From contig CAYOJH010000004.1 of assembly GCA_964404275.1 (NCBI GenBank), positions 5,172-69,171 of the forward strand: DNA of 64,000 bases. Reading direction: 5' to 3'. Position numbers and translations under genes: made by a program. Source of the stretch: an uncultured Gammaproteobacteria bacterium (GTDB lineage Bacteria; Patescibacteriota; Patescibacteriia; SG8-24; DYFX01). Of this stretch, positions 1 to 64,000 are shown one piece after another (within the stretch, counting starts at the first letter, position 1; the number at the start of each line of letters is the position of its first letter). Below the pieces are notes generated by a model. It ran no database searches. It was not told the DNA's origin and saw only the letters and a list, made by a program, of their open reading frames with translations.

Positions 1-284
1 GCGGCGGAAGCGCCCTGGCCGATTCCGGCAGCTCCGGCGGTTCCGACGGCGCGACCGGCGCGACAGATGCCGCGACGGATGCCGCGACGAGCGGCGTTCC
101 GAGCGACGCCGCCGATCCCTGCGACGGCACGCCACCTGACGGCGGCGACACCTGCGGATCCGGCAAAACGCTGCTCTGCCACTACCCGCCCGGCAATCCC
201 GGCAACCGCCACGACATCTGCGTCGGCACCCCGTCGGTGCCCGCGCATCAAGCGCACGGCGACACGCTCGGCGACTGCCACTGA
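1..284 (+). CDS. 3' end of partial ORF (frame 3) for a Gly/Ser/Asp/Cys-rich, probably secreted protein; stop TGA 282-284
   Basis: Open frame from window edge with high-GC3 codons (...PCDGTPPDGGDTCGSGKTLLCHYPPGNPGNRHDICVGTPSVPAHQAHGDTLGDCH*), followed by hairpin+T-run; preferred over track ORF 67..306 (Arg/Pro/Thr-rich, looks like a frame artefact). Confidence 0.4.
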   Translation, partial: GGSALADSGSSGGSDGATGATDAATDAATSGVPSDAADPCDGTPPDGGDTCGSGKTLLCHYPPGNPGNRHDICVGTPSVPAHQAHGDTLGDCH

Positions 285-291
285 GCCGGCG

Positions 292-323
292 ACCTCTCTC
301 TCATGAGAGGCCCTTTTTTTTCT
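292..323 (+). terminator. Rho-independent terminator (palindrome CTCTCTCATGAGAGAG + T8)
   Basis: perfect 16-nt palindrome followed by cccttttttttct. Confidence 0.6.
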
Positions 324-363
324 CGGCGTTTTCTGCTAGGCTGGACGCAATTCACTTTCTCTT

Positions 364-747
364 ATGAAGAAATACGCAGGATTGCTCATCACGCTCGCCG
401 CGATCGTTCTCGTAATCGGAGGCTTGGTCTATCTCTCCAACCGCCAGAATGCGACGCCCGGACAGTACGACAAGCTCGCCCAATGCCTCACGAAAAAGGG
501 CGTGAAGTTCTACGGCGCCTCCTGGTGCCCGCACTGCGCCGCGCAGAAAAAAGTCCTCGGCACCTCGATGAAGTACATCGACTACGTCGAATGCGCTAAG
601 CCGGACGGTTCGTCTGGCCAGACGCAAGCCTGTGACGACGCCAAGATCGACGGCTATCCGACCTGGGTCTTCCCCGACGGCACGCGCAAGACCGGCGAAC
701 AAGCGCCCGCCTCGCTCGCGGCCCAAGCCGGCTGCTCGATTCAGTAA
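364..747 (+). CDS. membrane-anchored thioredoxin-like protein (WCPHC active site), DsbA-like partner of VKOR
   Basis: N-terminal TM helix then thioredoxin-fold CxxC motif 'ASWCPHCAAQKK'; immediately upstream of a VKOR homolog. Confidence 0.7.
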   Translation: MKKYAGLLITLAAIVLVIGGLVYLSNRQNATPGQYDKLAQCLTKKGVKFYGASWCPHCAAQKKVLGTSMKYIDYVECAKPDGSSGQTQACDDAKIDGYPTWVFPDGTRKTGEQAPASLAAQAGCSIQ

Positions 748-779
748 TGTCATTCCTGCGAAAGCAGGAATCCAGATCC

Positions 780-1238
780 ATGATTAAAAATCACGCCGTC
801 CGCCTGCTTCTCTTCTTCGCCATCGCGGGCCTGCTCGTCTCCGCGTATTCGCTCCATCAACACTACGCGCCGCTCGGCACGAGCGTCTGCAACGTCGGTG
901 GCGCCTTCAATTGCGATCTGGTGAACCACGGACCATACGGCGAAATCGCCGGCTTTCCGGTCGCCGCGGTCGGCGTGATCGGCTACCTGATGATCCTAGT
1001 GGTCGCGATCCAATTCCTGCGCACGAAAGACCCGATCCTCGGCAAAGCGCTGCTTGTGCTGCTGGCCGGTGGCGTCGCCTTCTCGCTCTACCTCACCTCG
1101 CTCGAGGAATTCGTGATCCACGCCTGGTGCCTGATGTGTCTCGGCTCGCTCTCGAGCATCACCGGCGCGACGCTCTCGGGGATCCTGGTCTATCAGAAAC
1201 TGAAACCCGTCAGCACGGAAACGAAAATGCCGATGTAA
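780..1238 (+). CDS. vitamin K epoxide reductase (VKOR) family membrane protein; track ORF starts 747 but 748-775 is a REP-like repeat, ATG 780 preferred
   Basis: Multi-TM protein with loop cysteines (CNVGGAFNCD) and TM CxxC 'AWCLMCLGS' typical of VKOR/DsbB-like oxidoreductases. Confidence 0.7.
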   Translation: MIKNHAVRLLLFFAIAGLLVSAYSLHQHYAPLGTSVCNVGGAFNCDLVNHGPYGEIAGFPVAAVGVIGYLMILVVAIQFLRTKDPILGKALLVLLAGGVAFSLYLTSLEEFVIHAWCLMCLGSLSSITGATLSGILVYQKLKPVSTETKMPM

Positions 1239-1245
1239 GAAAAAC

Positions 1246-1272
1246 GACCCGCAGGGGTCGTTTTTGATATGC
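1246..1272 (+). terminator. Rho-independent terminator
   Basis: aaaaacgacccgcaggggtcgttttt hairpin + T-run after VKOR stop. Confidence 0.6.
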
Positions 1273-1285
1273 TACACTTCGCCAT

Positions 1286-3022
1286 ATGAAACGTCTGACG
1301 AACGAGGATCTCGCCGAGAAAATTGAGGAGACCGGGCAGCTCTACGAGATGCAGGGCGTTCAATTCAAGCCGCGAGCTTACGCGCGAGCGGCGGAGCAGA
1401 TCGCCTCGTTTGGACAGAGCATCGCCGATCTCTACAAAGAAAAGGGCGAGAGAGGTTTGCGCGAAATTCCCGGCGTCGGCCCCGGCATTGCCGGACATAT
1501 CGCCGAAATGCTTGAGACCGGAACGTTTTCGGAATTGAAGAAGCTGAAAAAGGCGACGCCCATCGACGTGCATGGTTTGCAGCGCGTCGAACACGTCGGG
1601 CCGAAGACAGCGCTCGCGCTCTATAAGAAACTCGGCGTGAAAAACGTCGCCGATCTGCGCAAAGCCGCCGAAGCCGGCAAGCTCATCAACGTCGTCAACG
1701 CGAAATTGGCGGAAAAAATCACGAAGGGTCTCGAATTTTTGAAAACCTCAGGCACGCGCCAAGTGCTCGGTCACATTTTGCCGCTGGCCGGACGGATCGA
1801 AGCCGATCTCCGCGACGTGTCCGGCGTTTCGCATGCCGCCGTGGCCGGTTCGGTGCGCCGCAAGCAGGAAACGATCGGCGATTTGGATTTCATCGTCGTC
1901 GCGAACGATCCCGAAGCCGTGATGGAACGCTTCATGAAATTTCCGCACGTCGTCGAAACGATCGAGCACGGCCCGACCATGACGATCGTGCGCCTCAAGA
2001 ACGGCATGCACGCCGACGTGCGCATCGTCTCTGGCGACGCCTACGGCGCGGTGCTCCAGCATTTCACCGGTTCCAAGGAACACAACATCGCACTGCGCAC
2101 GCTGGCCGTGAAGCGCGGATTGAAACTGAACGAGTACGGTTTGTGGAAAGGCAAGAAGCGCCTGGCCGCTCGGACGGAAGAAGACGTCTACAAAGCGCTC
2201 GGGCTTCCGTACATCGAACCGGAACTCCGCACGAATACGGGAGAGATCGAGGCGGCCAAAGCCGGCACATTGCCGAAGCTGATCCCCTACGGATCGGTGC
2301 GCGGCGATCTGCAAGTGCAAACCTCCTGGACCGACGGCGCGGCCACGATCGAAAAGATGGCGGCCGAAGCCAAGACGCGCGGCATGGAGTACATCGCCAT
2401 CACCGATCACACCAAGGCGCTGGCGATGACGGGCGGCCTGGATGAAAAGCGTTTGGCGCAACAAGGCAAAGAGATCGACAAGCTGAACAAGACGCAAAAA
2501 AACTTCACGATCCTGAAAGGGACGGAGTGCGACATCTTGAAGGACGGTCGCATGGATCTGAACGACGAAGCGCTGGCGAAACTCGATTTTGTCGGCGGCT
2601 CGATCCATTCGTACTTCCGCTTGCCGAAGGAAGAACAGACCGCGCGCATGATCACCGCGATGAAAAATCCGCACGTCGACTGCATCTTCCATCCGACCGG
2701 ACGCATCCTGAACCGCCGTCCGCCGTATGAGATCGACATGCTCGCGGTCCTCAAAGCCGCCAAAGCGACCGGCACCGCCATGGAGATCGACGCCTATCCC
2801 GACCGCAGCGACCTGCGCGACGAACACGTCCGCATGGCCGTCGGGCTCGGCGTGAAGCTCCTGATCGACACCGATGCGCATCATCCATCGCACCTCGGCT
2901 ACCTCGACCTCGGCGTCGCCATCGCCCGCCGCGGCTGGGCCTCGAAGAGCGACGTGCTCAACACGCGCCCCGTCGGAGAACTGCTGAAGTGGCTCAAGAC
3001 GCCGAAACACAAACGCCGCTGA
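1286..3022 (+). CDS. polX: DNA polymerase X family protein with C-terminal PHP phosphoesterase domain
   Basis: Pol-beta-like N-terminus with HhH (GVGPGIAGHI), nucleotidyltransferase region (GDLDFIVV), C-terminal PHP motifs (ITDHTKA..., IDTDAHH). Confidence 0.85.
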   Translation: MKRLTNEDLAEKIEETGQLYEMQGVQFKPRAYARAAEQIASFGQSIADLYKEKGERGLREIPGVGPGIAGHIAEMLETGTFSELKKLKKATPIDVHGLQRVEHVGPKTALALYKKLGVKNVADLRKAAEAGKLINVVNAKLAEKITKGLEFLKTSGTRQVLGHILPLAGRIEADLRDVSGVSHAAVAGSVRRKQETIGDLDFIVVANDPEAVMERFMKFPHVVETIEHGPTMTIVRLKNGMHADVRIVSGDAYGAVLQHFTGSKEHNIALRTLAVKRGLKLNEYGLWKGKKRLAARTEEDVYKALGLPYIEPELRTNTGEIEAAKAGTLPKLIPYGSVRGDLQVQTSWTDGAATIEKMAAEAKTRGMEYIAITDHTKALAMTGGLDEKRLAQQGKEIDKLNKTQKNFTILKGTECDILKDGRMDLNDEALAKLDFVGGSIHSYFRLPKEEQTARMITAMKNPHVDCIFHPTGRILNRRPPYEIDMLAVLKAAKATGTAMEIDAYPDRSDLRDEHVRMAVGLGVKLLIDTDAHHPSHLGYLDLGVAIARRGWASKSDVLNTRPVGELLKWLKTPKHKRR

Positions 3023-3042
3023 TGGACAGCGGCGTTCGCGCT

Positions 3043-3835
3043 TCAACCTTGCTTGGAAGAAGCGTCGATCGATATTTCGACGCCTTGACCGGCGCCCGTT
3101 CCTTTCTCGGCTCCTTGAGCGGGCTTCTCTTCTTCCGATTTTTCCTCCGTCGTTTTCTCTTTCTTTTCTTTTTCTTCGACTCCGGCGCGCTCTTCTTCCA
3201 GCTTCTTATCGACGCGTTCTTCGGCCTCTTTCGTCAAACTCTTGTCGAATTCTTTCATGAGTTCCGGAAGCTGCTTCAGAATCGCCGGCAAGGCCTTTAT
3301 GCCTTCTTTGAAGGCTGCGGCCAAGCCCTTCGCGGTTTCAGGGCTGAGACCGGAGCCTCCGCCTTCCAATGAGCGGCCGTCGCCGCGCTTTCCGCCTTTC
3401 AACATGCTTGCGAAATCTTTCGAATCCATCGATTCGAATTCCTTGAAAATCTCGTCGATCTTTTCTTGAAGAATTTTTTCTTTCTCTTCTTCGATCAAGC
3501 GTTCTTTCTCCTGGTGGCTGACGAGTTCTTTCTTTTCTTTTTCCAATTCTTCTTGGCGTTCCTCGAGCGCCTCCAGATTTTCCTGGTCCGTTGAAAGGCT
3601 CGGCGGATTTTCCTTGAGCGGCGGCAAGCCCAGCGACTCCCGCGTCTTGTTCAATTCCTTCGAGGTTTCGTCGATGGACTCTCTCAAGTTTTTCGCCTGC
3701 TCCTGCCCGCTTTCAAGCTCGCTTTCCAACCGTTCTTGTTTCCCGCCCGACGATTCAGCCGCCTGCTCTGATCGATGCTCGCTTGGATTCGGCTGGGTTT
3801 CTTGCGCCTTGGGCGCGCCTTCGTATTTGGACATA
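3043..3835 (-). CDS. Glu/Lys-rich coiled-coil hypothetical protein (low complexity); listed ORF extends to 4887 but the upstream part overlaps the tRNA and + strand genes
   Basis: ORF from MSKYEGAPK...; highly charged E/K repeats, locally lower GC from gaa/aag codons. Confidence 0.45.
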
Positions 3836-3902
3836 AACCGTAAAACATTTAGCTTCCCCAGGATAGCAGCAGGGCGACAAAAGGTAAAAAGAGCGCCCGC
3901 TG

Positions 3903-3937
3903 ACCCTGCACCGTCTGGTGCAGGGCGGCGTTTTTTG
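3903..3937. terminator. hairpin CCCTGCACC-gtct-GGTGCAGGG + T6 (member of a recurring hairpin family), bidirectional-looking
   Basis: A-run before and T-run after a perfect 9-bp stem. Confidence 0.55.
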
Positions 3938-3954
3938 TTAGCGTGTGCCGGTGA

Positions 3955-4040
3955 GCCCGGGTGGCGGAATGGTATACGCTCGCCACTTAAAATGGCGCGC
4001 CCGCAAGGGCATGAGGGTTCGAGTCCCTCCCCGGGTACCA
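3955..4040 (+). tRNA. tRNA-Leu (anticodon TAA), type II with long variable arm
   Basis: acceptor GCCCGGG/CCCGGGT, anticodon loop CTTAAAA, T-arm GGTTCGAGTCC, ends ACCA. Confidence 0.85.
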
Positions 4041-4137
4041 GCAAAAAAACTTCTCTTGGAGGAGTTTTTTTGCCCGTAAGAATCGCGATCCGTTTACGTT
4101 GTGGGTTGCGTGGGGATCGAAAAAAGGAGGTGCACCC

Positions 4138-4731
4138 ATGCCGAACCGAGCTGTCGTGAAGCTTCCCATGAGGCTTCCGAGAGATCAGATCCAGGAACTG
4201 CACGCCGAGCTGGAACGCCATGCCGAGCTGGCGGCCGAAGTCGCCAGGAAACGGCAGAAGACGGAAGCGCTCCACGAGCAGTATGTGCGCGCCGCCATGC
4301 GCGCTCGGGACTATGATCCGGAACATGAAGCATTGGCGCTGTCCGAAGGCTTGATCGATTGGGTCCATGCTTTCGAAGAGAGCGCCCTCCGCACGAAGCT
4401 TCAAGGACAGTTCGGAACCGGCGAGATGCCGATCGCCTTCGCGGAGATTTCGCTCACCGCGGGAAGCGCCTCGCTCGCCTTGCGCGGGGAACTCTGCGTG
4501 TACATCCACCCGAATGCCACGCTTGACGGCATCTATCACTACGTCGAATTCGCCGACGGCTTCATCGTGCGCCAAGGCCAGGATCTCAAGACCGCGCAGG
4601 ACCTTCTTCATCAAATCCACCTTCAGATGCTTCGCCCGTTGCATCGGGAAGTCATCGAGGATGCCGTGTGCTACCGACACATCCAGAAGTGGATGAAAGC
4701 GCAAAGCCAGCGCGTGCTCAGCGACGGCTGA
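4138..4731 (+). CDS. hypothetical protein, member 1 of a tandem three-paralog family
   Basis: RBS AAGGAGGT 6 nt before ATG; shares motifs LIDWVxxFExSxLRTxLQ, IHPxxxxxGIYxYxE, HxQMLRxxHREV with the next two genes. Confidence 0.55.
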   Translation: MPNRAVVKLPMRLPRDQIQELHAELERHAELAAEVARKRQKTEALHEQYVRAAMRARDYDPEHEALALSEGLIDWVHAFEESALRTKLQGQFGTGEMPIAFAEISLTAGSASLALRGELCVYIHPNATLDGIYHYVEFADGFIVRQGQDLKTAQDLLHQIHLQMLRPLHREVIEDAVCYRHIQKWMKAQSQRVLSDG

Positions 4732-4846
4732 CGACGACTTGACGCCCCGAAACACCCGTGCTATTTTCTCTCGTTCCGCCGCGAACCGCAGCGGAAATAC
4801 CCTTGCTTTAAAACGTGAGAGAAACGAGAAAGGACGGGTGGAGACC

Positions 4847-5437
4847 ATGTCGGAGGCCAGGTTCCGCATCCCTTCTGCGATCATCAAAGCTTTGAAGAAG
4901 CACGAACAGGCTTCGGAGAAGCGGCGGAAACAGGCTACGGAAGCCGAGAGGCTCTACGAGCAGTACGTGCGTCCCTGCAGTTGCGCGGAGATCGATCAGA
5001 CATCGATACCGTACGCCAGGGATTTGATCGACTGGGTCAACGAATTCGAGGGCAGCTGCCTGCGCACGACGCTGCAGTACCAGCTCGGCGAAGCGGACGT
5101 GCCGATCTGCCGCAAGTCGGCCTCGCTCGAAGCGGAGGCCGACGGCAGCCGCATCGTGATCGAGATCGGCGGCGAGCTGCGGATCCGCATCCATCCGGAG
5201 GGCGGAAGGAACGGGATATATCGGTACGCCGAGATCTGCAACGGCGTGCTCATCCATCAGAATCTCAACCGCAACAACATCGATACCCCGTTCGTCCTGG
5301 CGATGCGCGTGCCGCCCGTGATTCTCAAGCAGATCCATCGGGAGGTCGTCGTGAATCAAGACGTCTGGCCCAGGATCGAGAGATGGGTGAAGACGAAAAG
5401 CGCGAAAATCCTCAGGAACACTCTGACCGGCGGCTGA
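4847..5437 (+). CDS. hypothetical protein, member 2 of the tandem paralog family
   Basis: clear similarity to 4138..4731 over most of its length. Confidence 0.55.
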   Translation: MSEARFRIPSAIIKALKKHEQASEKRRKQATEAERLYEQYVRPCSCAEIDQTSIPYARDLIDWVNEFEGSCLRTTLQYQLGEADVPICRKSASLEAEADGSRIVIEIGGELRIRIHPEGGRNGIYRYAEICNGVLIHQNLNRNNIDTPFVLAMRVPPVILKQIHREVVVNQDVWPRIERWVKTKSAKILRNTLTGG

Positions 5438-5460
5438 CGAAGCCGCCTTTTTCTTTTCCA

Positions 5461-5489
5461 TTGACAAAACCGCCTGAAGCTGGTACGTT
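5461..5489 (+). promoter_or_regulatory. sigma70-like promoter TTGACAaaacc-N17-TACGTT
   Basis: matches the recurring TTGACAAAACC -35 motif of this genome; upstream of 5535 gene. Confidence 0.4.
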
Positions 5490-5534
5490 CGCTCGTCGCT
5501 CTTTGCCCACCCCCAGCCCAACGTGAGGTCCGCC

Positions 5535-6104
5535 ATGATCCGTGATCTGCCCAAGCAAGTTCCCACCATCGTCCTCGCCGTCGCCGACCGCGTCATCAAG
5601 GAAAGGGAGCGGTTCGAAAACAACCGCTCCGTCGCCATCAGCGCCTTCCGTGCGCACGAGCTGCTGGACCGCGATCTGAGCGCGGAAACCACCGCCGAAC
5701 TCGAAACCCGGGCCGAAGCGATCTGTGACTGGGGCGTGAACGTCCGCGAGGCGCTGCCGATCGTGCGGCTCTACCGCTGGTTCAAAACGGACGCTCCGCC
5801 CGCGCTGACGGTCGTGAACCACCAGATCACGCTCAAGCCCGTCGGGTCGGCCCCCGGCGGCACGCTCAAGATGCGCTTGGATCTCGAGCTCGATCCCGAC
5901 CGCGACGTGCTCTTCCGCCACCACGAGTGGTTCGACGGATATCGCGTGGCGGGCGGCGGCGTCATGAACACCGGCACCTCGCTGCTCATGTCGCTGCACT
6001 CCGAGATGCTCCGTCAGGTCCACGACCTGATCGCCGAGAACCAGATCTGGGAACGCGCCACCAACGACTTCACGAGGCTCCTCGAGAGCTTCAAGGACAG
6101 GTAA
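5535..6104 (+). CDS. hypothetical protein, divergent member 3 of the tandem paralog family
   Basis: C-terminal region HSEMLRQVHDLIAENQIWER resembles HLQMLRPLHREVIEDAVCYRHIQKW of member 1. Confidence 0.45.
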   Translation: MIRDLPKQVPTIVLAVADRVIKERERFENNRSVAISAFRAHELLDRDLSAETTAELETRAEAICDWGVNVREALPIVRLYRWFKTDAPPALTVVNHQITLKPVGSAPGGTLKMRLDLELDPDRDVLFRHHEWFDGYRVAGGGVMNTGTSLLMSLHSEMLRQVHDLIAENQIWERATNDFTRLLESFKDR

Positions 6105-6121
6105 CGCCTGTCTTTTTTTGT

Positions 6122-6157
6122 TGACGCAAAAACTGACGGCCGTCAGTTTTTGCGTCA
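6122..6157. repeat. perfect 36-bp palindromic repeat TGACGCAAAAACTGACGGCCGTCAGTTTTTGCGTCA (copy 1 of 4)
   Basis: perfect inverted repeat; related copies at 13309, 40359, 40895. Confidence 0.8.
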
Positions 6158-6197
6158 GTTGCGCCGTTCGCCGTTTCTCCCCTACGATAGAACTACT

Positions 6198-7253
6198 ATG
6201 GAAGAAATCGTCGCCAAAGCGCCGCCCCGACCCGCACCGGCTGGTGCAGGTCCCCGCGACGTCGCGCCGACCGCCCAGCCGGCCGAACAGGCTTTCGACG
6301 CGCGCCTGCGCCCGAAACGGCTTTCGGAATTCGTCGGCCAGCAGAAGCTGAAGGATCATTTGGCCGTCTTCCTCGGCGCCGCCCAGAAGCGCGGCGAGCC
6401 GATCGAGCACACGCTGCTCTACGGCAACCCCGGTCTCGGCAAGACGACGCTCGCGCACATCATCGGCAACGAGATGGGCGTGAACGTCCGCACGACCTCC
6501 GGTCCGGCGCTCGAACGCGTCGGCGACCTGGCGGCGATCCTGACGAACCTCGAAGAAGGCGACATCCTGTTCATCGACGAAATCCACCGGCTCAACAAAT
6601 TGATCGAAGAGGTGCTCTATCCCGCCATGGAGGATTTCGCGCTCGATCTCGTGATCGGCAAAGGCCCGTCGGCGCGCACGCTGCGCATGGATCTCCCCCG
6701 CTTCACCATGATCGGCGCCACCACGCGCCTCTCGCTCCTGTCCGCGCCGCTGCGCGATCGCTTTGGCGTCACGTATCATCTCGATTTCTACGGCGCGGAC
6801 GATCTTCGGCTGATCGTCGAACGCAACGCCGGCGTGCTGGGCTGCGCGGTCCGTCCCGACGCGGCGCTGCGCATCGCCGAGCGCGCCCGCCGCACGCCGC
6901 GCGTCGCCAACCGCCTCCTGAAACGCGTGCGCGACTACGCGGACTTTCACGGGAATGGTACGATGACCGTGGATATCGTCGATCGCGCCCTCACCATGCT
7001 TGAGATCGACGCCGTCGGCCTCGATCAAGTCGACCGCCTGATCCTCGAAACGGTCATCTCGAAATTCGCCGGCGGACCGGTCGGCCTGAACGCGCTCGCC
7101 GCCGCCACTTCGGAAGAGATGGAAACGATCGAGACGATCTACGAACCGTATCTCATCCAGCTCGGCCTGCTGCATCGCACGCCACGCGGCCGCATGGCCA
7201 CCGACGCCGCCTACGTCCACCTCGGACTGACGGCGCCGCAGAAACTCCTATGA
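6198..7253 (+). CDS. ruvB: Holliday junction branch-migration helicase RuvB (with Ala/Pro-rich N-terminal extension)
   Basis: Walker [15 protein letters not shown], Walker [11 protein letters not shown], RuvB C-terminal winged helix. Confidence 0.9.
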
Positions 7254-7501
7254 TCTCGTTCCCTCCTTTTTTCCTGCTGATCCCGTACGGACTGCTCCTG
7301 GCGGTCATGGCGTTTTTCGCGCTGGTCGACATCGTCAGCTTGGCGCGCTTCGGCGCCCGCAATTGGGTCGGGCTGCTCGCGAGCTTCATCTTCATCGCCG
7401 GCGCGGCCTTCATCCTGTACGTGACCTGGAATCTGCTGGCCGACGTTTCCTGGACGACGCCGATGCCGCTCATGTCGATTCCTTCCGTCCCCGCGCTCTG
7501 A
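7250..7501 (+). CDS. small membrane protein (2 TM), start overlaps ruvB stop (ATGA)
   Basis: hydrophobic ORF translationally coupled to ruvB. Confidence 0.4.
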
Positions 7502-7502
7502 T

Positions 7503-8117
7503 ATGTCGATCTACCAGCTGTTCACTCCGCTCCAAGGCGAAAAAGTCGAGTTCTCGCTGCGACGCCATCCGATCGTCTTCGTGGGCCCGGTCTTCACGTT
7601 CCTGGTCATGACCGCGGTGCCCTTCGTGGCGCGCCAAGTGCTCTTGGCCGGCAAACCGCTCTCGCAGACGATCGTGAATCCGTTCGCGCAGATCGGCATG
7701 ATCCTGCTCGTGTCCATCTACTACCTCGGCATCTGGACGTTCTTTTTCAGCGAATTCATGGATTACTACCTGGACATCGATATCGTCACCAACGACCGCA
7801 TTCTTGACATCAATCAGCACGGGCTCTTCGGCCGGACGATCTCGGAACTCGACCTGACCCGCGTCCAGGACGTGCTCTCGGAAACCAAGGGCATCATCCC
7901 GACGCTCTTGAGCTACGGCCGCGTCGAAATCCAAACCGCCGCCAAGGAAGAGAACTTCATCTTCGAGCAGGTGCCCGATCCGCACGGCGTCCGCCAACGT
8001 ATCCTCGAACTCGCCGCGCTCGATCGCAAGAAAGAAGCGCGCGACATCATGAACGGCGCGACGCCCGGCCAAGCGGCCGCCGCCGAGAATGAGATGAAAC
8101 GTCAGCAAGGGTTGTAA
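7503..8117 (+). CDS. hypothetical membrane protein (two N-terminal TM helices + soluble domain)
   Basis: ORF with TM segments; no confident family. Confidence 0.5.
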   Translation: MSIYQLFTPLQGEKVEFSLRRHPIVFVGPVFTFLVMTAVPFVARQVLLAGKPLSQTIVNPFAQIGMILLVSIYYLGIWTFFFSEFMDYYLDIDIVTNDRILDINQHGLFGRTISELDLTRVQDVLSETKGIIPTLLSYGRVEIQTAAKEENFIFEQVPDPHGVRQRILELAALDRKKEARDIMNGATPGQAAAAENEMKRQQGL

Positions 8118-8118
8118 A

Positions 8119-8152
8119 AAGAAAAAGATCCCGATTGATCGGGATCTTTTCA
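8119..8152. terminator. bidirectional terminator between convergent genes
   Basis: aaaaag-GATCCCGATTGATCGGGATC-tttt. Confidence 0.6.
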
Positions 8153-9364
8153 GTTGGCGAACGCGGTCGCGCCGCCGAGCCAGGTTTTTTCGGCCAGGAT
8201 CTTGGCTTCGCGGAAGGCTTGAGACCAGCTGTCGCAGCCGAGGACGGCCACGATCAGCGGGCGTTCGCCGTCGCGCTTGATCCTTGTCACGAAACTGTAG
8301 CCCGCTTCGTACGTGAAGCCCGTCTTGCCGCCCGAGACTTCGATCGTGTCGTCCTTCATCAATTGATTGGTGTTCTTGATGAGGTGCGGGCCGGCGGCCG
8401 TGGCGACTTCGTAGGTCGGATCGGCGTCGAATTCGGCGACCCAGGAATCGTCGAAGGCCGTCTTGGCAAGCAAGGCGACTTCTTTGGCCGTCGAAACGTT
8501 GCCGGCCTGGATACCGGTCGGCTCGACGAACGAGGTCGAGGTCAGGCCGAGCGCTTTGGCTTTGTCGTCCATGCGCTGCACGAACTCGTCCTTGGAAAGT
8601 CCGGTCGCGCGCGCGACGGCATTGGCGGCGTTGTTGGCGGAAGCGATCAGCGTGCTGGCGATGAGATCGCGGACGGACAGGACGGTCCCGTCGCGGACGC
8701 GCAGGCGCCCTCCGCCGACTTCGTCATCGCGCGAGATCGCGAGCGACGCTTCGGGATCCACGCCGGCGTCGTGCGCGACCAGCATCGTCATGAGCTTGGT
8801 GATCGAAGCGATGCTCCGAACTTGATCGGCGTTCTGCTGCGCCAGCACTTCCCCGCTGTCCGCGTCCAAGACGGCGTACGACGGCGCGCGGACCGGCGTC
8901 GCTTCGGTCACCTTGAGCGGATCCACCGTGATCGTGAAGCGCGCGGTCGAACCGTAGATCCAAGCGGCGTGCTCGACGGCCAGCTGGAACGTTTCTTTAT
9001 AGGTGCCCGCGTTTTCGGGTGCATGGAGCGTGAACATCACGCTTCCGGTCTTTCCGGGCGAGACCGTGGCCTGGCCGAGCTTGGCCGCTTGATAGGCCGT
9101 CGGCCATTTTGCATCTCGAAAAACGCTTTTCCGTTTGTAGGGTCCGGTCGCATACAGCGAAACGTAATTCCTGCCGCCGCCTTTCCAGGAATAGCTGCCG
9201 GTGTTTTTGAATTTCAGCGTGATCTGCATGACGGATCCCGCTTCCATTTCGATCGTCCTATCCCCTTGCGCCGCGCCGGAGGCATACAGGCGCGAAGCCG
9301 CGAAGACCGGCACGGCCGCGAGGAGCGCGACGGATGCGATGACGATGGCGCACAAGCGTTTCAT
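8150..9364 (-). CDS. secreted D-alanyl-D-alanine carboxypeptidase (peptidase S11) with N-terminal Ig-like domain
   Basis: signal peptide MKRLCAIVIASVALLAAVPVFA; SxxK motif SITKLMT; listed ORF extends to 9919 without support. Confidence 0.8.
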   Translation of the reverse strand: MKRLCAIVIASVALLAAVPVFAASRLYASGAAQGDRTIEMEAGSVMQITLKFKNTGSYSWKGGGRNYVSLYATGPYKRKSVFRDAKWPTAYQAAKLGQATVSPGKTGSVMFTLHAPENAGTYKETFQLAVEHAAWIYGSTARFTITVDPLKVTEATPVRAPSYAVLDADSGEVLAQQNADQVRSIASITKLMTMLVAHDAGVDPEASLAISRDDEVGGGRLRVRDGTVLSVRDLIASTLIASANNAANAVARATGLSKDEFVQRMDDKAKALGLTSTSFVEPTGIQAGNVSTAKEVALLAKTAFDDSWVAEFDADPTYEVATAAGPHLIKNTNQLMKDDTIEVSGGKTGFTYEAGYSFVTRIKRDGERPLIVAVLGCDSWSQAFREAKILAEKTWLGGATAFAN

Positions 9365-9414
9365 GCTCCCCAGTATACCAAAATCCTCCGGCGTACGTCG
9401 GAGGATTAACGCGT

Positions 9415-9705
9415 TTATGCGCTCATTTGCTGTAAGGTTGGCGCTTGGAACGACCGGACCCGCGAGGGTTCGGACGAGGCGGGTGCGGCGAAACGGCGGT
9501 CGATCGCGCGCAATCCGTACGCAAAGCCGGTGATAAGGAGCAGGGCAAGGGCCAGCGAGGGGAGAATTCCCGCTTCCCGGGGCTTCGCGCGTGAAAGAAC
9601 GATCTGACGCCGCTCGACGCTGTAAGGATGGAGTCCTCCGGCGACAAGCATGGCCTGAATGCGATTCAATGCATAAATGATACCAAAAAATCGGGCTTTC
9701 GTCAA
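9415..9705 (-). CDS. possible small membrane protein in the dacC-like/flippase intergenic region
   Basis: ORF with one TM segment; weak. Confidence 0.2.
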   Translation of the reverse strand: MTKARFFGIIYALNRIQAMLVAGGLHPYSVERRQIVLSRAKPREAGILPSLALALLLITGFAYGLRAIDRRFAAPASSEPSRVRSFQAPTLQQMSA

Positions 9706-9752
9706 ACGCGCGGGTTGAAAGACGGCGATGAAACGCGTACGCTGGAGCCGTT

Positions 9753-11201
9753 ATGTCGCGCACACGAGCCATCGCCAAAAATACGGTCATCCAGATCGCG
9801 GGCCGCGCCGTCGGCACCGTGCTCGGGCTGATCACGCTCGGCACCATGACGCGCGCGCTCGGAGCGGCCGGGTACGGCGCGTTCACGACCGTCACGAGCT
9901 TCCTGCAGTTTTTCGGCATCTTGGTCGACTTCGGACTTTCGCTTACGACCGTCGCGATGCTGTCCGAGCACGGCGCGGATCAAGATCGGATCGCCTCCAA
10001 CATCTTCACGCTGCGCATCGTCTCGGCCGCGATCTTTTTCGCGCTCGCGCCCTTGGCCGTACTGCTGTTTCCGTATTCGCATGAGATCAAGTCCGGCGTC
10101 TCGGTGGCGGCCGCTTCGTTTTTCCTGATCGCGGTCAACCAAGTGCTGACGAGCGTCCTGCAAAAAGAATTGCGGATGGCCCGCGCCGCGGTTGCGGAAG
10201 TGCTCGGCCGCCTCGGGCTCCTGGCGGGCACGCTCGCCGCCGCGTATTGGCATCTCGGTCTCCACTGGCTGCTCGCTTCGCTTGTGATCGGCAACGCGCT
10301 AACGGCGCTCTGCAACTGGCAGCTCGTCCGCACGCTCGTACGAACCTCGTGGCGTTTCGATTGGCCTGTTTGGAAAGACATCATCGATCGCTCCTGGCCG
10401 ATCGCGCTCTCGATCACCTTCAACTTGGTGTATCTCAAAGGCGACGTGATCGCGCTCTCGCTCACGCGCTCGCAAGCGGAAGTCGGCGTCTACGGCGCCG
10501 CCTACAAAATCCTCGACGTGCTGACCGTCATTCCGATCATGTTCATGGGCCTCGTGCTGCCATTGCTCGTGAAAGCGCGGCATGAAAAGAACGAGCACGA
10601 CTGGAAGCGCATCATGCAGAAAGCCTTTGATTTCATGGCACTTTTGGCGATGCCGCTCGTGGCCGGCACGATCGTGGTCGGTCCCGCCATGATGCGGCTC
10701 TTCGCCGGAGGCGACTTCGGCGACTCAGGACGGCTGCTGCAAATCCTGATCCTGGCCTGCGCCGCCGTCTTCTTCGGTTCGTTCTTCGGACACGCCATCA
10801 TCGCCGCGCGGAAACAGCGCTCGATGGTCTGGGGCTACGCGATCGACGCGATCCTGGCGACCGCGCTGTATGCGCTGACGGTCCCGACCCACGGGCCGAT
10901 CGCCGCCGCCTGGGTGACGGTCGCATCCGAAGTCTTCATCGCCTGCGCGACCTTCTTCGTCGTCTGGCGCGCCACGAAATTCGCCCCGTCGCTGCGCGCC
11001 GCCTTCCGCGCCGCCGTTGCCGCGATCCTCATGGCCGCCGTGATCGCCGGCCTGCCGCCCGCCATGCACGTGCTTTTCAAAATTATCATCGGCGCAGGTC
11101 TTTATGCCGGTCTCGCGCTGCTCCTGCGCGCTGTTTCGATTTCCACGTTGAAAGAATTGCTTGGTCGCGGCCAGCCCGAAATTCCGCCGGCGCTCGGTTG
11201 A
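9753..11201 (+). CDS. polysaccharide biosynthesis protein / oligosaccharide flippase (Wzx-like, MOP superfamily)
   Basis: ~12-14 TM helices, typical Wzx N-terminus. Confidence 0.7.
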   Translation: MSRTRAIAKNTVIQIAGRAVGTVLGLITLGTMTRALGAAGYGAFTTVTSFLQFFGILVDFGLSLTTVAMLSEHGADQDRIASNIFTLRIVSAAIFFALAPLAVLLFPYSHEIKSGVSVAAASFFLIAVNQVLTSVLQKELRMARAAVAEVLGRLGLLAGTLAAAYWHLGLHWLLASLVIGNALTALCNWQLVRTLVRTSWRFDWPVWKDIIDRSWPIALSITFNLVYLKGDVIALSLTRSQAEVGVYGAAYKILDVLTVIPIMFMGLVLPLLVKARHEKNEHDWKRIMQKAFDFMALLAMPLVAGTIVVGPAMMRLFAGGDFGDSGRLLQILILACAAVFFGSFFGHAIIAARKQRSMVWGYAIDAILATALYALTVPTHGPIAAAWVTVASEVFIACATFFVVWRATKFAPSLRAAFRAAVAAILMAAVIAGLPPAMHVLFKIIIGAGLYAGLALLLRAVSISTLKELLGRGQPEIPPALG

Positions 11202-11244
11202 CGCGAACGCGTTTTCGTGCCAGGCTCCCGCCAGGAGGTGCGAC

Positions 11245-11604
11245 ATGGCCGCAGAAAACATCGAGGAGGAGATGCGCACGCTTACGGCTCAGCGCAAGAA
11301 ACGGGAAGAGCAGTGCAAGCAGCTCTTCCAGGACGGACGGTCGCCGCGCGAACGGCTCTCGCTGCTGGGCGACGTGCTGAACAGCCTGATCGACGAGCAC
11401 AACGCGACCACCGAGGTGTACGCCATGATTCCGGCGACCCGACATATCCAGGTCTCTCTCAAGGATCTGGCAGCGGTCGATGCCTGGTGGAACGGCGGCG
11501 ACATCGAGGAGCTGCTCAAGCACTTCTCCCCGCGCACGCCCTACGATCCGGGAATGATCTGCGGCTGCTTGCCGCGCCGTCCCGAAACTCCGACCGCCGC
11601 CTGA
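11245..11604 (+). CDS. hypothetical small protein
   Basis: RBS GGAGGT before ATG 11245. Confidence 0.4.
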   Translation: MAAENIEEEMRTLTAQRKKREEQCKQLFQDGRSPRERLSLLGDVLNSLIDEHNATTEVYAMIPATRHIQVSLKDLAAVDAWWNGGDIEELLKHFSPRTPYDPGMICGCLPRRPETPTAA

Positions 11605-11660
11605 TGCCGGCGGTTTTTTCTTTCCTTGAAGCCGAGGACCGATGCAGGTACCGTGATGCC

Positions 11661-12758
11661 ATGCCGTCCATCTTGTTTTTCTCGTTCCCCTACGCCTCTT
11701 CCCGCGGCGGCGGCGAGCGCTATACCGAGCAAACCGTCGAAGGACTTTTGCGCGCCGGAGGCGACGTGACGCTCGTCTCCTCTTCCGAGGCGCTGCTCTC
11801 CGCCTTCGTGTCCAAAAAATGGAAGGTTGTGCCGCTCTGGCTCGGCGTCGAGCCCGTCACGGCTTGGTCGGCGGCGATCTTTCCGCTCTTCGCCATCGTC
11901 GCCTGGCCGATTCTTTTTTTCCTGCTGGCCTGGTTCCGCTGGGCGAAAGGCGTGCGCACGATCGTCTGCCTTTCGATGATCGATAAGCTGCTCGCGACGC
12001 CGATCGCGCGACTCTTCGGCCTGCGCGTCGTCTGGATGGAGCATCTCGTGGCCGGGCGTTCGCTGCGTTTGAATCCGTTTCGTGGATTGTATGTTGCGCT
12101 GTCGAAACGCGTGCGCATCGTGACGGTCTCGGAAGCCGCCGCCGCTTCCTACGCCCAGCTCGGCGTGCCGCGCGATCGTATCGCCGTCATTTCTCCCGGC
12201 GTAGCATCGCTCGCCGCGCAGCCGCCGCGCCGCGCAGGACACGTCATCGGCGCGATCTCGCGTTTCAGCCGCGAAAAGAATGTCGCCTTGCTCCTCAAAG
12301 CCTTCGCGGAAGTTTTGAAATCCATCCCCGACGCGACGCTTGAAATCTACGGCGACGGTCCGGAACGCGCAGCCCTAAAAAAGCTGGCGCAGGATCTCGG
12401 AATCACCGAACAAGCGCATTTCCATGGATATGTAGAACGCATCGGCGATCGTTGCGCCTTCGATGTGCTGGCCGTGCCTTCCTCGCGCGAATCGTTCGGC
12501 ATGGCGGCACTCGAAACGATGCGCTGCGGAATCCCCGTCGTCGCCACGCGCGCGGGTGGGTTGCCGGAAGTCATCGCCGACGGCGAAACGGGAATCGTGG
12601 TTCCGCCTGATGACGCGGCGGCGATGTCGGAAGCGCTCGTCGCGCTCATGAAAGATCCCGCGCGCGCGGCGCACCTGGGCGCGGCCGGGCGCGAACGCGC
12701 GGCGCGCATGTTCAGCGAAGAAAAAATGCAACAGGCATGGACAACGCTCTTGTCGTAG
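11661..12758 (+). CDS. glycosyltransferase family 4 (GT-B, RfaG-like)
   Basis: C-terminal GT4 motifs (SxxESFGMAALETMRCGIPVVATRAGGLPEVI..GETG). Confidence 0.8.
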   Translation: MPSILFFSFPYASSRGGGERYTEQTVEGLLRAGGDVTLVSSSEALLSAFVSKKWKVVPLWLGVEPVTAWSAAIFPLFAIVAWPILFFLLAWFRWAKGVRTIVCLSMIDKLLATPIARLFGLRVVWMEHLVAGRSLRLNPFRGLYVALSKRVRIVTVSEAAAASYAQLGVPRDRIAVISPGVASLAAQPPRRAGHVIGAISRFSREKNVALLLKAFAEVLKSIPDATLEIYGDGPERAALKKLAQDLGITEQAHFHGYVERIGDRCAFDVLAVPSSRESFGMAALETMRCGIPVVATRAGGLPEVIADGETGIVVPPDDAAAMSEALVALMKDPARAAHLGAAGRERAARMFSEEKMQQAWTTLLS

Positions 12759-14014
12759 CGGTCATCGCCAGCGCGGCGCTCCTGCCATTCGAACGCCTCG
12801 GCGCCTTCACGCTCGCCGGCGTCAACATCCGGCCGAGCCAGATCGCGCTCGCGATCGCTTGGCTGCTTTGGATCAGGCTCTGGCTCCTCGGCCGGACGAA
12901 ACTCGCTTGGCGCCGTCCCTCCCTCCTCGCGCTGGCCGGTTTTTTCGCGGTCGCGGGCCTTTCGCTGTTGAACGCGGAAAATCTTCCGCGCTCCCTCGTC
13001 GTGCTCGGCTTCACGCTCTTCACCGCCTCGCTCGCGCTCTTGCTTCCCAACGTCATCAAAGACGAGCGCGCCTTCAAGCGCATCCGCGTCGCCATTGTGC
13101 TCTCCGCCGCGCTCGTCTCCTTGCTCGGCCTCTGGCAATTCGTGGCCGACATGCTCGGCGCGCCGCTTTGGATGACCGGATTGCGCGAGACCTATTCGCG
13201 CGCGATCCTCGGCTTCACGCGCGTGCAAGGCGCCTCGGCCGAGCCGCTCTATTTCGCCGACTACCTGCTGCTGCCCATCTCCTTGGTCGTCACCTGGTTG
13301 TTGCGCCATGACGCAAAAACTGACGGCCGTCGGTTTTTGCGCCCCGTGCAAATCCTGCTCGTCGCCATGTTGATTGACGTTTTCCTCACCGCTTCGCGCG
13401 GCGGCTGGCTCGGCCTCGGCGTGACACTCGTCGTGCTGTTGTGGTGCGAACGGAAGCGCTTGAAGGATTGGCGGCCGATCGCGCGGGCGGGCGGAATCGC
13501 CGTCGCGGCGCTCTCGCTTGGCGTGCTTCTGCTCGGAAGTTTCTTTTCTCCGACGCGCGAAACGGTGACGGATATTTTCTTCACCCACGTCACCAACATC
13601 ACGGGCGGCGCGGCGTATGACGACCGCGCGCAAACGATCTCCGCCGCGCTCGACGCCTGGCGCGCGCATCCTTGGATCGGCGTCGGCTTCGGCGGCTACG
13701 GCCCGTTCGTCTCGACCTTCGCCTTCGCCAAACCGGATGCAGGCTGGCCGATCGTGAATAATGAAACGTTGGAACTGCTCGCCGAAACGGGAGTATTTGG
13801 ACTTGTTGCCTTTCTGATCTTCCTCGTCACGCTTATGCATGAAACCAGCGGGCGGCGCAGGCGATATCCGCAGGAGGCAACACGCATCGCTTGCCTCGCG
13901 GCGCTGGCAGGCATGTTGGCGCAGTACCAGACCTTCTCAACCTTGTATATCATGCATGTGTGGTTTACGATCGGCCTGCTTTTAGCCGCGTCTGAGGCTG
14001 GAAAACCGGCTTGA
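12737..14014 (+). CDS. O-antigen ligase / Wzy_C-family membrane protein; carries an in-frame copy of the 36-bp palindromic repeat
   Basis: multi-TM, periplasmic loop with RGGWLGLG; repeat encodes HDAKTDGRRFLRP. Confidence 0.6.
   Translation: MDNALVVAVIASAALLPFERLGAFTLAGVNIRPSQIALAIAWLLWIRLWLLGRTKLAWRRPSLLALAGFFAVAGLSLLNAENLPRSLVVLGFTLFTASLALLLPNVIKDERAFKRIRVAIVLSAALVSLLGLWQFVADMLGAPLWMTGLRETYSRAILGFTRVQGASAEPLYFADYLLLPISLVVTWLLRHDAKTDGRRFLRPVQILLVAMLIDVFLTASRGGWLGLGVTLVVLLWCERKRLKDWRPIARAGGIAVAALSLGVLLLGSFFSPTRETVTDIFFTHVTNITGGAAYDDRAQTISAALDAWRAHPWIGVGFGGYGPFVSTFAFAKPDAGWPIVNNETLELLAETGVFGLVAFLIFLVTLMHETSGRRRRYPQEATRIACLAALAGMLAQYQTFSTLYIMHVWFTIGLLLAASEAGKPA
13309..13342. repeat. copy 2 of the palindromic repeat (slightly degenerate) located inside a CDS, in frame
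   Basis: TGACGCAAAAACTGACGGCCGTCGGTTTTTGCGC. Confidence 0.75.
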
Positions 14015-14059
14015 CAAAAGATGTAACATTTGTTACATTAAATGTAACACTTGTTACAT
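14011..14059 (+). promoter_or_regulatory. promoter (TTGACA-N17-TACATT) overlapped by two tandem 18-bp palindromic operators ATGTAACAnnTGTTACAT spaced 21 bp apart
   Basis: perfect 8-bp inverted arms repeated twice, AT-rich, directly upstream of the HTH gene. Confidence 0.6.
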
Positions 14060-14308
14060 ATGTCCAAAAAACTCCTCTCACCCACCGAAGTTGCAAGCAT
14101 GCTGGGGATCAGCCGGGTGCACGTCTGGCGGAAGATCCAATCAGGCGAAATTCAAGCCGAGAAAGTCGGCAGTCGTTATGTCGTGCCTGCCGATCAGTTC
14201 AAAACGCTTCAACCTTCCGATCCGGTAAGCGAGAATGAAATCGCAAAGGCCGTGAAGAGGGTCGTAAAGGAATACGGCACCACGCTGAAGAAGCTCGGGG
14301 CCGAGTGA
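14060..14308 (+). CDS. helix-turn-helix DNA-binding protein (excisionase/MerR-like HTH_17), putative antitoxin/autoregulator
   Basis: LSPTEVASMLGISRVHVWRKIQSGEI HTH; 2 nt upstream of a Doc-type toxin gene; low GC. Confidence 0.6.
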   Translation: MSKKLLSPTEVASMLGISRVHVWRKIQSGEIQAEKVGSRYVVPADQFKTLQPSDPVSENEIAKAVKRVVKEYGTTLKKLGAE

Positions 14309-14309
14309 T

Positions 14310-14732
14310 ATGACCCGCAGGCTCAATATTGATCATGTCCGTTTCTTGGCGCACGAGCTCGCGCAACGGCTCATGGAGTGGGGTGAACCCATTCCGCCGT
14401 TTGAAACACGTTATCCGGAAAAGCTGGAATCCTGCCTAACGACGCCGTTCGCGACATATGACAAGAAGGAACTCTACCCGACGCTTGAAGAAAAATCCGC
14501 GATCCTGTTCTATTTGATGATCAAAAATCACCCTTTCAAAAACGGGAATAAAAGGGTGGCAGTGACAACTCTTCTTGTTTTTCTCTCCGCCAACGGAAAA
14601 TGGATGAAAGTCGATGAGCAGCAGCTCTATTCTTTCGCCAAGTGGGTGGCGGAGAGCTTGCCGAGTTTGAAAGACGCGACAGTCTTCGCCGTTATTGACT
14701 TCTTAAAAAAACAGATCGTAAACGCTGCATGA
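14310..14732 (+). CDS. Doc/Fic-family toxin (death-on-curing-like)
   Basis: Doc-type motif HPFKNGNKRVAVT; ~140 aa; low GC relative to flanks. Confidence 0.7.
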   Translation: MTRRLNIDHVRFLAHELAQRLMEWGEPIPPFETRYPEKLESCLTTPFATYDKKELYPTLEEKSAILFYLMIKNHPFKNGNKRVAVTTLLVFLSANGKWMKVDEQQLYSFAKWVAESLPSLKDATVFAVIDFLKKQIVNAA

Positions 14733-15940
14733 CCCTCCTCACCGTCGCCTTCATCGCTTTCGCGCTCCTCGCCTGGAAAAATCTCCGCGCGGCTTTTTTG
14801 CTGTTCGTGGCCGCGCTGCCCACCTACGTGATTCGTTTCCAGGTCGGCCCCTTGCCGACGACGGCGCTCGAAATCCTGTTCGCGATCCTCTTCGCCGCCT
14901 GGATGCTGAAGCGCGAGAAACGCCTGATCGACATCAAAGGCTGGGGCTGGCTGCTGCTCGCCTGGATCGCCGTCGCGACGGTTTCGCTCTTCGTCTCCCC
15001 CGATTTTCGCGCGGCGGCCGGCGTCTGGAAAGCCTATTTCATCGAGCCTATCCTCTTCTTCCTGATCGCCAACGACCTGCTACGCACGCAAGCGGACCGC
15101 GAGGCGGCCGTGCATTCGCTGGCCTGGTCGGCGATCGCGATTTCGATTCCAGCCATCCTCCAGCATTGGACGAACTGGGGCGTGCCGCCTCCCTGGAACC
15201 TGCCGGGACAGGAGCGTTCGACCTCGATCTACGGCTATCCGAACGCGACGGGTTTGTTCCTGGCGCCGATCGTTCCGCTGTTTTTCAAAAAGAAACCGCT
15301 GCACCTTATCGCGCTCGCCTGCTCGCTGGCCGCGATCGTGTTGGTGCAATCCGAAGGCGCGATCGTCGGCCTGATCGCCGCGACCGGCGTCTTCCTGCTG
15401 TGCTTCAAAGAGACGCGCAAGCGCGCGCTCGCCGTCGGCGCGATCCTGGCCGTCGTGATTTTTGCCGTTCCCGCTACCCGCGCGGTCGCGATCGAAAAAC
15501 TCACGCTGAACGATTGGTCCGGCCGCGTGCGCAAAGAGATGTGGGGCGAAACCATGAACATGCTGAAAGATCACGCCGTGTTCGGCGCGGGCCTCTCCGG
15601 CTACCCGATCGTCTTCAACCCCTATCACAAAGCGCGGCACATCGAGATCTTCCAATATCCGCATGACATTCTCTTGAACTTCTGGGTCGAGACCGGCTTA
15701 GCCGGCGTGCTCGTGTTCTTCCTTCTGGTCGGACAGGATCTTCAAACCATCCGCAGTCTCATGAAGCGCGATCCTCGCCTGCGCGCCTGGTGCGCGATGC
15801 TCTTCGCTTCGATGACGGCGCTGCTCGTCCACGGCCTGGTCGACGTCCCCTATTTCAAAAACGATCTCTCGATGCTGTTCTGGCTCTTGCTCGCCTTCGC
15901 CGCCTCGAGCTTGGCCGAAACGAAAACGCCGCCCCGTTAG
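14729..15940 (+). CDS. O-antigen ligase / polymerase-family (Wzy_C-like) membrane protein
   Basis: multi-TM with large periplasmic loop; second paralog in the locus. Confidence 0.6.
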   Translation: MTLLTVAFIAFALLAWKNLRAAFLLFVAALPTYVIRFQVGPLPTTALEILFAILFAAWMLKREKRLIDIKGWGWLLLAWIAVATVSLFVSPDFRAAAGVWKAYFIEPILFFLIANDLLRTQADREAAVHSLAWSAIAISIPAILQHWTNWGVPPPWNLPGQERSTSIYGYPNATGLFLAPIVPLFFKKKPLHLIALACSLAAIVLVQSEGAIVGLIAATGVFLLCFKETRKRALAVGAILAVVIFAVPATRAVAIEKLTLNDWSGRVRKEMWGETMNMLKDHAVFGAGLSGYPIVFNPYHKARHIEIFQYPHDILLNFWVETGLAGVLVFFLLVGQDLQTIRSLMKRDPRLRAWCAMLFASMTALLVHGLVDVPYFKNDLSMLFWLLLAFAASSLAETKTPPR

Positions 15941-16116
15941 GAGGCGGCGTTTTTTTGCAGGCAGGACGTGCACCACATGTTGTCCATCGGCTGGGCGTGC
16001 CCGCAGTCTTCGCATTTGCAGGTTCCTTCCGCGCACGTCATCGGCATTTTGCAGTCCTTGCACTTCGCGGCGTCGGCGGGAAAATCCATCCCGCAGGCCG
16101 CGCACTTCATGGTCAT
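15937..16116 (-). CDS. small Cys-rich (multiple CxxC) metal-binding/zinc-ribbon-like protein
   Basis: MTMKCAACGMDF...CKDCKMPMTCAEGTCKCEDCGH...CTSC; 12 Cys in 59 aa. Confidence 0.4.
   Translation of the reverse strand: MTMKCAACGMDFPADAAKCKDCKMPMTCAEGTCKCEDCGHAQPMDNMWCTSCLQKNAAS
15941..15962. terminator. bidirectional terminator
   Basis: cgccgcc-ccgttagga-ggcggcg + T7. Confidence 0.55.
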
Positions 16117-16224
16117 AAGTCGTTGATACATTCTTGCCCACAGCATAGCCAAAGCTTGACGCAAGGGCAAATGCGGGATCTTTACGATTCCGTCGCCGCG
16201 TGCTAGATTGCGGCAGTCAACCGT

Positions 16225-16315
16225 GGAGAGATGGCTGAGCGGTTGAAGGCGACGGTCTCGAAAACCGTTAGACCTCAAAAGGGTCTCGTGAGTTCGAATC
16301 TCACTCTCTCCGCCA
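16225..16315 (+). tRNA. tRNA-Ser (anticodon CGA), type II
   Basis: acceptor GGAGAGA/TCTCTCC, anticodon loop CTCGAAA, long variable arm, GCCA end. Confidence 0.85.
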
Positions 16316-16391
16316 AAAGGCGCCGGGCAGATCCCGGCGTTTTTTGCATGAAAAAACCCGCGTGGCGCATGCCCCGAGCGGAGTCGAGGGG

Positions 16392-17129
16392 TCAGCGCGC
16401 GCGGGTTTTGAGGAAAATCGCCTTTTCCCGGTCGACGGCGATCGGAACGGCGCAGAGCAAGTAATCCTGCAGCGCCTGGCCGTAGAGATCGATCGTCGCC
16501 TTGTCGTCTCCGATGAAGCCGGCCGCCAGATACTCCAGCGTGCGGAAGAACGTGTCGACGACCAAGCCGTCGAAGATCTTCTCGCCTTCGAGGCTCGTTC
16601 CGCGCGCGAACCGGACGTTCAACAGCTTGGGCAGCGTCTCGAGCAGCGGTTTGCGCAGCGGATCGAGTTGCTCGCGCAGAGCCTTGTGCGTTTTGTTCGT
16701 GAGGTGCCGATCTGGCGCGGAGACCATCTGTCCGGCGAAGGTCGGAAGCACGCCCGAATCATGCGGGCAGCGCTCCTGCAGCATCCGCATGATGTCCGGC
16801 AGGAACGCATAGCTGCGATAGCTGTCGTACGTCTCTTGCAACATCCAGTCCGGACATTCGAACGGCTTGGCCGGATCGATGAAGAGCACGCGCGGCCGGA
16901 AGATGCCGGTCAATCGATAGGCCAGATGCGCCAGCTCGATATCGTTCTTGCGACCGTAGTCGGCGCGCACGCGCAGCGATCCGTCCTCGTCGGCATTATC
17001 GATCAGCGCGATGAACTCGCGGAAATAATGCGGCACGCTGTAACGCGCACGCACGCCCGGATCCTTGGCCTGCCGGCCGACCCACTCGCCGAACGCGCGC
17101 AGACCTTCGTTGAGACCGTTGACATACAT
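16392..17129 (-). CDS. hypothetical protein
   Basis: RBS AAAGGAG 8 nt before ATG (MYVNGL...); track's + strand ORF 16344..18074 is its antisense shadow. Confidence 0.45.
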   Translation of the reverse strand: MYVNGLNEGLRAFGEWVGRQAKDPGVRARYSVPHYFREFIALIDNADEDGSLRVRADYGRKNDIELAHLAYRLTGIFRPRVLFIDPAKPFECPDWMLQETYDSYRSYAFLPDIMRMLQERCPHDSGVLPTFAGQMVSAPDRHLTNKTHKALREQLDPLRKPLLETLPKLLNVRFARGTSLEGEKIFDGLVVDTFFRTLEYLAAGFIGDDKATIDLYGQALQDYLLCAVPIAVDREKAIFLKTRAR

Positions 17130-17196
17130 GCAAAGAGCTCCTTTCGCGATCGAGCGCATCCCAACACGCGGAAGCCGCCGCGTCAAGGTGTGGGCC

Positions 17197-17268
17197 GTCA
17201 TTCCGACCGAGCGAAGCGAGCGGAGGAAACCCTCCGGAGGGATCCCTCGGCTGCGCTCGGGATGACAA
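17197..17268. repeat. REP-like element (GTCATTCC...GGGATGACA variant)
   Basis: shares GTCATTCC / CGGGATGACAAAAAA ends with the REP family at 748, 34989, 42264. Confidence 0.5.
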
Positions 17269-17283
17269 AAAATCCCGGCGAGG
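17255..17283 (-). terminator. Rho-independent terminator for 17289..17984
   Basis: minus-strand hairpin aatcccgcctcgccgggatt + T6. Confidence 0.55.
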
Positions 17284-17288
17284 CGGGA

Positions 17289-17984
17289 TTAGTTCGGACG
17301 GCGCTCGAGCTCTTGCTCGAAGTCCTGCCGGAAGCGCTTGATGTCTTCGGGCGAGAGCGTGGCGAGCTGCTGGCGATCGATGATCTTCCAGCGCGTGCAG
17401 ACGCGCATCATGGCCGCGTGCCGGCGCTTGACCTCCTCGAGATGCGCGAGCCGGCAGAGGTACGTGTAGCCGAAGCCGTCCACGAACGGCACGAGCTTGG
17501 CCGGATGATCGAACTGCGCGCGGATCACGAGCAGCATCGCGGGCTGGCGGATCGGCATCAGCGCGTCGGGGCTCGGAAACGTCGCCTCGACCGAACGCGT
17601 GAACAGCTTCTCGGACAGCTCGTAGTCGATCCGGTCGCGCTCACCGCCGACGAAGGCCTGCGGATCGGCCGCGCGGACTCTGGCGTCCGTCGCGGCGATG
17701 AAGGCCTTAGCGTCCTCGACGGACACCTGCGCGTCCCAGAGAAGCGATCCGTTCCGACCGAGCGGAATGAGGTACGGATCGGCGTGCACGACCTCGTCGT
17801 GCCGCGCCATGACGTGCATCTGCCTGGCGCCGAAAATGGCGGAAACGCAGACGAACATCGTCTTCGGTTCGGTCGCGGCGATGAACAGGATCGGCCCTTC
17901 CGGAACCGTCCGGCCGAAGCAGCGCGTCAGGTCGAACAGATCGTCGATCAGCGCATCGGTCAAATCCGGCAGTTCTTGGCGCAT
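17289..17984 (-). CDS. hypothetical protein
   Basis: ORF from MRQELPDLTD...; no recognisable domain. Confidence 0.45.
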   Translation of the reverse strand: MRQELPDLTDALIDDLFDLTRCFGRTVPEGPILFIAATEPKTMFVCVSAIFGARQMHVMARHDEVVHADPYLIPLGRNGSLLWDAQVSVEDAKAFIAATDARVRAADPQAFVGGERDRIDYELSEKLFTRSVEATFPSPDALMPIRQPAMLLVIRAQFDHPAKLVPFVDGFGYTYLCRLAHLEEVKRRHAAMMRVCTRWKIIDRQQLATLSPEDIKRFRQDFEQELERRPN

Positions 17985-18070
17985 GGGCTTCCTCCTTGGA
18001 AGGTCCTGCTCCACCTGTACGTTTTTTCCCGCAAAAAGTCAATTCTGTTATACTTTCCCATATCCCGCCT

Positions 18071-18943
18071 ATGAAGATCCGCAAAGCCATCCTGCCCGTC
18101 GCCGGCATGGGAACCCGCTTCCTGCCCGCCACCAAGGCCCAGCCGAAAGAGATGCTCACGATCGTGGACAAGCCCGTGATCCAGTACGTCGTGGAAGAAG
18201 CCGTCGCGTCCGGCATCGAGGAGATCATCTTCGTGACCTCGCTCACCAAGCGCGCGATCGAGGATCATTTCGACCGCAACTTCGAGCTCGAAATGCGCCT
18301 CAAGGAAAAGGACCGCAAGAACGATCTGGCGGAACTCAAGAAGATTTCGAATCTCGCCAAGTTCGCCTTCGTCCGCCAACAAGCGCCGCTCGGCGACGGC
18401 CACGCCATCCTGGCCGCCCTGCCGTTCGTCGATCCGAAAGAGCCGGTCGCGATCCTGTTCGGCGACGACATCTTCGACGCGCGGATTCCCGTCACGGCCC
18501 AGCTGATCGACGCCTACGACAAATACCACGATCCGATCATCGCGCTCTGCGACGTCGGCAGGAAGAACGTCTCGAGTTACGGCATCGCCAGCGGCACAAT
18601 GACCTCGAAGTCGATCATGGAACTCAACGGCTTCGTCGAGAAGCCGCGAGCCGAAGAAGCGCCTTCGACGCTGGCCGCGGTCGGCCGGTACATCATCACG
18701 CCGGAGATCATGGAGATCCTGAAGACCCAGAAGCCCGGCAAAGACGGCGAGATCCGGCTGGCCGACGCTTTCATCACCCATCTCTCGAGAGGCGCCGCCA
18801 TGTACGGCCGCCTCGCCGACGCCGTCCGTTACGACTGCGGCAACAAATCCCAATTCCTCCTGGCCAACGTCGCCTACGGCCTCCGCCACGCCCAGGTCGC
18901 TCCCGACTTCAAGAAAGGCCTCAAGAAACTTCTTTCGCACTGA
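18071..18943 (+). CDS. galU: UTP--glucose-1-phosphate uridylyltransferase
   Basis: N-terminal AILPVAGMGTRFLPATKAQPKEML nucleotidyltransferase signature. Confidence 0.85.
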   Translation: MKIRKAILPVAGMGTRFLPATKAQPKEMLTIVDKPVIQYVVEEAVASGIEEIIFVTSLTKRAIEDHFDRNFELEMRLKEKDRKNDLAELKKISNLAKFAFVRQQAPLGDGHAILAALPFVDPKEPVAILFGDDIFDARIPVTAQLIDAYDKYHDPIIALCDVGRKNVSSYGIASGTMTSKSIMELNGFVEKPRAEEAPSTLAAVGRYIITPEIMEILKTQKPGKDGEIRLADAFITHLSRGAAMYGRLADAVRYDCGNKSQFLLANVAYGLRHAQVAPDFKKGLKKLLSH

Positions 18944-18948
18944 GCCCT

Positions 18949-20343
18949 ATGAACCTTCGCACGCGCTTCGCCGCCGCCGTCCTCCTGGCCGCTTTGGTCG
19001 TGAGCGGCGCCGGCTGCTTCTCGGCCAGCGTCACCGCGCCGCCAGCTTCGTCAAAACCGATCACGCTCACCTATTGGCGCGTGCTTGATGACGGCGACGC
19101 GTTCGACGAGATCATCAGCGCCTATCGCGCGCTGCATCCGAACGTGACGATCAATTACCGCAAGCTGCGGCTCGACGAATACGAGAACGCGCTGGTCAAC
19201 GCGCTGGCGGAAGACCGCGGCCCGGACATTCTCTCGGTGCATAACGACTGGATGCGCGCCTATCAGCCCAAGCTCCTGCCCGCGCCCGCCTCGGTCAAAC
19301 TCGCCTTCCGCGAAGTCCAGGGCATCCAGAAAAATCAGGTCTGGGTCGAAAAGACGCTGCCGATGATCACGCCCGCGCAGGTCAAAGACCAGTTCGTCGA
19401 CCAGGTCGGGCACGACGTCGTCATCAAAGGCCCGGCGAGCGATCCGAAGAAAGGCATCGTCGACCAGCTCTGGGGCTTGCCGATGGCGCTCGACACGATG
19501 GTGCTCTATTACAACAAGGACGTCCTGAACGCCGCCGGCATCCCGACGCCAGCCACGACCTGGGCCGAATTCCAGGATCACGTGAAGCGCCTGACGAAAT
19601 ACGACAGCCAAGGCAAGCTGGTCAAGCCGGCCGCCGGCATCGGCACCTCGCAGAACGTCGAGCGCTCGTTCGATCTTCTCTCGCTTCTCATGATGCAGAA
19701 CGGCGCGCAGATGGCGGACGGGAACGGCCTGCCGACCTTCAACCGCACGCCGGCGGACATGACCCGCGACACCCCGCCGGGCGACGAAGCCCTGATCTTC
19801 TACACGGACTTCGCCAACCCTTCCAAGGAAGTCTTCACCTGGGACGACACCCAGCCGAATTCCTACGACGCCTTCGTGTCCGGCAAAACCGCCTACTTCT
19901 TCGGCTACGCCTACCACCTGCCGATGATCCGCGCCCAGGCGCCGAAACTGAATTTCGGCATCGCCAACATCCCGCAGATCGATCCGGCCAACAAAGTGAA
20001 CTTCGCCAACTACTGGGTCGAAGCGGTCTCGAAGAAGACGAAGTATCCCGATGTGGCCTGGGACTTCCTCCAGTTCGCCGCCAAGGCCGACCAAGCCAAG
20101 ACGTATCTGGCCAAAACGGGTCGGCCGACGGCCCTCCGCAGCCTGGTCAACACCCAGCTGTCCGATCCCGATCTCGGCGTCTTCGCCTCGCAGGTCCTGA
20201 CCGCCAAGAGCTGGTACCAGGGCGCGAACATCAAGGCGACTGAATCCGCCTTCGACGAGATGATCGACACGACCCTGGCCGGCACCCCGCCCGAACGCGC
20301 CACCGACCTGGCGGCCCAGACGATCGCGCAGACGGTGCACTGA
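18949..20343 (+). CDS. ABC transporter solute-binding lipoprotein (family 1, carbohydrate-type)
   Basis: lipobox LVVSGAGC; SBP_bac_1-like length and motifs; listed ORF from 17698 is an upstream extension. Confidence 0.7.
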   Translation: MNLRTRFAAAVLLAALVVSGAGCFSASVTAPPASSKPITLTYWRVLDDGDAFDEIISAYRALHPNVTINYRKLRLDEYENALVNALAEDRGPDILSVHNDWMRAYQPKLLPAPASVKLAFREVQGIQKNQVWVEKTLPMITPAQVKDQFVDQVGHDVVIKGPASDPKKGIVDQLWGLPMALDTMVLYYNKDVLNAAGIPTPATTWAEFQDHVKRLTKYDSQGKLVKPAAGIGTSQNVERSFDLLSLLMMQNGAQMADGNGLPTFNRTPADMTRDTPPGDEALIFYTDFANPSKEVFTWDDTQPNSYDAFVSGKTAYFFGYAYHLPMIRAQAPKLNFGIANIPQIDPANKVNFANYWVEAVSKKTKYPDVAWDFLQFAAKADQAKTYLAKTGRPTALRSLVNTQLSDPDLGVFASQVLTAKSWYQGANIKATESAFDEMIDTTLAGTPPERATDLAAQTIAQTVH

Positions 20344-20359
20344 CAACTCTCCGCATCCA

Positions 20360-20456
20360 CAACTCCCCCTGCCCCCTCTTTAGCAAAGAGGGGGTTTTGG
20401 TTAAAAAATGTCCTCCCCTTTGCTAAAGGGGAGGTGCCGAAGGCGGAGGGGTTGTG
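20360..20456. repeat. ~100-bp double-hairpin repeat element, copy 1 (upstream flank of pilin array)
   Basis: CAACTCCCCCTGCCCCCTCTTTAGCAAAGAGGGGG...CCTCCCCTTTGCTAAAGGGGAGGTGCCGAAGGCGGAGGGGTTGTG; near-identical to 25732..25830. Confidence 0.85.
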
Positions 20457-20472
20457 TTACACTATTTTCACT

Positions 20473-21105
20473 ATGAAGCGTTTTCTCCGCGTCGCCTTGC
20501 CCGTCGCGCTCGTGCTCGTTCCGGTGGCCGTTTCGGCCATCACGATCCTGCCTCCTTGCACGGCCACGGGCGATTGCGGCGTGACGGATATCCTGGCCGT
20601 GCTGGTCAACGTGGCCGAATACCTGCTGGGCATTTCGGGCGCGGTCGCGCTGGCGATGTTCGTCTACGGCGGCTTCACCTTCGTGCTCGCGGCCGGCGAT
20701 AAAACGAAAGTCGGCAAGGCGATCGGCATCCTGAAGAGCGCGGTCATCGGCATCGCCATCATTTTCCTCTCCGGCGTGATCGTGCGCTTCGCGACGAAAG
20801 CGCTGACCGGCGGCAGCTCGGCCATCCCGACCGTCGGCGAGAACTGCGACCCCATCTCGAAAAAGAGCGCGTCGGGAGGAGCCGGCCTCTGGATTTCCGT
20901 GCCGCCCGGCGTCGACGACAACGGCAAGCTCTTGCCGGAACAGTTGATGTGCATCCACAAGAAAGGCGGCTGCGCGGAACTTCAAGGCGTGCTGACCAGC
21001 CGGCATCGATTGGAAAAATATTCTTGCAAAGCGATCAACACCGCCGCGAGCTGCGTGCGCAGCCTATGCCCAGAGCAAGGCGCCGACTACGCCTGCTGCC
21101 TCTGA
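20473..21105 (+). CDS. VirB2/TrbC-like ('T4SS pilin'-like) secreted membrane protein, paralog 1, with C-terminal Cys-rich extension
   Basis: signal peptide; hydrophobic helix-charged loop-helix core ...FVYGGFTFVLAAGDKTKVGKAIGILKSAVIGIAIIFLSGVIV. Confidence 0.65.
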   Translation: MKRFLRVALPVALVLVPVAVSAITILPPCTATGDCGVTDILAVLVNVAEYLLGISGAVALAMFVYGGFTFVLAAGDKTKVGKAIGILKSAVIGIAIIFLSGVIVRFATKALTGGSSAIPTVGENCDPISKKSASGGAGLWISVPPGVDDNGKLLPEQLMCIHKKGGCAELQGVLTSRHRLEKYSCKAINTAASCVRSLCPEQGADYACCL

Positions 21106-21106
21106 T

Positions 21107-22117
21107 ATGAAACGCCTTTCCGTATGTATCGCCGCGATCGTCTTCGGACTTTCTTTGGCGCCGGCGGCCTTCGCCCTCACTCTCCCTTGCTATTGCAAAT
21201 ACGGGGCGAGCAAGGCCGGCTGGGATTCGGATTCGGCGCGTTTCTGCCCGAATGAAACGTATTTCTCGGGTACCGTCGATGCCGGCACGTTCCCGCTCTC
21301 CTATGGCAGCACGGCTGACGACAACTGCCAGGCGCGTTGCGCCTCGGAGGGATCCGCCTTTGTCGATATTACGACCGTTTCTCCGAGTCAGTGGGCTTCC
21401 TTCGGGAGTTCAGACAACCTGGTGCTGGCGGAAAAAAGCTACTGCGTGCTCCGCTCGGACAGCGCCGCGACGGTCCAAGGCTGGTCTTCCAGCTACTTGA
21501 GCTGCAAAAAACCGCTCAACAGCATCGTCTATAAGGACAATCCGACCGGCCAGGTTCCGGACAGCTGCTCGTATTGCTTCTGCAAGTTCAAGACGGGCGG
21601 CTCGACGCCCTCGAGCTGCAGCGGAAAAACGACGATGGTCCACATCACCGGCGACGCGAGCACGTGTTCGAACATCTGCACGAGCTTCGGCCTCGACAAC
21701 GGCGACAGCACGAAAGACTACGGCAGCCATTGCGATTTCCAGCTTTCCGACCAGTGCGCGAAGCCGCTTAACCCCGACGGGAGCGGCTGCCAGTCCGAGC
21801 TCGGGGCCATTTCCGATCAGAAGAAAGCCGACGCCTTCCAGGCCAGCCATGGCACCGCGCTCGGTTTGACGCTGCCGCTCGGCGACATCACCTTTCCGCA
21901 GCTGATCGGCCGCGTCATCAAGCAGCTGCTCGGCATCGTCGGCGCCTTGGCGCTCGTCTTCTTCATCTGGGGCGGCCTCAAATACATGACGGCCCAAGGC
22001 GACGACAAGAAAATCAAAGAGGCGCGCGACATGATCGTCGCCGCCATTTCCGGCTTGGCCGCGATCTTCCTGTCCTACGCGCTCCTGACACTGCTCATCA
22101 ATACGCTGTCGAAATAG
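21107..22117 (+). CDS. VirB2/TrbC-like pilin paralog 2 with large N-terminal Cys-rich domain
   Basis: signal peptide, ~20 Cys, C-terminal core LLGIVGALALVFFIWGGLKYMTAQGDDKKIKEARDMIVAAISGLAAIFLSYALL. Confidence 0.65.
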   Translation: MKRLSVCIAAIVFGLSLAPAAFALTLPCYCKYGASKAGWDSDSARFCPNETYFSGTVDAGTFPLSYGSTADDNCQARCASEGSAFVDITTVSPSQWASFGSSDNLVLAEKSYCVLRSDSAATVQGWSSSYLSCKKPLNSIVYKDNPTGQVPDSCSYCFCKFKTGGSTPSSCSGKTTMVHITGDASTCSNICTSFGLDNGDSTKDYGSHCDFQLSDQCAKPLNPDGSGCQSELGAISDQKKADAFQASHGTALGLTLPLGDITFPQLIGRVIKQLLGIVGALALVFFIWGGLKYMTAQGDDKKIKEARDMIVAAISGLAAIFLSYALLTLLINTLSK

Positions 22118-22118
22118 T

Positions 22119-22487
22119 ATGAAACGCAAGATTGCCCGCCTTCTCTCGACGCTCGTCATCTTCGCCGCAAGCGCGTCCGGAGCCTTGGCCGATACCGGTT
22201 CAAGTGCCACGAGTTCCTCCGACAAGACCGTCAGATTGGTGAATCCGCTTAACGTTTCGACGGTGCCCCAGCTCGTGGCCAACCTGCTCAAGGCCGCCAT
22301 GGGGATCATCGGCGCCTTGGCACTCTTGGTCTTCATCTACGGGGGATTCATTTGGTTGACCTCGGGAGGCGAGGCTGGTAAAATTCAGGCAGGCAAAGAC
22401 GCCATGAAGTGGGCGGCGATCGGACTCGTCGTGATCTTCACCAGTTACGCGCTCGTCAGTTTCGTGTTCAAAGCGATAACGGGCTAA
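22119..22487 (+). CDS. VirB2/TrbC-like pilin paralog 3
   Basis: signal peptide + core GIIGALALLVFIYGGFIWLTSGGEAGKIQAGKDAMKWAAIGLVVIFTSYALV. Confidence 0.65.
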   Translation: MKRKIARLLSTLVIFAASASGALADTGSSATSSSDKTVRLVNPLNVSTVPQLVANLLKAAMGIIGALALLVFIYGGFIWLTSGGEAGKIQAGKDAMKWAAIGLVVIFTSYALVSFVFKAITG

Positions 22488-22509
22488 CGCCTGAAAGGAG
22501 GTGAGTTGC

Positions 22510-22899
22510 ATGACGAAAAAAACGCTTATCAAGGGTCTGATCAGCACGGCAATGGTTGCGACAATGGCGCTCCCCATGGTCGCTTTGGCTCAAAACCCCG
22601 TGACGTCCAACGAACTTCTGCCCGGCCAGATCGCCACCGAGCTCGGCCAGCAGCAGCAGGACCTGCGCATCACCATCGCGAGAATCATCCGCACGGCCAT
22701 GAGCCTTCTGGGCATCGTCGCCGTTCTGATCATTCTGTACGGCGGCTTCAAGTGGATGACCTCCGGCGGATCCGACGAAGCCACGGGCGACGCGAAGAAG
22801 ATCATTACGGCCGGCGTGATCGGTCTCGTGATCATTCTGACCGCGTACGCGATCGCTTCCTTCGTGATCAACAGCCTCGTAACCGCGACCTCCCAGTAA
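22510..22899 (+). CDS. VirB2/TrbC-like pilin paralog 4
   Basis: RBS AAAGGAGGTGA 8 nt upstream; core LLGIVAVLIILYGGFKWMTSGGSDEATGDAKKIITAGVIGLVIILTAYAIA. Confidence 0.65.
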   Translation: MTKKTLIKGLISTAMVATMALPMVALAQNPVTSNELLPGQIATELGQQQQDLRITIARIIRTAMSLLGIVAVLIILYGGFKWMTSGGSDEATGDAKKIITAGVIGLVIILTAYAIASFVINSLVTATSQ

Positions 22900-22910
22900 C
22901 GCATCTTTAC

Positions 22911-22982
22911 GCGACCCTGCACCGTATGGTGCAGGGTCGTCGCAAGGACTCGGGAAATGCCCTGCACCGTACGGTGCAGGGC
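22911..22982 (+). repeat. two tandem hairpins CCCTGCACC-N4/5-GGTGCAGGG between pilin paralogs 4 and 5, no T-tract
   Basis: same hairpin family as 3903 and 44355. Confidence 0.6.
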
Positions 22983-23013
22983 GCCTCCGGACTCCTTGAA
23001 CCTCGAACCACGT

Positions 23014-23514
23014 ATGCGCTTGAAACGCATTCTCCTCCCCGCGCTCTGCCTGGCGGCGACCGCCCTGATGGCGATCCCGCTCGCCCACGCAGCCAGCGAC
23101 CATTTCGGACTCGACACCGCCGCCGGCGGCGCCGGCCTCAAGAATCTGGACTTGCCGACGACGATCGGCGTCCTGATCAAGAGCGTGCTCAGCTTCCTCG
23201 GCATCCTCTTCCTGGTACTCACGCTCTACGCCGGCTTCCTCTACATGACGGCCCAAGGCGACGAGAAGAAGGTCGCCAAGGCCAAGAGCATCGTGACCGG
23301 CGCGGTCATCGGCCTGGTCATCATCGCCGCCTCCTACGCGATCACGAGCTTCGTCCTCGGCGCGATCACCGGCACCGCGAGCACGTCCAACACCTCGAAC
23401 ACTTCCAATACGTCGACGATCGGCACGGTCCAGAAAGGCGGCGCGTGCACGAGCGGAAGCGATTGCGCCGCCGGCCTGATCTGCGACATCGGAGGATCCA
23501 ATACCTGCATCTGA
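23014..23514 (+). CDS. VirB2/TrbC-like pilin paralog 5 with C-terminal (TSN)n repeat and Cys-containing tail
   Basis: core FLGILFLVLTLYAGFLYMTAQGDEKKVAKAKSIVTGAVIGLVIIAASYAIT. Confidence 0.65.
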   Translation: MRLKRILLPALCLAATALMAIPLAHAASDHFGLDTAAGGAGLKNLDLPTTIGVLIKSVLSFLGILFLVLTLYAGFLYMTAQGDEKKVAKAKSIVTGAVIGLVIIAASYAITSFVLGAITGTASTSNTSNTSNTSTIGTVQKGGACTSGSDCAAGLICDIGGSNTCI

Positions 23515-23515
23515 T

Positions 23516-23854
23516 ATGCGCACTCTCCACAAACTCGCCCAGGACTTCGGAGCCGGAAATCTCAAAACCGTCGGCGATACGGCCAAGATCACCTCGAACG
23601 TCACGCTGCCCGTCCTGATCGGCAACCTGATCCGCACGTTCATCGGGCTCCTCGGCATCATCTTCCTCCTGCTCACGGTCTACGCCGGTTTCCTCTGGCT
23701 GACGGCCCAAGGCGACGAGAAGAAGGTCGAGCATGCCAAAGGCCTGCTCAAGAACGCCGTGATCGGCCTCGTGATCATCGCCGCCGCCTACGCCATCTCC
23801 GCCTTCGTCGTCAACGCGCTCGCCCACGTGGCCGGCGGCACGAATCCCACCTAA
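23516..23854 (+). CDS. VirB2/TrbC-like pilin paralog 6
   Basis: core FIGLLGIIFLLLTVYAGFLWLTAQGDEKKVEHAKGLLKNAVIGLVIIAAAYAIS. Confidence 0.65.
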   Translation: MRTLHKLAQDFGAGNLKTVGDTAKITSNVTLPVLIGNLIRTFIGLLGIIFLLLTVYAGFLWLTAQGDEKKVEHAKGLLKNAVIGLVIIAAAYAISAFVVNALAHVAGGTNPT

Positions 23855-23876
23855 CCTCGCTCATCATTTACCTTCT

Positions 23877-24299
23877 ATGGCGAAAAAAATCCTTCTGGGG
23901 CTGCTCTCGCTCCTGACCGTCGGCCAAATGGCCTTGGCCGCGCTGCCCGCCGGCGCGCAGGCTCCCTGCGATCCTTCGACCGGCAACTCGCTCGGCTGTC
24001 TCAGCGCCGCGAATCCCAGCAACACGCCGACCGACGCGGTCACGGCCGGCCAGCAGCTGCCGCTCCTGATCGGACGCCTCATCCGCACGATGCTCGGTCT
24101 CCTCGGCATCATCTTCCTGGTCCTGATGGTCTACGCCGGCTTCCTCTGGATGACGGCCCGCGGCGATGACGAACCCGTCACGAAAGCCAAAGACATCATC
24201 CGCCAGGCGATCATCGGCCTCATCATCGTCTTCGTCGCCTACGCCTTGACCGGCTTCATCATCAACGCGGTGCTCCGCGCCACCTCGGGAACGCCATAA
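23877..24299 (+). CDS. VirB2/TrbC-like pilin paralog 7
   Basis: signal peptide; core MLGLLGIIFLVLMVYAGFLWMTARGDDEPVTKAKDIIRQAIIGLIIVFVAYALT. Confidence 0.65.
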   Translation: MAKKILLGLLSLLTVGQMALAALPAGAQAPCDPSTGNSLGCLSAANPSNTPTDAVTAGQQLPLLIGRLIRTMLGLLGIIFLVLMVYAGFLWMTARGDDEPVTKAKDIIRQAIIGLIIVFVAYALTGFIINAVLRATSGTP

Positions 24300-24316
24300 A
24301 CGCTGAAAAAGAAGAA

Positions 24317-24350
24317 CGACCCGCTGTAGAGGCGGGTCGTTTTATTTCTG
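24317..24350. terminator. bidirectional terminator after pilin array
   Basis: gaacgacccgc-tgtagag-gcgggtcgtt + T-run. Confidence 0.55.
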
Positions 24351-24362
24351 AGAGCGTCGGTT

Positions 24363-24987
24363 CTAGGGGAAGTAGAGCTCGGTGACGGGGTTGTTCCACC
24401 ACGTCACGTTGCGATCCTCCATGTTGGCCGTCTGGGTGTAGGTCTTGTCCGGCGACGGATCGAGCTGAGGCCGTTGCCTGGTGCCGATGTTTCGATACGT
24501 CTCGGCGGTCACTTTGGGGTGACGTTCCCAGCCGGTCTCGACGTAGCAGACCTGGCCGGGTGCCAGGACCGATTCGCCGGTCGCGGGATGCCGGAGGCCG
24601 TTGTCGATGAGCACGGGGCGCCCATCGACCTGGAAGGCCAGGAACGTGTTCAGGTCCGCGCCGTGGCAGTTGCCGCCGCCATCGCGCGCGTTGTCGTCGC
24701 AGACCTCGTTGTCCAGCTTGAGCTTTCGCCCGAGCCGCACTTGGCGAGGATCGCCGCCGGCCACGCAGAGATAGGCCTGGACCTGGCCGCGCGCGACCGT
24801 GGTTGCGGTCACGACGTTGCCTCCCTCGTTCTGAATGGGCATGGCCACGGGCGGCGACGGATTCTGCATCGGCAGCGGCGAGCGGAGCTGCGCCATCTCG
24901 GAAGTCGGCGCGGTCGCTTGCTGCGGAGCTTGCGCATAGCAGGCGGCCGCGAACATCGCGATCAGGATGAGCGTGATCTTCTTCATG
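24363..24987 (-). CDS. secreted hypothetical protein
   Basis: signal peptide MKKITLILIAMFAAACYA; listed 444-aa ORF is an upstream artefactual extension. Confidence 0.5.
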
Positions 24988-24988
24988 G

Positions 24989-25603
24989 TCAGTCCTCCTT
25001 GGCGGGTGCGAGGGGCGCTTTCGCAGCGGTCTTCCTCAGCTCTTCGGTGCAGGATTGCACCTCGAGCGCGCGTTCCTTCTCGTTCTTGATGTCCTCCGGG
25101 TGGGCCAGCACCTGTTGGCACTGGACCTCGACGGACTTCTTCACGACCGGCACGAGCGTGTTCGTCTTCTTCTCGACTTGGGCGAGACGATCTTGCATCT
25201 CGCTGATGTCGACGGGCGGTCCGGACGCGGGCGCGTACGAACCGTTCGGCGGCGCGACGGGCGCGACGTACGAACCGATCGCGTTCGGTGCGTAGGCGGT
25301 CATGGTCTCGGGACCGGCGCAATGATCGGGGTTCAGGACGCATCCCGAGCCGCCGATGCCGCCGATGCCGCCGATCATGCCGTAACCGCCGTAGCCGTAT
25401 CCCGTCAGACCCGGATCGCCGATCACGAAGGGAATGCCGGCGCCGAACTGCTGACCGGAAGCATTGGTGGTCACCGTGCTGGTGACGTGGTTCCGGGACG
25501 GGTCGGCATCGTAGGAGAACGTCGTGGACGACGACGCGCGTCCGGCCCCGTAGAGGCAACCGGTCATGAACAGGGAGGCGAGAAACAGGCACACGTTGCG
25601 CAT
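24989..25603 (-). CDS. Gly-rich putative lipoprotein
   Basis: signal peptide with FMTGC lipobox-like motif; GYGYGGYGMIGGIGGIGG repeat. Confidence 0.5.
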   Translation of the reverse strand: MRNVCLFLASLFMTGCLYGAGRASSSTTFSYDADPSRNHVTSTVTTNASGQQFGAGIPFVIGDPGLTGYGYGGYGMIGGIGGIGGSGCVLNPDHCAGPETMTAYAPNAIGSYVAPVAPPNGSYAPASGPPVDISEMQDRLAQVEKKTNTLVPVVKKSVEVQCQQVLAHPEDIKNEKERALEVQSCTEELRKTAAKAPLAPAKED

Positions 25604-25666
25604 GACGGATCCTTTCGGGTGTTTTTCGACGCCCCAGCGAGGCCTTTTGCCTCATTCTGGAACGAG

Positions 25667-25701
25667 TCACTATAGCATAAAAAGGTGGTTTTGTCAATGA
25701 G
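25667..25701 (-). promoter_or_regulatory. strong sigma70-like promoter TTGACAaaacc-N17-TATAGT
   Basis: minus-strand consensus hexamers upstream of 25603 gene. Confidence 0.55.
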
Positions 25702-25731
25702 CTTGGACAGGCGGAACGTCTCCGCGGCCAA

Positions 25732-25830
25732 CAACTCCCCCTGCCCCCTCTTTAGCAAAGAGGGGGTTTTTAAATGTCCTCCCCTTTGCTAAAGGGGAGG
25801 TGCCCGAAGGGCGGAGGGGTTGTGGCCGCG
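25732..25830. repeat. ~100-bp double-hairpin repeat element, copy 2 (downstream flank of pilin array), direct orientation
   Basis: near-identical to 20360..20456. Confidence 0.85.
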
Positions 25831-25926
25831 GGGGGCACAGGGGGTGAGTCTTGAAAATAAGAACGCCTGCCGGGGTGAGCGGCAGGCGTGGATCTAAGAA
25901 AGGAGCGTAAGGAACGGCTGGAGGAA

Positions 25927-27222
25927 TCAGAGCTCGTCGAGCTTCTGCAGGCCTTGGCCTAGAGAATCGACGCGTTGCGGCGCGGGCGGCGGAGGCATCG
26001 GCTTGGTCTGGATGACCGGCCGGGGCGCCTCGTACGGCTTCGTCGCGACGCTGCTCGAGCTTGCGCTCGGCAGCGGCAGCGGCGTGCTTTGCGGCATCCC
26101 TCGCAGGGACGCGCCGCTTTCGATCGACGGACGGTTCTCTTTCTTCTTTCCGCCGATCGAATCGAACTTCTTCTCGATGTCTTCAAGCGTCTGGTCGCCG
26201 TCATGTCCCGTCAGTCCCTTCCACGACACCCCGCTGTCTGTCTTGTAGAGCAAGAAGACGACGAGGATGACGGAAAGGATGCCGACGATCTTGGCGGCTT
26301 GGAACCACGTGCCTTTCTTCTCTTTATCCTTCGTGAACGCGCCCTTGAGGAGCATCGCCGCGGGGATCAGGAGAATCAGACCGACGGCCCACTCGGCGTT
26401 GTTGCGCGCCGAGAACCACTCATCGAGGCGGCTGAAGCTTGCGCTCCCGAAGGAGTTGGGAAACAGCTCGCTGACGATGAAGACCGTGACGAAGGCCAGG
26501 AAGGCGATGATGCTCACCCACTTGACCTTTTCGATGATCGGACCGACTTCCGCGTTCTGGTGGATGACCGCCAGGATCGCCGGCATGGCGATGGCCGCCA
26601 TGATGACGATCAGGCCGAGCGATTTCCACGAGACGAAGAAGATGAACGGAAGGAAGGCGGCATTCATGAGCACGAGCAGAGCGAAGCTCGACTTGTACTT
26701 CTGATGCAGCGACTTCATTTCTTCCCGTTTCTCCGAAGCCTTGATCTCGATCTTCGATCCATCCGGCGACTTGAGCTTCAGGATCGCTTTGATCCGATCG
26801 GACTCGAGGACGGAGGTGAAGACGAAGGACAAGCGATCGCCGAGCGCGTAGAGACCGATGCAGAGCAGCGTCAGCATGAGTACGCCCGAGGCCGCCAGCA
26901 TCTGGCCGACGAACGGGTAGCCCATCTGCTGTTTCGCCAGGATCCCGGCGCACAGGAGCGCGAGGCTGAAGAGGAACCAGCGGCGGACGAAGCGGCGGAA
27001 GGCGGGCCAGTATTCGATCCACCATTCCGCGGCCATCCGATAGCCGTCCTCCGCCAGGGCGTAGCCGAGTTCGCCGAGCTTTTTGACCGCTTTCCAAAGG
27101 GCGGGAAGGCCCTTCTTGGCGATCTTCTGCTGCGGCAGCACCAGGAACAGGCCGATGATCACGATCAATTTCGCGACGTGATCGACGTACCTGTCGAGAA
27201 AACCGGTTTTCTTGTCAGCCAC
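25927..27222 (-). CDS. hypothetical polytopic membrane protein with Pro-rich C-terminus
   Basis: GTG start with GAAAGG RBS; ~8 TM helices; track's + strand ORF 25975..28530 is a shadow. Confidence 0.5.
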   Translation of the reverse strand: MADKKTGFLDRYVDHVAKLIVIIGLFLVLPQQKIAKKGLPALWKAVKKLGELGYALAEDGYRMAAEWWIEYWPAFRRFVRRWFLFSLALLCAGILAKQQMGYPFVGQMLAASGVLMLTLLCIGLYALGDRLSFVFTSVLESDRIKAILKLKSPDGSKIEIKASEKREEMKSLHQKYKSSFALLVLMNAAFLPFIFFVSWKSLGLIVIMAAIAMPAILAVIHQNAEVGPIIEKVKWVSIIAFLAFVTVFIVSELFPNSFGSASFSRLDEWFSARNNAEWAVGLILLIPAAMLLKGAFTKDKEKKGTWFQAAKIVGILSVILVVFLLYKTDSGVSWKGLTGHDGDQTLEDIEKKFDSIGGKKKENRPSIESGASLRGMPQSTPLPLPSASSSSVATKPYEAPRPVIQTKPMPPPPAPQRVDSLGQGLQKLDEL

Positions 27223-27234
27223 GGGAACCGCCTT

Positions 27235-28386
27235 TCAGTGGGGCAGAAGGTTGTAAGAGTGGAGCATCCAGCAGACCGCGACAATCGCCGCGAGTCCGAA
27301 GAACACGATCCGATTCCGCGAGCTGGCGCGGCGAGCGTTGTCCGCTTGCTGCGCTTTGCGCGCGGCGGTGCGATCCTTGCGGATCTTCGCATCGCGGCGC
27401 ACGCGCGCGGCGAGACCTCCGATCCAATCACCGGCCTTGTCGATCTGCTCGAACAGGCTGTCGATCATCTCTTCGGTCTCTTTCAGTTCGCGCTCGAGCA
27501 TCGACTTGGACGGCTCGGTCTTTCCGAGATAGTCGTCCAGCCAATCGTGCCATTCCGCGCACGGCTGACGCAGCACGTAGCGGAAGTCCTCGTAGTTGTC
27601 GCGACCGTGGAACGCCTCGTAGAATTTCATCTTGAGGCCGTGATCCTCGTCCGTCATGATCCGATACGGACCGGGGACGAAGCCGTCGCCGACGACGATC
27701 TTCTGGAACTGCGTCGGCTCCTCTTGATGGGACCGGCGCAGGTGCGCGTAGAGCGACGGGCCGCTCGGCTTCGGCGCGGGCGTTTCCGCCTTCGCTTCGG
27801 CCTTGGGCTCTCCCTTTCGGACGCTTGTCGCGACGGTCGCGGCAATCTCCGTGGCGGGATCGAGGCATCCGTTGCGACAGACGTTGTGGCCGCGTTTGAG
27901 CGCGTCCTCGAGCGTAATGTCGTCCGGACCTTTCTCGCCTTTTCCGAAGCGCGGCCGCTGCACATGCGTGCAGTTCGCGGGATACCAGATCCCGTTGACC
28001 ACGTATCCCTTGCGTTGGGACTGCTCATCGCCGACCGGCGGCTTCTCGTCAGACTTGGCTGCGGCCGCCTTCTTGGCGAGCGCTTCCTTGAGACCGCGGC
28101 CAACTTCGTCGAGCATGTCGTTCGCGTAGTTGCACATCTCGTCGCCGATCGCTCCATCCGGGAAGATCGAGCGGTCGACTTGGAAGATGCCGGCGGCGAT
28201 CTCAATGATGCTGCCGGGGATCTTCTCGAGCAGGCTCTTGAACGCTTTGACGATGCCGGCGGGCCACTTGAGACCCCGCTTTTCGAGCTCGGTCTCCAGG
28301 TTCTGGAGCAGGGCCGGTATCCGGCGCCCGAGTTCCTGCGAAAAGTCCTCGGCCTTGAGCTTGAAGGCTTGGGTGACGTCGATCAT
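27235..28386 (-). CDS. hypothetical protein with C-terminal TM anchor
   Basis: RBS GGAGGAA 6 nt before ATG (MIDVTQ...). Confidence 0.5.
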   Translation of the reverse strand: MIDVTQAFKLKAEDFSQELGRRIPALLQNLETELEKRGLKWPAGIVKAFKSLLEKIPGSIIEIAAGIFQVDRSIFPDGAIGDEMCNYANDMLDEVGRGLKEALAKKAAAAKSDEKPPVGDEQSQRKGYVVNGIWYPANCTHVQRPRFGKGEKGPDDITLEDALKRGHNVCRNGCLDPATEIAATVATSVRKGEPKAEAKAETPAPKPSGPSLYAHLRRSHQEEPTQFQKIVVGDGFVPGPYRIMTDEDHGLKMKFYEAFHGRDNYEDFRYVLRQPCAEWHDWLDDYLGKTEPSKSMLERELKETEEMIDSLFEQIDKAGDWIGGLAARVRRDAKIRKDRTAARKAQQADNARRASSRNRIVFFGLAAIVAVCWMLHSYNLLPH

Positions 28387-28489
28387 GGGAATTCCTCCAG
28401 TTGTCAAAGGCCGGATCCGGCCTTTTCCTTGCGGAAATGGGCCGAATGCCACGTCTCTGACAGGCGAAACGCCCGTCATCGTGGACCGA

Positions 28490-28522
28490 GCACTCTAGCA
28501 CAAAAAGGCTATTTTGTCAAGG
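28490..28522 (-). promoter_or_regulatory. sigma70-like promoter TTGACAaaatagcc-N-TAGAGT
   Basis: consensus hexamers on minus strand upstream of 28386 gene. Confidence 0.5.
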
Positions 28523-28623
28523 TTCTTTGACATTACTTTTGGCCCGTTTTGAGCTGAAAATTTCTTGCTCCCCGCCTGAAAAGGCGGTACAGTGGAGATG
28601 CCGATTATTCTTATCTCAAGGAT

Positions 28624-29025
28624 ATGGCCAAGCGTAAGGTCCAGGCGAGGAAGTCAGAACCGGTTAAGCTCGAGGAGCCGTGGCTGACGGACGAACTGGA
28701 AGGGCAATTATCGGTCGACGTCTATCAGAAAGGCGGTGCGATCGTCGTGAAATCCACGATCGCCGGCGTCGAACCCGAAGACCTTGAGATCTTCCTCAAT
28801 CGCGACATGCTGACCATCAAGGGCAAGCGCGAGCACGAGGGCCGCGTCGAGCAGGGCGACTACTTCATCCGCGAATGCTACTGGGGAAAATTCTCGCGGA
28901 CGATCATCCTGCCGAGCGACGTGAAAAGCGAAGAAGCCAAAGCCACGCTCAAAGACGGAGTGCTGACGATCGCGATGCCCAAGGCGCAGCACGCGCGCGC
29001 CATTCCGGTGAAATTGATTATTTGA
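28624..29025 (+). CDS. Hsp20/alpha-crystallin family small heat-shock protein
   Basis: alpha-crystallin domain with GVLTI motif. Confidence 0.85.
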   Translation: MAKRKVQARKSEPVKLEEPWLTDELEGQLSVDVYQKGGAIVVKSTIAGVEPEDLEIFLNRDMLTIKGKREHEGRVEQGDYFIRECYWGKFSRTIILPSDVKSEEAKATLKDGVLTIAMPKAQHARAIPVKLII

Positions 29026-29044
29026 ACTGGACCCCGATATCGGG

Positions 29045-30976
29045 GTGACAGGTACGATGTCCGACTCGACCAAAAAACGCCTGACGGGATCGCCCAGACA
29101 TCTGATTCTCGCCGGCGTTTTTTGTCTGCTGCTGCTTTCGGGCCTCTTGGCCGTGCAGATCGCGCGGGCCGACGGCCGCATCCTGCCGAACGTTTCGGTC
29201 GGCGGCGTCGACGTCGGCGGGCTCGCGCCGAACGAAGCGAAAGCGCGTCTGGAAGATGCGCTCCGCGCGCTCAACGTGGCGGGACTCGAGTTCCGCTACG
29301 GCGATCGCACGCTGACGGTCAAAGCGAACGAGAAAGGCGCGGCCTCGCCGTCGGAATCCCCCGTCACCTACGACATCGACGGCATGGTCGAGGCCGCCTT
29401 CGCCTTCGGGCACGACGCCGGCACGCTCTCGCTGCTCAAGGCCAACGTGCGCGCGCTCTTCGCCGACGTGCGTCAGCCCGCGCTCGTGATCGTCGACACG
29501 AAGGCGCTGCATGATCTGCTGGTCTTGCGCTTCGGCGAGCTCGAACAGCCGGCCAAGAACGCGACGCTCACGATCACGAGCGCGCTGATTCCGATCTCCC
29601 AGGATGCGGACGCCACCACGACGCCCGCCATGCGCACGGTCTGGAACGCTTCCGTCAATCCCGACTCGACCGGGCTAACATTCGATTACGACAAGGCCGT
29701 CGATCAGGCCGCCCTCGGTCTGGGACGCTGGCAAGGCGCCGCCGTCGCGCTGCGCGCCGCCACCATGCCTCCGACCATCGCGACAGCCGATGCCGAAGCC
29801 AAGATCGACGCGGTCACGAGCGCCCTGAACCGAGGCGACGCCACCTTGGCCTACGATACGTTGACCTGGACGATCCCCCAGAAAACCGTGGCAAAAGCCC
29901 TGGTTTTGAGGAAAAAAACGGACGGGACGGTCGGGGTGACGCTGAACCACGACGTGATCGAACCGTTCCTGAACCAGGCCGCGAGCGCGATCGAGAGCGA
30001 CCCTAAGCCGACGCATTTCACGGTCGATAAGAACGGCCGCGCGACGGACTTCATCGGTGGCGCGCTCGGAAAACGGATCGACCGCGAAGAGAGCTTGGCG
30101 CGTATCGACGCGCAGTTCGAAACCTCCGAGAACGGCGTGTTCCCGATCGCCGTCACGACGGTCTCCTCCTCGCAATCCGATCCGATCGCGCAGGAGCTCG
30201 GCGTCGCGGAACTGCTCGGCTACGGCACTTCGAGTTTTTCCGGCAGTCCGAAAAATCGCCGCGCCAACATCGCGAACGGCGCCGCGCGCTTGAACGGCTT
30301 GATCATCGATCCCGGCGCGGAAGCGGGCTTGCTCGATGAGCTGCGGCCGTTCGATCAATCCGGCGGCTATCTGCAAGAACTCGTCATCAAGGATAATCGC
30401 ACTGTGCCGGAATATGGCGGCGGCCTTTGTCAGATTGGCACGACGACGTTCCGCGCCGTGATGAACGCCGGCTTGCCGGTCACCGAGCGCCAAAATCATT
30501 CGTATCGCGTCGTCTATTACGAGCCCGCCGGCACCGATGCGACCATTTACGATCCCGCACCAGATTTCAAATTCGTGAACGACACGCAGAACCATGTCGT
30601 GCTAATCACCAAGATTACCGGCGACACGGCGCGCTTCGAACTCTGGGGCACGCGCGACGGCCGCGTCGAGAAGCAGAGCCCGGTCAAGATGACAAACGTC
30701 ACGCCGCCGCCGGATCCGAAGCTGATCGAAACGTCGGCGCTGGCCGACGGCCAGAAAAAATGTTTCGAATCCGCGCACGCCGGCGCGACCACCGACTTCA
30801 CTTACACCGTCACCTACCCGGACGGCACGGTGAAGACGAAGGGCTTCCATAGCGTCTACAAGCCTTGGCAGCAGCAATGCCTCGTCGGCAAAACCGGCGC
30901 GCCGCACATCTCGCTCCAGAAGGACGGCTCGCTGAAGGAAATACCGATCGCTTCCGCGACGACGACCGCGATCTAG
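29045..30976 (+). CDS. VanW-family protein (N-terminal TM anchor, PG-binding-like region, VanW domain)
   Basis: VanW signature GGGLCQIGTTTFRAVMNAGLPVTERQNHSYRV. Confidence 0.7.
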   Translation: MTGTMSDSTKKRLTGSPRHLILAGVFCLLLLSGLLAVQIARADGRILPNVSVGGVDVGGLAPNEAKARLEDALRALNVAGLEFRYGDRTLTVKANEKGAASPSESPVTYDIDGMVEAAFAFGHDAGTLSLLKANVRALFADVRQPALVIVDTKALHDLLVLRFGELEQPAKNATLTITSALIPISQDADATTTPAMRTVWNASVNPDSTGLTFDYDKAVDQAALGLGRWQGAAVALRAATMPPTIATADAEAKIDAVTSALNRGDATLAYDTLTWTIPQKTVAKALVLRKKTDGTVGVTLNHDVIEPFLNQAASAIESDPKPTHFTVDKNGRATDFIGGALGKRIDREESLARIDAQFETSENGVFPIAVTTVSSSQSDPIAQELGVAELLGYGTSSFSGSPKNRRANIANGAARLNGLIIDPGAEAGLLDELRPFDQSGGYLQELVIKDNRTVPEYGGGLCQIGTTTFRAVMNAGLPVTERQNHSYRVVYYEPAGTDATIYDPAPDFKFVNDTQNHVVLITKITGDTARFELWGTRDGRVEKQSPVKMTNVTPPPDPKLIETSALADGQKKCFESAHAGATTDFTYTVTYPDGTVKTKGFHSVYKPWQQQCLVGKTGAPHISLQKDGSLKEIPIASATTTAI

Positions 30977-30984
30977 AAACGAAA

Positions 30985-31016
30985 AACCCCGCGCCGGTTG
31001 GTGCGGGGTTTTTCTT
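30985..31016 (+). terminator. Rho-independent terminator
   Basis: aaaaaccccgcgccggttggtgcggggttttt. Confidence 0.65.
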
Positions 31017-31363
31017 CTCCATGCGTTTGCGGAGATGTTCTGCAGGAAATCGCGCTCAAGAAGATGTCTTATAGAAGCGTTCGAGCCGGGGCCCGAAGTA
31101 CCCTATGAGACATCTCCATGCTTGTCGTGAGCGCGAGTTTCTACAGACCAAGAATGTTTGGATCCGAAACGGTCGGCCGTGACAGGAATGCGGAGCGCGG
31201 TGCTCAAGCAACGCCGCACTCTACCACGGGGTCGAAAGGCTGTCAAGAAATTGAGCCGGTGTTTCACGTCATTGTTTCATGTTTTACTGACATTTTTAAG
31301 GCGGACTTGCTCAATTTAAGCTTGATTTTAAGGCTTTTATTTGTCTGTTACCATTGACAAAAC

Positions 31364-31392
31364 CGTCTTTTTGTGATATTCTGCGGTTGTTC
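31364..31392 (+). promoter_or_regulatory. sigma70-like promoter TTGACAaaacc-N17-TATTCT in AT-rich region
   Basis: near-consensus hexamers with 17-bp spacer. Confidence 0.5.
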
Positions 31393-31417
31393 GAACACTC
31401 TAAAGAAAGGCGCAACA

Positions 31418-31501
31418 TGACCCGCAGCGAATTGCGTCTGCTCACCCGCTGGAGCCTCGTGGCCCTGGCGATCGCCCTCGTCAACTGCATCTCGTCCTGA
31501 T
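31418..31501 (+). CDS. possible 27-aa hydrophobic peptide (MTRSELRLLTRWSLVALAIALVNCISS)
   Basis: short ORF directly downstream of the promoter; speculative. Confidence 0.2.
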
Positions 31502-31527
31502 CGTCCACCCTCACAGAAAGGAACCCC

Positions 31528-31842
31528 GTGCAGCACCTTCCCAGCGACGTCCATGACCTGATCAAAGAAGGCCGCCACCTCGAAGCCGCCGCTCTCGCGG
31601 CCAAGCTCGCGCCGAGCTATGACCGGCTGACCCTGATCGGTCAGATCGCCGTCATCATCGACGACGCCTTCCGGACCGGCCACGACGCGGCCGCCTGCAT
31701 CCTCCTCGAGGAGCACCTCGTCAGCCTCGACACGATCGAGAAGTGTGCGGCTCCGCGCGACCTCGACGACGCGCCGCTCTTCCTCGATGACTTGCTGGTC
31801 ATGGTGACCGACGACGACCGCTTCTTCTGGAGCGCGCAGTGA
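31528..31842 (+). CDS. hypothetical small acidic protein
   Basis: ORF only. Confidence 0.35.
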   Translation: MQHLPSDVHDLIKEGRHLEAAALAAKLAPSYDRLTLIGQIAVIIDDAFRTGHDAAACILLEEHLVSLDTIEKCAAPRDLDDAPLFLDDLLVMVTDDDRFFWSAQ

Positions 31843-32082
31843 AAGAGGACTTCTGGGCCGAGATCTGTCGGCATCTCAAGACCGACAAGACGGGCCTCGT
31901 GATCCGCGCGACGTTTCCCGTCGCTCTGATCGCCGGCCTGATCGCCAACTACCTCTAGTCCTTTCTCTCGTTTCCGGGGACCACTCGTCCCCTTCAGTCT
32001 CGGCTGCCGAACGGCTTACAATGCCGTCGGGCAGCGGAATCCTGAACCCAGCGTTCCTCACATTCAACCAGCGAGGTGACCG

Positions 32083-32868
32083 ATGATCTCCATCAAACGC
32101 GTTTCGTTTCTCTCCGCTCTCGGCTTCATCGCCGTGATGGCGATCGCCTGCGCCACCAGCGGTTGCGGCGATAACCTCCAAAAGGAGATGCCGGACGCCG
32201 GAAGCCCCGACGGAACGACCGTCGCACGGCCCGACGCCGCGCCGACGCCCGACGCGACGCCTGACGCCATGGACCCGACCGGTCCGTCGGTCTCGCAGGA
32301 CGCGCCGATCGTCAACGCGATCCCGCTGCCGGCGACGACGCTTTCCGATTTCGGCACGCCGATGATCCATCGCATGGTCATCACCGCGCCGGCCGGAGCG
32401 GACGCGCTCGTGAAAAAGCTGTCGTATGAGGTCGACCTCGCGACCGCGCATCCGGAATCGTTCTCGACGTACGTGCCGAGACTGCGCATCGTCGGATCGC
32501 CCGACGATCTGCCGGAGCGCACGAACGACGTGGACTGGATCGGCGGCGGCGATTGCGGATTCGTCAGCAATGCTTCCAAGCGCTGCGTGATGATCGTCCT
32601 CGATGCGCCGCTCGCGATCCCGGCCGGAACCTGCGTCACGCTCGACTTCTCTCTTCAAATCGCCGGCTTCTTCGCGAGCGGCGACACGGTCACGACGACG
32701 CCGGTCATCGACGCGGCGGACCGACAAGGTCCGATCCACGGCGCCGGTATCCAGACGAGCATCGGCGGCATCATGGACGGCGCGCTCTGGTCCAACGACG
32801 GCCTATGGTTTTACAATGGCCACTCGATCGTCTGGAACCAGCCGCTGGCCGAAACGCTGACGCGCTGA
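32083..32868 (+). CDS. putative lipoprotein (secreted, Asp/Pro-rich linker)
   Basis: signal peptide + lipobox-like IACATSGC. Confidence 0.5.
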   Translation: MISIKRVSFLSALGFIAVMAIACATSGCGDNLQKEMPDAGSPDGTTVARPDAAPTPDATPDAMDPTGPSVSQDAPIVNAIPLPATTLSDFGTPMIHRMVITAPAGADALVKKLSYEVDLATAHPESFSTYVPRLRIVGSPDDLPERTNDVDWIGGGDCGFVSNASKRCVMIVLDAPLAIPAGTCVTLDFSLQIAGFFASGDTVTTTPVIDAADRQGPIHGAGIQTSIGGIMDGALWSNDGLWFYNGHSIVWNQPLAETLTR

Positions 32869-32925
32869 ACCTTCAATCCTTTTACCTCGTTCTTCGACCA
32901 CCACCACAAGGAAGGCAGGTCTCTC

Positions 32926-33750
32926 ATGGCCGTGAACAAGCCGCTCGAGTTCCTCTTGAACGACATCGACCAGCTGATCGCCACCAAGATCGATCCCGCG
33001 ATCCTCGGCCGCGAGGACTTGAGCCAGAACCTTCACGTCCTGGCCTCGTACCGCCAGGGCTCCGACGCTCTCGCCGACACGATCCGCGAGATCTCGGCCG
33101 AGAAGGTCAGGAACGAGGCGCTCCTGGCCAAACGCGAGGCGTCCGCTTCCGAAGCCGCGTCGCGAATGCCCGAGGCCCGCAAGTCCGTCAGGAAGGCGAA
33201 GAACCTCGGACGCCGCATCAAGACGAATCGCGAAGCGATCAAGGAGACCGCTCGGCGGATCGCCAGGAAGCCGAAGGATCTCGCGCAGCTCGAGGCGTCC
33301 AACGCCGAGCGCGGTGCGCTGATCGGACAGCTCATGGATGAACTCAGCGCGATCGTCGGCGTCTTCCTGATCGCTCATGCGAACCTGAAGAAGGCCGAGA
33401 CGCTGCGCAAGCAGAGCGCGACCCGCGTCGCCAACCTGGCGAAGCGGCTCGAGAAGGCGGATCGCGCCTTCAACGAGCACGCCGCGTCGCGCGAAGCGAT
33501 GGTCGAGCTCGCGATGAAGACCTTCGATCATCTGCGCAACCGCCAGGCGAAGCACGATCGCAAGATCGCCGAGCGCCAGGCCAAGCAGCAGCCGATCGAG
33601 GTCGTCACGACCGCGCCGATCGAGGCCCCCAAGGCCCCGAGCGACCAGGACGTGATCGCCTGGGCAGCCGAGCACGGCCTGCCGATCGAAAGCGAGAACG
33701 ACCGCCTCGGCGCGATCGAGCTCTACCAGCAGCACGGCCGCGCCGCCTGA
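32926..33750 (+). CDS. coiled-coil hypothetical protein
   Basis: heptad-rich basic/acidic sequence. Confidence 0.5.
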   Translation: MAVNKPLEFLLNDIDQLIATKIDPAILGREDLSQNLHVLASYRQGSDALADTIREISAEKVRNEALLAKREASASEAASRMPEARKSVRKAKNLGRRIKTNREAIKETARRIARKPKDLAQLEASNAERGALIGQLMDELSAIVGVFLIAHANLKKAETLRKQSATRVANLAKRLEKADRAFNEHAASREAMVELAMKTFDHLRNRQAKHDRKIAERQAKQQPIEVVTTAPIEAPKAPSDQDVIAWAAEHGLPIESENDRLGAIELYQQHGRAA

Positions 33751-34046
33751 TCGTTCCTTCCGTCAACTCTTTCCCCAGGGACTTCGGTTCCTGGGCTCTC
33801 ACCCGGCACTTCTGTAGAATATCTGCAGGAGCCCCGAGCCGGAGCCCACACTTGCGAAAGGACAACGCCGTGAACCCCATCGTTCCTTCGAACAGCAATC
33901 TTCCCGACGGTCCGGAGATCTTCCGCAAGGACACGACGCACTCCGGCGTGCTCCACGCGCGCAAGCTCTACCGCGACTACCTCGAGCGCCTCGCCTCCGG
34001 CGAGATCCGCAACGAGAACGACGACGACGCGCAGGAGGCCGCTTAG

Positions 34047-34256
34047 ATGAAGCACTCCTTCAACACGTCGATCATCGTCGGCTTCTTCATGGGGCTGACC
34101 GGCCTCCTGACGATCGTCGCGACCTGCGCGCTCTACGAGGCCGGAGTGACCGTCTCGGACGGGCTCAGCTCCAGCGCGCCGAGCGTCGAGAAGAAATTTC
34201 CGGCGCACCCGCGCCACGAAGTCCAGCCCGCCCTGCCGGTCGCCCTCAACCCGTGA
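34047..34256 (+). CDS. small membrane protein
   Basis: one TM helix. Confidence 0.3.
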   Translation: MKHSFNTSIIVGFFMGLTGLLTIVATCALYEAGVTVSDGLSSSAPSVEKKFPAHPRHEVQPALPVALNP

Positions 34257-34309
34257 CGCATCTCGTCACGGAACAAAAACCCGCGCCTCTCAGCGCGGGT
34301 TTATGACAT

Positions 34310-34930
34310 TCAGGATTTCTTGATGATCTTGTCGATCAAGCCGTACTTCTTGGCTTCGTCGGCCGTCATGAAGTTGTCGCGATCCGTGTCTTTGTCGATC
34401 TTATTGAACGGCTGCCCGGTCGCCTTCGACAGGATCTGGTTGAGCGAGTCCTTCATCTTCAGGATGCGCTCCGCGCGGATCTTGATGTCGGAGGCTTGGC
34501 CTTCGGCGCCGCCGAGCACCTGGTGGATCATGATCTCGGAATTCTCGAGCGCGAAGCGCTTGCCTTTCTGGCCGCCGGCCAGAAGCACCGCGCCCATCGA
34601 AGCCGCCATGCCGACGCAGATCGTCGAAACGTCCGGCTTGATGTAGTTCATCGTGTCGAGAATCGCGAGGCCGGCCGTGACGGAACCGCCCGGCGAGTTG
34701 ACGTAGATCTTGATGTCGCGCTCCTTGTCCTGGCTTTCGAGGAACAAGAGCTGGGCGATCACGATGTTGGCGACGTGATCGTCGATGCCTTCGCCCAGGA
34801 AGATGATGCGGTCCTTGAGCAGGCGCGAATAAATATCATACGCGCGTTCGCCCTGCGGCGTCTTCTCGATGACGGTCGGGATCAAATAATTGTTCTGCGG
34901 AAACGAATTGATGGCGTAGGGATTTTTCAT
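34310..34930 (-). CDS. clpP: ATP-dependent Clp protease proteolytic subunit
   Basis: catalytic Ser motif GMAASMGA and His in IMIHQ; ~200 aa. Confidence 0.9.
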
Positions 34931-34988
34931 ACAGGTAAAGTATATCGCTAGGCCGTTCCTTTGACAAAGACGCACGAGGGCTTGGGTT

Positions 34989-35160
34989 ATGTCATCCCTG
35001 CGAAAGCAGGGATCCAGTACCGCCAGAAGTCGTTATTGAACTGGATTCCAGCTTGCGCTGGAATGACAAGGGGGCGTGCGTCGAGCCGTGCATGTCATCC
35101 CTGCGAAAGCAGGGGGCAGCACTTACACATGTCATCCCTGCGAAAGCAGGGATCCAGTAC
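34989..35160. repeat. cluster of four REP-like hairpin repeats (TGTCATCCCTGCGAAAGCAGGGATCCAGTAC and variant GGATTCCAGCTTGCGCTGGAATGACA)
   Basis: copies at 34989-35019, 35038-35070, 35093-35119, 35129-35160; family also at 748-775, 35451-35482, 42264-42289, 17197-17268. Confidence 0.75.
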
Positions 35161-35163
35161 CTA

Positions 35164-35448
35164 TCAAAAATTATAGGATAGATCCTTCCAATCCGGATTT
35201 TCCCTCTCGATCAATTGGATTTTCCAATCACGTTTCCAAGCCTTCAGCTGTTTCTCGCGCTGAATGGCAGAAAACACATCGCTTGTTTCTTCAAAATAAA
35301 CGAGTGTCTTTAAACCATACGTTCGCGTGAACCCCGCCACCACTCCGGCCCGATGTTCCGTGATCCGTCGCAAGAGATCGTTTGTCACACCAATGTACAG
35401 TGCTCCACCGAGCCGATTTGTCAGAATATACACGTAGTACGTGCGCAT
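35164..35448 (-). CDS. GIY-YIG nuclease-domain protein (~94 aa)
   Basis: YYVYILTNRLGGALYIGVTNDLLRRITEH...REKQLKAW; bracketed by REP-like repeats. Confidence 0.75.
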   Translation of the reverse strand: MRTYYVYILTNRLGGALYIGVTNDLLRRITEHRAGVVAGFTRTYGLKTLVYFEETSDVFSAIQREKQLKAWKRDWKIQLIERENPDWKDLSYNF

Positions 35449-35450
35449 AG

Positions 35451-35482
35451 GTACTGGATTCCAGCTTGCGCTGGAATGACAT
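35451..35482. repeat. REP-like repeat (CCAGCTTGCGCTGG variant) abutting the GIY-YIG start
   Basis: GTACTGGATTCCAGCTTGCGCTGGAATGACAT. Confidence 0.7.
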
Positions 35483-35509
35483 ACCTCTACGCTCGCACGC
35501 AAGCCTTCT

Positions 35510-36529
35510 TCAAAGCGCCGGCAGGTCGAATTGGGGGCCGAGGTCGGCGCGTTCGACGGTCCAGCCGTTCGGATGTTCGACGATCGCGCCGTCGACGGTG
35601 AAGCCCGCGGCTTTGCGATGACCTCCCCCGCCGTAGGTCTTGGCCATTTCGGCCACGTCGGCATCGGTCGCGCTGCGGTAACTGCCTTTGACCCGATGGC
35701 GGCCCAGCTCTTTCAGCACCAGCACCACGTCGGCTTGCAGCAGATGATTCAAAAAGTTCGAGAGGCCTTCCAGATATTCGTCGTCGACCGGATGATCGTT
35801 GAAGTCGCTGCGGAAGAGCGCGGTCGAAGCGAGTTTCTTTTCGGGATCGAAACGTAGACGCTCGAGCGCGCGGCCCCAGAGCTTGAGCGCGTCGACCGGC
35901 TTGTTGCGCATCAGGCGCTTGGTGATATCGCGAATCGAGACGCCTTTGAGCAAAAGCTCGGAAGCGATCTCCAAGCTCTTCACCGTCGTGGCGGGGTTAG
36001 AAAAATTCGACGTGTCGGTCAGGAGGCCGGTCATGAGGCAGACCGCCATCTCGCGCGAGACGTCCGCGCCGTTGTCGTCGAAAAATTCATGCACGACTTC
36101 GGCCGTCGAGGAGGCGTCGGTGATGACGAGGTTCGCGTCGCCGAAGAGCGCGTTGGTGACGTGATGATCGAAGTTCGCGATGAACGGTTTCTTCGGCATG
36201 GCGGCCACGAGCGCGTCGATACCGGCGTAGGCCAAGTCGCCCGCGTCGAACACGCACAGCGCGTCGACGGCTTCGTCCTTGAAAATCGCCGTGACATTCG
36301 TCACCTCCTTGAAACGCGGAAAGTACGCGTAGGCCGAGGCCGGCTCGTCGATGCAGAACGCATGGGCTTCGCGGCCCTGATCGCGCAGCCAATTGTAGAC
36401 CGCCATCATGCCGCCGAGCGTGTCGCCGTCGGGCTTGCGGTGCGAAACCAGAATCGGCTTCCGCGCGTGGGAAAGCTTTTCGAAGATGCGTTTTGACGTC
36501 GCGAGATGCGGCATAAGGTCAAAGTCCAT
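35510..36529 (-). CDS. DHH-family phosphoesterase (NrnA-like oligoribonuclease/pAp phosphatase), canonical motifs
   Basis: DxD (HRKPDGDTLGG) and DHH (NFDHHVTN) motifs, DHHA1-like C-terminus with GGGH. Confidence 0.75.
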   Translation of the reverse strand: MDFDLMPHLATSKRIFEKLSHARKPILVSHRKPDGDTLGGMMAVYNWLRDQGREAHAFCIDEPASAYAYFPRFKEVTNVTAIFKDEAVDALCVFDAGDLAYAGIDALVAAMPKKPFIANFDHHVTNALFGDANLVITDASSTAEVVHEFFDDNGADVSREMAVCLMTGLLTDTSNFSNPATTVKSLEIASELLLKGVSIRDITKRLMRNKPVDALKLWGRALERLRFDPEKKLASTALFRSDFNDHPVDDEYLEGLSNFLNHLLQADVVLVLKELGRHRVKGSYRSATDADVAEMAKTYGGGGHRKAAGFTVDGAIVEHPNGWTVERADLGPQFDLPAL

Positions 36530-36571
36530 CACCGTACGGAAAAAGAAAAACCCCGTCAAGAGACGACGGGG

Positions 36572-37255
36572 TTACGAATCGACGACGCGGATGCGGACGG
36601 GGCCGCGGCCGGCGCCGAAGATGTCATGCGGAAAGCGCGCGCTGATCTGCATCGGCCTGACCCGCAGCGTGACGCCGCAGTCGAAGAAGCGCTGCCACAC
36701 GCGGCTGACGAAGGCGATGTCGACCTCCGTCAGCGTCATGACGTCGCGGGCGCTTTTCTTCGGCATCGACGGAACGCCGTTCGCGATCGCATCCGCCAAG
36801 GCATAGGCGATGTCCGACGGGCGGCCTTGCGCGTCGAGCAGGCTGCGCGTGACGGTGAGCTCGGGCGTCGGGTCGAGCTCGCGAAGATCCGTCCCGTCGG
36901 TCGTGCGATAGCCTTCGACCGTCTTCATGAGCGACAGGTCGCCGAAGGGATGGAAGCTGATCGCGTACGGCCAGGCTTCCAGCACGCACCAATGATCCGC
37001 CACGTCGATCTGCGATTTGAGATCGACCATGGCCGTCTTCAGCACGAGCTCGGCGTCGGCGTCGAAAAACGGCAGACGCACGTCCTCGCACGGCAGGCTG
37101 GAGGCCAGGCGCGCGTCAGGATGCGCGCGGCGGATCGCGTCGGCCGCCGCGCGCAGCATCCGGAAACCGGTGTCGAGCACGTCGTGGAACTGGAACTGCG
37201 GCCCGTCGCCCACGACGACGTCGGGCAGCTTCGTCGGAGTGATGAAGCGGATCAT
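36572..37255 (-). CDS. hypothetical protein, tandem paralog B1
   Basis: similar to 37252..37893 (DLDPTPE, RFPHxxFGxGxGP motifs). Confidence 0.5.
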   Translation of the reverse strand: MIRFITPTKLPDVVVGDGPQFQFHDVLDTGFRMLRAAADAIRRAHPDARLASSLPCEDVRLPFFDADAELVLKTAMVDLKSQIDVADHWCVLEAWPYAISFHPFGDLSLMKTVEGYRTTDGTDLRELDPTPELTVTRSLLDAQGRPSDIAYALADAIANGVPSMPKKSARDVMTLTEVDIAFVSRVWQRFFDCGVTLRVRPMQISARFPHDIFGAGRGPVRIRVVDS

Positions 37256-37893
37256 GGCTCCCCCTCGCCGTCCCGAAGGATCTTGTGTAGGTATCGGCAG
37301 ATGCGCATGGGGCCCGCGCCGAGGCCGAAGGCCGCGTGCGGAAAGCGCACCTGGATCGCCAGGTCGTCGACGCCGGAATCGTAGAGATCCCAGGTGATGC
37401 CCTGCGGCAGGAATCCGTCGAGCGCCTTGCTCAGGAATTCGTGGTGCGTCTCTTCGATCGGATCGATCATGCCGCGGCGCATCATCACGATCATGACCGG
37501 CGTCGGGTCGAGATCGCTCCAGTCGAGGTCGTGATCCGTCAGGCAGTTCTTGACCGAACCGTGCAGGCAGTCGAAGCCGAGCAGGTAGAGGTCCGCCATG
37601 AACGGCCCGAAGCGCACTTCGCAGCTGAAGAGCGTCACGTCGTATTTCGTGAGCTTGCATTCGTCGAAGACGTAGGCGATCTGGGCGTAGCTCTCCTCGT
37701 CGAAGGCCCGCTCCGCGTCATCGAAGGCGAAGGAAAACGTGGGCGGGTCGGACTTGGGGAAGCGCATCATGGCGCGACCGAGCAGCGTCCGGAGGATCCC
37801 CAGCGCCGTCTCGGTCACCTTGGTCAGGTCGAATTTCGGCCCGTCCGCGATGAGCGTGTCGTCGTCGAGTTCTCGGAGCTTGGTCAGCGTCAC
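37252..37893 (-). CDS. hypothetical protein, tandem paralog B2 (GTG start, RBS AAGGAGG), translationally coupled to B1 (ATGA overlap)
   Basis: paralogy across full length; listed 980-aa ORF is an extension antisense to smc. Confidence 0.5.
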   Translation of the reverse strand: MTLTKLRELDDDTLIADGPKFDLTKVTETALGILRTLLGRAMMRFPKSDPPTFSFAFDDAERAFDEESYAQIAYVFDECKLTKYDVTLFSCEVRFGPFMADLYLLGFDCLHGSVKNCLTDHDLDWSDLDPTPVMIVMMRRGMIDPIEETHHEFLSKALDGFLPQGITWDLYDSGVDDLAIQVRFPHAAFGLGAGPMRICRYLHKILRDGEGEP

Positions 37894-37992
37894 GGTCTCC
37901 TCCTTGAAAGGAACCGTTTCCAGCTTCCCCTCCGCCGCTTGAAACGTCAAGCGTTCCCAGGTACTTTGTTGAGGTAATAGCCGACGTTCCAC

Positions 37993-40302
37993 ATGTATCT
38001 CCAGCGCATCGAAATGCAGGGTTTCAAGTCGTTCGCCAACCGCACCGTCTTGGAATTCCTTCCACCGAAAGACGGCAACCGCGGCACGACCGCGATCGTC
38101 GGCCCGAATGGCTCGGGCAAGTCCAACATCGCCGACGCGGTCCGCTGGGTGCTCGGCGAGCAATCGCTCAAGCTCCTGCGCGGCAAGAAATCGGAAGACG
38201 TGATCTTCAGCGGCTCGGAAAAGCGCTCGCGCTCCGGCTTCGCCGAAGTCTCCCTCTCGCTGAACAACGAAGCGGGCGGCAACGACATCGAATATCCGGA
38301 AGTCGTGATCACGCGCCGCATCTACCGCGACGGCGAATCGGAATACCTGATCAACAAGAACAAGGTCCGGCTCCAGGAGGTCCTCTTGCTGCTCGCCCGC
38401 GCCAACTTCGGCCAGCGCACCTACTCGGTGATCGGCCAAGGCATGATCGACGCGATCCTGGTCGCCTCGCCGAAAGAGCGTAAAGAATTTTTCGACGAAG
38501 CCGCCGGCGTCAAACAGTATCAGCTCAAGCGCGAATCCGCCGTCCGCAAGCTCGACGCCTCCGAAGAAAATTTGAAACAGGCCGAACTCATCCTCGCCGA
38601 GATCGAACCGCGCATGCGTTCGCTCTCGCGCCAGGTGCGCCGCTTGGAGGAACGCGCCAATCTGGAAAAAGAATTGCAGGAGCTTTCCGTTTTGTATTTC
38701 AGCACGCAGTGGAAGCAGATCAAGCAAGAAATGGCCGCGATCGACGTGAAAACGAAAACGGTTGAAGAGAGCCGCAAAGCCAAGGAAAAGGAGATCGAAG
38801 CCGTGCGCGCCCAGCTCGCGGGGCTCGAAACGGAAGAAACGAAATCCGACGGCCTGATCGCGCTCCAGAAGGAGTACGAAAAGGAAATGGAGAAGCGCAA
38901 CGCGCTGCGCGAAAAAGAGATCCAGCTCAAGAACCAGATCCGGATGGAGCAGATGAAAGCCCAGGCGGCGGGCGCGCCGGCCTTGCCCCTGCCGCTCCCC
39001 CGCATCGTCGAAGAGGTCTCGGCGATTTCCGAGCGCCACGACGAGCTGGTCGCTTCGATCTTGAACGCGGAAACGCTCGAACAGGCGCAGCAGGCCGCGC
39101 AGGAACTCGAAAAGCTCGGCAAGCAGATCAACGAACTGCTTTCGGAACTCAAAGAGCCCGGCCATAAAGACCGGCACCAGAAAAAAGAGCCGTCCGTTCC
39201 GCCCGCGATGCAGAAAGAACTCGAGGAAACGCTCGTCGCCATCGCCTCGATGGGCAAAGCGCTGACCGAGCTCCAAGGCCGGATGCAGCGCTGGGGCCAG
39301 GAAGAATCCAAGAAACGCGGCGCTTTCTTCGAGATCCAGCGCAAGATGCAGGCGCTCCAAAGCGAGCTTTTCGAGCTCGACCGCCATCTCTCCGACCACC
39401 GCGTCGAGCGCGCCCGCATCGAAACGCGCCGCGAAACCGTCGAACGCGAAGCCAAGGAAATGATGGGCGAGGCCGCCATGGCCGCGCTGTCGGCCGAACC
39501 GAAAGAGAAGGTCGACGCGCTCGCGCTCTCTCCCCGCCTCCACCAGCTGCGCACGCAAGTCGCCGCGATCGGCTCGATCGACCAAGCCGTCGTCAACGAA
39601 TACAAGGAGATCAAGGAACGCTTCGATTTCCTCTCGAACCAGGTCGAGGATCTGCACAAGACGAAGACTTCGCTCGTGCAGATGATCGAAGAACTCGACG
39701 GGCTGATCAAGAAGCAATCGGACGTCTCCTTCCGCCGCATCAACCAGCACTTCGGAGAATTCTTCAAGCAGCTGTTCGACGGCGGCAGCGCTTCGCTCCA
39801 GAAGATCGAGCGCGAAGAGGAAGAAGACGAAGCCGCCGAAGCGGAAAAGGCCGCGGCCAATGAAGCCGCCGGCATCGAGGAAGAAGAAAAGAAAGAAGAC
39901 GTTTCCGCCGCGCCGAAAGAAACCTGGCTCGGACTCGAAATCTTCGCGAATCCTCCGGGCAAGCGCGTGAAGTCGATTCACACGCTCTCGGGCGGCGAGC
40001 GCGCCATGACCTCGATCGCGCTCATCTGCGCCATCATGACGACCAACCCGTCGCCCTTCGTGGTCCTCGACGAAGTCGACGCCGCCCTCGACGAATCCAA
40101 CGCCTCGCGCTTCGCCAAAATCATCGACGAACTCTCCCACAAGACGCAGTTCCTGGTGATCACGCACAACCGCTACACGATGCAGAAGTCGCAAGTCCTC
40201 TACGGCGTGACGATGGGCGAAGATTCCACCTCCAGCATCCTCTCGCTCCAGCTCGAAGACGCGGAAAACCTGAAAGGCAACACGAAAAAAATCGCGGTAT
40301 AA
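37993..40302 (+). CDS. smc: SMC-family chromosome segregation ATPase, unusually short (769 aa), apparently hinge-less
   Basis: N-terminal MYLQRIEMQGFKSF...GPNGSGKSN Walker A, C-terminal signature LSGGERAMTSIAL and Walker B VVLDEVDAALD; long coiled coil between. Confidence 0.8.
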   Translation: MYLQRIEMQGFKSFANRTVLEFLPPKDGNRGTTAIVGPNGSGKSNIADAVRWVLGEQSLKLLRGKKSEDVIFSGSEKRSRSGFAEVSLSLNNEAGGNDIEYPEVVITRRIYRDGESEYLINKNKVRLQEVLLLLARANFGQRTYSVIGQGMIDAILVASPKERKEFFDEAAGVKQYQLKRESAVRKLDASEENLKQAELILAEIEPRMRSLSRQVRRLEERANLEKELQELSVLYFSTQWKQIKQEMAAIDVKTKTVEESRKAKEKEIEAVRAQLAGLETEETKSDGLIALQKEYEKEMEKRNALREKEIQLKNQIRMEQMKAQAAGAPALPLPLPRIVEEVSAISERHDELVASILNAETLEQAQQAAQELEKLGKQINELLSELKEPGHKDRHQKKEPSVPPAMQKELEETLVAIASMGKALTELQGRMQRWGQEESKKRGAFFEIQRKMQALQSELFELDRHLSDHRVERARIETRRETVEREAKEMMGEAAMAALSAEPKEKVDALALSPRLHQLRTQVAAIGSIDQAVVNEYKEIKERFDFLSNQVEDLHKTKTSLVQMIEELDGLIKKQSDVSFRRINQHFGEFFKQLFDGGSASLQKIEREEEEDEAAEAEKAAANEAAGIEEEEKKEDVSAAPKETWLGLEIFANPPGKRVKSIHTLSGGERAMTSIALICAIMTTNPSPFVVLDEVDAALDESNASRFAKIIDELSHKTQFLVITHNRYTMQKSQVLYGVTMGEDSTSSILSLQLEDAENLKGNTKKIAV

Positions 40303-40303
40303 A

Positions 40304-40338
40304 AAGAGACGGCCCTACGGGGGTCGTCTTTTCGTTTC
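40304..40338 (+). terminator. Rho-independent terminator after smc
   Basis: agacggccctacgggggtcgtct + T-run. Confidence 0.6.
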
Positions 40339-40358
40339 ATGTCTTGGTCAAAAACACG

Positions 40359-40394
40359 TGACGTAAATTCTGACGGCCGTCAGTTTTTGCGTCA
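40359..40394. repeat. palindromic repeat copy 3 (TGACGTAAATTCTGACGGCCGTCAGTTTTTGCGTCA)
   Basis: right arm identical to copy 1, left arm variant. Confidence 0.75.
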
Positions 40395-40790
40395 GGGTTC
40401 CCGGATCGAAAAAATCCGAATCCAGCCATCGAGCTTCGATCGACGGGTCCAGAGATGGAGTTTCTCGGCGATGCATTTGTCGGATATCCAGACGCTTCCC
40501 TGAAGGCGGCGGCAACCGATCGCGCGCAGCAAATCGCGGAAGGCGGCGCGGACATGCCGTTGCGACTCCGGAATGTCGAAAGCGACCAGCGTGCGGAAAC
40601 CGTCCGTCCGAAGGGGCGAGGTCTTCAGTGCGTGTCGCAAGCGCGCCGCTTCTCCTTGCGCCGTGCACACCAAAAGCAGCCGACCGCCGCGCCGTCTGGC
40701 CTCCAAAAGGCCTCTTCGCTTCAGATCGCGGATGCGACGCCGTAGCTTGCGGAAACGTTCTTCCTCGGCAATCCGCCGCAATCCCTCCAT
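40392..40790 (-). CDS. small regulator-like protein (basic wHTH-like N-terminus, C-terminal segment weakly Cas2/VapD-like), start uncertain (track ORF to 40940 runs into repeat)
   Basis: ...LVAFDIPESQRHVRAAFRDLLRAIGCRRLQGSVWIS...; flanked by direct copies of the palindromic repeat. Confidence 0.35.
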   Translation of the reverse strand: MEGLRRIAEEERFRKLRRRIRDLKRRGLLEARRRGGRLLLVCTAQGEAARLRHALKTSPLRTDGFRTLVAFDIPESQRHVRAAFRDLLRAIGCRRLQGSVWISDKCIAEKLHLWTRRSKLDGWIRIFSIREP

Positions 40791-40894
40791 CCCTTGCGAA
40801 ATGGCGACTCTGGGATATCGCCGCGTGCCATAGAGGAACAGCTTTCCGTCCGAGGCCGCCTGCAGCAAAGCCCCGGTCAGCCATTTGGCGACGG

Positions 40895-40930
40895 GGCGCG
40901 AATTCTGACGGCCGTCAGTTTTTGCGTCAC
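40895..40930. repeat. palindromic repeat copy 4 (GCGCGAATTCTGACGGCCGTCAGTTTTTGCGTCA), direct with copy 3
   Basis: identical 29-bp core to copy 3. Confidence 0.75.
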
Positions 40931-40987
40931 GGGCGCGCATATGCCACCGCCTACGCGAAGTCGTGCTTCGCTGTCAATAAAAAACGA

Positions 40988-41020
40988 CGACCTCAAGGGG
41001 TCGTCTTTTCGTTCTGAGAT
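40988..41020. terminator. bidirectional terminator
   Basis: aaaaacgacgacctcaaggggtcgtcttttcg. Confidence 0.55.
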
Positions 41021-41727
41021 TCGAGCGGGGTGCCGCGGAAGGGATCGAGGTCCGTGCGCGGATAGAGTTCCGCATGCAAACGGTTCATCTCGTCGGCGAT
41101 CTTCACCGTCAGAGGTTGAAGGCGAGCGTACTGCTCGCTCAGCATCCGCCAGCGGATTTCCTTCAGCTTGCGGCTGTCGTTAGCAAACGCCTCCAGCAAC
41201 ATGTCAAAACGTCTCAGCTGATGAGGCATCATACTGCAGTTGCTGGGGAACTTTCTTGTCAGAGAGTCCTCGCCCTCGTATTCCAAGCCACATGCTTCGC
41301 AATAGACGCCGACCTTCGCTCGCTCGACCAGCCCCATGTCTCTCGCGGTGCCGGGCGGAGTCTTGTGCAGGATCTGATCGATCTTGACGAGGCGACCACT
41401 GCAGTAGTGGCAGCTGTGGCCGAAGCTGAAATCGGCCAGGAAACATCCGAGCAGCTGCGGATCGATCTCGCGTTTCGGATCGGCGTTGTACTCGCGGCCG
41501 TCTTTCTCCACGAAGGTCCAGTCGCCCATCCGATCTTCGTGCTGAACGATCAGGATGCCGGCGAGCTCGTAGAGCGACGGGGTGCGCGAGGGCGGTTCCG
41601 GAGCCGGCGTTGCCGACGGTACCGGTGCGGGCAGGATCTGCCGGTCGGTTTCCCGTTTCCGGGAGATGATGACCGTGAAACCGATGAGGAAGAGGATGAA
41701 CAGAAAGACGCCGGTGACGGGATCCAT
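40993..41727 (-). CDS. membrane-anchored protein with two zinc-ribbon-like Cys pairs
   Basis: N-terminal TM; CHYC...CEAC motifs. Confidence 0.5.
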   Translation of the reverse strand: MDPVTGVFLFILFLIGFTVIISRKRETDRQILPAPVPSATPAPEPPSRTPSLYELAGILIVQHEDRMGDWTFVEKDGREYNADPKREIDPQLLGCFLADFSFGHSCHYCSGRLVKIDQILHKTPPGTARDMGLVERAKVGVYCEACGLEYEGEDSLTRKFPSNCSMMPHQLRRFDMLLEAFANDSRKLKEIRWRMLSEQYARLQPLTVKIADEMNRLHAELYPRTDLDPFRGTPLESQNEKTTP

Positions 41728-41728
41728 C

Positions 41729-41875
41729 TCACGACTCCTTGTCGTTCCGAGGTTTCTTGTCGTCTTCCGAACGCGGGCGGCGATCGCTGCGCGCGACGAC
41801 GACGAGCAGGCCGATGATGAGGGCGAAGCCGACGAGGATGCCGATCGAGATTTGCACGATCGCGTCCTCGTTCAT
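41729..41875 (-). CDS. small single-TM protein (48 aa)
   Basis: MNEDAIVQISIGILVGFALIIGLLVVVA...; overlapping start/stop with neighbours. Confidence 0.3.
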   Translation of the reverse strand: MNEDAIVQISIGILVGFALIIGLLVVVARSDRRPRSEDDKKPRNDKES

Positions 41876-42153
41876 CGCGCTCTCCGTTTCGTGAGCTCGA
41901 CCTGGCCTTCGCGACGCCATGCCTCTTCGAGGCGCGCGTGCTCGTACCGTTGCTTCGAAGCTTCCATCTCGGCGCGGCACGCTTCGATGGCGGGATGATC
42001 GGGCCTACCCAGCGTGATCGACGGCACGTCCGTGAAGCGCTTCTGCCGCTCTTTTTCCCGGCGCTTCCGCGCGCGGGCGCGGTGCCTGAGGATCAAGGCG
42101 AGACCGAAAAGGGCCAGAGCCGCAAAAACCGTGCTGAAGATGAAAAGATCCAT
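41872..42153 (-). CDS. small single-TM protein with basic coiled-coil tail
   Basis: MDLFIFSTVFAALALFGLALIL...; listed ORF to 42564 overlaps rpsP antisense. Confidence 0.35.
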   Translation of the reverse strand: MDLFIFSTVFAALALFGLALILRHRARARKRREKERQKRFTDVPSITLGRPDHPAIEACRAEMEASKQRYEHARLEEAWRREGQVELTKRRAR

Positions 42154-42263
42154 GAGGCCGATATACGCCACCTTGACGCTTTTGTCAATCTCCTTTATAG
42201 TGGCCCCGTTCGCGCTGCAGAACCGCGGGAAGCTCTCACCTCGCGCTTCTACACATACGTAAT

Positions 42264-42289
42264 GGATCCCTGCGTTCGCAGGGATGACA
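42264..42289. repeat. REP-like repeat (GGATCCCTGCGTTCGCAGGGATGACA) just upstream of rpsP
   Basis: inverted orientation of the TGTCATCCCTGCG family. Confidence 0.65.
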
Positions 42290-42294
42290 AAAAA

Positions 42295-42588
42295 ATGTTG
42301 TCCATCCGCCTGTCCCGCGTCGGCAAGAAGAAGATGCCGTCCTACCGCCTGATCGTCACCGAAAAGACCCGCGACCCGTGGGGCAAGGTGCTCGAACAGC
42401 TCGGCACGTACGACCCGCTCTCCAAGCCGCGCAAGACCGAATTCAACTTCGATCGCATCAACTACTGGATGTCCAAGGGCGCGCAGCCCTCGGCCACCGT
42501 CCGCAACATGCTCATCGATCTCAAAGCGATCGAGGGCGAAAAAGTGAAGGCGCATCCGACCCACAAGGCGAGCGCCGAAGAAAAATAA
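42295..42588 (+). CDS. rpsP: 30S ribosomal protein S16
   Basis: MLSIRLSRVGKKKMPSYRLIV... canonical S16. Confidence 0.9.
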   Translation: MLSIRLSRVGKKKMPSYRLIVTEKTRDPWGKVLEQLGTYDPLSKPRKTEFNFDRINYWMSKGAQPSATVRNMLIDLKAIEGEKVKAHPTHKASAEEK

Positions 42589-42656
42589 CGATGAGCCCTC
42601 GCCAACGGCGGGGGTTTTCGTTTAAGGTGTGGGGGTTCTTTCAAAGGAGACGACCG

Positions 42657-43256
42657 ATGACCTTCAAGCCCCTGCAGATGCTGTATGCCGGCGACGTGCC
42701 GAAGGCGGGCGGCGAAGAGCTCATCGCCTACCGAAACGACGTCCGTGCGCTCCGCAACAACGTCTATCTCTTCGCCGGAATTTTCGTCCTTTTCCTGGGC
42801 TGCATGCTCGTCTTTCCGTTGCCGGATGTCCTCGCGTTCATCTACGGCTGCGCGGCGACCGCGGCGGGCATCAAGGGCGCCGCCGATTTCACGACTTTGT
42901 CGCGCCGCAACGTCTATCGCGCGCTGCCCGATGGCGCGACGATCGCGACGGCGCAGCTCGAAAACGCGACGGCGAAAGCGGTGCGCGTCTGGGACACGGA
43001 TGCGTCAGATTGGAATCGCCGCGCAAGCGACTGGAACGCGCGCCTCGAACATTGGACGCGTCTCCAGCGATCTCCCGGCGAAGAAGATTTCGAATGGGAC
43101 GCGGAGGGCATCGACATGCGCGGGCGCTCGCTCGTTCACGAACGCGAATCCTTGACGCTCGAGCGTCAGGAACTGCTTCGCGCGCGGCAAGAACTCGAAG
43201 CGCAGCTCGAAGAGCTCGCCTCGGCGCTGCCCATCCCCGACCCCGTCGAAGACTGA
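42657..43256 (+). CDS. hypothetical membrane protein
   Basis: RBS AAGGAGA; two TM helices. Confidence 0.5.
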   Translation: MTFKPLQMLYAGDVPKAGGEELIAYRNDVRALRNNVYLFAGIFVLFLGCMLVFPLPDVLAFIYGCAATAAGIKGAADFTTLSRRNVYRALPDGATIATAQLENATAKAVRVWDTDASDWNRRASDWNARLEHWTRLQRSPGEEDFEWDAEGIDMRGRSLVHERESLTLERQELLRARQELEAQLEELASALPIPDPVED

Positions 43257-43274
43257 CGGGGTCTTTTCATACCG

Positions 43275-43303
43275 TTGACAAAACCGCCGGAATCGGCTTC
43301 ACT
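43275..43303 (+). promoter_or_regulatory. sigma70-like promoter TTGACAaaacc-N17-TTCACT
   Basis: matches genome-specific -35 extended motif. Confidence 0.4.
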
Positions 43304-43329
43304 GCCTGCACCCCTCCAAGGAGGTTCCC

Positions 43330-43887
43330 GTGGAATCCAAGGCTCTTTCCAGGCTTCCCAAGCTCCAGGCCCTTTCGACCAAGAACGTCCCGTTCCGCAA
43401 ACAGGCGCAATTGCATTGCCTGAAACGCGACCGGCGCGCGGCGATCGAGCGGTCGCGCACGTCCAGCGTCGCTGCCGTCAGCGGCATCATGGTGACAGGC
43501 TTCTTATGCCGGCTGCTGTTCCAGTGGGGCAGCGTACCGATCTTTTTCGGCGCGCTGCTGCTGCTCGGCATCAGCGTTTTGCTTCTCGCCATCCTCACGG
43601 GCATGGCGCTGAAGTCCTGCTGGCGGGACGCGCGCGCATTCATGCGCATCAAGATCCCGCCGCGGCTCGTGGCCGAGGCGGAAGACGAGCGCGCGCTCTC
43701 GCAAGCGGTCTGGACGCTGAACGCCCACATCATGAGCTGGAACGAGGCGGTGGCATTCGCCGAACGCGAAGACGTCGAGCCGAGCATTCTCGCCAACCTG
43801 AAGGTGCAGCGCGGCGTGCTCGAAGCCAAGCGCAAAAAAGCGCAGGCGATCCTCGAAGCCCCGAAGCCTCTCGGCACGGACCCTTGA
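43330..43887 (+). CDS. hypothetical membrane protein (GTG start)
   Basis: RBS AAGGAGG; two TM helices. Confidence 0.5.
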   Translation: MESKALSRLPKLQALSTKNVPFRKQAQLHCLKRDRRAAIERSRTSSVAAVSGIMVTGFLCRLLFQWGSVPIFFGALLLLGISVLLLAILTGMALKSCWRDARAFMRIKIPPRLVAEAEDERALSQAVWTLNAHIMSWNEAVAFAEREDVEPSILANLKVQRGVLEAKRKKAQAILEAPKPLGTDP

Positions 43888-44015
43888 ACGGGCCTGCCCC
43901 GTAAGCGCAACGCGCTTTACGGGGTTTTTTTCTTTTGTTATGCTGAAAACGGAGACTGATGGAGGTCGGCAGTCGCCAACTGAACCTGTTAATCACCGCG
44001 TAGAGTAGAGAAGAT

Positions 44016-44348
44016 ATGGCAAGAGAAACGGACCAGGAGTTCGTGGAGTACATCGTCAAAGGCATCGTCGGGCATCCCGAGGACGTCGAAACGGAACGCA
44101 CGATCGACGAGCGCGGCGTGCTCATCACGCTCAAGGTCAACCCGGCGGACATGGGCTACGTCATCGGCCGCCAAGGCCAGACGGCGCGCTCGATCCGCAC
44201 GCTGCTCAAAATCGTCGGCGCGAAGAACAACGCGCGCGTCAATCTGAAGATCTACGAGCCGGAAGGTTCCCGCCGCGCCCGCGGCCTGGAAACCGGCACC
44301 ATCGCCCGCGAGGACATCGACACCTCCGCCGTCGACCTCCAACTGTAA
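44016..44348 (+). CDS. KH-domain RNA-binding protein (KhpA/YlqC-like)
   Basis: KH GxxG loop VIGRQGQTARSIRTLL. Confidence 0.8.
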   Translation: MARETDQEFVEYIVKGIVGHPEDVETERTIDERGVLITLKVNPADMGYVIGRQGQTARSIRTLLKIVGAKNNARVNLKIYEPEGSRRARGLETGTIAREDIDTSAVDLQL

Positions 44349-44352
44349 GAAA

Positions 44353-44385
44353 AAGACCCTGCACCATTATGGTGCAGGGTTTTCG
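44353..44385 (+). terminator. terminator hairpin CCCTGCACC-atta-tGGTGCAGGG + T-run
   Basis: same hairpin family as 3903 and 22911. Confidence 0.6.
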
Positions 44386-44386
44386 T

Positions 44387-45556
44387 TTACTTTCGATTAA
44401 AGCGGACCGTGATGGCGTCGTGATCCGACAGGTTGGTCGTGACCGTGTTGCCTTGCAGGTCCGTCAGCGTGACGGGCTGATCCATCGCCCGCGCGGCGCA
44501 GACCGGCGCGAACGCGTCATTGCCGCGCGTCAGCACGTGATCGATCAGGTACCGGCCGGTCGTCGGCGAGATCAGGTTGTCGTCGCAGCGGCTGCAGGTC
44601 GGCGGTACGGTCTCCGCCGCCGGGCTCGTGAAGCCTTGCGCGGCGATCTCGTTCCAAACCTCCTGGCCGTCCGGCACCATATCGCCGGTATACTTCGGCC
44701 CGTTGTTGAGGTCGCCCAGAAAGAACTGCGGACCTCCGCGCGCCCGTTCAGCCAGGCGCTTGGAGATGAGATCGATCTGGGTTTTCATCTCGTCGTACCA
44801 GGTCGGGAACTGATGGTTGCTGGGCGGGATGATGTCGACGTTGCCGGTCAGGTGCGTGCAGGCGACTTCGACGGGCGTGCCGTGCACGTCGACCGTGGCG
44901 AACAGGCCGACGCGGTTGGCGTCGCTCGACGGCAGCGGGATCCACTCGGCGTTGCTGATCGGCAAGCGCGAAGCGAGGATGACGCCGTTGCGTCCACCGT
45001 ACATGCGCGAAGCGCCGGCGCCGTTGCAGGTCTGCGCGATCGCGTTTGCGCTCAGTCCGGCCGAGGCGATCACGCACTGGAAGCAGTGCGGAGCGTTGAC
45101 GTAGAGCTCGAAGCCTTCGGTCTGGCACTGGTCCTTGGCGCACATCGTCACGTCTTCGTCGGGCACGCCGCCGCATTTGCTGCGCATGCACGCGAGCCCG
45201 TTATCGAGCTCGCCGGACAGGCAGCGGTCGGCCGGATCTTCGTTCTGGCCGCGCGTGTCGCCCGTCACGATCTGATCCGCCGGCAGGTTGAGCGCCGCCA
45301 GGACCGCGTCGTGATCGACATCGAGCCAGGTCTCGTCGAGACACAGGATGTCCCACGGCGCGGCCGCGACCGCCTGAGCGACGAGCGGAATGCGCGGCGT
45401 GGGATACTTCACGTCCAGTCCCGGACCGAGGCCCGTGTTGAAGGTGAGCGCGGTCAACGCCGCGGCAGGCGGATTCGCCGGGCAGACCGGGATCGTGACC
45501 GGATCCGACGAGCAGGCCCAGAAAACAGGGAGAAAAAAGAGCAACCGGGTTCGCAT
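44387..45556 (-). CDS. secreted endonuclease/exonuclease/phosphatase (EEP) family protein, Cys-rich
   Basis: signal peptide; EEP terminal motif SDHDAITVRF; LCLDETW N-terminal motif. Confidence 0.65.
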   Translation of the reverse strand: MRTRLLFFLPVFWACSSDPVTIPVCPANPPAAALTALTFNTGLGPGLDVKYPTPRIPLVAQAVAAAPWDILCLDETWLDVDHDAVLAALNLPADQIVTGDTRGQNEDPADRCLSGELDNGLACMRSKCGGVPDEDVTMCAKDQCQTEGFELYVNAPHCFQCVIASAGLSANAIAQTCNGAGASRMYGGRNGVILASRLPISNAEWIPLPSSDANRVGLFATVDVHGTPVEVACTHLTGNVDIIPPSNHQFPTWYDEMKTQIDLISKRLAERARGGPQFFLGDLNNGPKYTGDMVPDGQEVWNEIAAQGFTSPAAETVPPTCSRCDDNLISPTTGRYLIDHVLTRGNDAFAPVCAARAMDQPVTLTDLQGNTVTTNLSDHDAITVRFNRK

Positions 45557-45731
45557 ACATCCCCCTTTTGCATCGAAAACATGCGGGTAATGCTCATTGT
45601 ACCTGCCGCGCTACCTGGGGTAAAAGTATCAGGTACTTGAATAAAAGTGTCAGGCACTTGACACATTTTAGCGGCTTTTGCTAGGACCAGCGCGCTGGCA
45701 ATTTCGCCAGTGTTCTTTCCAGGAGCGTCAC

Positions 45732-46487
45732 GTGAAGAAACCGCCTTGTCCCGATCCGTTCATCCAGCTCTTTCTCTCCGCCATCGTGCTCGCCTGCTTC
45801 GCGATCATGCTGTCTTTCCTCGGCGGCTGCGCCGAAGAAGACGGAGCGCTGCCGCAGGAGCGCAGCGAAACCGAACTCGTGCCCGACCAAGACGTCTCGA
45901 GCGCGCGCACGATCGAATTCGCGGCGAGCGCCGGCTTCGACCGCGCCAAGGCCCGAAGCTATGTCGAACGCTACGCCAAGAGTCCGAACCCGAATCTCGC
46001 CTACTGCGCGCAGTGGGCGCATGAGGGCGCGCGCGTCTACAAAGAAGCGGCCGACTGCACGAACTTCGCTTCGCAAGTCCTGTGGTATGCCGGAGTATCG
46101 ATGCGCTACGGTTCGGCCGAAGACGGCTGGTGGTACGCGAAAAGCTGCGGCGATTCCGGCAGCAGCAAAAGCTGGCGTCAGGTCAATCGCCTGCTCGAGT
46201 ATCTCGTGGTCGAAAGCGGCCTCGGCGAGTTCAAGAAAAGCGAGCGCGATCTCAAAGTCGGCGACCTGATCTTCTACCGCCTGCGCCGCGAGGATGAAAG
46301 CTATCGCTGCGACGCCGAGAATCTCTTCAATCACACGGCGGTCGTGTCGGGATTCGATGCGCGCGGAGAACCGCTCGTCTCCTATCATTCGAACGACGCG
46401 CTCGACGTGCCTTGGGACGCGAAGAACGGCACGATGAAAGCGCTCGGCGAAGCCTGCGCGACCGCCTTCGTGCATATCAAGGACTGA
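45732..46487 (+). CDS. lipoprotein with putative amidase/CHAP-like cysteine hydrolase domain
   Basis: GTG start after AGGAGCG; lipobox FLGGC; candidate nucleophile in CTNFASQVLWYAG. Confidence 0.45.
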   Translation: MKKPPCPDPFIQLFLSAIVLACFAIMLSFLGGCAEEDGALPQERSETELVPDQDVSSARTIEFAASAGFDRAKARSYVERYAKSPNPNLAYCAQWAHEGARVYKEAADCTNFASQVLWYAGVSMRYGSAEDGWWYAKSCGDSGSSKSWRQVNRLLEYLVVESGLGEFKKSERDLKVGDLIFYRLRREDESYRCDAENLFNHTAVVSGFDARGEPLVSYHSNDALDVPWDAKNGTMKALGEACATAFVHIKD

Positions 46488-46562
46488 CCGGTTCGGCCTG
46501 CGGGCCGGTCAGTCCTCCTTTATTGACAGCCTCACGCAAGACTTGCTACAGCTATGCCCACT

Positions 46563-46733
46563 ATGAAACACCTCCGCTTGATCATCGCGCTGTCCGTGGC
46601 GCTGCTCGTCGCCGTCGGCGTTTTCGCCTATGTCGCGTATGGGAAAAACCTGGTCGCTCAAGGCGTCTCGACGGATCTTCGTCCCGGACAGCCCTGCGAT
46701 CGCACCTCCCCGAACCCCTGCCCCGCGCCTTGA
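46563..46733 (+). CDS. possible small single-TM protein (56 aa)
   Basis: MKHLRLIIALSVALLVAVGVFAYVAYG... Confidence 0.25.
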   Translation: MKHLRLIIALSVALLVAVGVFAYVAYGKNLVAQGVSTDLRPGQPCDRTSPNPCPAP

Positions 46734-46776
46734 CCAAGGCGCGGTTTTCGTGATAGAAGTTGGGCAGGAGGCATGA

Positions 46777-47445
46777 ATGGTCGCTGAACACGCTGCTGCC
46801 CAGACTTCTCTTTCGAAACACATCTTCAGTTGGATCGAAGGCTGCGGGCGCGCGATCGCTCGCTGTGAAAATCGCGCGCAGCGCCTGGAAGCCTTCTGGA
46901 ACGGCCTGCTCGACTACGTGACGCCGCTCGAGCCGTCCACGCGCGACGAACTGCGCCGCGAAAAGATCGGCTTGCCATGGGACGGGCGTCTGGAGATCTC
47001 GCTCTACTGGCGCATCATGTATGCCGCACTGGCGGAAGCGCGCCGAACGGCGGACGCGCTCGACGTGCCCGCCTGGCGAAACGCCGCAAGCGCGCGATTG
47101 CTCGCCGAAGCGCCGTTCAGGGCTGCCGGCCGATTCTTCTTCCAGGACGAGCTTTCGTCCGGCGTGTATGAAGACGTCGTCCGACGCGCCCAGAAGGAAA
47201 TCCGTCTGCGCAGCGGCGGGCTGGTCTCGCCGGAGCCGCTCGAGCTCGGCAGCATCGTCCGCACGTTCACGAAGGGCGCGATCCTCGAGGCCTATGGTTT
47301 CGACGGCCGACTGCTGCTCGATCGGGAAACCGAACCGGCCGGCAGTCCGCTGGAATGGACTTGCCTGGCCGGCCGGCGCGGCCCGCTCAAGGCCGGCCGC
47401 TGGCAAGCCTGGGCCGAGCCCAAGGACGTAACGCCGATGCGATGA
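46777..47445 (+). CDS. hypothetical protein
   Basis: ORF only. Confidence 0.45.
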   Translation: MVAEHAAAQTSLSKHIFSWIEGCGRAIARCENRAQRLEAFWNGLLDYVTPLEPSTRDELRREKIGLPWDGRLEISLYWRIMYAALAEARRTADALDVPAWRNAASARLLAEAPFRAAGRFFFQDELSSGVYEDVVRRAQKEIRLRSGGLVSPEPLELGSIVRTFTKGAILEAYGFDGRLLLDRETEPAGSPLEWTCLAGRRGPLKAGRWQAWAEPKDVTPMR

Positions 47446-47474
47446 CCGTTTCCCTTGCGGAAGCGGTTTTTTTC

Positions 47475-47530
47475 TGCCTCCCCTTTGCTAAAGGGGAGGT
47501 GCCCGCAGGGCGGAGGGGTTGTGGCCGCGA
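47475..47530. repeat. partial third copy of the ~100-bp element (second hairpin + GGCGGAGGGGTTGTGGCCGCG tail)
   Basis: TGCCTCCCCTTTGCTAAAGGGGAGGTGCCCGCAGGGCGGAGGGGTTGTGGCCGCG. Confidence 0.8.
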
Positions 47531-47587
47531 TTCTTGACGCACCCGGGTCCCCGCGTTAAGGTGGCCTCTTATCCCGAACGACCAGCA

Positions 47588-48733
47588 ATGGCCCTGACGG
47601 AACGGCAACAGGCGCTCGAACAGCTTCGGCACACCGAACGCCCCTTGATCGTTTTCCGCAAGGATTGGAATCCGGACGCGGCCGCTTCGGCCGTGGCCCT
47701 GGCCGCCGGCCTCGAGAGCCTCGGCAAGAAGTGCGAGATCGTCTGCGACGGTTTCGCGGCGCCCGAACACCTGAAGTTCCTGCCGCAGCTCGGCCGCATC
47801 CGCGCCGAAATGGCCGGACTCCGGACCTTCGTGATTTCCGTCGACACGCAGAAGAGCCGCATCGGCGAATTGTCGTACGAGGCCAAGGACGGTTTCCTGC
47901 ACATCTATCTCACGCCGAAAAACGGCAGCCTCGAAGCGGAACACGTGAAGACGAGCGCCACCGATTATCGCCATGACCTGATCATCACGATCGACACGCC
48001 GGACCTGCCGTCGCTCGGCGCCGTGCGCGACGTGGCCGCGGATTTTTTCTTCCGCACGCCGATCCTGAACATCGACCACTCCTCCGCCAACGAGCGTTAC
48101 GGCCAGATCAACAGCGTCGATGCGACCGCCGCCTCGACGAGCGAGCTGGTCTACGGCTTGCTCCGCGAGCTCGAGCGCCCGATCGACGCCGAACTGGCGA
48201 CCGCGCTTCTGACCGGCATCGTTTCCAAAACGCGCAGCTTCAAATCCGGCGCGATCACGCCGCAGACGCTCGACGTCGCCTCGGATCTCGTGGCCGCCGG
48301 CGCCAAACGCGACCTGATCGTCTCGAGCCTCTATCGCACCAAAACGATTCCCGTCCTGCGCCTGTGGGGCCGCGCGCTCGCGCGCCTCAAGTTCGATCCG
48401 ACGCTGAAGCTCGTCTCGTCGGTGCTCACGCGCCAGGACTTCACGCTGGCCGGCGCGGGCGAAGCCGCCCTGCCAGACGTGATCGACGAGCTGATCCTCT
48501 CTTCGCCCGACGCGGAAACCGTCGTCTTGATCCACGAGCGCGAAGGCGGCGAGATCTGCTGCCTGATCCGCAGCGAAGCGCGGCGCGACGCCGACAAGCT
48601 CGCCTCCCGCTGGAACGGCGAAGGCGGCCACACCCAAGCGCGCTGCTTCCTGAAAGGCAAAACGCCAGGCGACGCCGAACAAGAAATCCTGGCGCATCTC
48701 CGATCGGAAATGCAAAAAACGCGAGCCCTGTGA
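47588..48733 (+). CDS. DHH-family (NrnA-like) paralog with degenerate catalytic motifs (DHS instead of DHH; DxD lost)
   Basis: overall NrnA-like architecture; motif NIDHSSANE and NPDAAAS at positions of DHH/DxD. Confidence 0.6.
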   Translation: MALTERQQALEQLRHTERPLIVFRKDWNPDAAASAVALAAGLESLGKKCEIVCDGFAAPEHLKFLPQLGRIRAEMAGLRTFVISVDTQKSRIGELSYEAKDGFLHIYLTPKNGSLEAEHVKTSATDYRHDLIITIDTPDLPSLGAVRDVAADFFFRTPILNIDHSSANERYGQINSVDATAASTSELVYGLLRELERPIDAELATALLTGIVSKTRSFKSGAITPQTLDVASDLVAAGAKRDLIVSSLYRTKTIPVLRLWGRALARLKFDPTLKLVSSVLTRQDFTLAGAGEAALPDVIDELILSSPDAETVVLIHEREGGEICCLIRSEARRDADKLASRWNGEGGHTQARCFLKGKTPGDAEQEILAHLRSEMQKTRAL

Positions 48734-48749
48734 GGCTCGCGTTTTCTTT

Positions 48750-49649
48750 TTATTCCGCCGTATCGATCGGCCGGACGATCCGCAACTCGTGGCTCTTGGT
48801 GTATTCGCCGCTCGCGGCAGTGCCGACCGCGTAGACGGTCCAGGCCTGAAAGCCTTTGGCGATCGGCAGCGTCCAGGTTTGTACGCCGTGGTCCGTCGAG
48901 GCGAGCGTCGCTTGTCCGATCGGGAACGGCGCTTCATCCGGATTCTGCGGGTAGCTCGTGGCCATGAACGCCACGCTCGCGAGACCGCGGCCTTTCACCA
49001 GGAAGACGGAGTTCGGATAATAATTGTAGGTATTGTATTCCCATTTCGAAGGCGTGACGTCGAGCAGGTCGATTTCCGCTTGCGCTTCCCAGTCTTGCGG
49101 CGAAGCGGACGCGATCTGTCCGGTCTGGACCGTCACGACGATCGGCGAGTGATCCTTGCAGGAGGCTTGCGCGCCGCAACGCACGTACTCCGACCAATAC
49201 GCGCGCTTGCCGCTCTCGTCGCCGACGCGCACGGCATAGACCCAATAGTCGCCGGGTTTGGCGGCGATGGCGTAGTCCGTGGTTCCGCCGGTCGTCTGCT
49301 GGCAGAACTCCTGATCGATATCTTTCAGACTGATGGCGCAGACGCGTTCGGCCGGAACGTTGGCGCCCGAAGGCGCCGAGAGCTTGCCCGAGATCGTGCC
49401 GGTTTGGGCGCTGCCGGCCACGCAGGCGATCTGCGTGCAATTCCAACCGCTCGCCCCGCAAGCGCAGACGTTGCAGCCGTCGTCAGCCGAACGCTGCTCG
49501 CCGGACTGGTACGTGCGGCCGTTGTAATCGCACGTCAGCACGCCGGCCTCCACATGGACGCCGCGCGCGGCCATGATCGCTTCTTTGACGGGACGATACC
49601 CGAGGAAGGCGACCAGGGCGAACAAGATGATCAGGAGATATTTGCGCAT
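48750..49649 (-). CDS. secreted Cys-rich hypothetical protein
   Basis: signal peptide MRKYLLIILFALVAFLG. Confidence 0.5.
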   Translation of the reverse strand: MRKYLLIILFALVAFLGYRPVKEAIMAARGVHVEAGVLTCDYNGRTYQSGEQRSADDGCNVCACGASGWNCTQIACVAGSAQTGTISGKLSAPSGANVPAERVCAISLKDIDQEFCQQTTGGTTDYAIAAKPGDYWVYAVRVGDESGKRAYWSEYVRCGAQASCKDHSPIVVTVQTGQIASASPQDWEAQAEIDLLDVTPSKWEYNTYNYYPNSVFLVKGRGLASVAFMATSYPQNPDEAPFPIGQATLASTDHGVQTWTLPIAKGFQAWTVYAVGTAASGEYTKSHELRIVRPIDTAE

Positions 49650-49671
49650 GACGTGTTTCGACTATTCTATC

Positions 49672-50823
49672 TCATTCGCGCGCGGCGCGGAAAACGGCCG
49701 AAGCGACGGCGGCCGTCGCGCGCGTATCGAGCGCGTCGGGAATGATGCGATCCGCCGTCGGCGCGGCGATCAGCGCGGCGAGCGCTTCGGCGGCGGCGAG
49801 CTTCATCTTCTCGGTGATCTTCACGGCCTTCGCGTCAAAGACGCCGCGGAAGACGCCGGGAAATGCCAGCAGGTTGTTGATCTGGTTCGGAAAATCGGAG
49901 CGTCCGGTCGCGACGACGGTCGCGCCGCCGGCTTTCGCTTCGTCCGGCATGATTTCCGGCGTCGGATTGGCCATGGCGAAGACGATCGAGCCCTTTTCCA
50001 TGGACGCCACCATCTCACGCGTGACGATCCCGCCCTTGGAAAGTCCGATGAAGACGTCGGCGCCGCGAAGGGCGTCGGACAGCGCGCCGGAAAGGCCTCG
50101 CGGGTTGGACCACTCGAGCAGCGCTCGCTTGGATGCGTCGAGGTCGGTCCTCTCGGGGCCGATCACGCCCTTCGAATCGCAGAGCGTGACGTCCTTCGCG
50201 CCATGCGCATGCAGCAGCTTGGCGACGGCGATGCCGGCCGCGCCCGCGCCCGAAAAAACGATCTTGGCGGAAGCGAGATCGCGCGACGTCGCCTTGCAGG
50301 CGTTGATCAATCCCGCCAAGACGACGATGGCCGTGCCGTGCTGGTCGTCATGAAAGACCGGGATGTCGAGCTCTTCGGTCAGGCGGCGCTCGATCTCGAA
50401 ACAACGCGGCGCGGAAATATCTTCCAAGTTGATCCCGCCAAAGCCTGGCGCGATCCTTTTGACCGTCTCGACGATCTCATCGACCTCTTTGGTCGCGAGC
50501 GCGATCGGAAAAGCGTTCAGGCCCGCGAATTCCTTGAACAGGATCGCCTTGCCTTCCATGACGGGCAGCGCGGCCAGCGGACCGATGTCGCCGAGACCGA
50601 GCACGGCCGTGCCGTCCGTCACGACGGCGACCGTGCGCCCTTTGACGGTGAGTTTCTTGGCGAGTGTTGGATCTTTCGCGATGGCCAAGCACGGCGCGGC
50701 CACGCCCGGCGTGTAGATCGTCGAAAGCGTTTCGCGATCCGAAACCGGCACGACGCTCACGACATCGAGCTTGCCTTGGTATTTTTCGTGCAATTCAAGC
50801 GAAGCGCTGTTGTAGTCTTTCAT
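49672..50823 (-). CDS. NAD(P)-dependent malic enzyme (short MaeB-type, no PTA domain)
   Basis: malic enzyme motifs VVTDGTAVLGLGDIG, Rossmann FSGAGAAGIA. Confidence 0.85.
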   Translation of the reverse strand: MKDYNSASLELHEKYQGKLDVVSVVPVSDRETLSTIYTPGVAAPCLAIAKDPTLAKKLTVKGRTVAVVTDGTAVLGLGDIGPLAALPVMEGKAILFKEFAGLNAFPIALATKEVDEIVETVKRIAPGFGGINLEDISAPRCFEIERRLTEELDIPVFHDDQHGTAIVVLAGLINACKATSRDLASAKIVFSGAGAAGIAVAKLLHAHGAKDVTLCDSKGVIGPERTDLDASKRALLEWSNPRGLSGALSDALRGADVFIGLSKGGIVTREMVASMEKGSIVFAMANPTPEIMPDEAKAGGATVVATGRSDFPNQINNLLAFPGVFRGVFDAKAVKITEKMKLAAAEALAALIAAPTADRIIPDALDTRATAAVASAVFRAARE

Positions 50824-51275
50824 GTCCGTGAAAGCTTGATGATAGCATCGAATTCGTTCTGCGTCACCGGCTGGACCGACAGACGCGAGCCGCGCTCCAA
50901 GAGCACCATGTCCTTCAACGCTTTGATGCCGCGAAGTTCTTCGAGAGAAAGCGGGCGCGGGAATTTTTTGACGAAACCGACGTCGACGCAAAACCAGATC
51001 GGTTTTTCTTTCGCGGCTTTGGGATCGAAGTACGAACTCTTCTTATCGAACTGCGTCGCGTCCGGATGCGCGGCCGCGACGATCTTGCCGAGGCCGACGA
51101 TGCCGGCCGGGTTGACGCTCGAGTGATGAAAGAGCATCAGATCGCCGACCCGCATCTCTTTCATGAAATTGCGCGCCTGATAATTGCGCACGCCGCTCCA
51201 GGCATCCTTCTTCAGGCGCTTGAGATCGTCGATCGAGAAACTTTCCGGTTCGGATTTCATCAGCCAATGGCGCAT
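50820..51275 (-). CDS. EVE-domain (PUA-like) protein
   Basis: MKSEPESFSIDDL...WSGVRNYQARN typical EVE N-terminus; ATGA overlap with malic enzyme gene. Confidence 0.7.
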   Translation of the reverse strand: MRHWLMKSEPESFSIDDLKRLKKDAWSGVRNYQARNFMKEMRVGDLMLFHHSSVNPAGIVGLGKIVAAAHPDATQFDKKSSYFDPKAAKEKPIWFCVDVGFVKKFPRPLSLEELRGIKALKDMVLLERGSRLSVQPVTQNEFDAIIKLSRT

Positions 51276-51323
51276 ATGAAAGCAGTATGGTAGATTCGTG
51301 CCGCTCGTGCAAAGGGGGAACGC

Positions 51324-51908
51324 ATGAAGTCCGCGCTCATTCCGCTTATCTGTCTCGCTCTCGCTTCCGAAACGGCCCACGCCGACGACGGCACGGGCAC
51401 GGTCAAGCTGGCCTCCCAGAACGATTTCGGATTCAATCTCGATTCCGATTCGCATTGGAGCCAGCGCTTCCATAGTCGCGTCTTCCTCAACGAGGCCGGC
51501 CGGGACAACACCTTCCTGATTGATTACGGTCTGACCTGGAAGCCGAGCCGTCGCTACAGCCTCGACCTGACGGCCGGTTACGAATACTCCGACGACAAGG
51601 ATGCGCATCATTGGCTGGTGGTCGTCACGTCGAAGCATATGCGCTTCTTCGATGACAAGCTGGTCGTCAGCCTGGAAGGCCTCCACCACTACGACGGACG
51701 TTACCGCTATGACGGCTATTACGCCGTCGACTGGTGGGTCGTCGGCGCGCACGCCTGGAACCGCGGCAGCCAAGCCGCCGCCGGCTTCCAGATCGGCTCG
51801 GGTCCCGGTCTCGACCCTTTCCGCTTCGAGATCCGCATCTCGTTCGCGATGACCGGCGGCCTGCCGGACCGGATCGGCTGCTTCGTCATGACCTTCGATC
51901 TCCGCTAG
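51324..51908 (+). CDS. secreted hypothetical protein (beta-rich, aromatic C-terminus)
   Basis: signal peptide MKSALIPLICLALASETAHA. Confidence 0.5.
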   Translation: MKSALIPLICLALASETAHADDGTGTVKLASQNDFGFNLDSDSHWSQRFHSRVFLNEAGRDNTFLIDYGLTWKPSRRYSLDLTAGYEYSDDKDAHHWLVVVTSKHMRFFDDKLVVSLEGLHHYDGRYRYDGYYAVDWWVVGAHAWNRGSQAAAGFQIGSGPGLDPFRFEIRISFAMTGGLPDRIGCFVMTFDLR

Positions 51909-51948
51909 GCGGAGATTTTCTTTACGAAAAAATCCGCAGTGAAGCGGA

Positions 51949-52344
51949 TCATGGCGTGCATTGATTTCCTTCGCTGCCTCCGCCGGTCGAGGTGGCGTAG
52001 GCGATGCGGACGACGGCCGTGCCATCCGTGGCTTCGACCGTGAACGCCGCGGCGAGGCTGAGTCCGAGGTCGCTCCAGGCGATGGCGATCGCGCCGTCTG
52101 GCAGGTCGAGTCGAATCGCTCTGCCCTCGTTGGTCCGAACCGTCGCGGCCTGGACGTCTTCGGACGACGTTTCGATCACCAGGTCGTCGGCATCGGTCCA
52201 GACGCCCACCCAGCCGTGCAGACTTCCGTCCGGCGCACGCAGCAAGGCCGCGCGGTCGCGGCAAGGCGGAGCGCCGCCTCCATGGTGATTGCAGGCGGGG
52301 AGGGGCAAGAGAAGAAGCATGAAAAGAACCAGCCGTACCGTCAC
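51949..52344 (-). CDS. putative lipoprotein
   Basis: lipobox LPLPAC. Confidence 0.45.
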   Translation of the reverse strand: MTVRLVLFMLLLLPLPACNHHGGGAPPCRDRAALLRAPDGSLHGWVGVWTDADDLVIETSSEDVQAATVRTNEGRAIRLDLPDGAIAIAWSDLGLSLAAAFTVEATDGTAVVRIAYATSTGGGSEGNQCTP

Positions 52345-52898
52345 GTTGACTCCTTTGGTTGTGCGTCAGAGATCTCCTTGAACCGGCGTTCGAGGTATTG
52401 CGCGACGGTCAAGCGCGGCATGAGCCGCAGGATCGTGTCGGGCTTCATGCCGATGCACAGGATCGCCCGCACGTCTTCGACGGCCCGTTGCGTCGCAGCT
52501 TTGAGCCGGCCATGCGTCCATTCTTCCAGCAGCTCGCCGGTCCTCGCGAGGATCGCGCCGGAGCGCTGCGCGTACAGCGTGAGCGCATGCGGATCGTCGC
52601 CGGGCCTCTTGGAACGATGCGGTTCCGGCGAGGGCGAAAAGAGCATGAGCGGACCGCCTTGAATCGACGTGCTGAGTCCCACGCGATGCTCGCCCAGATA
52701 GCGCTCGAGATGTTCGAGCAGGATCCGCGCGATGTCGAGCAGGTCCGTCTTGAGCGTTTCCGGCCGAGCGTCCGGCGGCAGGCCGTGCTCGACGAGCGAG
52801 ACGCAGCCGTGCCGTTCCAGCGCCTCGCCCAGGAGCCGATCGATTTCGAGCAGATCGCCTATCAGGCTGACGACGGGAACGTCTTCCGTGGATTCCAT
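52341..52898 (-). CDS. hypothetical protein
   Basis: ORF only; 4-nt overlap with downstream gene. Confidence 0.4.
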   Translation of the reverse strand: MESTEDVPVVSLIGDLLEIDRLLGEALERHGCVSLVEHGLPPDARPETLKTDLLDIARILLEHLERYLGEHRVGLSTSIQGGPLMLFSPSPEPHRSKRPGDDPHALTLYAQRSGAILARTGELLEEWTHGRLKAATQRAVEDVRAILCIGMKPDTILRLMPRLTVAQYLERRFKEISDAQPKEST

Positions 52899-52941
52899 GT
52901 GCTCCCCCAGACCGAGAGGAAACCAGAAAAGCGCGAGCGTG

Positions 52942-53577
52942 TCAACTCCGGCGGCGTTCGCGGATGAGGCCGATCACGGCCGGCAAGAGCGAGACAAGAA
53001 TGATGCTGAGCACGACGATTTCAAAATGCGCTTTGACGGCGGGGATGTTGCCGAAGAAATACCCGGCGAAGACGCAGACGCTCGTCCAAGCGGCCGCGCT
53101 GATCAGGTTGTAGACGGAAAAGACGGCGGCCGGCATGCGTCCGAGGCCGGCCACGAACGGCGCGAAGGTGCGGATGAACGGCATGAAGCGCGCAAGCACG
53201 ATCGTCTTCGCGCCGTAGCGATGATAATACCGCTGCGTCGCGTCGGCGTATTCTTGTTTGACCGGCAGTCCCGCGAACGATCCTTTTTCCAAAATGTGGG
53301 CACCGACCGTGAGACCGATGCGATAGTTCACGGCATCGCCGAGCGCGGCGGCGACGAAAAGCAGCAGCCAGACGACCGCGACGTTCAGGGCGCCGGCGGC
53401 GGCGAAGGCGCCGGCCGCGAAAAGCAGCGAGTCCCCCGGCAGGAACGGCGTGACAACCAGGCCTGTTTCGCAGAACACGACGACGAAAAGCACGGCGTAG
53501 ATCCAGAGCCCGTAGGCGGAAATCGCCCCGCCGAGCGCCGAATCGAGATGTAGAAAGAGGTTCAGAAACGCGTGCAT
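52942..53577 (-). CDS. DedA/SNARE-associated family membrane protein
   Basis: DedA motif VTPFLPGDSLLF. Confidence 0.75.
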   Translation of the reverse strand: MHAFLNLFLHLDSALGGAISAYGLWIYAVLFVVVFCETGLVVTPFLPGDSLLFAAGAFAAAGALNVAVVWLLLFVAAALGDAVNYRIGLTVGAHILEKGSFAGLPVKQEYADATQRYYHRYGAKTIVLARFMPFIRTFAPFVAGLGRMPAAVFSVYNLISAAAWTSVCVFAGYFFGNIPAVKAHFEIVVLSIILVSLLPAVIGLIRERRRS

Positions 53578-53686
53578 ACCGCCCCATGGTAACAGGCTTC
53601 TCCGCGCGGGAACAGGCGTTGACATGCCTCTCGAGAATTGGTATCCTCCCCCCGTTCATCCCGTCGGTATACAATGAACCCTGCCT

Positions 53687-53763
53687 GTCTCCGTAGCTCA
53701 ATTGGATAGAGCAGCGGGCTTCTATCCCGAAGGTTGCAGGTTCGATTCCTGCCGGGGACACCA
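53687..53763 (+). tRNA. tRNA-Arg (anticodon TCT)
   Basis: acceptor GTCTCCG/CGGGGAC, anticodon loop CTTCTAT, T-loop TTCGATT, ACCA end. Confidence 0.8.
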
Positions 53764-53766
53764 GCA

Positions 53767-53842
53767 TGGCGGCCATCGTTCAGTGGTAGGACAGTGGATT
53801 GTGGTTCCACGAATGAGGGTTCGATTCCCTCTGGCCGCCCCA
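53767..53842 (+). tRNA. tRNA-His (anticodon GTG) with encoded G-1
   Basis: G-1 + acceptor GCGGCCA/TGGCCGC, discriminator C, anticodon loop TTGTGGT. Confidence 0.8.
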
Positions 53843-53869
53843 AGAAGACATCTCGCAAGAGATGTTTTC

Positions 53870-54847
53870 TTATTTCTTGGTCCCTTTCCGCTTGTCGTGA
53901 AAGGCTTTGTAGACTTCCTGAAGATGCGCGTCGGTGATGTGCGTGTAGATTTGCGTGGTCGTGACGGAGGCGTGGCCGAGCAGCGATTGGACGGAGCGAA
54001 GATCGGCGCCGTTCATGAGAAGATCGGTGGCGAAAGAGTGACGGAGCGTGTGCGGCGAGATGCGCTTCACGATGCCGGCGATCTGCGCGTAGTGCTCGAC
54101 CAGGCGTTGGACGCTGCGCGGCGTCAGACCCGACATTTCATCCCGTCCTTTCGAAGCGCGGTCGTGGCTCACGAACAGCATCGGACTCATGTCCTTGCGC
54201 GCGTCGAGATATTTTTTCACCCAAGCTTTCGCGTCTTCGGAAAAAAACACGACGCGATATTTCGAGCCTTTGCCTTTGACCGAAAATTCGTTGCGATTGA
54301 AATTGATGTCTTCGAGTTTCAAATCGCAGAGTTCCGAAACGCGCAGACCCGTCGACCAGAGGAGTTCGAGGATCGCGCGATCGCGCAGACGCACCATGTC
54401 CGGTCCTTGCGCTTTCATCGGCGCGTCGAGCAGCTTCTGGACGTCCGCCGGCTCGAGGAATTCGACGTGGCGTTCCGGCTGCTTGGCGAGTTCGATCTTT
54501 TCCGGCGCGAGCGTCTCAATGTCGCGCTTCGACAAATATTTCAAGAAAGCGCGCAGGGCGATCAAATGGTAATTCTGCGTGTTTTTCTGAAGCGCTTCGC
54601 CATGATGATCTTCCAGGCGATTCAGCCAGAGGCGGAACTGGCGGACGGCATCGAGCGTGATGCCATTTGCCTTGGTGATTTTCCGCTCCAAGGCCCAGTC
54701 CGCGAAGCGTCCGAGGTAGAAGCCGTAGTTCTCCCGCGTCCGTTTGGAGCGGTTTTTTTCGATCTCCAAGTAGTCCCCGAAATCACGAATCAGCTCGTGA
54801 ATCTGGCTTTTTTTGGCTGTCGAATCGACTTTTTCCTTTAAGGCCAT
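53870..54847 (-). CDS. tyrosine recombinase XerC/XerD family
   Basis: N-terminal core-binding domain; C-terminal R..HxxR..Y catalytic motifs (HTLRHSFAT, LLGHASVTTTQIYTH). Confidence 0.8.
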   Translation of the reverse strand: MALKEKVDSTAKKSQIHELIRDFGDYLEIEKNRSKRTRENYGFYLGRFADWALERKITKANGITLDAVRQFRLWLNRLEDHHGEALQKNTQNYHLIALRAFLKYLSKRDIETLAPEKIELAKQPERHVEFLEPADVQKLLDAPMKAQGPDMVRLRDRAILELLWSTGLRVSELCDLKLEDINFNRNEFSVKGKGSKYRVVFFSEDAKAWVKKYLDARKDMSPMLFVSHDRASKGRDEMSGLTPRSVQRLVEHYAQIAGIVKRISPHTLRHSFATDLLMNGADLRSVQSLLGHASVTTTQIYTHITDAHLQEVYKAFHDKRKGTKK

Positions 54848-54863
54848 ATTTTGTCAAAAGGTA

Positions 54864-54892
54864 TTGACATATTCTTGAAATTCTGCTATTCT
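54864..54892 (+). promoter_or_regulatory. sigma70-like promoter TTGACA-N17-TATTCT
   Basis: consensus hexamers upstream of 54963 gene. Confidence 0.45.
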
Positions 54893-54962
54893 TGGCCGTT
54901 CCGGACGAGGTCATTATCTAGGGGGGGCGCCCGGAACCGCCTATAACCAAGGAGAATCCCGA

Positions 54963-55844
54963 GTGAAACAGCACTGGATGAACGGGTTCACGCTCTGCGT
55001 ATTCGGGTGCGTCTTCCTGACGTTCCTGCTCGATGGTCCTTTTACCCAAAGGAAGGAGGCCGCCTCCGCTCAGGCCGCGACGATCAAGCCGCACTGGCCG
55101 ACTTCGCCGCGGGTCAACGCGGAAATTGAGATGCCGGTAGAGCAGCTTGCGCCTTCGCTTTCGGGTGAAGCCGCCGCTGTCTGCGCCAGCTATGATCCCG
55201 TCGCGCATCCGGAGCAGGTCCTCGACATCCTCGTCTACGCGAGCAAAGAAACCGGAACGCCGGTGGACGTGCTCTTCGCGATTTGGATGAACGAGACCGG
55301 CGTGGTCTACGGCTCCGGCGGATCCGATCGCTGTCCGGTCGCGGAGCAGCTGATGATCCGCTGCAAAGTGGGGCGCTCCTGCAGTCATGCGGAAGCGCTC
55401 GACCAGATGGCCGCGCGTTTCCACTGGAATACGCAAGGCATGCTCTGCTCGTGCGGAACTTCCACCATGGGCGAAAATACCGGAAACTTCGGCGGCTGCT
55501 GCGGACCGTTCCAATTCTCCGCCGGAGAAATCGCTCAGGACGCGCTCTCGCGCAATCTTGATCCGATGACGTTCTGCGGCGGAGCGATCGTGGCCGGCGC
55601 GGAGCTGAAGCGGTATCACGACCAACTCGGTTCGTGGGAAGCCGCCATCAAGCGCTATTACGGACTTGATCGCGACGGCCGCTACTATCAGCACGCCTAC
55701 CAGCATTGGCAGGAGATCAAGCCGTACATCGACGCGCAGGATCCGGACAAGCTGCGGACGTTCCTCAAGAACACCGCCGCACCCCGGCTCGCCTGGTCGC
55801 GCCAGAATCGGCAGCAGACGTCGCCGCTGCTCTCCAGCAACTAG
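54963..55844 (+). CDS. membrane-anchored Cys-rich extracytoplasmic protein (possible lysozyme/transglycosylase-like)
   Basis: N-terminal TM; 8+ Cys; motif GGCCGPFQF. Confidence 0.4.
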   Translation: MKQHWMNGFTLCVFGCVFLTFLLDGPFTQRKEAASAQAATIKPHWPTSPRVNAEIEMPVEQLAPSLSGEAAAVCASYDPVAHPEQVLDILVYASKETGTPVDVLFAIWMNETGVVYGSGGSDRCPVAEQLMIRCKVGRSCSHAEALDQMAARFHWNTQGMLCSCGTSTMGENTGNFGGCCGPFQFSAGEIAQDALSRNLDPMTFCGGAIVAGAELKRYHDQLGSWEAAIKRYYGLDRDGRYYQHAYQHWQEIKPYIDAQDPDKLRTFLKNTAAPRLAWSRQNRQQTSPLLSSN

Positions 55845-55979
55845 TACCTTCTTAGCCTCTCTGAGAGAGGTCGACCTCGGTCGGCCTCTTTTTGTATTGT
55901 ACGACACTCGCGGCGTTTGCCGAATGCGGCGCGAATTGCTAGCGTCAAGACAGGACGTTCCACGGACAAGGAGGTACGC

Positions 55980-56750
55980 ATGTCCGAACCGAAGAACTCA
56001 GGATTGATGGTGCTGCTCGGCAGCTTCGGCGGAGCCGCGCTGGCCACCGCCATCTGTCTCGCGTCCTTTCTGATCGCCGGACGCGCGAACCAGACGGTCA
56101 TCGTCAAGAAAGCGGACGAGGCTGTGACCGAGCGCGCCCGCATCTCGCCGGATGATCAAGTGATCACGGCGCACCACGAGGCCGCGCACGCCGTCGTCAG
56201 CATGGCGCTGCTTCCGGAACGCGGAATCGCCAAGCTCGAGGTCTTCTCCAAAGTCAGCCAGGGCAAGTACCTGGGCCTGACGACCTGGAGCGATGACAAG
56301 TCCCGCGGCGACGAAGCGTACCGGCATCGCGCCAACGCGCTCGTCTCCTTGGCCGGCGGCGCCGCCGAAGACGCGCTCTTCAAGAAAACGCCGTCCGACA
56401 GCGATCCGGATTCCGACGCTTCGGCTTTCGAATCGATCGCCTACTGCGAAGTCGCGCATTGCGACTGCCCGCCGGAAAGCAAGGTCGGCGACGACTGTCT
56501 GCTGAACGGCCTGCTCAAGCCGGAGCGCGCGGAGTTCTACGCGCAGGCGAAAACCTGCGTCGAAGCGAATCGCGCCGCGATCATCGAGCTGGCCAAGGCC
56601 GTCATCCTGAAAAGGGAGGACGAAACGCAGGCCGTGCGAACGCTGTCGAGCGGCGAGCTCAAGACGTTCTTCGCCGCGCATCCGCTCGACGTCGAGGCCT
56701 GCACCGGCATCGTTTCCACGCCCGCCCCGCCCGAAGCCCTGCAACCTTGA
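55980..56750 (+). CDS. membrane-anchored M41 (FtsH-like) zinc-metallopeptidase domain protein lacking AAA ATPase module
   Basis: HEXXH in ITAHHEAAHAVVS as in FtsH protease domain; N-terminal TM. Confidence 0.5.
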   Translation: MSEPKNSGLMVLLGSFGGAALATAICLASFLIAGRANQTVIVKKADEAVTERARISPDDQVITAHHEAAHAVVSMALLPERGIAKLEVFSKVSQGKYLGLTTWSDDKSRGDEAYRHRANALVSLAGGAAEDALFKKTPSDSDPDSDASAFESIAYCEVAHCDCPPESKVGDDCLLNGLLKPERAEFYAQAKTCVEANRAAIIELAKAVILKREDETQAVRTLSSGELKTFFAAHPLDVEACTGIVSTPAPPEALQP

Positions 56751-56790
56751 CAGGGCGCTTTTTTTATTGTGAAATCCGCCCGGAGGAATC

Positions 56791-57513
56791 ATGGACATTT
56801 CAGCGAAGGATCGGATCATCGTGGCGCTCGACATGGCGTACGAAAGCGTGATCATGTCGGCAATCCATCACCTGCGCGAACACGTCGGCATGTTCAAGTT
56901 CGGCTTCGAATCGATCCACGCCTTCGGGACTCCGAGGGTCAAGCAGATGATCGAAGAGACTGGCGGCAGCGACTTCATCGACTGCAAGCTTCACGACATT
57001 CCCGAAACCGTCAGGAAGTCGGCCTTGCAGATCGTCGGCCCGCACGTGAAGTTCTTCAATGTCCACGCGACCGCCGGGGCCGAAGCCATTCGCGCCGCCG
57101 CCGAGGCCAAAGGGCCTTCCAAGCTCTTGGCCGTGACGCTGTTGACATCGCTGTCGCCCAAGGATGTCGATGAGATTTACAACGCCGACCACGTCGAGCG
57201 GAAGGTCTTGAGCCTGGCGGCGCTGGCAATGAGGAATGGCGCCGATGGCGTCATCTGTTCGCCCAAGGAGATCCCGACGCTCCGCGCGCATCCGGCCACC
57301 AAGGATGCGATCCTGGTCACGCCCGGCGTGCGTCCGGCCGGCGCCGATCACAACGATCAGAAGCGCGTCATGACCCCCGGCGAAGCGATCCTGGCCGGCG
57401 CCGATTACCTCGTGATCGGCCGACCGATCCTGGGCGAGCTCGATTCGGTCGGGGCCGCGAAGCGCATCGCCGAGGAGATCGAGATCGCGCTCGCCAGTCG
57501 AGGCGCCCCGTGA
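56791..57513 (+). CDS. pyrF: orotidine 5'-phosphate decarboxylase
   Basis: IIVALD and K-x-H-D-I-P (CKLHDIPETV) motifs. Confidence 0.85.
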   Translation: MDISAKDRIIVALDMAYESVIMSAIHHLREHVGMFKFGFESIHAFGTPRVKQMIEETGGSDFIDCKLHDIPETVRKSALQIVGPHVKFFNVHATAGAEAIRAAAEAKGPSKLLAVTLLTSLSPKDVDEIYNADHVERKVLSLAALAMRNGADGVICSPKEIPTLRAHPATKDAILVTPGVRPAGADHNDQKRVMTPGEAILAGADYLVIGRPILGELDSVGAAKRIAEEIEIALASRGAP

Positions 57514-58166
57514 AGCGCCTCTCGGAAACCGACGTCATCGCGCTCTTCGAGCGCTTCGGCGCCTATCGCAAAGACGACCACTTCGTCTACGCCAGCGGCA
57601 AGCACGGCCACGAGTACCTCGATAAGAAGGCGCTGCTGGCCGATCCCGCCGCTTCCGCCGCCCTTTCCCATGAGATGTACTGGCGCTGGATCGAGACATC
57701 CGACGACCCGATACCCGACGTGGTCGCCGGGCCGGAAGTCAGCGGCGCGGACCTGGCCAAGCTCGTGATGGCGGACTATAACCGCCTGCTGGCGCTGACC
57801 GGAGCCGAACCGATCACCTCGATCTCGATCGATAAAGACGGCGCGGGCGGCTTCCGGCTGACGGAGGAAGCTGCCAACACCGTTCGAGGGCGGACCGTCC
57901 TCTTGACGGAGGATATTCTGAACACCGCTGGCAGCCTCGTCTCGGCGGCTCAAGCGGTGAAGAACGCCCGACCTCTCGCCATCGTCGGCGCAACCGTGAT
58001 CTGGAATCGCGGCGGGATCACCTCTCTCCCCTGCCCATTCATCTCGCTGGTAACCCGCCAGCTCGAAGCCTACGCCGCGACCGACTGCCCGTTCTGCAAG
58101 CAGGGCCGGCCGATCAATACGAAGCTCGGCCACGGCGCCGAGTATCTCCGCAGCCTCCGCCCTTGA
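57510..58166 (+). CDS. pyrE: orotate phosphoribosyltransferase
   Basis: PRPP-binding motif VLLTEDILNTAGS. Confidence 0.8.
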   Translation: MKRLSETDVIALFERFGAYRKDDHFVYASGKHGHEYLDKKALLADPAASAALSHEMYWRWIETSDDPIPDVVAGPEVSGADLAKLVMADYNRLLALTGAEPITSISIDKDGAGGFRLTEEAANTVRGRTVLLTEDILNTAGSLVSAAQAVKNARPLAIVGATVIWNRGGITSLPCPFISLVTRQLEAYAATDCPFCKQGRPINTKLGHGAEYLRSLRP

Positions 58167-58215
58167 TCTAAGGGCGGTTTTTTGTTTAGCTAGGCGGGTG
58201 CGAAAGGAGTTCCGC

Positions 58216-58842
58216 ATGCGCAGCGCCTTCATCATCGTCGGCAGCGAGCTCGGATTCTGGGAACAGGCTTGCGCGCTCGAAACCTACCTCCGCGCGAATG
58301 CCGGGATCCGATACGTTAAAATCTGCGAGGCCTGGAATCGGAAGCCGTTCGATCTCAAATACGCGTTCGACAACCATGCCATCCGCGCCGGACGCCAGCC
58401 GTTTCTCTTGGCCTACATCGGCCACGGCTACAAGGACAAGAAGACCGGCGAAACCGGCTGGTCGTACGGCAAGGAGAACGCCCATCGGGAACTTCGGCTC
58501 CCGTACGAGACGCTCCTGACCTGGCTGATCGAATCGCGCGACGGCCCGACGCTGTTCCTGAACGATTGCTGCTACGCGGCCTCGTTCCTGACGCCGGCGG
58601 TGCGCGAAAATCCGAGGCTCAAGATCAGCATGATCGCCGCCTCGCACGCGCAAGGCTTCTGCTACGGGTATCTCATGAATTCCGTCATGAATGCCTGGAT
58701 GGGCCGCGAGGTCTACGTGCCGAAGATCCATCTCCGCGATCCGACGATCAAACGCCATCACCGCGTGCTCGAAGAACGCTTCGGCCCCGCGCTCGACCAT
58801 CACTTCTTCCCGAAGCCCCCAGCCGCCAACCAGGCTGCCTAG
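58216..58842 (+). CDS. caspase-like (peptidase C14/CHAT-like) minimal protein with His/Cys dyad
   Basis: FIIVGS strand, AYIGHGY (His), ~45 aa later LFLNDCCYAASF (Cys). Confidence 0.4.
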   Translation: MRSAFIIVGSELGFWEQACALETYLRANAGIRYVKICEAWNRKPFDLKYAFDNHAIRAGRQPFLLAYIGHGYKDKKTGETGWSYGKENAHRELRLPYETLLTWLIESRDGPTLFLNDCCYAASFLTPAVRENPRLKISMIAASHAQGFCYGYLMNSVMNAWMGREVYVPKIHLRDPTIKRHHRVLEERFGPALDHHFFPKPPAANQAA

Positions 58843-58853
58843 GGGTTTTTTCT

Positions 58854-59912
58854 TTACAGCTGATGGTGTTTCGCTCGTTCAACCATGAACTTCACCGCGT
58901 CATTGGCATTGACGTATTCGATGAGTAGGTCCGGGTGGCGTTTCTGAAATACCCGGAACACCTCGTCAGCAAATGCCTGACCGACAGAGGGTACGCGCTC
59001 GAAGTCTAGGACGATCTGCTTGAATTTATCGAGTCCCGTAAGGAGGCGTCGGGCTTGCGAACGAGAAATTTGTGCTGTGCCATAACGGTATAATTTCACG
59101 TGCACCACTGTTCTATCGAAGGCCGGCTCTTCAACATCGATGGAAAAAGGCCGGAATACGTCACGATCAAGGTGCCTATCGGAGTTGAGGGCGATCTCAA
59201 AGATAACCTTGGTGCCGGTATGCGCGGAGATCTCTTCTAGGAATGTATCGGGAATCCGATTATCCACGGTGAGCATGAGCGTTCCGCTTTCGAGCATGAA
59301 GAGATCGCCGGATTTCGAGGTGAAGAAGATGCCCTCACCACTATGTCGGTCGGGAACCGTCGTCGTTTTCCCTTTCAACACGTCAAGAGCAGCTTCATAT
59401 TGGCTCTCCAAGCGTCTTTTCCACATCACGTTTTCAAAAGCACCGATCCCCCTGTCTTCAACCTCGAACCTCAATTTGCCGTCTCCAATTTCTACCGTGG
59501 TCCTGATAGTGTCTGATTGCGAATGATCTATTGCATTATTTACCATTTCCGAAAATGCATAATCAAAAATACTGCGTACGTTTTCATGCAGTACGCCGAG
59601 TTTCGGTAAATCTCTGACCACCTCATCGTAAACGTCTGCTTCGCTCAAGTCCGTATTACGAAACGTTTTTTCCCATTTCGAAGCGGTGTGTAAAATTGCC
59701 GACGCATTTTTCTCTGTCGCGGCAACATAGTAGGCTCCGCGCGTTATACCAATCTTCAGAATCCTCTTTTGTCCCAATAGCTGGCCAATAATATGCCTGG
59801 CCAGCTTGGCATGGCCTGGAAAAAAAACGATAACTTCGCGTGCTTTGAACTCGCGGCGCTCATCGAGTAATTCTTCGATTTTCTGCCTAATTTTCGTTGA
59901 GATATCAGACAT
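58854..59912 (-). CDS. wHTH + GHKL (HATPase_c-like) + C-terminal STAS-like (DUF4325-type) protein; low-GC
   Basis: N box MVNNAIDHS, G1 VEDRGIGA, G2 GEGIFFT; C-term FERVPSVGQAFADEVFRVF; GC visibly lower than flanks. Confidence 0.5.
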   Translation of the reverse strand: MSDISTKIRQKIEELLDERREFKAREVIVFFPGHAKLARHIIGQLLGQKRILKIGITRGAYYVAATEKNASAILHTASKWEKTFRNTDLSEADVYDEVVRDLPKLGVLHENVRSIFDYAFSEMVNNAIDHSQSDTIRTTVEIGDGKLRFEVEDRGIGAFENVMWKRRLESQYEAALDVLKGKTTTVPDRHSGEGIFFTSKSGDLFMLESGTLMLTVDNRIPDTFLEEISAHTGTKVIFEIALNSDRHLDRDVFRPFSIDVEEPAFDRTVVHVKLYRYGTAQISRSQARRLLTGLDKFKQIVLDFERVPSVGQAFADEVFRVFQKRHPDLLIEYVNANDAVKFMVERAKHHQL

Positions 59913-60113
59913 GGACGTGGTATCTACTAATAATCTACCAATATATACTAATCTTGTCAAGACCTATTTACTAATATATATCAATTATCGGGTTAAGAAT
60001 ATTGACAGGTGGGGCGCCACTTGATATCTTTTGCCTGTATTTAACTCCGGCCGCGACGCTTGGTTTCAGCCTCGAGCGGGCTCCTACTCGGCACGACGGC
60101 ATATAAAAGACGT

Positions 60114-60374
60114 ATGCTCGACAAGAAAGCGAAAGAAAAAATCATCGAGAAGTACAAGACGCACGATCAGGATACGGGTTCCGCGCAGGTCCAGATCGCC
60201 ATCCTTACGGCGGAGATCAAGGACCTGACCGACCACCTGAAGATGCATAAGAAGGACTTCTCGTCCCGCCGCGGTTTGCTCCGCAAGGTCAACGAGCGCC
60301 GCAAGTTGCTCCGCTACCTCCAGCGCGAAATGCCGAAGGAGTTCGCGAAGCTGACCGAAAAGCTCAAGATGTAA
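60114..60374 (+). CDS. rpsO: 30S ribosomal protein S15
   Basis: canonical S15 (GSAQVQIAILTAEIKDLTDHLKMHKKD...). Confidence 0.9.
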   Translation: MLDKKAKEKIIEKYKTHDQDTGSAQVQIAILTAEIKDLTDHLKMHKKDFSSRRGLLRKVNERRKLLRYLQREMPKEFAKLTEKLKM

Positions 60375-60377
60375 TTT

Positions 60378-60430
60378 GATAAGCGCGTCGCGTACACGGC
60401 CTTGCGGCTCCACGCGACGCGCTTCCGATT
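60378..60430 (+). terminator. long hairpin (AGCGCGTCGCGT...ACGCGACGCGCT) + T-run after rpsO
   Basis: 12-bp perfect stem. Confidence 0.55.
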
Positions 60431-60462
60431 TTTGACCGGATTTTCAACTTCATTTCATTTGT

Positions 60463-61068
60463 ATGGCCGTGATCAAGCAGAAGAGCCAGCGCGTCGGCGT
60501 TTTCATCGACGTACAGAACATGTATTACTCGGCGAAGAACCTGTATAACTGCCGCGTCAACTTCGGCAACATCGTCGAAGACGCCGTGGCTGATCGCCAG
60601 CTCGTGCGCGCGATCGCCTACGTCGTCCGCGCCGGCGTGCCCGAAGAGCAATCCTTCTTCGACGCCCTGACCAAGCTCGGCATTGAAACCAAGGAACGCG
60701 AAGTCCAGGTCTTCCTGGGCGGCGCCAAGAAAGCGGATTGGGACGTCGGCATGGTCGTCGACGCGATCCGCCTCTCCCCCAAGCTCGACGTGGTCGTCCT
60801 CGTCTCGGGCGACGGCGACTTCATCCCGCTGGTCGAATATCTCCAAAACATGGGCGTCCAGACGGAAGTCATGGCCTTCCGCGAGACGTCCTCCTCCAAA
60901 CTGGTCGAAGAAGTCGATGATTACACCGATTTGTCCCGCGACCAGAAGCGCTACCTGATCCCCACGCGCTTCACCGGCCGGACGAGCGGCGCCCGCGCGC
61001 CGAAGCCCGCTCCGACCGCCGACGACGTCGATCCCAACATCAGCCAGATGCTCAAAGGCGAGGAGTAA
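60463..61068 (+). CDS. NYN-domain (LabA/DUF88-like, PIN-like) protein
   Basis: VFIDVQNMYYS and VLVSGDGDF acidic motifs. Confidence 0.75.
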   Translation: MAVIKQKSQRVGVFIDVQNMYYSAKNLYNCRVNFGNIVEDAVADRQLVRAIAYVVRAGVPEEQSFFDALTKLGIETKEREVQVFLGGAKKADWDVGMVVDAIRLSPKLDVVVLVSGDGDFIPLVEYLQNMGVQTEVMAFRETSSSKLVEEVDDYTDLSRDQKRYLIPTRFTGRTSGARAPKPAPTADDVDPNISQMLKGEE

Positions 61069-61229
61069 GAGGCGGTGAGGGGGGTTTCCGAAACCCCTCC
61101 TTCCCTCTCTTATTCAAGAGAGACTAAGCATAATTCCCGGAACGGTTGAGGACTCGTTCACAGTCCCGCGGAGCTCACGAGGTGAGCGGCGCAGGACTGT
61201 ATGCGGTCCCTTCCGTCGGGACACATCTC

Positions 61230-63398
61230 ATGACCAAGCAGTATTCGCTTGAATGGGGCGGTAAGACCCTCTCGGTTGAGATCGGCAAGATCGCCAAGCA
61301 GGCCAACGGTTCCTGCGTCGTGCGCTACGGCGACACGATGGTCCTCGTGACCGCGACGATGAGCGCCTCCGCGCGCGACGGCATCGACTTTTTGCCGCTG
61401 TCGGTCGAGAATGAAGAGCGCCTCTACGCTTCCGGCAAGATCAAGTCCTCGCGCTTCCTGAAGCGCGAAGGCCGCCCGACGGACGACGCGATCGTCGTCG
61501 GCCGCATGATCGACCGTTCGATCCGCCCGCTCTTCGAGCAGAAGATCCGAAACGAAATCCAAGTCGTCTTCACGACGCTCGCGTTCGACAAGGAAAACGA
61601 TTACGACGTCCCCGCCATGATGGGCGCCGCGATCGCGATCGGCATCTCCGACATTCCCTGGTTCGGTCCGATCGCCGGCATCCGCGTCGGCCGCGTCGGA
61701 GGCGAGTTGATCATCAACCCGACCTACGAAGCGCGCGACAAGGGCGATCTCGATCTCTTCATCGCCGGCACGCCGACGCTCACCACCATGGTGGAAGCGG
61801 AAAGCAACGAGGTCGCGGAAGAAGACATGATGAAGGCCGTGAAATTCGCCGAGAAGCATCTCGGCGAAGCGCAGGCGTTCGTCGAAAAAATTATCGCCGA
61901 GATCGGCAAGCCGAAACGCTCGGTCAGCGAGCTCACCAACACCGATCCGGAAACCGCGAAAGAAAAAGAAGCGCTGATCGCCAAGTCGCGCGAGTTCATC
62001 TTCCCAAAGATCCGCGAATATCTTTTCGCCACGCCGAAAGCCACGAAGGTCGAACGCGCGAAAGCCAAAGGCGCGCTCGCGCACACGCTCGACGACTATC
62101 TGAAGACCGAACAGATCGGCAAGGACAAGCGCAAATGGGCGATCGATGCGATGGGTAAGTGGGTCGAAGAAGTCGTCTCGCAGATCATCCTTGAAGAAGG
62201 CACGCGCTGCGATGGCCGCGGACTCGATGAGATCCGCGAGCTCTCCGCCGAAGTCGCCCTGCTCCCCCGCGTGCACGGTTCCGCCTTGTTTTCTCGGGGT
62301 GAAACGCAGATCCTCTCGTCCGTGACTCTCGGCGCGCCGTCCGATGTCCAGCTGGTCGACAGCATGGAATTCTCGGAGAAGCGCCGCTACTTCCACCACT
62401 ACAACTTCCCGCCGTACTCCGTCGGCGAAACCGGACGCTTCTTCGGTGGCGGTCGCCGAGAAATCGGCCACGGTGGCTTGGCCGAGCGCGCGCTCGTTCC
62501 GGTCCTGCCCACGAAAGAAGAATTCCCGTACACGATCCGCGTCGTCTCCGAGACGATGGGCTCGAACGGTTCTTCATCGCAGGGTTCGATCTGCGGCTCG
62601 ACGCTCGCGCTCATGGACGCCGGCGTTCCGATTCGCAAACCGGTAGCCGGCATCGCGATGGGCATCGCCACGGATCCGAACGACATCAACCGCTACAAGA
62701 TCATCACCGACCTCCAAGATTTGGAAGACGGCGCCGGCGGCATGGACTTCAAGATCGGCGGCACGCGCGACGGCATCACGTCGATCCAGATGGACACGAA
62801 GACGAAAGGCCTGACCTGGAAAATCGTCGAAGAGACGCTGACCAAGGCCAAGCAGGCGCGCCTGCAGATTCTCGACGTCATGGCGCAAGCGATCGCCGCG
62901 CCGCGTCCGGAACTTTCCCCGTACGCGCCGCGCATCGTCATCCTGAAGATCAATCCGGATCTGATCCGCAACGTCATCGGCCCCGGCGGCAAGATGATCA
63001 ACGCGATCATCGAAAAGACCGGCGTGCAGATCGACGTCGAGAACGACGGCACGATCACAATCACCTCCGCGAACCTCGAGCAGCTCGAAGTCGCGAAGAA
63101 GTGGGTCGAAGATCTGACGCGCGAACTCAAGGTCGGTGAATTTTTTGCGGGCGGTAAAGTTACGCGGATCCTCGATTTCGGCGCCTTCGTCGAAGTCCTG
63201 CCCGGCCAAGAAGGCATGGTCCACATCTCCGAGCTCTCGCCGCAGCGCGTCGAAAAGATCACCGACGTCCTTAAAGTCGGCGACATCATCCCGGTCGTCG
63301 TCATCAAGATTGACGAACTGGGCCGCGTCAACCTAAGCTTGAAGCGCGCTAAGGAGAAATTGCAGGTCAGTGGAAACCAAACTTCCAAAACTGCGTAG
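61230..63398 (+). CDS. pnp: polyribonucleotide nucleotidyltransferase (PNPase)
   Basis: two RNase PH domains, KH and S1 domains. Confidence 0.9.
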
Positions 63399-63453
63399 TT
63401 GCAAGCTTTCGAAGCTCCAAGCGCTCCTCCTTCTGGGAGGGGCGTTTGTGTTG

Positions 63454-64000
63454 ATGGCCGCTTTTTGGTGCGTGAACCTCAGGCTCGTCAGCGACGCTTC
63501 GGCTCAAGTTCCGCCCGACGCCATAGCTTCATTTACCCTGGTCCGCACCGATGCCGCTTTTCTTCGCTCTCCCGCCTGGACGCGTTTCCTCGATGCCGTT
63601 CCCTCGGAAGCCGCGCAAGCCTTGAAATACGCCGCTCCGGGACGCCCTCTGACGGTGTTTGCCGTTTCGGACGCGCAAGGCGTCCTGAATTGGCAGCTGC
63701 TTGAGACCATGAACGCCCAAGCGCCAAAATCCGCCAAGTGGCGCTGGATCCCCCGTTCCGCGCAAGCCTACGGCTTCATCGTCGTCGATCATCGACCGCA
63801 GCCCTTCACCGCAACTTTCCAAGCGAAAACCGCCATGTTTGAGGTCGGTTTGGGCTATCGCGGAGTGCTTTCCGATCCGCAACCCTTCAACGCCGGCCGC
63901 CGCCTGATCCAGCCGATGACAGAACAAATCGCCCACCTCGAAAAGCCCGCCGGCGTCGTTTGGAGCGGAGTTCCTGGCGTCTTGCGCCAGAGTCTTCAGC
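63454..64000 (+). CDS. 5' part of a hypothetical protein gene running off the window (not in ORF track)
   Basis: open frame with consistent high-GC3 codons to window end (MAAFWCVNLRLVSDASAQVPP...). Confidence 0.35.
   Translation, partial: MAAFWCVNLRLVSDASAQVPPDAIASFTLVRTDAAFLRSPAWTRFLDAVPSEAAQALKYAAPGRPLTVFAVSDAQGVLNWQLLETMNAQAPKSAKWRWIPRSAQAYGFIVVDHRPQPFTATFQAKTAMFEVGLGYRGVLSDPQPFNAGRRLIQPMTEQIAHLEKPAGVVWSGVPGVLRQSLQ

Follow-up and report, generated by a model that had tools for sequence, protein, structure and literature searches.

The Neisseria hairpin NTS (CGTCATTCCCGCGMAVGCGGGAATCYRG) is linked across bacteria to ssnA, a gene for a 94-aa protein consisting of a single GIY-YIG domain (CDD cd10448), and a related motif termed SRM lies near 71% of the ssn homologs and on both sides of the gene in 42% (Chenal et al., 2025, PMC11893778). 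SsnA binds the NTS hairpin only as single-stranded DNA and only on one strand, while neither double-stranded DNA nor RNA is bound, and it cuts a few nucleotides upstream of the hairpin, again strand-specifically and exclusively in single-stranded DNA (PMC11893778). Cutting is governed by the three bases preceding the palindrome and binding by the C that follows it, the exchanges Y6A, Y17A and E64A abolish cleavage by SsnA, and cleavage of single-stranded DNA has been shown for four Ssn homologs (PMC11893778). In N. meningitidis, SsnA reduces transformation by NTS-bearing DNA about five-fold (PMC11893778). Chenal et al. likened the NTS-ssnA-NTS arrangement to an insertion sequence and proposed domestication, the transposon origin being put forward as a hypothesis only (PMC11893778).

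A separate literature deals with the CGTC-tagged REPs, in which the terminal CGTC is often TGTC and which possess stems of 8-9 bp with A-T pairs in positions 1 and 2, loops of 4-5 nt and a CCA tail, are mostly arranged as inverted dimers and are found in five phyla, predominantly in Alphaproteobacteria, apparently without a dedicated transposase (Di Nocera, De Gregorio & Rocco, 2013, PMC3733652). The text of the Ssn paper (PMC11893778) neither cites this classification nor mentions Patescibacteria, and our literature search found no later paper on these matters.

The stretch of DNA analyzed here comprises 64,000 nucleotides and is referred to as the window. It carries, between genes for a DHH-type phosphoesterase and ClpP, a small GIY-YIG gene bracketed by hairpins, which is most probably an Ssn-SRM module of NTS-ssnA-NTS architecture residing in a Patescibacteria genome. 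On the basis of the comparisons presented below we estimate the probability of this reading at roughly nine in ten. Once recognized as such, the locus is ordinary, because both the partnership of gene and repeat and the activity of the enzyme were published in 2025.

A probable ssn gene and its hairpins in the DHH-clpP spacer

The 94-aa open reading frame matches Pfam family PF01541 (GIY-YIG) over residues 4-77 (E = 7e-17) and contains no second significant domain. An identical protein is recorded at NCBI, and a search against NCBIfam returned no family-level name for it. For comparison with the characterized enzyme we resorted to the SsnA ortholog of N. gonorrhoeae (chromosome NZ_CP119142.1) as a stand-in for that of N. 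meningitidis; it was reached by tblastn of a 7.3-Gb plasmid collection, the matches lying in two chromosomes of N. gonorrhoeae that are listed there as plasmids. The window protein is 49.4% identical to this ortholog over residues 6-94 (89 aa, E = 4e-21, 92 bits in tblastn; E = 2e-31 in the pairwise comparison), which is below the value of E < 1e-10 that Chenal et al. used as criterion for SsnA homology. Residues Y6, Y17 and E64 of the ortholog have their aligned counterparts in Y7, Y18 and E65 of the window protein. The translated frame of the ortholog has 94 codons and carries the two tyrosines and the glutamate exactly at positions 6, 17 and 64 of the published numbering. The nearest solved structures retrieved by a PDB sequence search are distant UPF0213 proteins (E = 8e-5, 26 bits), and therefore no Ssn structure is obtainable by sequence. 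UPF0213/YhbQ-type proteins (PDB 1zg2, 1ywl) resemble the window protein in being stand-alone GIY-YIG domains of about 100 aa, but with 26 bits as opposed to 92 bits for Neisseria SsnA they are so distant that membership in UPF0213 was rejected. We know of no hairpin-repeat partner for the UPF0213 family.

The ssn gene and its two neighbors are all encoded on the minus strand (Table 1). With a GC content of 46.7% and a GC3 of 52%, ssn stands apart from the window as a whole (61.3% GC) and from the neighboring genes (GC3 80-86%). By tblastn, neither a second ssn gene nor a fragment of one was found in the window.

The repeat itself is a unit of 28-31 nt that can be written as TGTC-ATYCCWGC-GNAN-GCWGGRAT-CCAG, an extended form adding (TAC). 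It is present in seven copies in the 64-kb window where none is expected, as located by a Hamming scan with the 31-nt unit. Two variants, A and B, can be distinguished, and searches with the respective patterns (at most three mismatches for variant A) yielded four and three matches compared with 0.00 expected from 100 shuffles in either case. As single-stranded DNA, every full copy forms a stem of 8 bp closed by a loop of 4 nt, with folding energies between -7.6 and -9.6 kcal/mol and z between -3.3 and -5.8; the extreme values belong to the hairpin that ends 2 nt from the ATG of ssn (35451-35481; -9.6 kcal/mol, z = -5.8). All seven copies, including one dimer and the pair bracketing ssn, are intergenic. 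An Rfam scan of positions 34000-36500 with E up to 5 gave chance-level matches only and thus no described RNA family.

Table 1. Positions of the ssn gene, its neighbors and the hairpin elements in the 64-kb window
Feature	Position	Strand	Remarks
Solo SRM copy	748-778	+	Between a thioredoxin-like ORF and the one following it, which are 33 nt apart; differs from type A by 2 mismatches that compensate each other
Two long-loop SRM-like hairpins arranged tail to tail as a dimer	17196-17267	.	CGTCATTCCGACCGAGCGAAGCGAG... and, on the other strand, TGTCATCCCGAGCGCAGCCGAGGGATCC
clpP	34310-34933	-	Downstream neighbor of ssn; Pfam
Promoter-like site TTGTCA-17-TATACT	34967-34939		Promoter scan; between repeat cluster and clpP
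Gene-less 79-bp dimer	34990-35068	.	Type-A hairpin at 34990-35020 (+), type-B hairpin at 35038-35068 (-); the tails point toward each other and are 17 nt apart
Incomplete type-A copy	35093-35123	+	Lacks the ATCCAG tail and a minor part of the 3' arm; tag, 5' arm and loop retained
Type-A SRM hairpin TGTCATCCCTGCGAAAGCAGGGATCCAGTAC	35130-35160	+	Opposite strand to gene, directly past the stop codon
ssn, encoding a probable Ssn-family nuclease (94 aa, GIY-YIG domain only)	35164-35448	-	Pfam PF01541
Type-B SRM hairpin TGTCATTCCAGCGCAAGCTGGAATCCAGTAC	35451-35481	-	Gene strand, immediately before the ATG; conforms to the SRM pattern of Chenal et al.
DHH/DHHA1 phosphoesterase (NrnA-like)	35510-36514	-	Upstream neighbor of ssn; Pfam; 334-aa gene call in contig L001
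Solo SRM copy, GAAC loop	42259-42289	-	6 nt upstream of the start codon of rpsP (ribosomal protein S16)

Five of the seven copies are concentrated at 34990-35481 around the GIY-YIG gene. The two bracketing hairpins are each only 2-3 nt away from the ends of the reading frame, and the three further copies follow within 175 nt. Together with adjoining nucleotides, the bracketing pair forms a 36-nt inverted repeat (35129-35164 and 35447-35482, 86% complementary) that encloses ssn, with the type-B hairpin in the promoter-proximal and the type-A hairpin in the distal arm, and with the unpaired TGTC tags of both facing outward from the gene. The incomplete copy next to this cassette has eight mismatches to the 31-nt unit, all of them in its 3' part. 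The 79-bp dimer folds into a single long hairpin as single-stranded DNA (-19.3 kcal/mol, z = -4.4); one of its ends is of the A and the other of the B type, arranged relative to each other as in the ssn cassette, and it resembles a REPIN or a MITE. The dimer at 17196-17267 has only the GTCATYCC and GGRATGAC ends in common with the seven-copy repeat; judged from its sequence it is a member of the same superfamily, of a different subtype, and resembles the hairpins flanking the ssn gene of one of the relatives discussed below (L085). No cognate ssn gene for this long-loop dimer is present within the window.

An earlier note on this DNA had listed at least eight occurrences of the hairpin in two sequence variants. 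Direct reading of 34989-35482 revealed these variants to be a single repeat on opposite strands that differs by compensatory changes in the stem; seven of the listed copies were found, at coordinates that were right within 1-5 nt, while the one placed at 17197 is the long-loop subtype just described. The note was correct in placing five copies on both sides of a 94-aa GIY-YIG gene as inverted repeats, in letting the one at 35451 abut the start codon and in assigning another to the rpsP leader. Its description of one copy as the 5' end of a VKOR reading frame, which concerns the copy at 748 and the reading frame following it, holds if translation starts at ATG 747, the longest reading, but not if it starts at ATG 780, which lies past the repeat and is equally possible.

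The pattern HGTCWYN(0-2)YYVSBRHN(0-5)WNVSBRGN(0-2)RNCYNB, with which Chenal et al. searched for SRMs, captures both type-B copies but neither the type-A nor the solo copies, owing to a T-A pair in the stem where S is required. Used as a regular expression on the window, the pattern gives two true matches and one probable chance match and accordingly under-calls. The type-A hairpin at 35130-35160 nevertheless shares 23 of the 28 positions of the Neisseria NTS consensus, and of its five deviations four make up two compensatory stem pairs. The window locus and NTS-ssnA-NTS are alike in the 94-aa single-domain GIY-YIG protein with its conserved catalytic Y, Y and E (49% identity), in the (C/T)GTC tag, the 8-bp stem starting with AT, the 4-nt loop and the C-rich tail of hairpins on both sides of the gene, and in further copies scattered through intergenic DNA. 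They differ in the host, a member of the Patescibacteria (CPR), a group absent from the text of the Ssn paper, in the two subtypes of flanking hairpins, one of which has a stem outside the published pattern, in the abutment of the hairpins on start and stop codon, and in the gene-less A/B dimer adjoining the cassette. The repeat also fits exactly the CGTC-1 class of CGTC-tagged REPs (PMC3733652), with TGTC as tag, ATCCCTGC and GCAGGGAT as arms of the 8-bp stem, GAAA as 4-nt loop and CCAG providing the CCA tail; the type-B equivalent fits as well. For CGTC-1 a high copy number and a mostly intergenic location, often as inverted dimers, are described; in the 64 kb there are seven copies, all intergenic, with one dimer and the cassette pair among them, and contigs that break inside the repeat hint at many copies. 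The difference is that no dedicated enzyme was found for these REPs in the 2013 study, whereas the window, like the loci of the Ssn paper, holds a partner gene.

Association of gene and hairpin among homologs

Among the candidates scored, 2640 relatives of the window protein were found at E values up to 0.001, mostly 93-110 aa in length and many of them on very short contigs. A scan of one genome per species retrieved 80 loci at 53-65% identity from phyla and classes that include Actinomycetota, Proteobacteria, Cloacimonadota, Saccharibacteria, Omnitrophota, Dehalococcoidia, Flavobacteriia and Spirochaetes. Hairpins were counted around 83 homologous genes from 80 species-level genomes with a structural detector demanding GTC[AG][TC], a stem of 6 bp or more directly past GTC, a loop of 3-30 nt and then C.

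In the 70-nt flanks of the homologous reading frames, TGTCAT-hairpin-ATCCAG before the start and CTGGAT-hairpin-ATGACA after the stop are recurrent, and homologs from dozens of phyla show this arrangement. At least one hairpin lies within 150 nt of 68 of the 83 genes (82%). Upstream, within the same distance, it is on the gene strand for 59 genes and on the other strand for 11; downstream it is on the other strand for 56 and on the gene strand for 25, and 47 of the 83 genes have the gene-strand hairpin upstream together with the other-strand hairpin downstream. Hairpin density amounts to 7.2 per kb beside the gene and to 0.17 per kb at distances of more than 400 nt, a 42-fold local enrichment. 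These counts agree with the 71% and 42% reported by Chenal et al. The inverted layout with tags pointing outward is preferred but not exclusive. The ssn gene of N. gonorrhoeae is likewise flanked by NTS copies, and the inverted bracket is common but not universal because the hairpin after the stop codon of that gene is direct and not inverted. The suggestion of the earlier note that hairpins and nuclease gene are linked, here taken to mean that they make up one functional unit, is supported by these counts and by the published Ssn/SRM association (PMC11893778).

In a set of 84 distinct hairpins chosen for pairing (8-bp stem, 4-nt loop), it is the tag and the tail that are conserved, the stems differing by compensatory changes, and recognition by a protein, rather than structure alone, is therefore indicated. 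By homology to the enzymes from Neisseria and Wolbachia, the window protein would recognize its cognate hairpin only in single-stranded DNA, presumably via the unpaired 5' tag (T/C)GTC, the 8-bp stem starting with AT and the C just past the stem, and would hydrolyze the strand bearing the hairpin, a few nucleotides to the 5' side of its tag. Since the tags of the bracketing hairpins face outward, one cut is predicted on each strand, immediately beyond the cassette. Further genomic targets are presumably provided by the 79-bp dimer, the truncated copy and the two solo copies (748 and 42259). Cutting of SRM-bearing single-stranded DNA, for example of incoming transforming strands, could modulate recombination at SRM-marked loci, and a modulation of recombination is the role that we infer for Ssn in the window organism.

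Gain and loss of the cassette and the question of mobility

The nearest named relatives of the DHH-type protein next to ssn stem from a Patescibacteria group bacterium (80% identity) and from Candidatus Uhrbacteria (about 46-54%), and the host of the window is, by this sequence affiliation, taken to be a Patescibacteria bacterium. With the DHH gene as anchor, orthologous DHH-clpP sites were compared in relatives with 74-84% DHH identity. In several of them (L083, L088, L089, L094/95) the DHH gene is followed by a terminator, a gene for a protein of 235-253 aa on the other strand and clpP, without hairpin and without ssn; in another (L092) merely 43 nt separate DHH and clpP, again without hairpin and ssn. 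A solo long-loop hairpin is all that is found in L084. The spacer of L091 contains the same B-ssn-A cassette as the window with an Ssn protein of 73% identity, and about 397 nt of this spacer are missing from L089. L085/L087 feature a relic B hairpin in the same position, followed by another cassette, which combines long-loop hairpins with an Ssn protein of only 51% identity; the block of about 434 nt in L085 is missing from L083 even though the ClpP proteins of the two are 99% identical. In the window, B-ssn-A is accompanied by the truncated A copy and the A/B dimer, and the opposite-strand gene is absent. The distribution of the B-ssn-A cassette over the window and L091 is at odds with the DHH tree. 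Because the spacer is empty in several close relatives, the cassette is no fixed feature of the lineage but was acquired, and at some sites it has been lost or exchanged for another. The empty, solo and different-cassette states, which are new here, together with the likewise new AT-richness of the ssn reading frame, which exceeds that of its flanks at 80 of the 83 loci (median -10.7 points), favor such gain and loss.

It is conceivable, albeit on the whole doubtful, that the hairpin-ssn-hairpin unit is, or was until recently, a mobile element, with Ssn spreading both the cassette and gene-less dimers; this would be compatible with the Ssn-SRM account. The cassette of about 350 bp would then possibly represent a minimal autonomous element, the gene-less dimers its non-autonomous derivatives and Ssn the enzyme that mobilizes CGTC-tagged REPs, a proposal that we regard as tentative. 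Nicked by Ssn on opposite strands immediately beyond their two ends, cassette and dimers might be copied or transferred with the help of replication and repair functions of the host. The 36-nt terminal inverted repeat around a single small reading frame and the adjoining 79-bp dimer with the same A and B ends are what such an element might look like, and the variable occupation of the orthologous spacer, the indels between L083 and L085 and between L089 and L091, the conflict with the DHH tree, the AT-richness of ssn and the occurrence of proteins with about 60% identity in unrelated phyla point in the same direction. In two paralogs within one metagenome-assembled genome (L036 and L074, 81% identical), the shared homology sets in 2 nt ahead of TGTCAT and stops precisely at ATGACA. 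Short-read contigs end inside hairpins (L001, L002, L086), as is expected of a multi-copy repeat. The idea was raised by the authors of the Ssn paper themselves (PMC11893778), and for CGTC-tagged REPs no transposase was found in the 2013 study (PMC3733652).

The boundaries of the blocks speak against a simple version of this proposal. The inserts in L085 and L091 extend about 30 nt and 15-24 nt, respectively, beyond the hairpins, and these extra nucleotides are likewise missing from the empty sites; the unit that moved was therefore not simply hairpin-to-hairpin. Homology between another pair of paralogs (L038 and L070) continues well past the hairpins, the ssn locus of Bradyrhizobium is syntenic across species, as vertical descent predicts, and a patchy distribution could also have arisen from homologous recombination in the genes on either side. 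None of the hairpin copies in the window shows a target-site duplication. In addition, GIY-YIG enzymes are hydrolases for which, to our knowledge, neither strand-transfer nor covalent-intermediate chemistry has been described, and a lone 94-aa domain of this kind cannot make a complete transposase. This is also where the parallel to REP/RAYT systems (REPtrons, REPINs) and IS200/IS605, which the earlier note had recommended, reaches its end. A small nuclease gene flanked by genome-scattered hairpins in a REPtron-like layout, recognition of hairpins in single-stranded DNA with an unpaired guide tag, and inverted gene-less doublets are shared features, but the enzyme there is an HUH/Y1 transposase and here a GIY-YIG hydrolase, the tag is GTAG there and CGTC (TGTC in the window) here, and the chemistry known for GIY-YIG enzymes does not account for strand transfer.

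The homing-type reading, also considered in the earlier note and put here as a free-standing GIY-YIG homing endonuclease with the repeats as remnants of its target or homing sites, is very improbable and was rejected. The window protein shares the GIY-YIG superfamily, the catalytic motif and a link to selfish DNA with enzymes of the I-TevI type, its gene has a foreign base composition, and there is a weak partial match to a group I intron endonuclease model; this match (TIGR01453), however, reaches 17.8 bits compared with a cut-off of 56 bits and extends over no more than 28 residues of the catalytic motif. I-TevI-type enzymes are multi-domain cutters of double-stranded DNA in or beside introns, whereas the window protein is a bare catalytic domain without NUMOD, IENR or any other DNA-binding domain, and its gene is situated in the intergenic DHH-clpP spacer with no intron, intein or interrupted host gene. 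Characterized homing enzymes are multi-domain, and the characterized homologs of the window protein are specific for single-stranded DNA and do not cut double-stranded DNA (PMC11893778).

Likewise rejected was the view of the hairpins as common REPs with a regulatory or structural function (as mRNA stabilizers, attenuators or protein-binding sites, roles credited to REPs in general) that lie by chance near an unrelated nuclease gene: all copies are indeed intergenic, and those 6 nt before rpsP and next to the ssn start could affect translation, but pairing at 68 of 83 loci across phyla with 42-fold enrichment and a preferred orientation, the conservation of tag and tail next to stems with compensatory changes, the published direct binding and cleavage with the RNA form left unbound (PMC11893778) and the lack of a T-run, owing to which the hairpins are not intrinsic terminators, all contradict it.

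Significance of a probable Ssn-SRM module in Patescibacteria

Patescibacteria have tiny genomes and are thought to depend on DNA that they take up. The window extends the Ssn-SRM system to this group, in which a nuclease specific for single-stranded DNA could matter. The analysis also joins two literatures, in that the CGTC-tagged REPs are the Ssn-related motifs. The pair of A and B hairpins is a candidate for a new cleavage specificity that may be of use for single-stranded DNA tools, and the different states of the DHH-clpP spacer in relatives offer natural material on whether Ssn spreads its own repeats. If the cassette should indeed prove mobile, it would represent a class of mobile elements driven by a GIY-YIG nuclease acting on single-stranded DNA instead of a transposase or recombinase, and Ssn would fill the place of a RAYT-like partner, which had been described as missing for CGTC-tagged REPs.

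Arrangements of ssn and its hairpins in other genomes

In Bradyrhizobium, where the locus of the small GIY-YIG nuclease gene ssn is otherwise syntenic across species, the DNA that adjoins the gene on its upstream side in some species is found downstream, in inverted orientation, in others (L027 compared with L054; also L034, L045 and L053). This difference suggests that the hairpin-bounded ssn cassette has been inverted in place. In a Flavivirga sp. the hairpin-ssn-hairpin unit is present three times in tandem, recurring about every 503 bp, and the flanks of the units are nearly identical. An Omnitrophota MAG carries two ssn genes side by side, each with its own distinct flanking hairpin subtype, that is long-loop ATTCTGAGCGAAGCGAAGAAT versus 8-bp CCCGC stems, which fits the coexistence of cognate enzyme-hairpin pairs within one genome.

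In the N. gonorrhoeae locus (L096), the ATG close by (594) does not share the reading frame in which ssnA is conserved (from 601), so that a frameshift or a different start may apply to the gonococcal copy of this strain. PLSDB lists two 2.17-Mb N. gonorrhoeae chromosomes as plasmids.

Composition of ssn and the DHH-clpP spacer in relatives

The ssn reading frames are richer in AT than their flanks in 80 of the 83 genes from the homolog loci (L003-L082), with a median difference of −10.7 GC points, in low-GC and high-GC hosts alike. This property was not found in the consulted parts of the text of Chenal et al. 2025 (PMC11893778).

Most relatives possess a conserved gene for a protein of 235-253 aa between DHH and clpP on the opposite strand. 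It is without a Pfam match and is missing in the window and in two of the orthologous spacers (L084, L092). In another relative, L091, the gene orthologous to ssn of the window no longer has a stop codon; its reading frame continues through the downstream hairpin and is not called as a gene in its assembly. Stop-codon loss of this kind is probably the origin of the homolog variants of 105-133 aa.

Further repeats and low-GC islands in the window

Coordinates of the features discussed (L-numbers, loci from other genomes)
Feature	Source	Positions
235-253-aa gene	L083	5029-5790
235-253-aa gene	L085	5465-6202
235-253-aa gene	L089	4030-4755
235-253-aa gene	L091	2685-3428
235-253-aa gene	L095	1020-1760
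ssn without stop codon	L091	2327-2660
Triple ssn unit (Flavivirga sp.)	L032	1489-2811
Paired ssn genes (Omnitrophota MAG)	L012	892-1788
ssnA locus (N. gonorrhoeae)	L096, NZ_CP119142.1	1881119-1882585
TGACGCAAAAACTGACGGCCGTCAGTTTTTGCGTCA palindromes	window	6122-6157; 13306-13347; 40356-40397; 40891-40932
CCCCCTCTTTAGCAAAGAGGGGG + CCTCCCCTTTGCTAAAGGGGAGG...GGCGGAGGGGTTGTG module	window	20359-20464; 25731-25830; 47477-47529
Tandem array	window	20620-24270
Low-GC islands	window	59250-60000; 14300-14600; 31100-31300; 3300-3450
SRM copies missed by published pattern	window	34990-35017; 35130-35157; 748-775; 42262-42289

A second palindromic family, TGACGCAAAAACTGACGGCCGTCAGTTTTTGCGTCA, is unrelated to the SRM (Ssn-related motif) hairpins and comprises four copies of 36-42 nt that are 76-97% alike, two of them spaced by 535 nt. 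In a third repeat module, the G/C-rich hairpin CCCCCTCTTTAGCAAAGAGGGGG precedes another G/C-rich hairpin, CCTCCCCTTTGCTAAAGGGGAGG...GGCGGAGGGGTTGTG; this module occurs in 2-3 copies with up to 100% identity. The window also contains a tandem array of short paralogous coding units (period about 450-490 nt, DNA identity 60-78%), which resembles a series of genes for small membrane proteins. Four low-GC islands (GC 0.40-0.49 versus a window mean of 0.61) deviate at least as much as the ssn cassette and may represent other acquired DNA.

Copy number and detection of SRM hairpins

In independent short-read assemblies (L001, L002, L086) the contig 3' ends fall inside the SRM hairpin adjoining ssn, an indirect indication that these hairpins are multi-copy in the respective genomes. 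The published degenerate SRM pattern misses four copies in the window because it demands G/C where their stem has a T-A pair. In some lineages, surveys relying on this pattern will give too low an SRM count.

Follow-up and report, generated by a model that had tools for sequence, protein, structure and literature searches.

A short PaaX-family protein with a Cas2-like domain and paired lineage-specific palindromes at both ends of its gene in Patescibacteria

Organization of the locus

The DNA analysed here, referred to as the window, is a stretch of 64 kb with a G+C content of 61%. Its RuvB groups with Patescibacteria MAGs in a 90% cluster, which also includes RuvB WKZ28815.1 of a Patescibacteria genome, and the DNA is accordingly assigned to a Patescibacteria (CPR) bacterium. 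It contains a compact module with one minus-strand gene, two copies of a palindromic repeat and terminator-like hairpins on both sides, and two additional palindrome copies are located elsewhere in the window. The features are as follows.

40392-40940, minus strand: gene for a winged-helix plus Cas2-like (PaaX_M) protein of 182 aa, taken from the open reading frame (ORF) list; matches PF20803 and TIGR01573; FDIPE motif at residues 121-125
40895-40930: promoter-proximal palindrome copy, codons 4-16, core CTGACGGCCGTCAG at 40905-40918; proposed operator 1
40359-40394: palindrome copy at the 3' end of the gene, core at 40370-40383, with the stop codon (40392-40394) inside; proposed operator 2
40949-40977, minus strand: promoter-like motif, TTGACA (40977-40972), 17 nt, GTAGGC (40954-40949), then 8 nt to the ATG
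40986-41005, minus strand: terminator-like hairpin (terminator scan) of the upstream minus-strand ORF (40993-41727); upstream boundary of the module
40304-40332, plus strand: terminator-like hairpin (terminator scan) of smc, converging on the module; downstream boundary of the module
40320-40336: exact 17-nt repeat GGGGTCGTCTTTTCGTT, the first of its only two copies in the window
40997-41013: second copy of GGGGTCGTCTTTTCGTT, which together with its partner brackets the whole 677-bp module
6122-6157: extra palindrome copy, a perfect 36-nt palindrome TGACGCAAAAACTGACGGCCGTCAGTTTTTGCGTCA, 41 nt upstream of the ruvB start
13309-13344: extra palindrome copy, in frame within a Wzy_C (O-antigen-ligase-like) gene and encoding DAKTDGRRFLRP

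The repeats at 40359-40394 and 40895-40930 had been pointed out in the preliminary description of this DNA, and their presence was confirmed by an exact 29-mer, AATTCTGACGGCCGTCAGTTTTTGCGTCA, that occurs at 40366-40394 and 40901-40929 (0.00 matches expected in shuffles). The 42-nt repeat pair that includes them (40356-40397 and 40891-40932) is 88% identical, and each of the two copies bearing the 29-mer is an imperfect palindrome in itself. The only credible ORF between the copies is the 182-aa one, in line with the single minus-strand ORF of ~130-180 aa described previously. The arrangement differs from that description, however, in that the copies do not simply flank the ORF: the upstream copy lies inside it, and the downstream copy, read on the gene strand, begins with the stop codon TGA (40394-40392).

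The palindrome family consists of four sites in the 64 kb, and a profile built from these four copies detected no further members in the window. The copy at 6122-6157 is placed after the stop codon of an ORF (5523-6104) and forms a strong hairpin (z = -4.15). The 12 residues encoded by the copy at 13309-13344 fall in a loop of the Wzy_C protein whose length is variable, and in a comparison meant to reveal a clean 36-nt insertion, the nearest homologue obtained by representative-library search and alignment is only ~6 residues shorter in this loop and partly similar. A scan of genome contigs with CYGACGRYCGTCRGTTTTTGC yielded eight single matches in unrelated bacteria. The same scan of metagenome contigs yielded 21 loci, and no family gene was present within the fetched DNA of these loci. 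Among the metagenome loci, low-GC, CPR-like-looking contigs (L014-L033) carry a common intergenic palindrome, TTAACGCACTTTCTGACGATCGTCGGTTTTTGCGTTAA (for example, at 3025-3065 of L030), that is similar to the window palindrome; within the fetched DNA of these contigs, no PaaX_M-type gene was found.

The GGGGTCGTCTTTTCGTT direct repeat at the module boundaries represents one arm and the T-run of two hairpins that otherwise differ, namely the smc terminator and the one belonging to the minus-strand ORF upstream. This upstream ORF encodes 244 aa and runs into its own terminator, whose stem and loop supply its last six codons (NEKTTP) together with its stop codon. The GGGGTCGTCTTTTCGTT pair could be a rearrangement scar left when smc was placed next to the gene, or a duplication generated by an insertion.

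Domain structure of the protein and its family

The 182-aa protein matched PF20803 (PaaX_M) over residues 113-179 with 47.6 bits (cutoff 24; E=1.8e-12). It also matched TIGR01573 (cas2) with 27.4 bits (cutoff 24.5; E=2.9e-6) and the Cas2 models of PADLOC, and the score obtained with Pfam Cas2 (22.3 bits) was just below the cutoff of 23.8. An AlphaFold2 model generated with a 40-sequence family alignment as input had a pLDDT of 87.7. When this model was compared with the PDB by Foldseek, PaaX of E. coli (8A39) was placed on top, followed by many Cas2 chains (probability 0.99-1.0) and VapD. The N-terminal half is a basic winged-helix region with a beta-hairpin wing at residues 79-92 in the model. 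The family profile aligned to residues 57-171 of PaaX 8A39, a range that includes the recognition helix, the wing and the Cas2-like domain (E=7e-5), and it matched the winged helices of AspA and MarR more weakly. PF07848, the N-terminal winged helix of PaaX, gave no match to the protein at E<=10. PF08223 (PaaX_C) was not matched either, the protein ending three residues past the Cas2-like domain; this domain is present in a distant relative (P0003). These results bear out the earlier suggestions of a basic wHTH-like N-terminus and a Cas2/VapD-like C-terminal stretch, and the domains and fold support the reading of the gene product as a solo Cas2-like/PaaX-like regulator.

PaaX is a DNA-binding repressor of phenylacetate catabolism that acts at operator sites, with phenylacetyl-CoA as effector. 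The E. coli protein (PF07848, PF20803 and PF08223) is the best match to the window protein in both sequence profile and fold, and the two share an N-terminal winged helix followed by a Cas2-like domain. However, PaaX consists of 316 aa, whereas the window protein consists of 182 aa and is devoid of PaaX_C. No paa genes were detected among the neighbours scanned, and sites on both sides of the gene, as present at the window gene, were not found reported for PaaX.

Eight residues (F121, D122, P124, E125, R131, R135, Q147 and S149) are the same in all 40 family members compared. The conserved Asp that closes strand 1 is matched by the Cas2 model. Neither this Cas2-type Asp nor the FDIPE motif varies within the family, and both are missing from E. 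coli PaaX, which hints at an enzymatic or ligand-binding role that would go beyond that of a regulator. A nuclease role, if present, would bear on the origins of Cas2 and VapD.

The profile search detected 338 proteins of ~170-200 aa with the same architecture. The named members go under Cas2 or PaaX and belong to Patescibacteria group or Candidatus Sungbacteria bacteria, and several public sources label them 'CRISPR-associated endonuclease Cas2'. Hundreds of Patescibacteria proteins of ~180 aa thus carry 'Cas2' or 'PaaX' labels without a known role. The closest homologue of the window protein (P0002) is 52% identical. In the literature library that we searched, which is incomplete, no paper was found on PaaX with Cas2 or Cas2-like proteins, on PaaX with Patescibacteria or on the paired palindromes, and a paper on VapD toxin-antitoxin systems makes no mention of the family. 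This silence on the family and on its paired palindromes is weak evidence of novelty.

The labels raise the question of whether the protein is a true Cas2, that is, a relic or a dispersed part of a CRISPR-Cas adaptation system. The matches to TIGR01573 and to the PADLOC models fit such an origin, as do the public names. On the other hand, there is no CRISPR-like array in the 64-kb window, there are no cas genes among the neighbours scanned, as the preliminary description had also stated, and no cas1 is present in the contexts of the 11 loci described below. In addition, PaaX_M outscores Pfam Cas2 (47.6 versus 22.3 bits), and the domain is fused to a winged helix. We therefore regard a true Cas2 as highly improbable. 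The protein differs from Cas2 and VapD systems in the same respects, with no cas1, array or VapX-type partner and with a DNA-binding domain fused on. A VapD-type toxin-antitoxin pair was rejected: the module contains no small partner ORF, and the gene is preceded by a promoter-like motif of its own and enclosed by terminators.

Conservation of paired palindromes in related loci

The comparative set comprised 11 loci, namely the window and ten relatives with 25-52% protein identity. Two copies of a lineage-specific palindrome bracket the gene in all 11 loci, weakly in the case of L035. The palindromes of the ten relatives are as follows.

L001: CCGACGATCGTCGG
L012: GTGACGATCGTCAC
L011: TTGTCCGGTCGGACAA
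L034: TTGCGGTCGCAA
L036: ATGTCTGGCCAGACAT
L037: CCGCCGATCGGCGG
L038: ~42 nt, ATGTCAACAAT..TACGATCGTA..ATTGTTGACAT
L039: TTGCCGATCGGCAA
L040: ~40 nt, AGTATACAA..CACGATCGTG..TTGTATACT
L035: weak, with a matched score of 7

For each locus, the sequence around the start was compared with that past the stop codon, and the best local match was taken as the pairing score. The matched scores of the 11 loci were 29, 19, 13, 18, 11, 7, 12, 11, 32, 12 and 27, against a mean of 7.95 (sd 1.47, maximum 15) for the 110 mismatched locus pairs. In all of the loci (11/11), a related copy begins 0-36 nt past the stop codon, and in L001, L012, L011 and L034, as well as weakly in L035, the upstream copy that is related to the downstream one is found at the matching position. 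The two copies are in direct orientation in the window, L001 and L011 and in inverted orientation in L038 and L040. The centres of the two sites are separated by 535-641 bp, and no common helical phase was found among these spacings. In five other loci (6-20 kb each), no copies were present beyond the two that flank the gene.

When 24 sites were aligned by their centres, the central CGR|YCG was found to be nearly invariant. The remaining palindrome sequence varies by lineage, and both arms change together: 81% of the arm positions pair versus 55% in shuffles, a percentage inflated by the choice of centres for maximal symmetry, and the covariation score was 0.667 versus 0.225 for shuffled sites and <=0.20 when the partner column was slid. 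Since relatives with identities down to 25% retain the two-palindrome layout with sequences of their own, the palindromes appear to be an old, co-evolving cis-element rather than a recent capture. The matched pairs of proteins and sites also provide a natural data set for the drift of winged-helix specificity.

Position of the palindromes relative to predicted promoters

The six closest loci share a conserved TTGACR-N17-GTAGGC motif whose end lies 7-14 nt ahead of the ATG. The upstream palindrome is located downstream of this motif and starts ~7-19 nt after the ATG. Alignment of the six orthologous upstream regions shows no variation in TTGAC or in the TA of the second hexamer. The consensus promoter scan missed the window motif at 40949-40977 because its second hexamer is atypical. 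The short distance between the motif and the ATG suggests that the mRNA would have little or no leader.

The palindrome is placed differently in the distant members, where the upstream copy precedes the transcription start. In L040, a predicted promoter (TTGACA-16-TATACT, 11/12 consensus positions) is entirely contained in the upstream palindrome, and in L039, the predicted -35 element is the centre of the palindrome. In L036 and L037, the T-rich end of the palindrome runs into the predicted -35 element TTGACT. According to these in silico promoter predictions, the palindrome overlaps the gene's own promoter or transcription start in L036, L037, L039, L040 and the window subfamily.

In L038 (10571-11514), the palindrome after the stop codon contains a TTGACA hexamer and is located upstream of parA-parB; this second site might control a downstream promoter.

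DNA site or RNA hairpin

The palindromes could alternatively be hairpins in RNA or DNA that serve as terminators, as insulators against read-through or as stabilisers of mRNA ends. The downstream copies, which lie directly past the stop codon, do fold strongly, with z values from -2.2 (the window copy) to -7.3; many copies show the shape A-tract/hairpin/T-tract, and the consensus scan labels several copies, including both window copies on the plus strand, as terminator-like. The covariation of the arms suits a hairpin as well as the site of a dimer. However, in the window, L001, L012 and L011, the upstream copy folds no better than shuffles (z about 0; +0.53 in the window), and yet it retains one arm of the downstream copy as well as its centre. 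In L037 and L036, the T-run of the downstream copy precedes the stem and the A-run follows it, which makes a poor terminator in either direction; A/T tracts are indeed found around the core in either order, and the sites are not consistently terminator-shaped. Furthermore, hairpins give no account of why a lineage-specific sequence is shared between the two ends of the gene in 10-11 independent lineages, and the other terminators in the window differ from the palindromes. We consider this explanation improbable. Taken together, the folding, orientation and tract order, the placement of the upstream copy before the transcription start in distant members and the winged helix of the protein favour a symmetric duplex site bound by a dimer. 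Nothing relevant was found in Rfam.

Genomic neighbourhood and mobility

The neighbours scanned in this study include smc, DHH, ClpP and S16 genes and ORFs with no assignment. The position next to smc was described correctly in the preliminary account, and the membrane-protein operon placed on the other side corresponds only loosely to what is found, two upstream ORFs with no family match. Both smc and ClpP are located near the gene in the window and in its closest relative, L001, and the DHH phosphoesterases near the gene are 67% identical between the two. In L011, a DHH gene is located just downstream. The upstream neighbours showed no homology among the window, L001 and L011. The shared DHH/ClpP/smc neighbourhood indicates that the gene is an old resident there, with some local rearrangement.

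No second copy of the gene exists in the 64-kb window, and no homologue of the 182-aa protein was detected in phage, plasmid and viral collections or in PHROGs. The sequences beside the two palindrome copies differ, and no target-site duplications are present next to them. The proposal that the unit is a MITE or a MITE-mobilised cassette was therefore rejected: the direct pair is self-palindromic and lacks such duplications, the gene occurs once in the window, the neighbourhood is shared with L001, and the relatives keep the layout with palindromes of their own. An integron cassette was likewise rejected, as the 36-nt palindrome contains no GTTRRRY core and no integrase is encoded among the neighbours scanned.

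A broader form of mobility was also considered, in which the promoter, gene and palindromes constitute a small mobile or recombining module with the Cas2-like domain as its nuclease or recombinase, possibly a REP/RAYT-like variant whose protein spreads the palindrome. As in REP/RAYT systems, a single-copy gene is flanked by palindromes that are also found elsewhere in the genome and that co-vary with the protein lineage. Two extra copies in the window, one of them in frame inside a gene, the exact 17-nt duplication around the entire 677-bp module, the difference in gene order from L001 and the invariant Cas2-type Asp are all compatible with this possibility. However, RAYT proteins are HUH/Y1 transposases, whereas the present protein is a winged-helix plus Cas2-like protein and not an HUH/Y1 enzyme, and REP palindromes reach tens to hundreds of dispersed copies; the stretches covered here have a very low number, four in the 64 kb of the window and none beyond the gene in the five other loci of 6-20 kb. 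The occurrence of one gene copy per locus, the neighbourhood shared by the window and L001 and the lack of homologues in the phage, plasmid and viral collections also argue against it, and the copy orientation is variable, unlike that expected for strand-specific hairpin transposition. A mobile module is thus unlikely in general, and for the window alone, the gene is an ordinary resident gene and not a mobile cassette.

Proposed function of the protein and its sites

The explanation that we prefer, with a probability of roughly 0.6, is that the gene encodes a self-regulating PaaX-family protein with twin cognate operators that bracket its own gene. It builds on direct observations, namely the arrangement of domains in the protein, the presence of both sites with co-evolving sequences in the 11 loci and the overlap of the upstream site with predicted promoters. 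According to this model, the product would be a short PaaX-family DNA-binding protein with a winged helix at its N-terminus and, at its C-terminus, a Cas2-like domain through which it probably dimerises, and both palindromes would be its own cognate binding sites. Occupancy of the first site, which lies at the promoter or at the start of transcription, would allow the protein to keep its own synthesis repressed. Two roles are conceivable for the second site, past the stop codon: it may act jointly with the first one, with the ~540-bp gene looped between them, or it may block transcription that enters or leaves the gene.

A similar arrangement is known for the CI protein of phage lambda, in which the OR and OL operators bracket the repressor's own gene and loop. 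In both cases, the regulator gene lies between cognate palindromic sites, and a promoter-proximal site serves, or here would serve, autoregulation. However, the proteins are unrelated, and the sites of lambda are spaced by 2.4 kb versus 535-641 bp here; looping and higher-order assembly are hypothetical at the present loci. We found no established precedent for a site after the stop codon.

Some points sit less comfortably with the operator model. The extra copy inside the Wzy gene is placed midway through a coding region, an unusual location for an operator. In addition, it is hard to see what a regulator would be for if its sites were confined to the two ends of its own gene, and the protein therefore probably has another activity too. 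The two extra copies, upstream of ruvB and inside the Wzy gene, may be further targets in the genome of the window.

In a more far-reaching reading, these short winged-helix plus Cas2-like proteins of Patescibacteria would be more than plain regulators: each would have an intact Cas2-type active site, constitute a self-contained module with its two co-evolving palindromes and act on these palindromes, as a site-specific nuclease or nickase, as a tightly self-repressed toxin or as a spreader of the palindrome. We consider this doubtful, with the odds well against it. If it were true, the extra copies in the window and the 17-nt duplication would be traces of the activity, and the family could be a surviving link from PaaX-type regulators to Cas2/VapD nucleases. 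The paired palindromes provide the family with a concrete, testable DNA target, and they count against its annotation as Cas2.

Other repeats and gene clusters in the window

Two other families of dispersed repeats were observed. The first is a hairpin repeat of ~29 nt (ATGTCATYCCWGCG..GCWGGRATSCAG) present at 745-775, 34987-35017, 35040-35068, 35127-35157, 35453-35481 and 42261-42289, with four of the copies clustered between clpP and the DHH gene. This family also occurs in L001 (8950-9059, 9151-9176 and 15965-16003), where one copy adjoins a GIY-YIG gene. The second family (CCTCCCCTTTGCTAAAGGGGAGG...) is present at 20359-20464, 25731-25830 and 47477-47529; its 40-nt partner is 100% identical at 20359 and 25731, and by its appearance it is a small hairpin element.

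The window also contains a run of six adjacent genes (20434-24299), each encoding a T4SS_pilin domain (PF18895), four of which are tandem paralogues ~450 nt apart. Finally, an HTH_17 gene and a Fic/DOC gene (14051-14732), which resemble a toxin-antitoxin pair, are located between the two Wzy_C genes at 12737-14014 and 14729-15940.

Follow-up and report, generated by a model that had tools for sequence, protein, structure and literature searches.

Among caspase-fold peptidases, a D-x-C motif goes with the basic P1 preference of metacaspases, as known from the S1 pockets of TbMCA2 and Yca1. The 208-residue protein described here has its closest characterised counterparts in the metacaspases and bacterial orthocaspases (MEROPS C14B), with which it shares 10–17% identity (AtMC4, PDB 6w8r; AtMC9, PDB 8a53; Yca1, PDB 4f6p; Geobacter GSU0716, PDB 3bij). 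Unlike these enzymes, it measures ~200 residues, lacks a prodomain and the 280-loop, apparently has no p20/p10 linker, and carries family-specific, invariant residues of its own (W82, Y97 and W161) as well as a C-terminal motif. Its gene converges with one encoding a GHKL ATPase, and the two were originally predicted to form a sensor-ATPase plus caspase module inserted between core genes. Our analysis of the locus, within a 64-kb stretch of DNA from a very small, uncultured member of the Patescibacteria (the window), does not support such a module: the caspase-like gene is native and syntenic in 12 of 12 lineages, eight of which lack the GHKL gene. The two genes are probably functionally independent, one being a resident caspase-fold peptidase and the other a separately acquired accessory regulator cassette.

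Two convergent genes upstream of rpsO

Both open reading frames were found as originally described (Table 1). The ATG start of the caspase-like gene is preceded 7 nt upstream by the Shine-Dalgarno sequence AAAGGAG and agrees with the N-termini of homologues; on these grounds, a GTG at 58198 was rejected as the start. FIIVGS, AYIGHGY (containing His70) and LFLNDCCYAASF (containing Cys119, nt 58570–58572) are all present in the product. The predicted His/Cys dyad is retained, with its spacing corrected from about 45 to 49 residues. The protein has no signal peptide, membrane anchor or additional domains, including SAVED or TPR sensors, and is cytoplasmic and stand-alone. With a GC content of 0.617 and GC3 of 0.833, the gene matches its neighbours (GC3 of 0.73–0.86; window mean GC 0.613, sd 0.033 in 1059-nt windows) and its composition is thus native.

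Of the two flanking genes named in the original prediction, the identity of rpsO is clear. The presumed pyrE encodes a phosphoribosyltransferase (PRTase) that scores 85.8 bits against the TIGR01367 cut-off of 150 and adjoins a clear pyrF; we refer to it as pyrE-like. The loop of its intrinsic terminator contains a -35-like TTGAYN, followed 17 nt on by a -10-like hexamer, and the hairpin, T-run and TTGAC-N17-TAxxxT arrangement are kept across seven related loci. The terminator insulates the caspase-like gene, for which the overlapping -35/-10-like pair would serve as its own promoter; our promoter scans used an E. coli-type consensus that may not suit Patescibacteria. An Rfam scan of positions 57800–60500 returned nothing meaningful.

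Table 1. Features of the locus in window coordinates.
Feature	Position	Strand	Remarks
pyrE-like intrinsic terminator CCGCCCTTGATCTAAGGGCGG + T-run	58157..58187	+	terminator scan; pyrE-like stop codon in loop
Caspase-like ORF	58216..58842	+	208 aa; clan CD caspase-fold cysteine peptidase gene; stand-alone catalytic domain
Catalytic His70 codon, motif Y-I-G-H-G	58423..58425	+	invariant among close homologues; 170/171 representatives; aligns with YSGHG of GSU0716
Asp117-Cys118-Cys119 codons	58564..58572	+	metacaspase-like D-x-C, Cys119 as putative nucleophile; aligned to DSCHSG of GSU0716
Family-specific C-terminal motif R188-x-G190-x-x-L-D194-x-x-F-F-P	58777..58815	+	R188, G190 and D194 each in at least 93% of 171 representatives
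11-nt spacer GGGTTTTTTCT between convergent stop codons	58843..58853	.	comparison with L013, L001 and L007
T-run TTTTTTCTTT	58846-58855		follows caspase-like gene in empty-site relatives; left edge of cassette
wHTH + GHKL + STAS-like gene	58854..59912	-	352 aa; accessory, foreign composition
wHTH domain	59685-59912	-	aa 1-76
SpoIIAB/RsbW-type GHKL kinase/ATPase domain	59178-59591	-	aa ~108-245
STAS-like DUF4325 domain	58863-59111	-	aa ~268-350; E 2.6e-14
AT-rich upstream region of GHKL cassette	59913..59995	-	promoter-like element and repeat array
Promoter-like TTGACA-17-TAGATT	59960-59932	-	in GHKL upstream region
Four direct copies of 12-nt TATYTAMTARTA	59921, 59932, 59942, 59965		candidate operator array for the GHKL gene's own wHTH
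rpsO promoter-like TTGACA-17-TATCTT and conserved rpsO leader	60002..60113	+	right edge of insertion site, common to empty-site relatives

A compact peptidase family with the caspase fold

The predicted structure of the caspase-like protein is a single compact domain without a long linker that shows the caspase strand order and an alpha/beta/alpha sandwich; the loops at residues ~141–150 and ~171–180 were modeled with lower confidence. H70 and C119 are kept in 24 of 24 close homologues and occur together in 169 of 171 representatives of the wider family, in which C119 alone is found in 170 and D117 in 118 (69%). For the C-terminal motif, we noted no counterpart in known clan-CD families. Searches of the PDB with the single sequence or a close-family profile yielded noise only. 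The profile of the wider family matched GSU0716 (E 1.6e-4), Raptor, metacaspase-4 and GPI8, with the YxGHG and DxC motifs aligned. Pfam matches among family members are weak and fall on C25, Raptor_N, C14 and C13. The window protein itself weakly matches Raptor_N and the NCBIfam model caspase_w_EACC1 (20.2 bits, with a cut-off of 140), has no match to PF00656 (Peptidase_C14) at E ≤ 0.1, a model that gave sub-threshold matches in just 6 of 87 family members, and carries no CHAT (PF12770) signature. The conserved residues and the wider-profile matches bear out the caspase/metacaspase fold with a His/Cys dyad that had been predicted, and the protein has the caspase-haemoglobinase fold (clan CD), nearest to metacaspases and orthocaspases.

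The family comprises ~250 representatives (clusters at 50% identity) of 180–300 residues. In cluster look-ups, every named member is a "hypothetical protein"; the credible taxonomic labels are all Patescibacteria, while the majority of proteins in the wider family carry no label. Another round of homology searching with the wide profile yielded no further taxonomic names. Searches of the literature on orthocaspases in Patescibacteria and caspases in the Candidate Phyla Radiation (CPR) found no functional study of it. This is an unannotated and previously unnamed family of clan-CD peptidases. Based on the conserved motifs, His70 would act as the general base and Cys119 as the nucleophile of an enzyme that we predict to be an active endopeptidase on lineage-specific cytoplasmic substrates. 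Because of the D-x-C motif, its P1 preference is probably basic (Arg/Lys) as in metacaspases, an assignment that leans on this one motif, with D117 kept in 69% of the wider family.

A fusion of winged-helix, GHKL and STAS-like domains

The domain composition proposed for the neighbouring protein was confirmed; the protein matches DUF4325 and has a Bergerat fold with an N box (ExxxN), G1 (DxGxG) and G2 (GxG). Since homologues begin at the position of ATG 59912, an upstream TTG (59960) was rejected as the start. Pfam matches at the N-termini of homologues are to MarR, HTH_24 and Rrf2-type domains. The protein scores far under the cut-offs of the NCBIfam spIIAB and RsbW models. At the STAS phospho-serine position (S309), most but not all homologues have serine or threonine; S283, S285 and the motif S-R-S-Q-A-R-R are invariant. 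No sigma factor gene is adjacent. More than 6000 homologues occur across CPR phyla, in unrelated neighbourhoods without a caspase-like gene and with "DUF4325 / STAS-like domain-containing protein" as their sole annotation. We found no functional study of the DUF4325 / STAS-like plus HATPase family in the literature, and a tblastn search of phage and plasmid collections with the GHKL protein gave no match.

Upstream of this gene, all five matches to TATYTAMTARTA in the window (up to 2 mismatches) fall within the GHKL upstream region. In L010, L017 and L032 (L numbers denote the compared loci and lineages), clusters of this motif likewise precede the orthologous genes, and other CPR homologues have four copies of GTTTACAA(T) in its place. 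Repeat arrays precede the gene at four orthologous and three distant loci. Such AT-rich repeats could also be mere promoter-like hexamers. We hypothesise that the protein is a "partner-switching" regulator in one polypeptide, uniting a winged helix, a SpoIIAB/RsbW-like kinase and a STAS-like domain. In this model, the protein would bind or phosphorylate its own STAS domain in an ATP-dependent manner and thereby toggle DNA binding, and the 12-nt repeats over its own promoter are the likely target, which would make the gene autoregulatory.

The caspase-like gene is resident

Across the 12 related Patescibacteria lineages that we compared, the caspase-like gene always lies just upstream of rpsO-NYN-pnp, usually directly after the pyrE-like gene, and it holds this position even at 29% identity (L028). 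The pyrE-like gene is absent from L010/L019 and L009. Identity of the caspase-like protein between genomes is 25–62%, compared with 81–94% for the flanking xerC, rpsO, NYN and pnp products. Because the pyrE-, pyrF-, M41- and hyp293-like neighbours are as divergent as the caspase-like gene, the whole xerC-rpsO interval, and not this gene in particular, evolves fast. L015 and L017 carry tandem divergent caspase paralogues. More distant family members lie among common housekeeping genes (L28, Pth, S1, radical SAM). A convergent gene of ~347 codons beside one of them (L030), considered as a second caspase/GHKL pair, encodes ribosomal protein S1. Neither atypical composition nor absence from relatives, the marks of a horizontal islet, was found for the caspase-like gene, which is resident and vertically inherited.

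The GHKL gene is an accessory cassette

The GHKL gene is the lowest-GC kilobase of the window, with a GC content of 0.483 and GC3 of 0.535 against surroundings of 0.61 and ~0.83, and GC falls to 0.39 in the intergenic region upstream of it. GC3 of this gene is also below that of the host in L010, L017 and L022. Among the 12 lineages, the slot between the caspase-like gene and rpsO contains the GHKL gene in four, is empty in four and holds other cargo in four (DUF3800, an MBL-fold hydrolase, a PaaX/Cas2-like gene or a second caspase paralogue). The GHKL gene is missing even from L012 and L013, whose caspase-like proteins are 59–61% identical to that of the window. Comparison with empty sites places the cassette edges at the T-run (58846–58855) and near 59995, with nothing but the GHKL gene and the region upstream of it in between. 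The cassette is thus a ~1.15-kb unit with a single gene, its own promoter-like element and a repeat array, and it sits exactly between the terminator T-run of the caspase gene and the rpsO promoter. The original prediction of AT-rich, foreign DNA here was sound: composition, absence from eight of the 12 lineages and defined edges all mark the GHKL gene as a horizontal islet. That both genes should be conserved core genes of native composition in all relatives had been named as one observation that would speak against the original prediction; it describes the caspase-like gene and not the GHKL gene.

Searches for target-site duplications and for inverted or direct repeats flanking the cassette gave chance-level matches only, and no integrase, transposase or tRNA was found at the slot. 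A xerC-like recombinase gene nearby belongs to the conserved core (81–89% identity). We propose that a lower-GC CPR donor passed the cassette to this high-GC lineage, a direction of transfer suggested by composition. The cassette has been retained in about one-third of relatives, the slot otherwise holding other cargo or nothing.

Alternative readings of the locus

The reading closest to the original prediction, in which a GHKL-STAS sensor/ATPase and a caspase-like effector make up an acquired two-gene island for defence or programmed cell death, located between pyrE and rpsO, is very improbable. The composition of the caspase-like gene is native, and eight of 12 lineages have the gene without its neighbour; the GHKL family outnumbers the caspase-like family more than 20-fold and is found without caspases; the genes are convergent with separate promoter-like elements; and the insert edges hold the GHKL gene alone. 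A SpoIIAB/RsbW kinase-type GHKL domain joined to a wHTH also indicates a regulator, not a STAND/AAA NTPase sensor. The proposed check against PADLOC-DB v2 returned no match at E ≤ 0.1 for either protein, nor did PADLOC match the pyrE-like protein or the caspase paralogues; among the slot cargo, it gave only a weak Cas2-like match. The GHKL gene does recur in the same convergent position in four lineages, where the caspase-like proteins are 36–38% identical to that of the window, and this recurrence may reflect a functional tie between the genes. All GHKL relatives of at least 63% identity on contigs of readable length lie in the caspase-like/rpsO slot. It is unlikely, though less so, that the protease is a conflict or host-interaction gene, the constant part of a variable locus with interchangeable accessory partners. 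Its divergence relative to the flanking core genes, strictly kept catalytic residues in an otherwise varying protein, the tandem paralogues and the turnover of the adjacent slot would fit such a role. Against it stand the four empty slots, the equal divergence of the pyrE-, pyrF-, M41- and hyp293-like neighbours, the housekeeping contexts of distant members and the lack of any known defence signature in PADLOC. The caspase-like gene does lie in a fast-evolving interval of variable gene content with defence-flavoured cargo (DUF3800, Cas2-like), which hints at a conflict role over housekeeping. We give very little credence to a housekeeping maturation or regulatory protease tied to the pyrimidine PRTase or to the rpsO-NYN-pnp RNA-turnover operon; the position held at 29% identity and the shared strand of all these genes favour it, but a conserved terminator parts the gene from pyrE, which is itself missing in L010/L019 and L009, cargo can part it from rpsO, more distant members have other neighbours, and its divergence far outpaces that of rpsO, NYN and pnp.

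A separate question is whether the GHKL-STAS gene is ancestral and was repeatedly lost, its low GC being intrinsic to the family or a selected bias. This history is possible but doubtful. The four slot copies form their own clade (62–77% identity; next best at most 53%) and have motifs and upstream regions that can be aligned with one another, their GC3 follows that of the host in part (0.48, 0.54 and 0.71), and an unrelated CPR copy is likewise AT-richer than its host (L022: GC3 of 0.23 against 0.41–0.51). Yet a GC3 deficit of 0.18–0.30 that persists despite 27–38% protein divergence fits poorly with long residence unless it is selected, and the distribution is patchy even in the closest relatives (L012 and L013). 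An ancestral origin would alter the history of the gene and not its independence from the caspase-like gene.

Significance and comparison with known systems

A resident peptidase beside an independent regulator cassette, the reading that we prefer, corrects a tempting annotation as a defence or programmed-cell-death module. The minimal (~200 aa) caspase-fold family, with an intact dyad and its own motifs, represents a compact branch of the metacaspase/orthocaspase radiation and offers a small and tractable system in which to study the catalytic core. A widespread CPR "DUF4325" protein emerges as a fusion of a wHTH, a SpoIIAB-like kinase and a STAS domain whose own promoter carries repeat arrays, which provides a testable hypothesis of a one-protein partner-switch regulator in regulator-poor organisms. 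A bolder and highly improbable idea casts the mini-caspase as the constant effector in a conflict locus specific to Patescibacteria, gated by whichever slot gene adjoins it; if true, it would reveal, in ultra-small episymbiotic bacteria, a modular system of immunity or host interaction that is built on a caspase and absent from current defence catalogues.

The caspase-like protein has no sequence-level membership in the legumain/GPI8 transamidase (C13), gingipain (C25), Raptor caspase-like domain or CHAT protease groups and, unlike these, stands alone, without a signal peptide, membrane anchor or sensor domains (SAVED, TPR). The slot resembles defence islands and integration hot spots in its fixed position between the caspase-like gene and rpsO, its alternative cargo and its foreign composition; it differs from them in lacking an integrase, a transposase, a tRNA and direct repeats at its flanks and in cargo limited to one or two genes. 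The SpoIIAB/RsbW anti-sigma-factor serine kinases act with SpoIIAA/RsbV STAS partners. In contrast to those modules, the GHKL protein has no evident sigma factor partner, its canonical phospho-serine position is not invariant, and its kinase and STAS-like domains are fused in one chain behind a winged helix.

Organisation of the locus

The two convergent ORFs and the quoted peptide motifs of the original prediction are all present in the window, a high-GC stretch (mean 0.613). Two distances required correction, as the convergent stops lie 11 nt apart, not 12, and 49 residues, not ~45, separate the His and Cys of the caspase-like product. In public data, the sources of identical proteins and of syntenic relatives are Patescibacteria/Minisyncoccota metagenome-assembled genomes, two of which are labelled "uncultured Gammaproteobacteria", probably a mislabel. 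All comparison loci (prefixed L) were metagenome-derived.

Features of the window (from xerC to pnp in gene order) and of comparison loci, with amino acid identity of relatives to the window
Feature	Locus	Position (strand)	Identity	Remarks
xerC-like recombinase	window	(-)	81–89%	
Secreted protein hyp293	window		35–48%	293 aa, Cys-rich
M41-like membrane protein	window		27–59%	FtsH-protease-domain-only, with HEAAH
pyrF	window		43–47%	
pyrE-like PRTase	window		30–51%	
Hypervariable interval	window	54963–58166		
pyrE-like terminator	window	58157–58187		9-bp GC-rich hairpin then T7; pyrE-like stop codon in loop
Terminator/putative promoter overlap	window	58157–58215		
Caspase-like ORF	window	58216–58842 (+)	25–62%	208 aa
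T-run	window	58846–58855		
GHKL-STAS ORF	window	58854–59912 (-)		352 aa
TG-extended promoter-like element	window	59960–59932 (-)		
rpsO	window		88–94%	
NYN-domain gene	window	60463–61068	81–93%	
pnp	window		81–88%	
Low-GC stretch	window	~3,050–3,150		GC 0.53
Low-GC stretch	window	~13,650–14,000		GC 0.51
rpsO 5' leader	window	60030–60113		
rpsO 5' leader	L010	4560–4690		
rpsO 5' leader	L017	5750–5880		reverse strand
DUF3800 protein	L004	8650–9459		
PaaX/Cas2-like wHTH protein	L009	6668–7165		165 aa
MBL-fold hydrolase	L009	7240–8259		
MBL-fold hydrolase	L012	6352–7374		
MBL-fold hydrolase	L015	3907–4923		
Second caspase paralogue	L015	3094–3849		~250 aa
Second caspase paralogue	L017	7073–7816		~250 aa
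Upstream repeat array	L022	4840–5000		
Upstream repeat array	L026	4840–5000		
Upstream repeat array	L034	930–1026		

The caspase-like protein belongs to a divergent clan-CD family

As a single sequence, the 208-aa protein gave weak matches over its His-Cys region to the caspase-like Raptor_N in Pfam (E 0.017) and to caspase_w_EACC1 in NCBIfam (E 3e-4), and a viral structure library returned giant-virus caspases and metacaspases. A word-indexed search identified 24 homologues (36–100% identity), all without annotation and the few named ones from the Patescibacteria group; G69-H70-G71 and C119 never vary among them. When 1.84 billion representatives were searched exhaustively with a profile, the family grew to 254 proteins at E ≤ 1e-3 (127 at E ≤ 1e-10), with members of 180–300 aa and sparse taxonomic labels. 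In an alignment of 171 sequences, comprising 147 newly listed profile matches and the 24 close homologues, His70 and Cys119 are present in all save two fragments, and G9, W82, Y97, N116, W161, R188, G190 and D194 are each 88–95% conserved. A profile built from 87 diverse members matched solved clan-CD proteins, namely GSU0716 (E 1.6e-4), Raptor (E 7e-4), metacaspase-4 (E 1.2e-3) and GPI8 (E 8e-3), aligning the family YxGHG with YSGHG and N-D-C-C with D-S-C-H. Because the dyad is conserved across the family and the profile reaches solved clan-CD proteins, the proposed caspase fold and His/Cys dyad are established. Membership of Pfam Peptidase_C14 was not established by sequence; individual members gave weak Pfam matches to C25, Raptor_N, C14 and C13, none at gathering level. 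These alignments are best described as defining a new divergent clan-CD family, nearest to the metacaspase/orthocaspase branch.

The protein consists of the catalytic domain alone. Because beta-strand 1 of the fold occupies its N-terminus, no signal peptide is present. Given the strictly conserved dyad and confident fold, the protein is predicted to be catalytically active, as a Cys peptidase or transpeptidase. Metacaspases share the D117-x-C119 arrangement, and in the TbMCA2 and Yca1 structures this Asp forms part of an acidic S1 pocket. By this analogy a P1 preference for Arg/Lys would be favoured, if weakly, since D117 is conserved in only 69% of the family. The tandem paralogues in L015 and L017 (25–32% identity) keep the GHG, NDC/NDT-C and C-terminal RWGxxLDxxFFP motifs.

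Promoters and terminators were called as consensus matches. The loop of the pyrE-like terminator carries a -35-like TTGAC(A/G/T), with a -10-like TAxxxT-like hexamer 17 nt on, and the hairpin, T-run and TTGAC/-10-like pair are kept in seven relatives (including L001, L004, L007, L012, L013 and L015). We infer that, through this overlapping terminator and putative promoter, the caspase-like gene is transcribed as a separate unit; its ATG follows a strong SD.

The GHKL-STAS gene is optional cargo

We compared the region across 12 distinguishable related lineages, the window's own included. The flanking core genes are strongly conserved, whereas all genes between xerC and rpsO are far more divergent, a surprising observation for the housekeeping pyrE and pyrF. 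The hypervariable interval also swaps gene content, with a secreted Exo_endo_phos protein and pyrF in place of the M41-like gene in some relatives. The conservation of the NYN-domain gene (LabA-like RNase), between rpsO and pnp, matches that of these two neighbours, suggesting that it is part of core RNA turnover in this lineage.

Optional cargo aside, the caspase-like gene is the last resident gene ahead of rpsO in every lineage. The slot between the two is empty in four lineages (L001, L007/L014, L013 and L028), holds a GHKL-STAS gene, always convergent, in four (the window, L010/L019–21, L017/18 and L032/33) and carries other cargo in four: a DUF3800 protein (L004), a PaaX/Cas2-like protein with an MBL-fold hydrolase (L009), the hydrolase by itself (L012), or the second caspase paralogue with the hydrolase (L015). 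In L017 the paralogue accompanies the GHKL-STAS gene. The hydrolase is a conserved 340-aa protein encoded on the opposite strand; the PaaX-like protein has a Cas2-like domain (PADLOC Cas2 E 9e-7), with no CRISPR context at its gene in L009. With the caspase-like gene in 12/12 lineages and the GHKL gene in 4/12, the central claim that the pair forms a caspase/ATPase defence or cell-death island is wrong. At the loci examined, GHKL-STAS genes of other CPR genomes adjoin efflux pumps and glycosyltransferases, IS elements or unrelated small genes, with no caspase-like gene nearby, and distant caspase-family members adjoin an L28, Pth, S1 or radical-SAM gene, with no GHKL gene beside them. Judged by gene context, neither family depends on the other.

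At empty sites the caspase stop is followed by GGC(T)TTTTTCTTT, a short spacer and the rpsO -35 TTGAC. The window has this T-run too, leading straight into the GHKL stop codon, and homology returns just ahead of the rpsO -35, near 59995–60002. These breakpoints delimit an inserted unit of ~1.15 kb by alignment, consisting of the GHKL ORF and ~85 nt of AT-rich upstream DNA; searches around it revealed neither flanking repeats nor mobility genes.

The GHKL gene has GC 0.483 and GC3 0.535, against GC3 of 0.73–0.86 in its neighbours, and contains the lowest-GC 1059-nt stretch of the 64 kb (0.462, ~4.5 sd under the mean). The AT-rich composition originally noted is therefore confirmed for this gene and its upstream region, but does not extend to the caspase-like gene (GC 0.617, GC3 0.833), which resembles its neighbours. 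Elsewhere in the window, 1-kb GC falls below 0.54 only at the two tabulated stretches, which may hold further foreign or special-composition genes.

The four slot-resident GHKL copies are mutual closest relatives (62–77% identity; next best match 53%, in another genomic context) and have upstream motifs in common, which favours either one acquisition by the lineage with later loss or recombinational spread among its members. Their GC3 (0.48, 0.54, 0.71) partly follows that of the host, staying 0.18–0.30 lower, and an unrelated CPR copy (L022) is likewise AT-richer than its host (GC3 0.23 versus 0.41–0.51). This deficit may reflect incomplete amelioration, repeated transfer or selection.

The GHKL-STAS protein and its upstream repeats

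The product is a wHTH-GHKL-STAS fusion, as originally predicted. It matches DUF4325 (E 2.6e-14) and, just above gathering, HATPase_c_2 and HATPase_c in Pfam, and its N (E122, N126, H130), G1 (D153-x-G-x-G157) and G2 (G192-x-G194) boxes are invariant in 43 homologues. Among candidate phospho-acceptors, S283 and S285 are also invariant, whereas most homologues have S/T at position 309. The family is large (>6000 matches scored among candidates); among the matches listed, homologues are 45–50% identical, and the named ones belong to Saccharimonadia, Paceibacterota, Gracilibacteria, Peregrinibacteria, Doudnabacteria and Margulisiibacteriota. In source annotations they appear only as "DUF4325/STAS-like domain-containing" or "anti-sigma regulatory factor", and we found no functional study of the family in the literature. 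With a wHTH joined to a SpoIIAB-like kinase and STAS-like domain, the protein may work as a partner switch within one polypeptide that would govern DNA binding.

Besides the promoter-like element, the GHKL upstream region carries four direct copies of TATYTAMTARTA. Allowing ≤2 mismatches, the window contains five matches, all within this 100-nt stretch; at ≤1 mismatch there are two, both exact, versus 0.02 expected by chance. Orthologous upstream regions of L010, L017 and L032 carry 5–6 copies, found nowhere else in those loci, and distant homologues in unrelated CPR have GTTTACAA(T) four times or the palindrome TCTACTAATTAGTAGA. Repeats clustered at a gene's own promoter fit a DNA-binding protein that regulates itself; for the GHKL protein this is a hypothesis at this stage, because the motifs also resemble promoter hexamers.

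Across species the adjacent rpsO 5' leader shows strong conservation, interrupted by hairpins inserted in particular lineages. Rfam gave no match to it, and it may serve in S15 autoregulation. Translation of rpsO probably starts at the ATG near 60114 rather than at the TTG (60060) listed by the ORF finder.

Implications

Overall, the folds and the foreign character of the GHKL gene stand, whereas the joint defence or cell-death island does not. The data leave room for a conflict-related role of the caspase-like protein itself: its gene diverges fast, is occasionally duplicated in tandem and sits in a variable interval, although rapid evolution is common to the entire interval, the slot stands empty in four lineages, and the protein matches no defence model. 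What emerges is a new, unannotated clan-CD family, whose labelled members are all Patescibacteria, together with a better-defined picture of a putative regulator that is widespread in CPR. We consider this useful and of moderate interest, and not a new kind of system.
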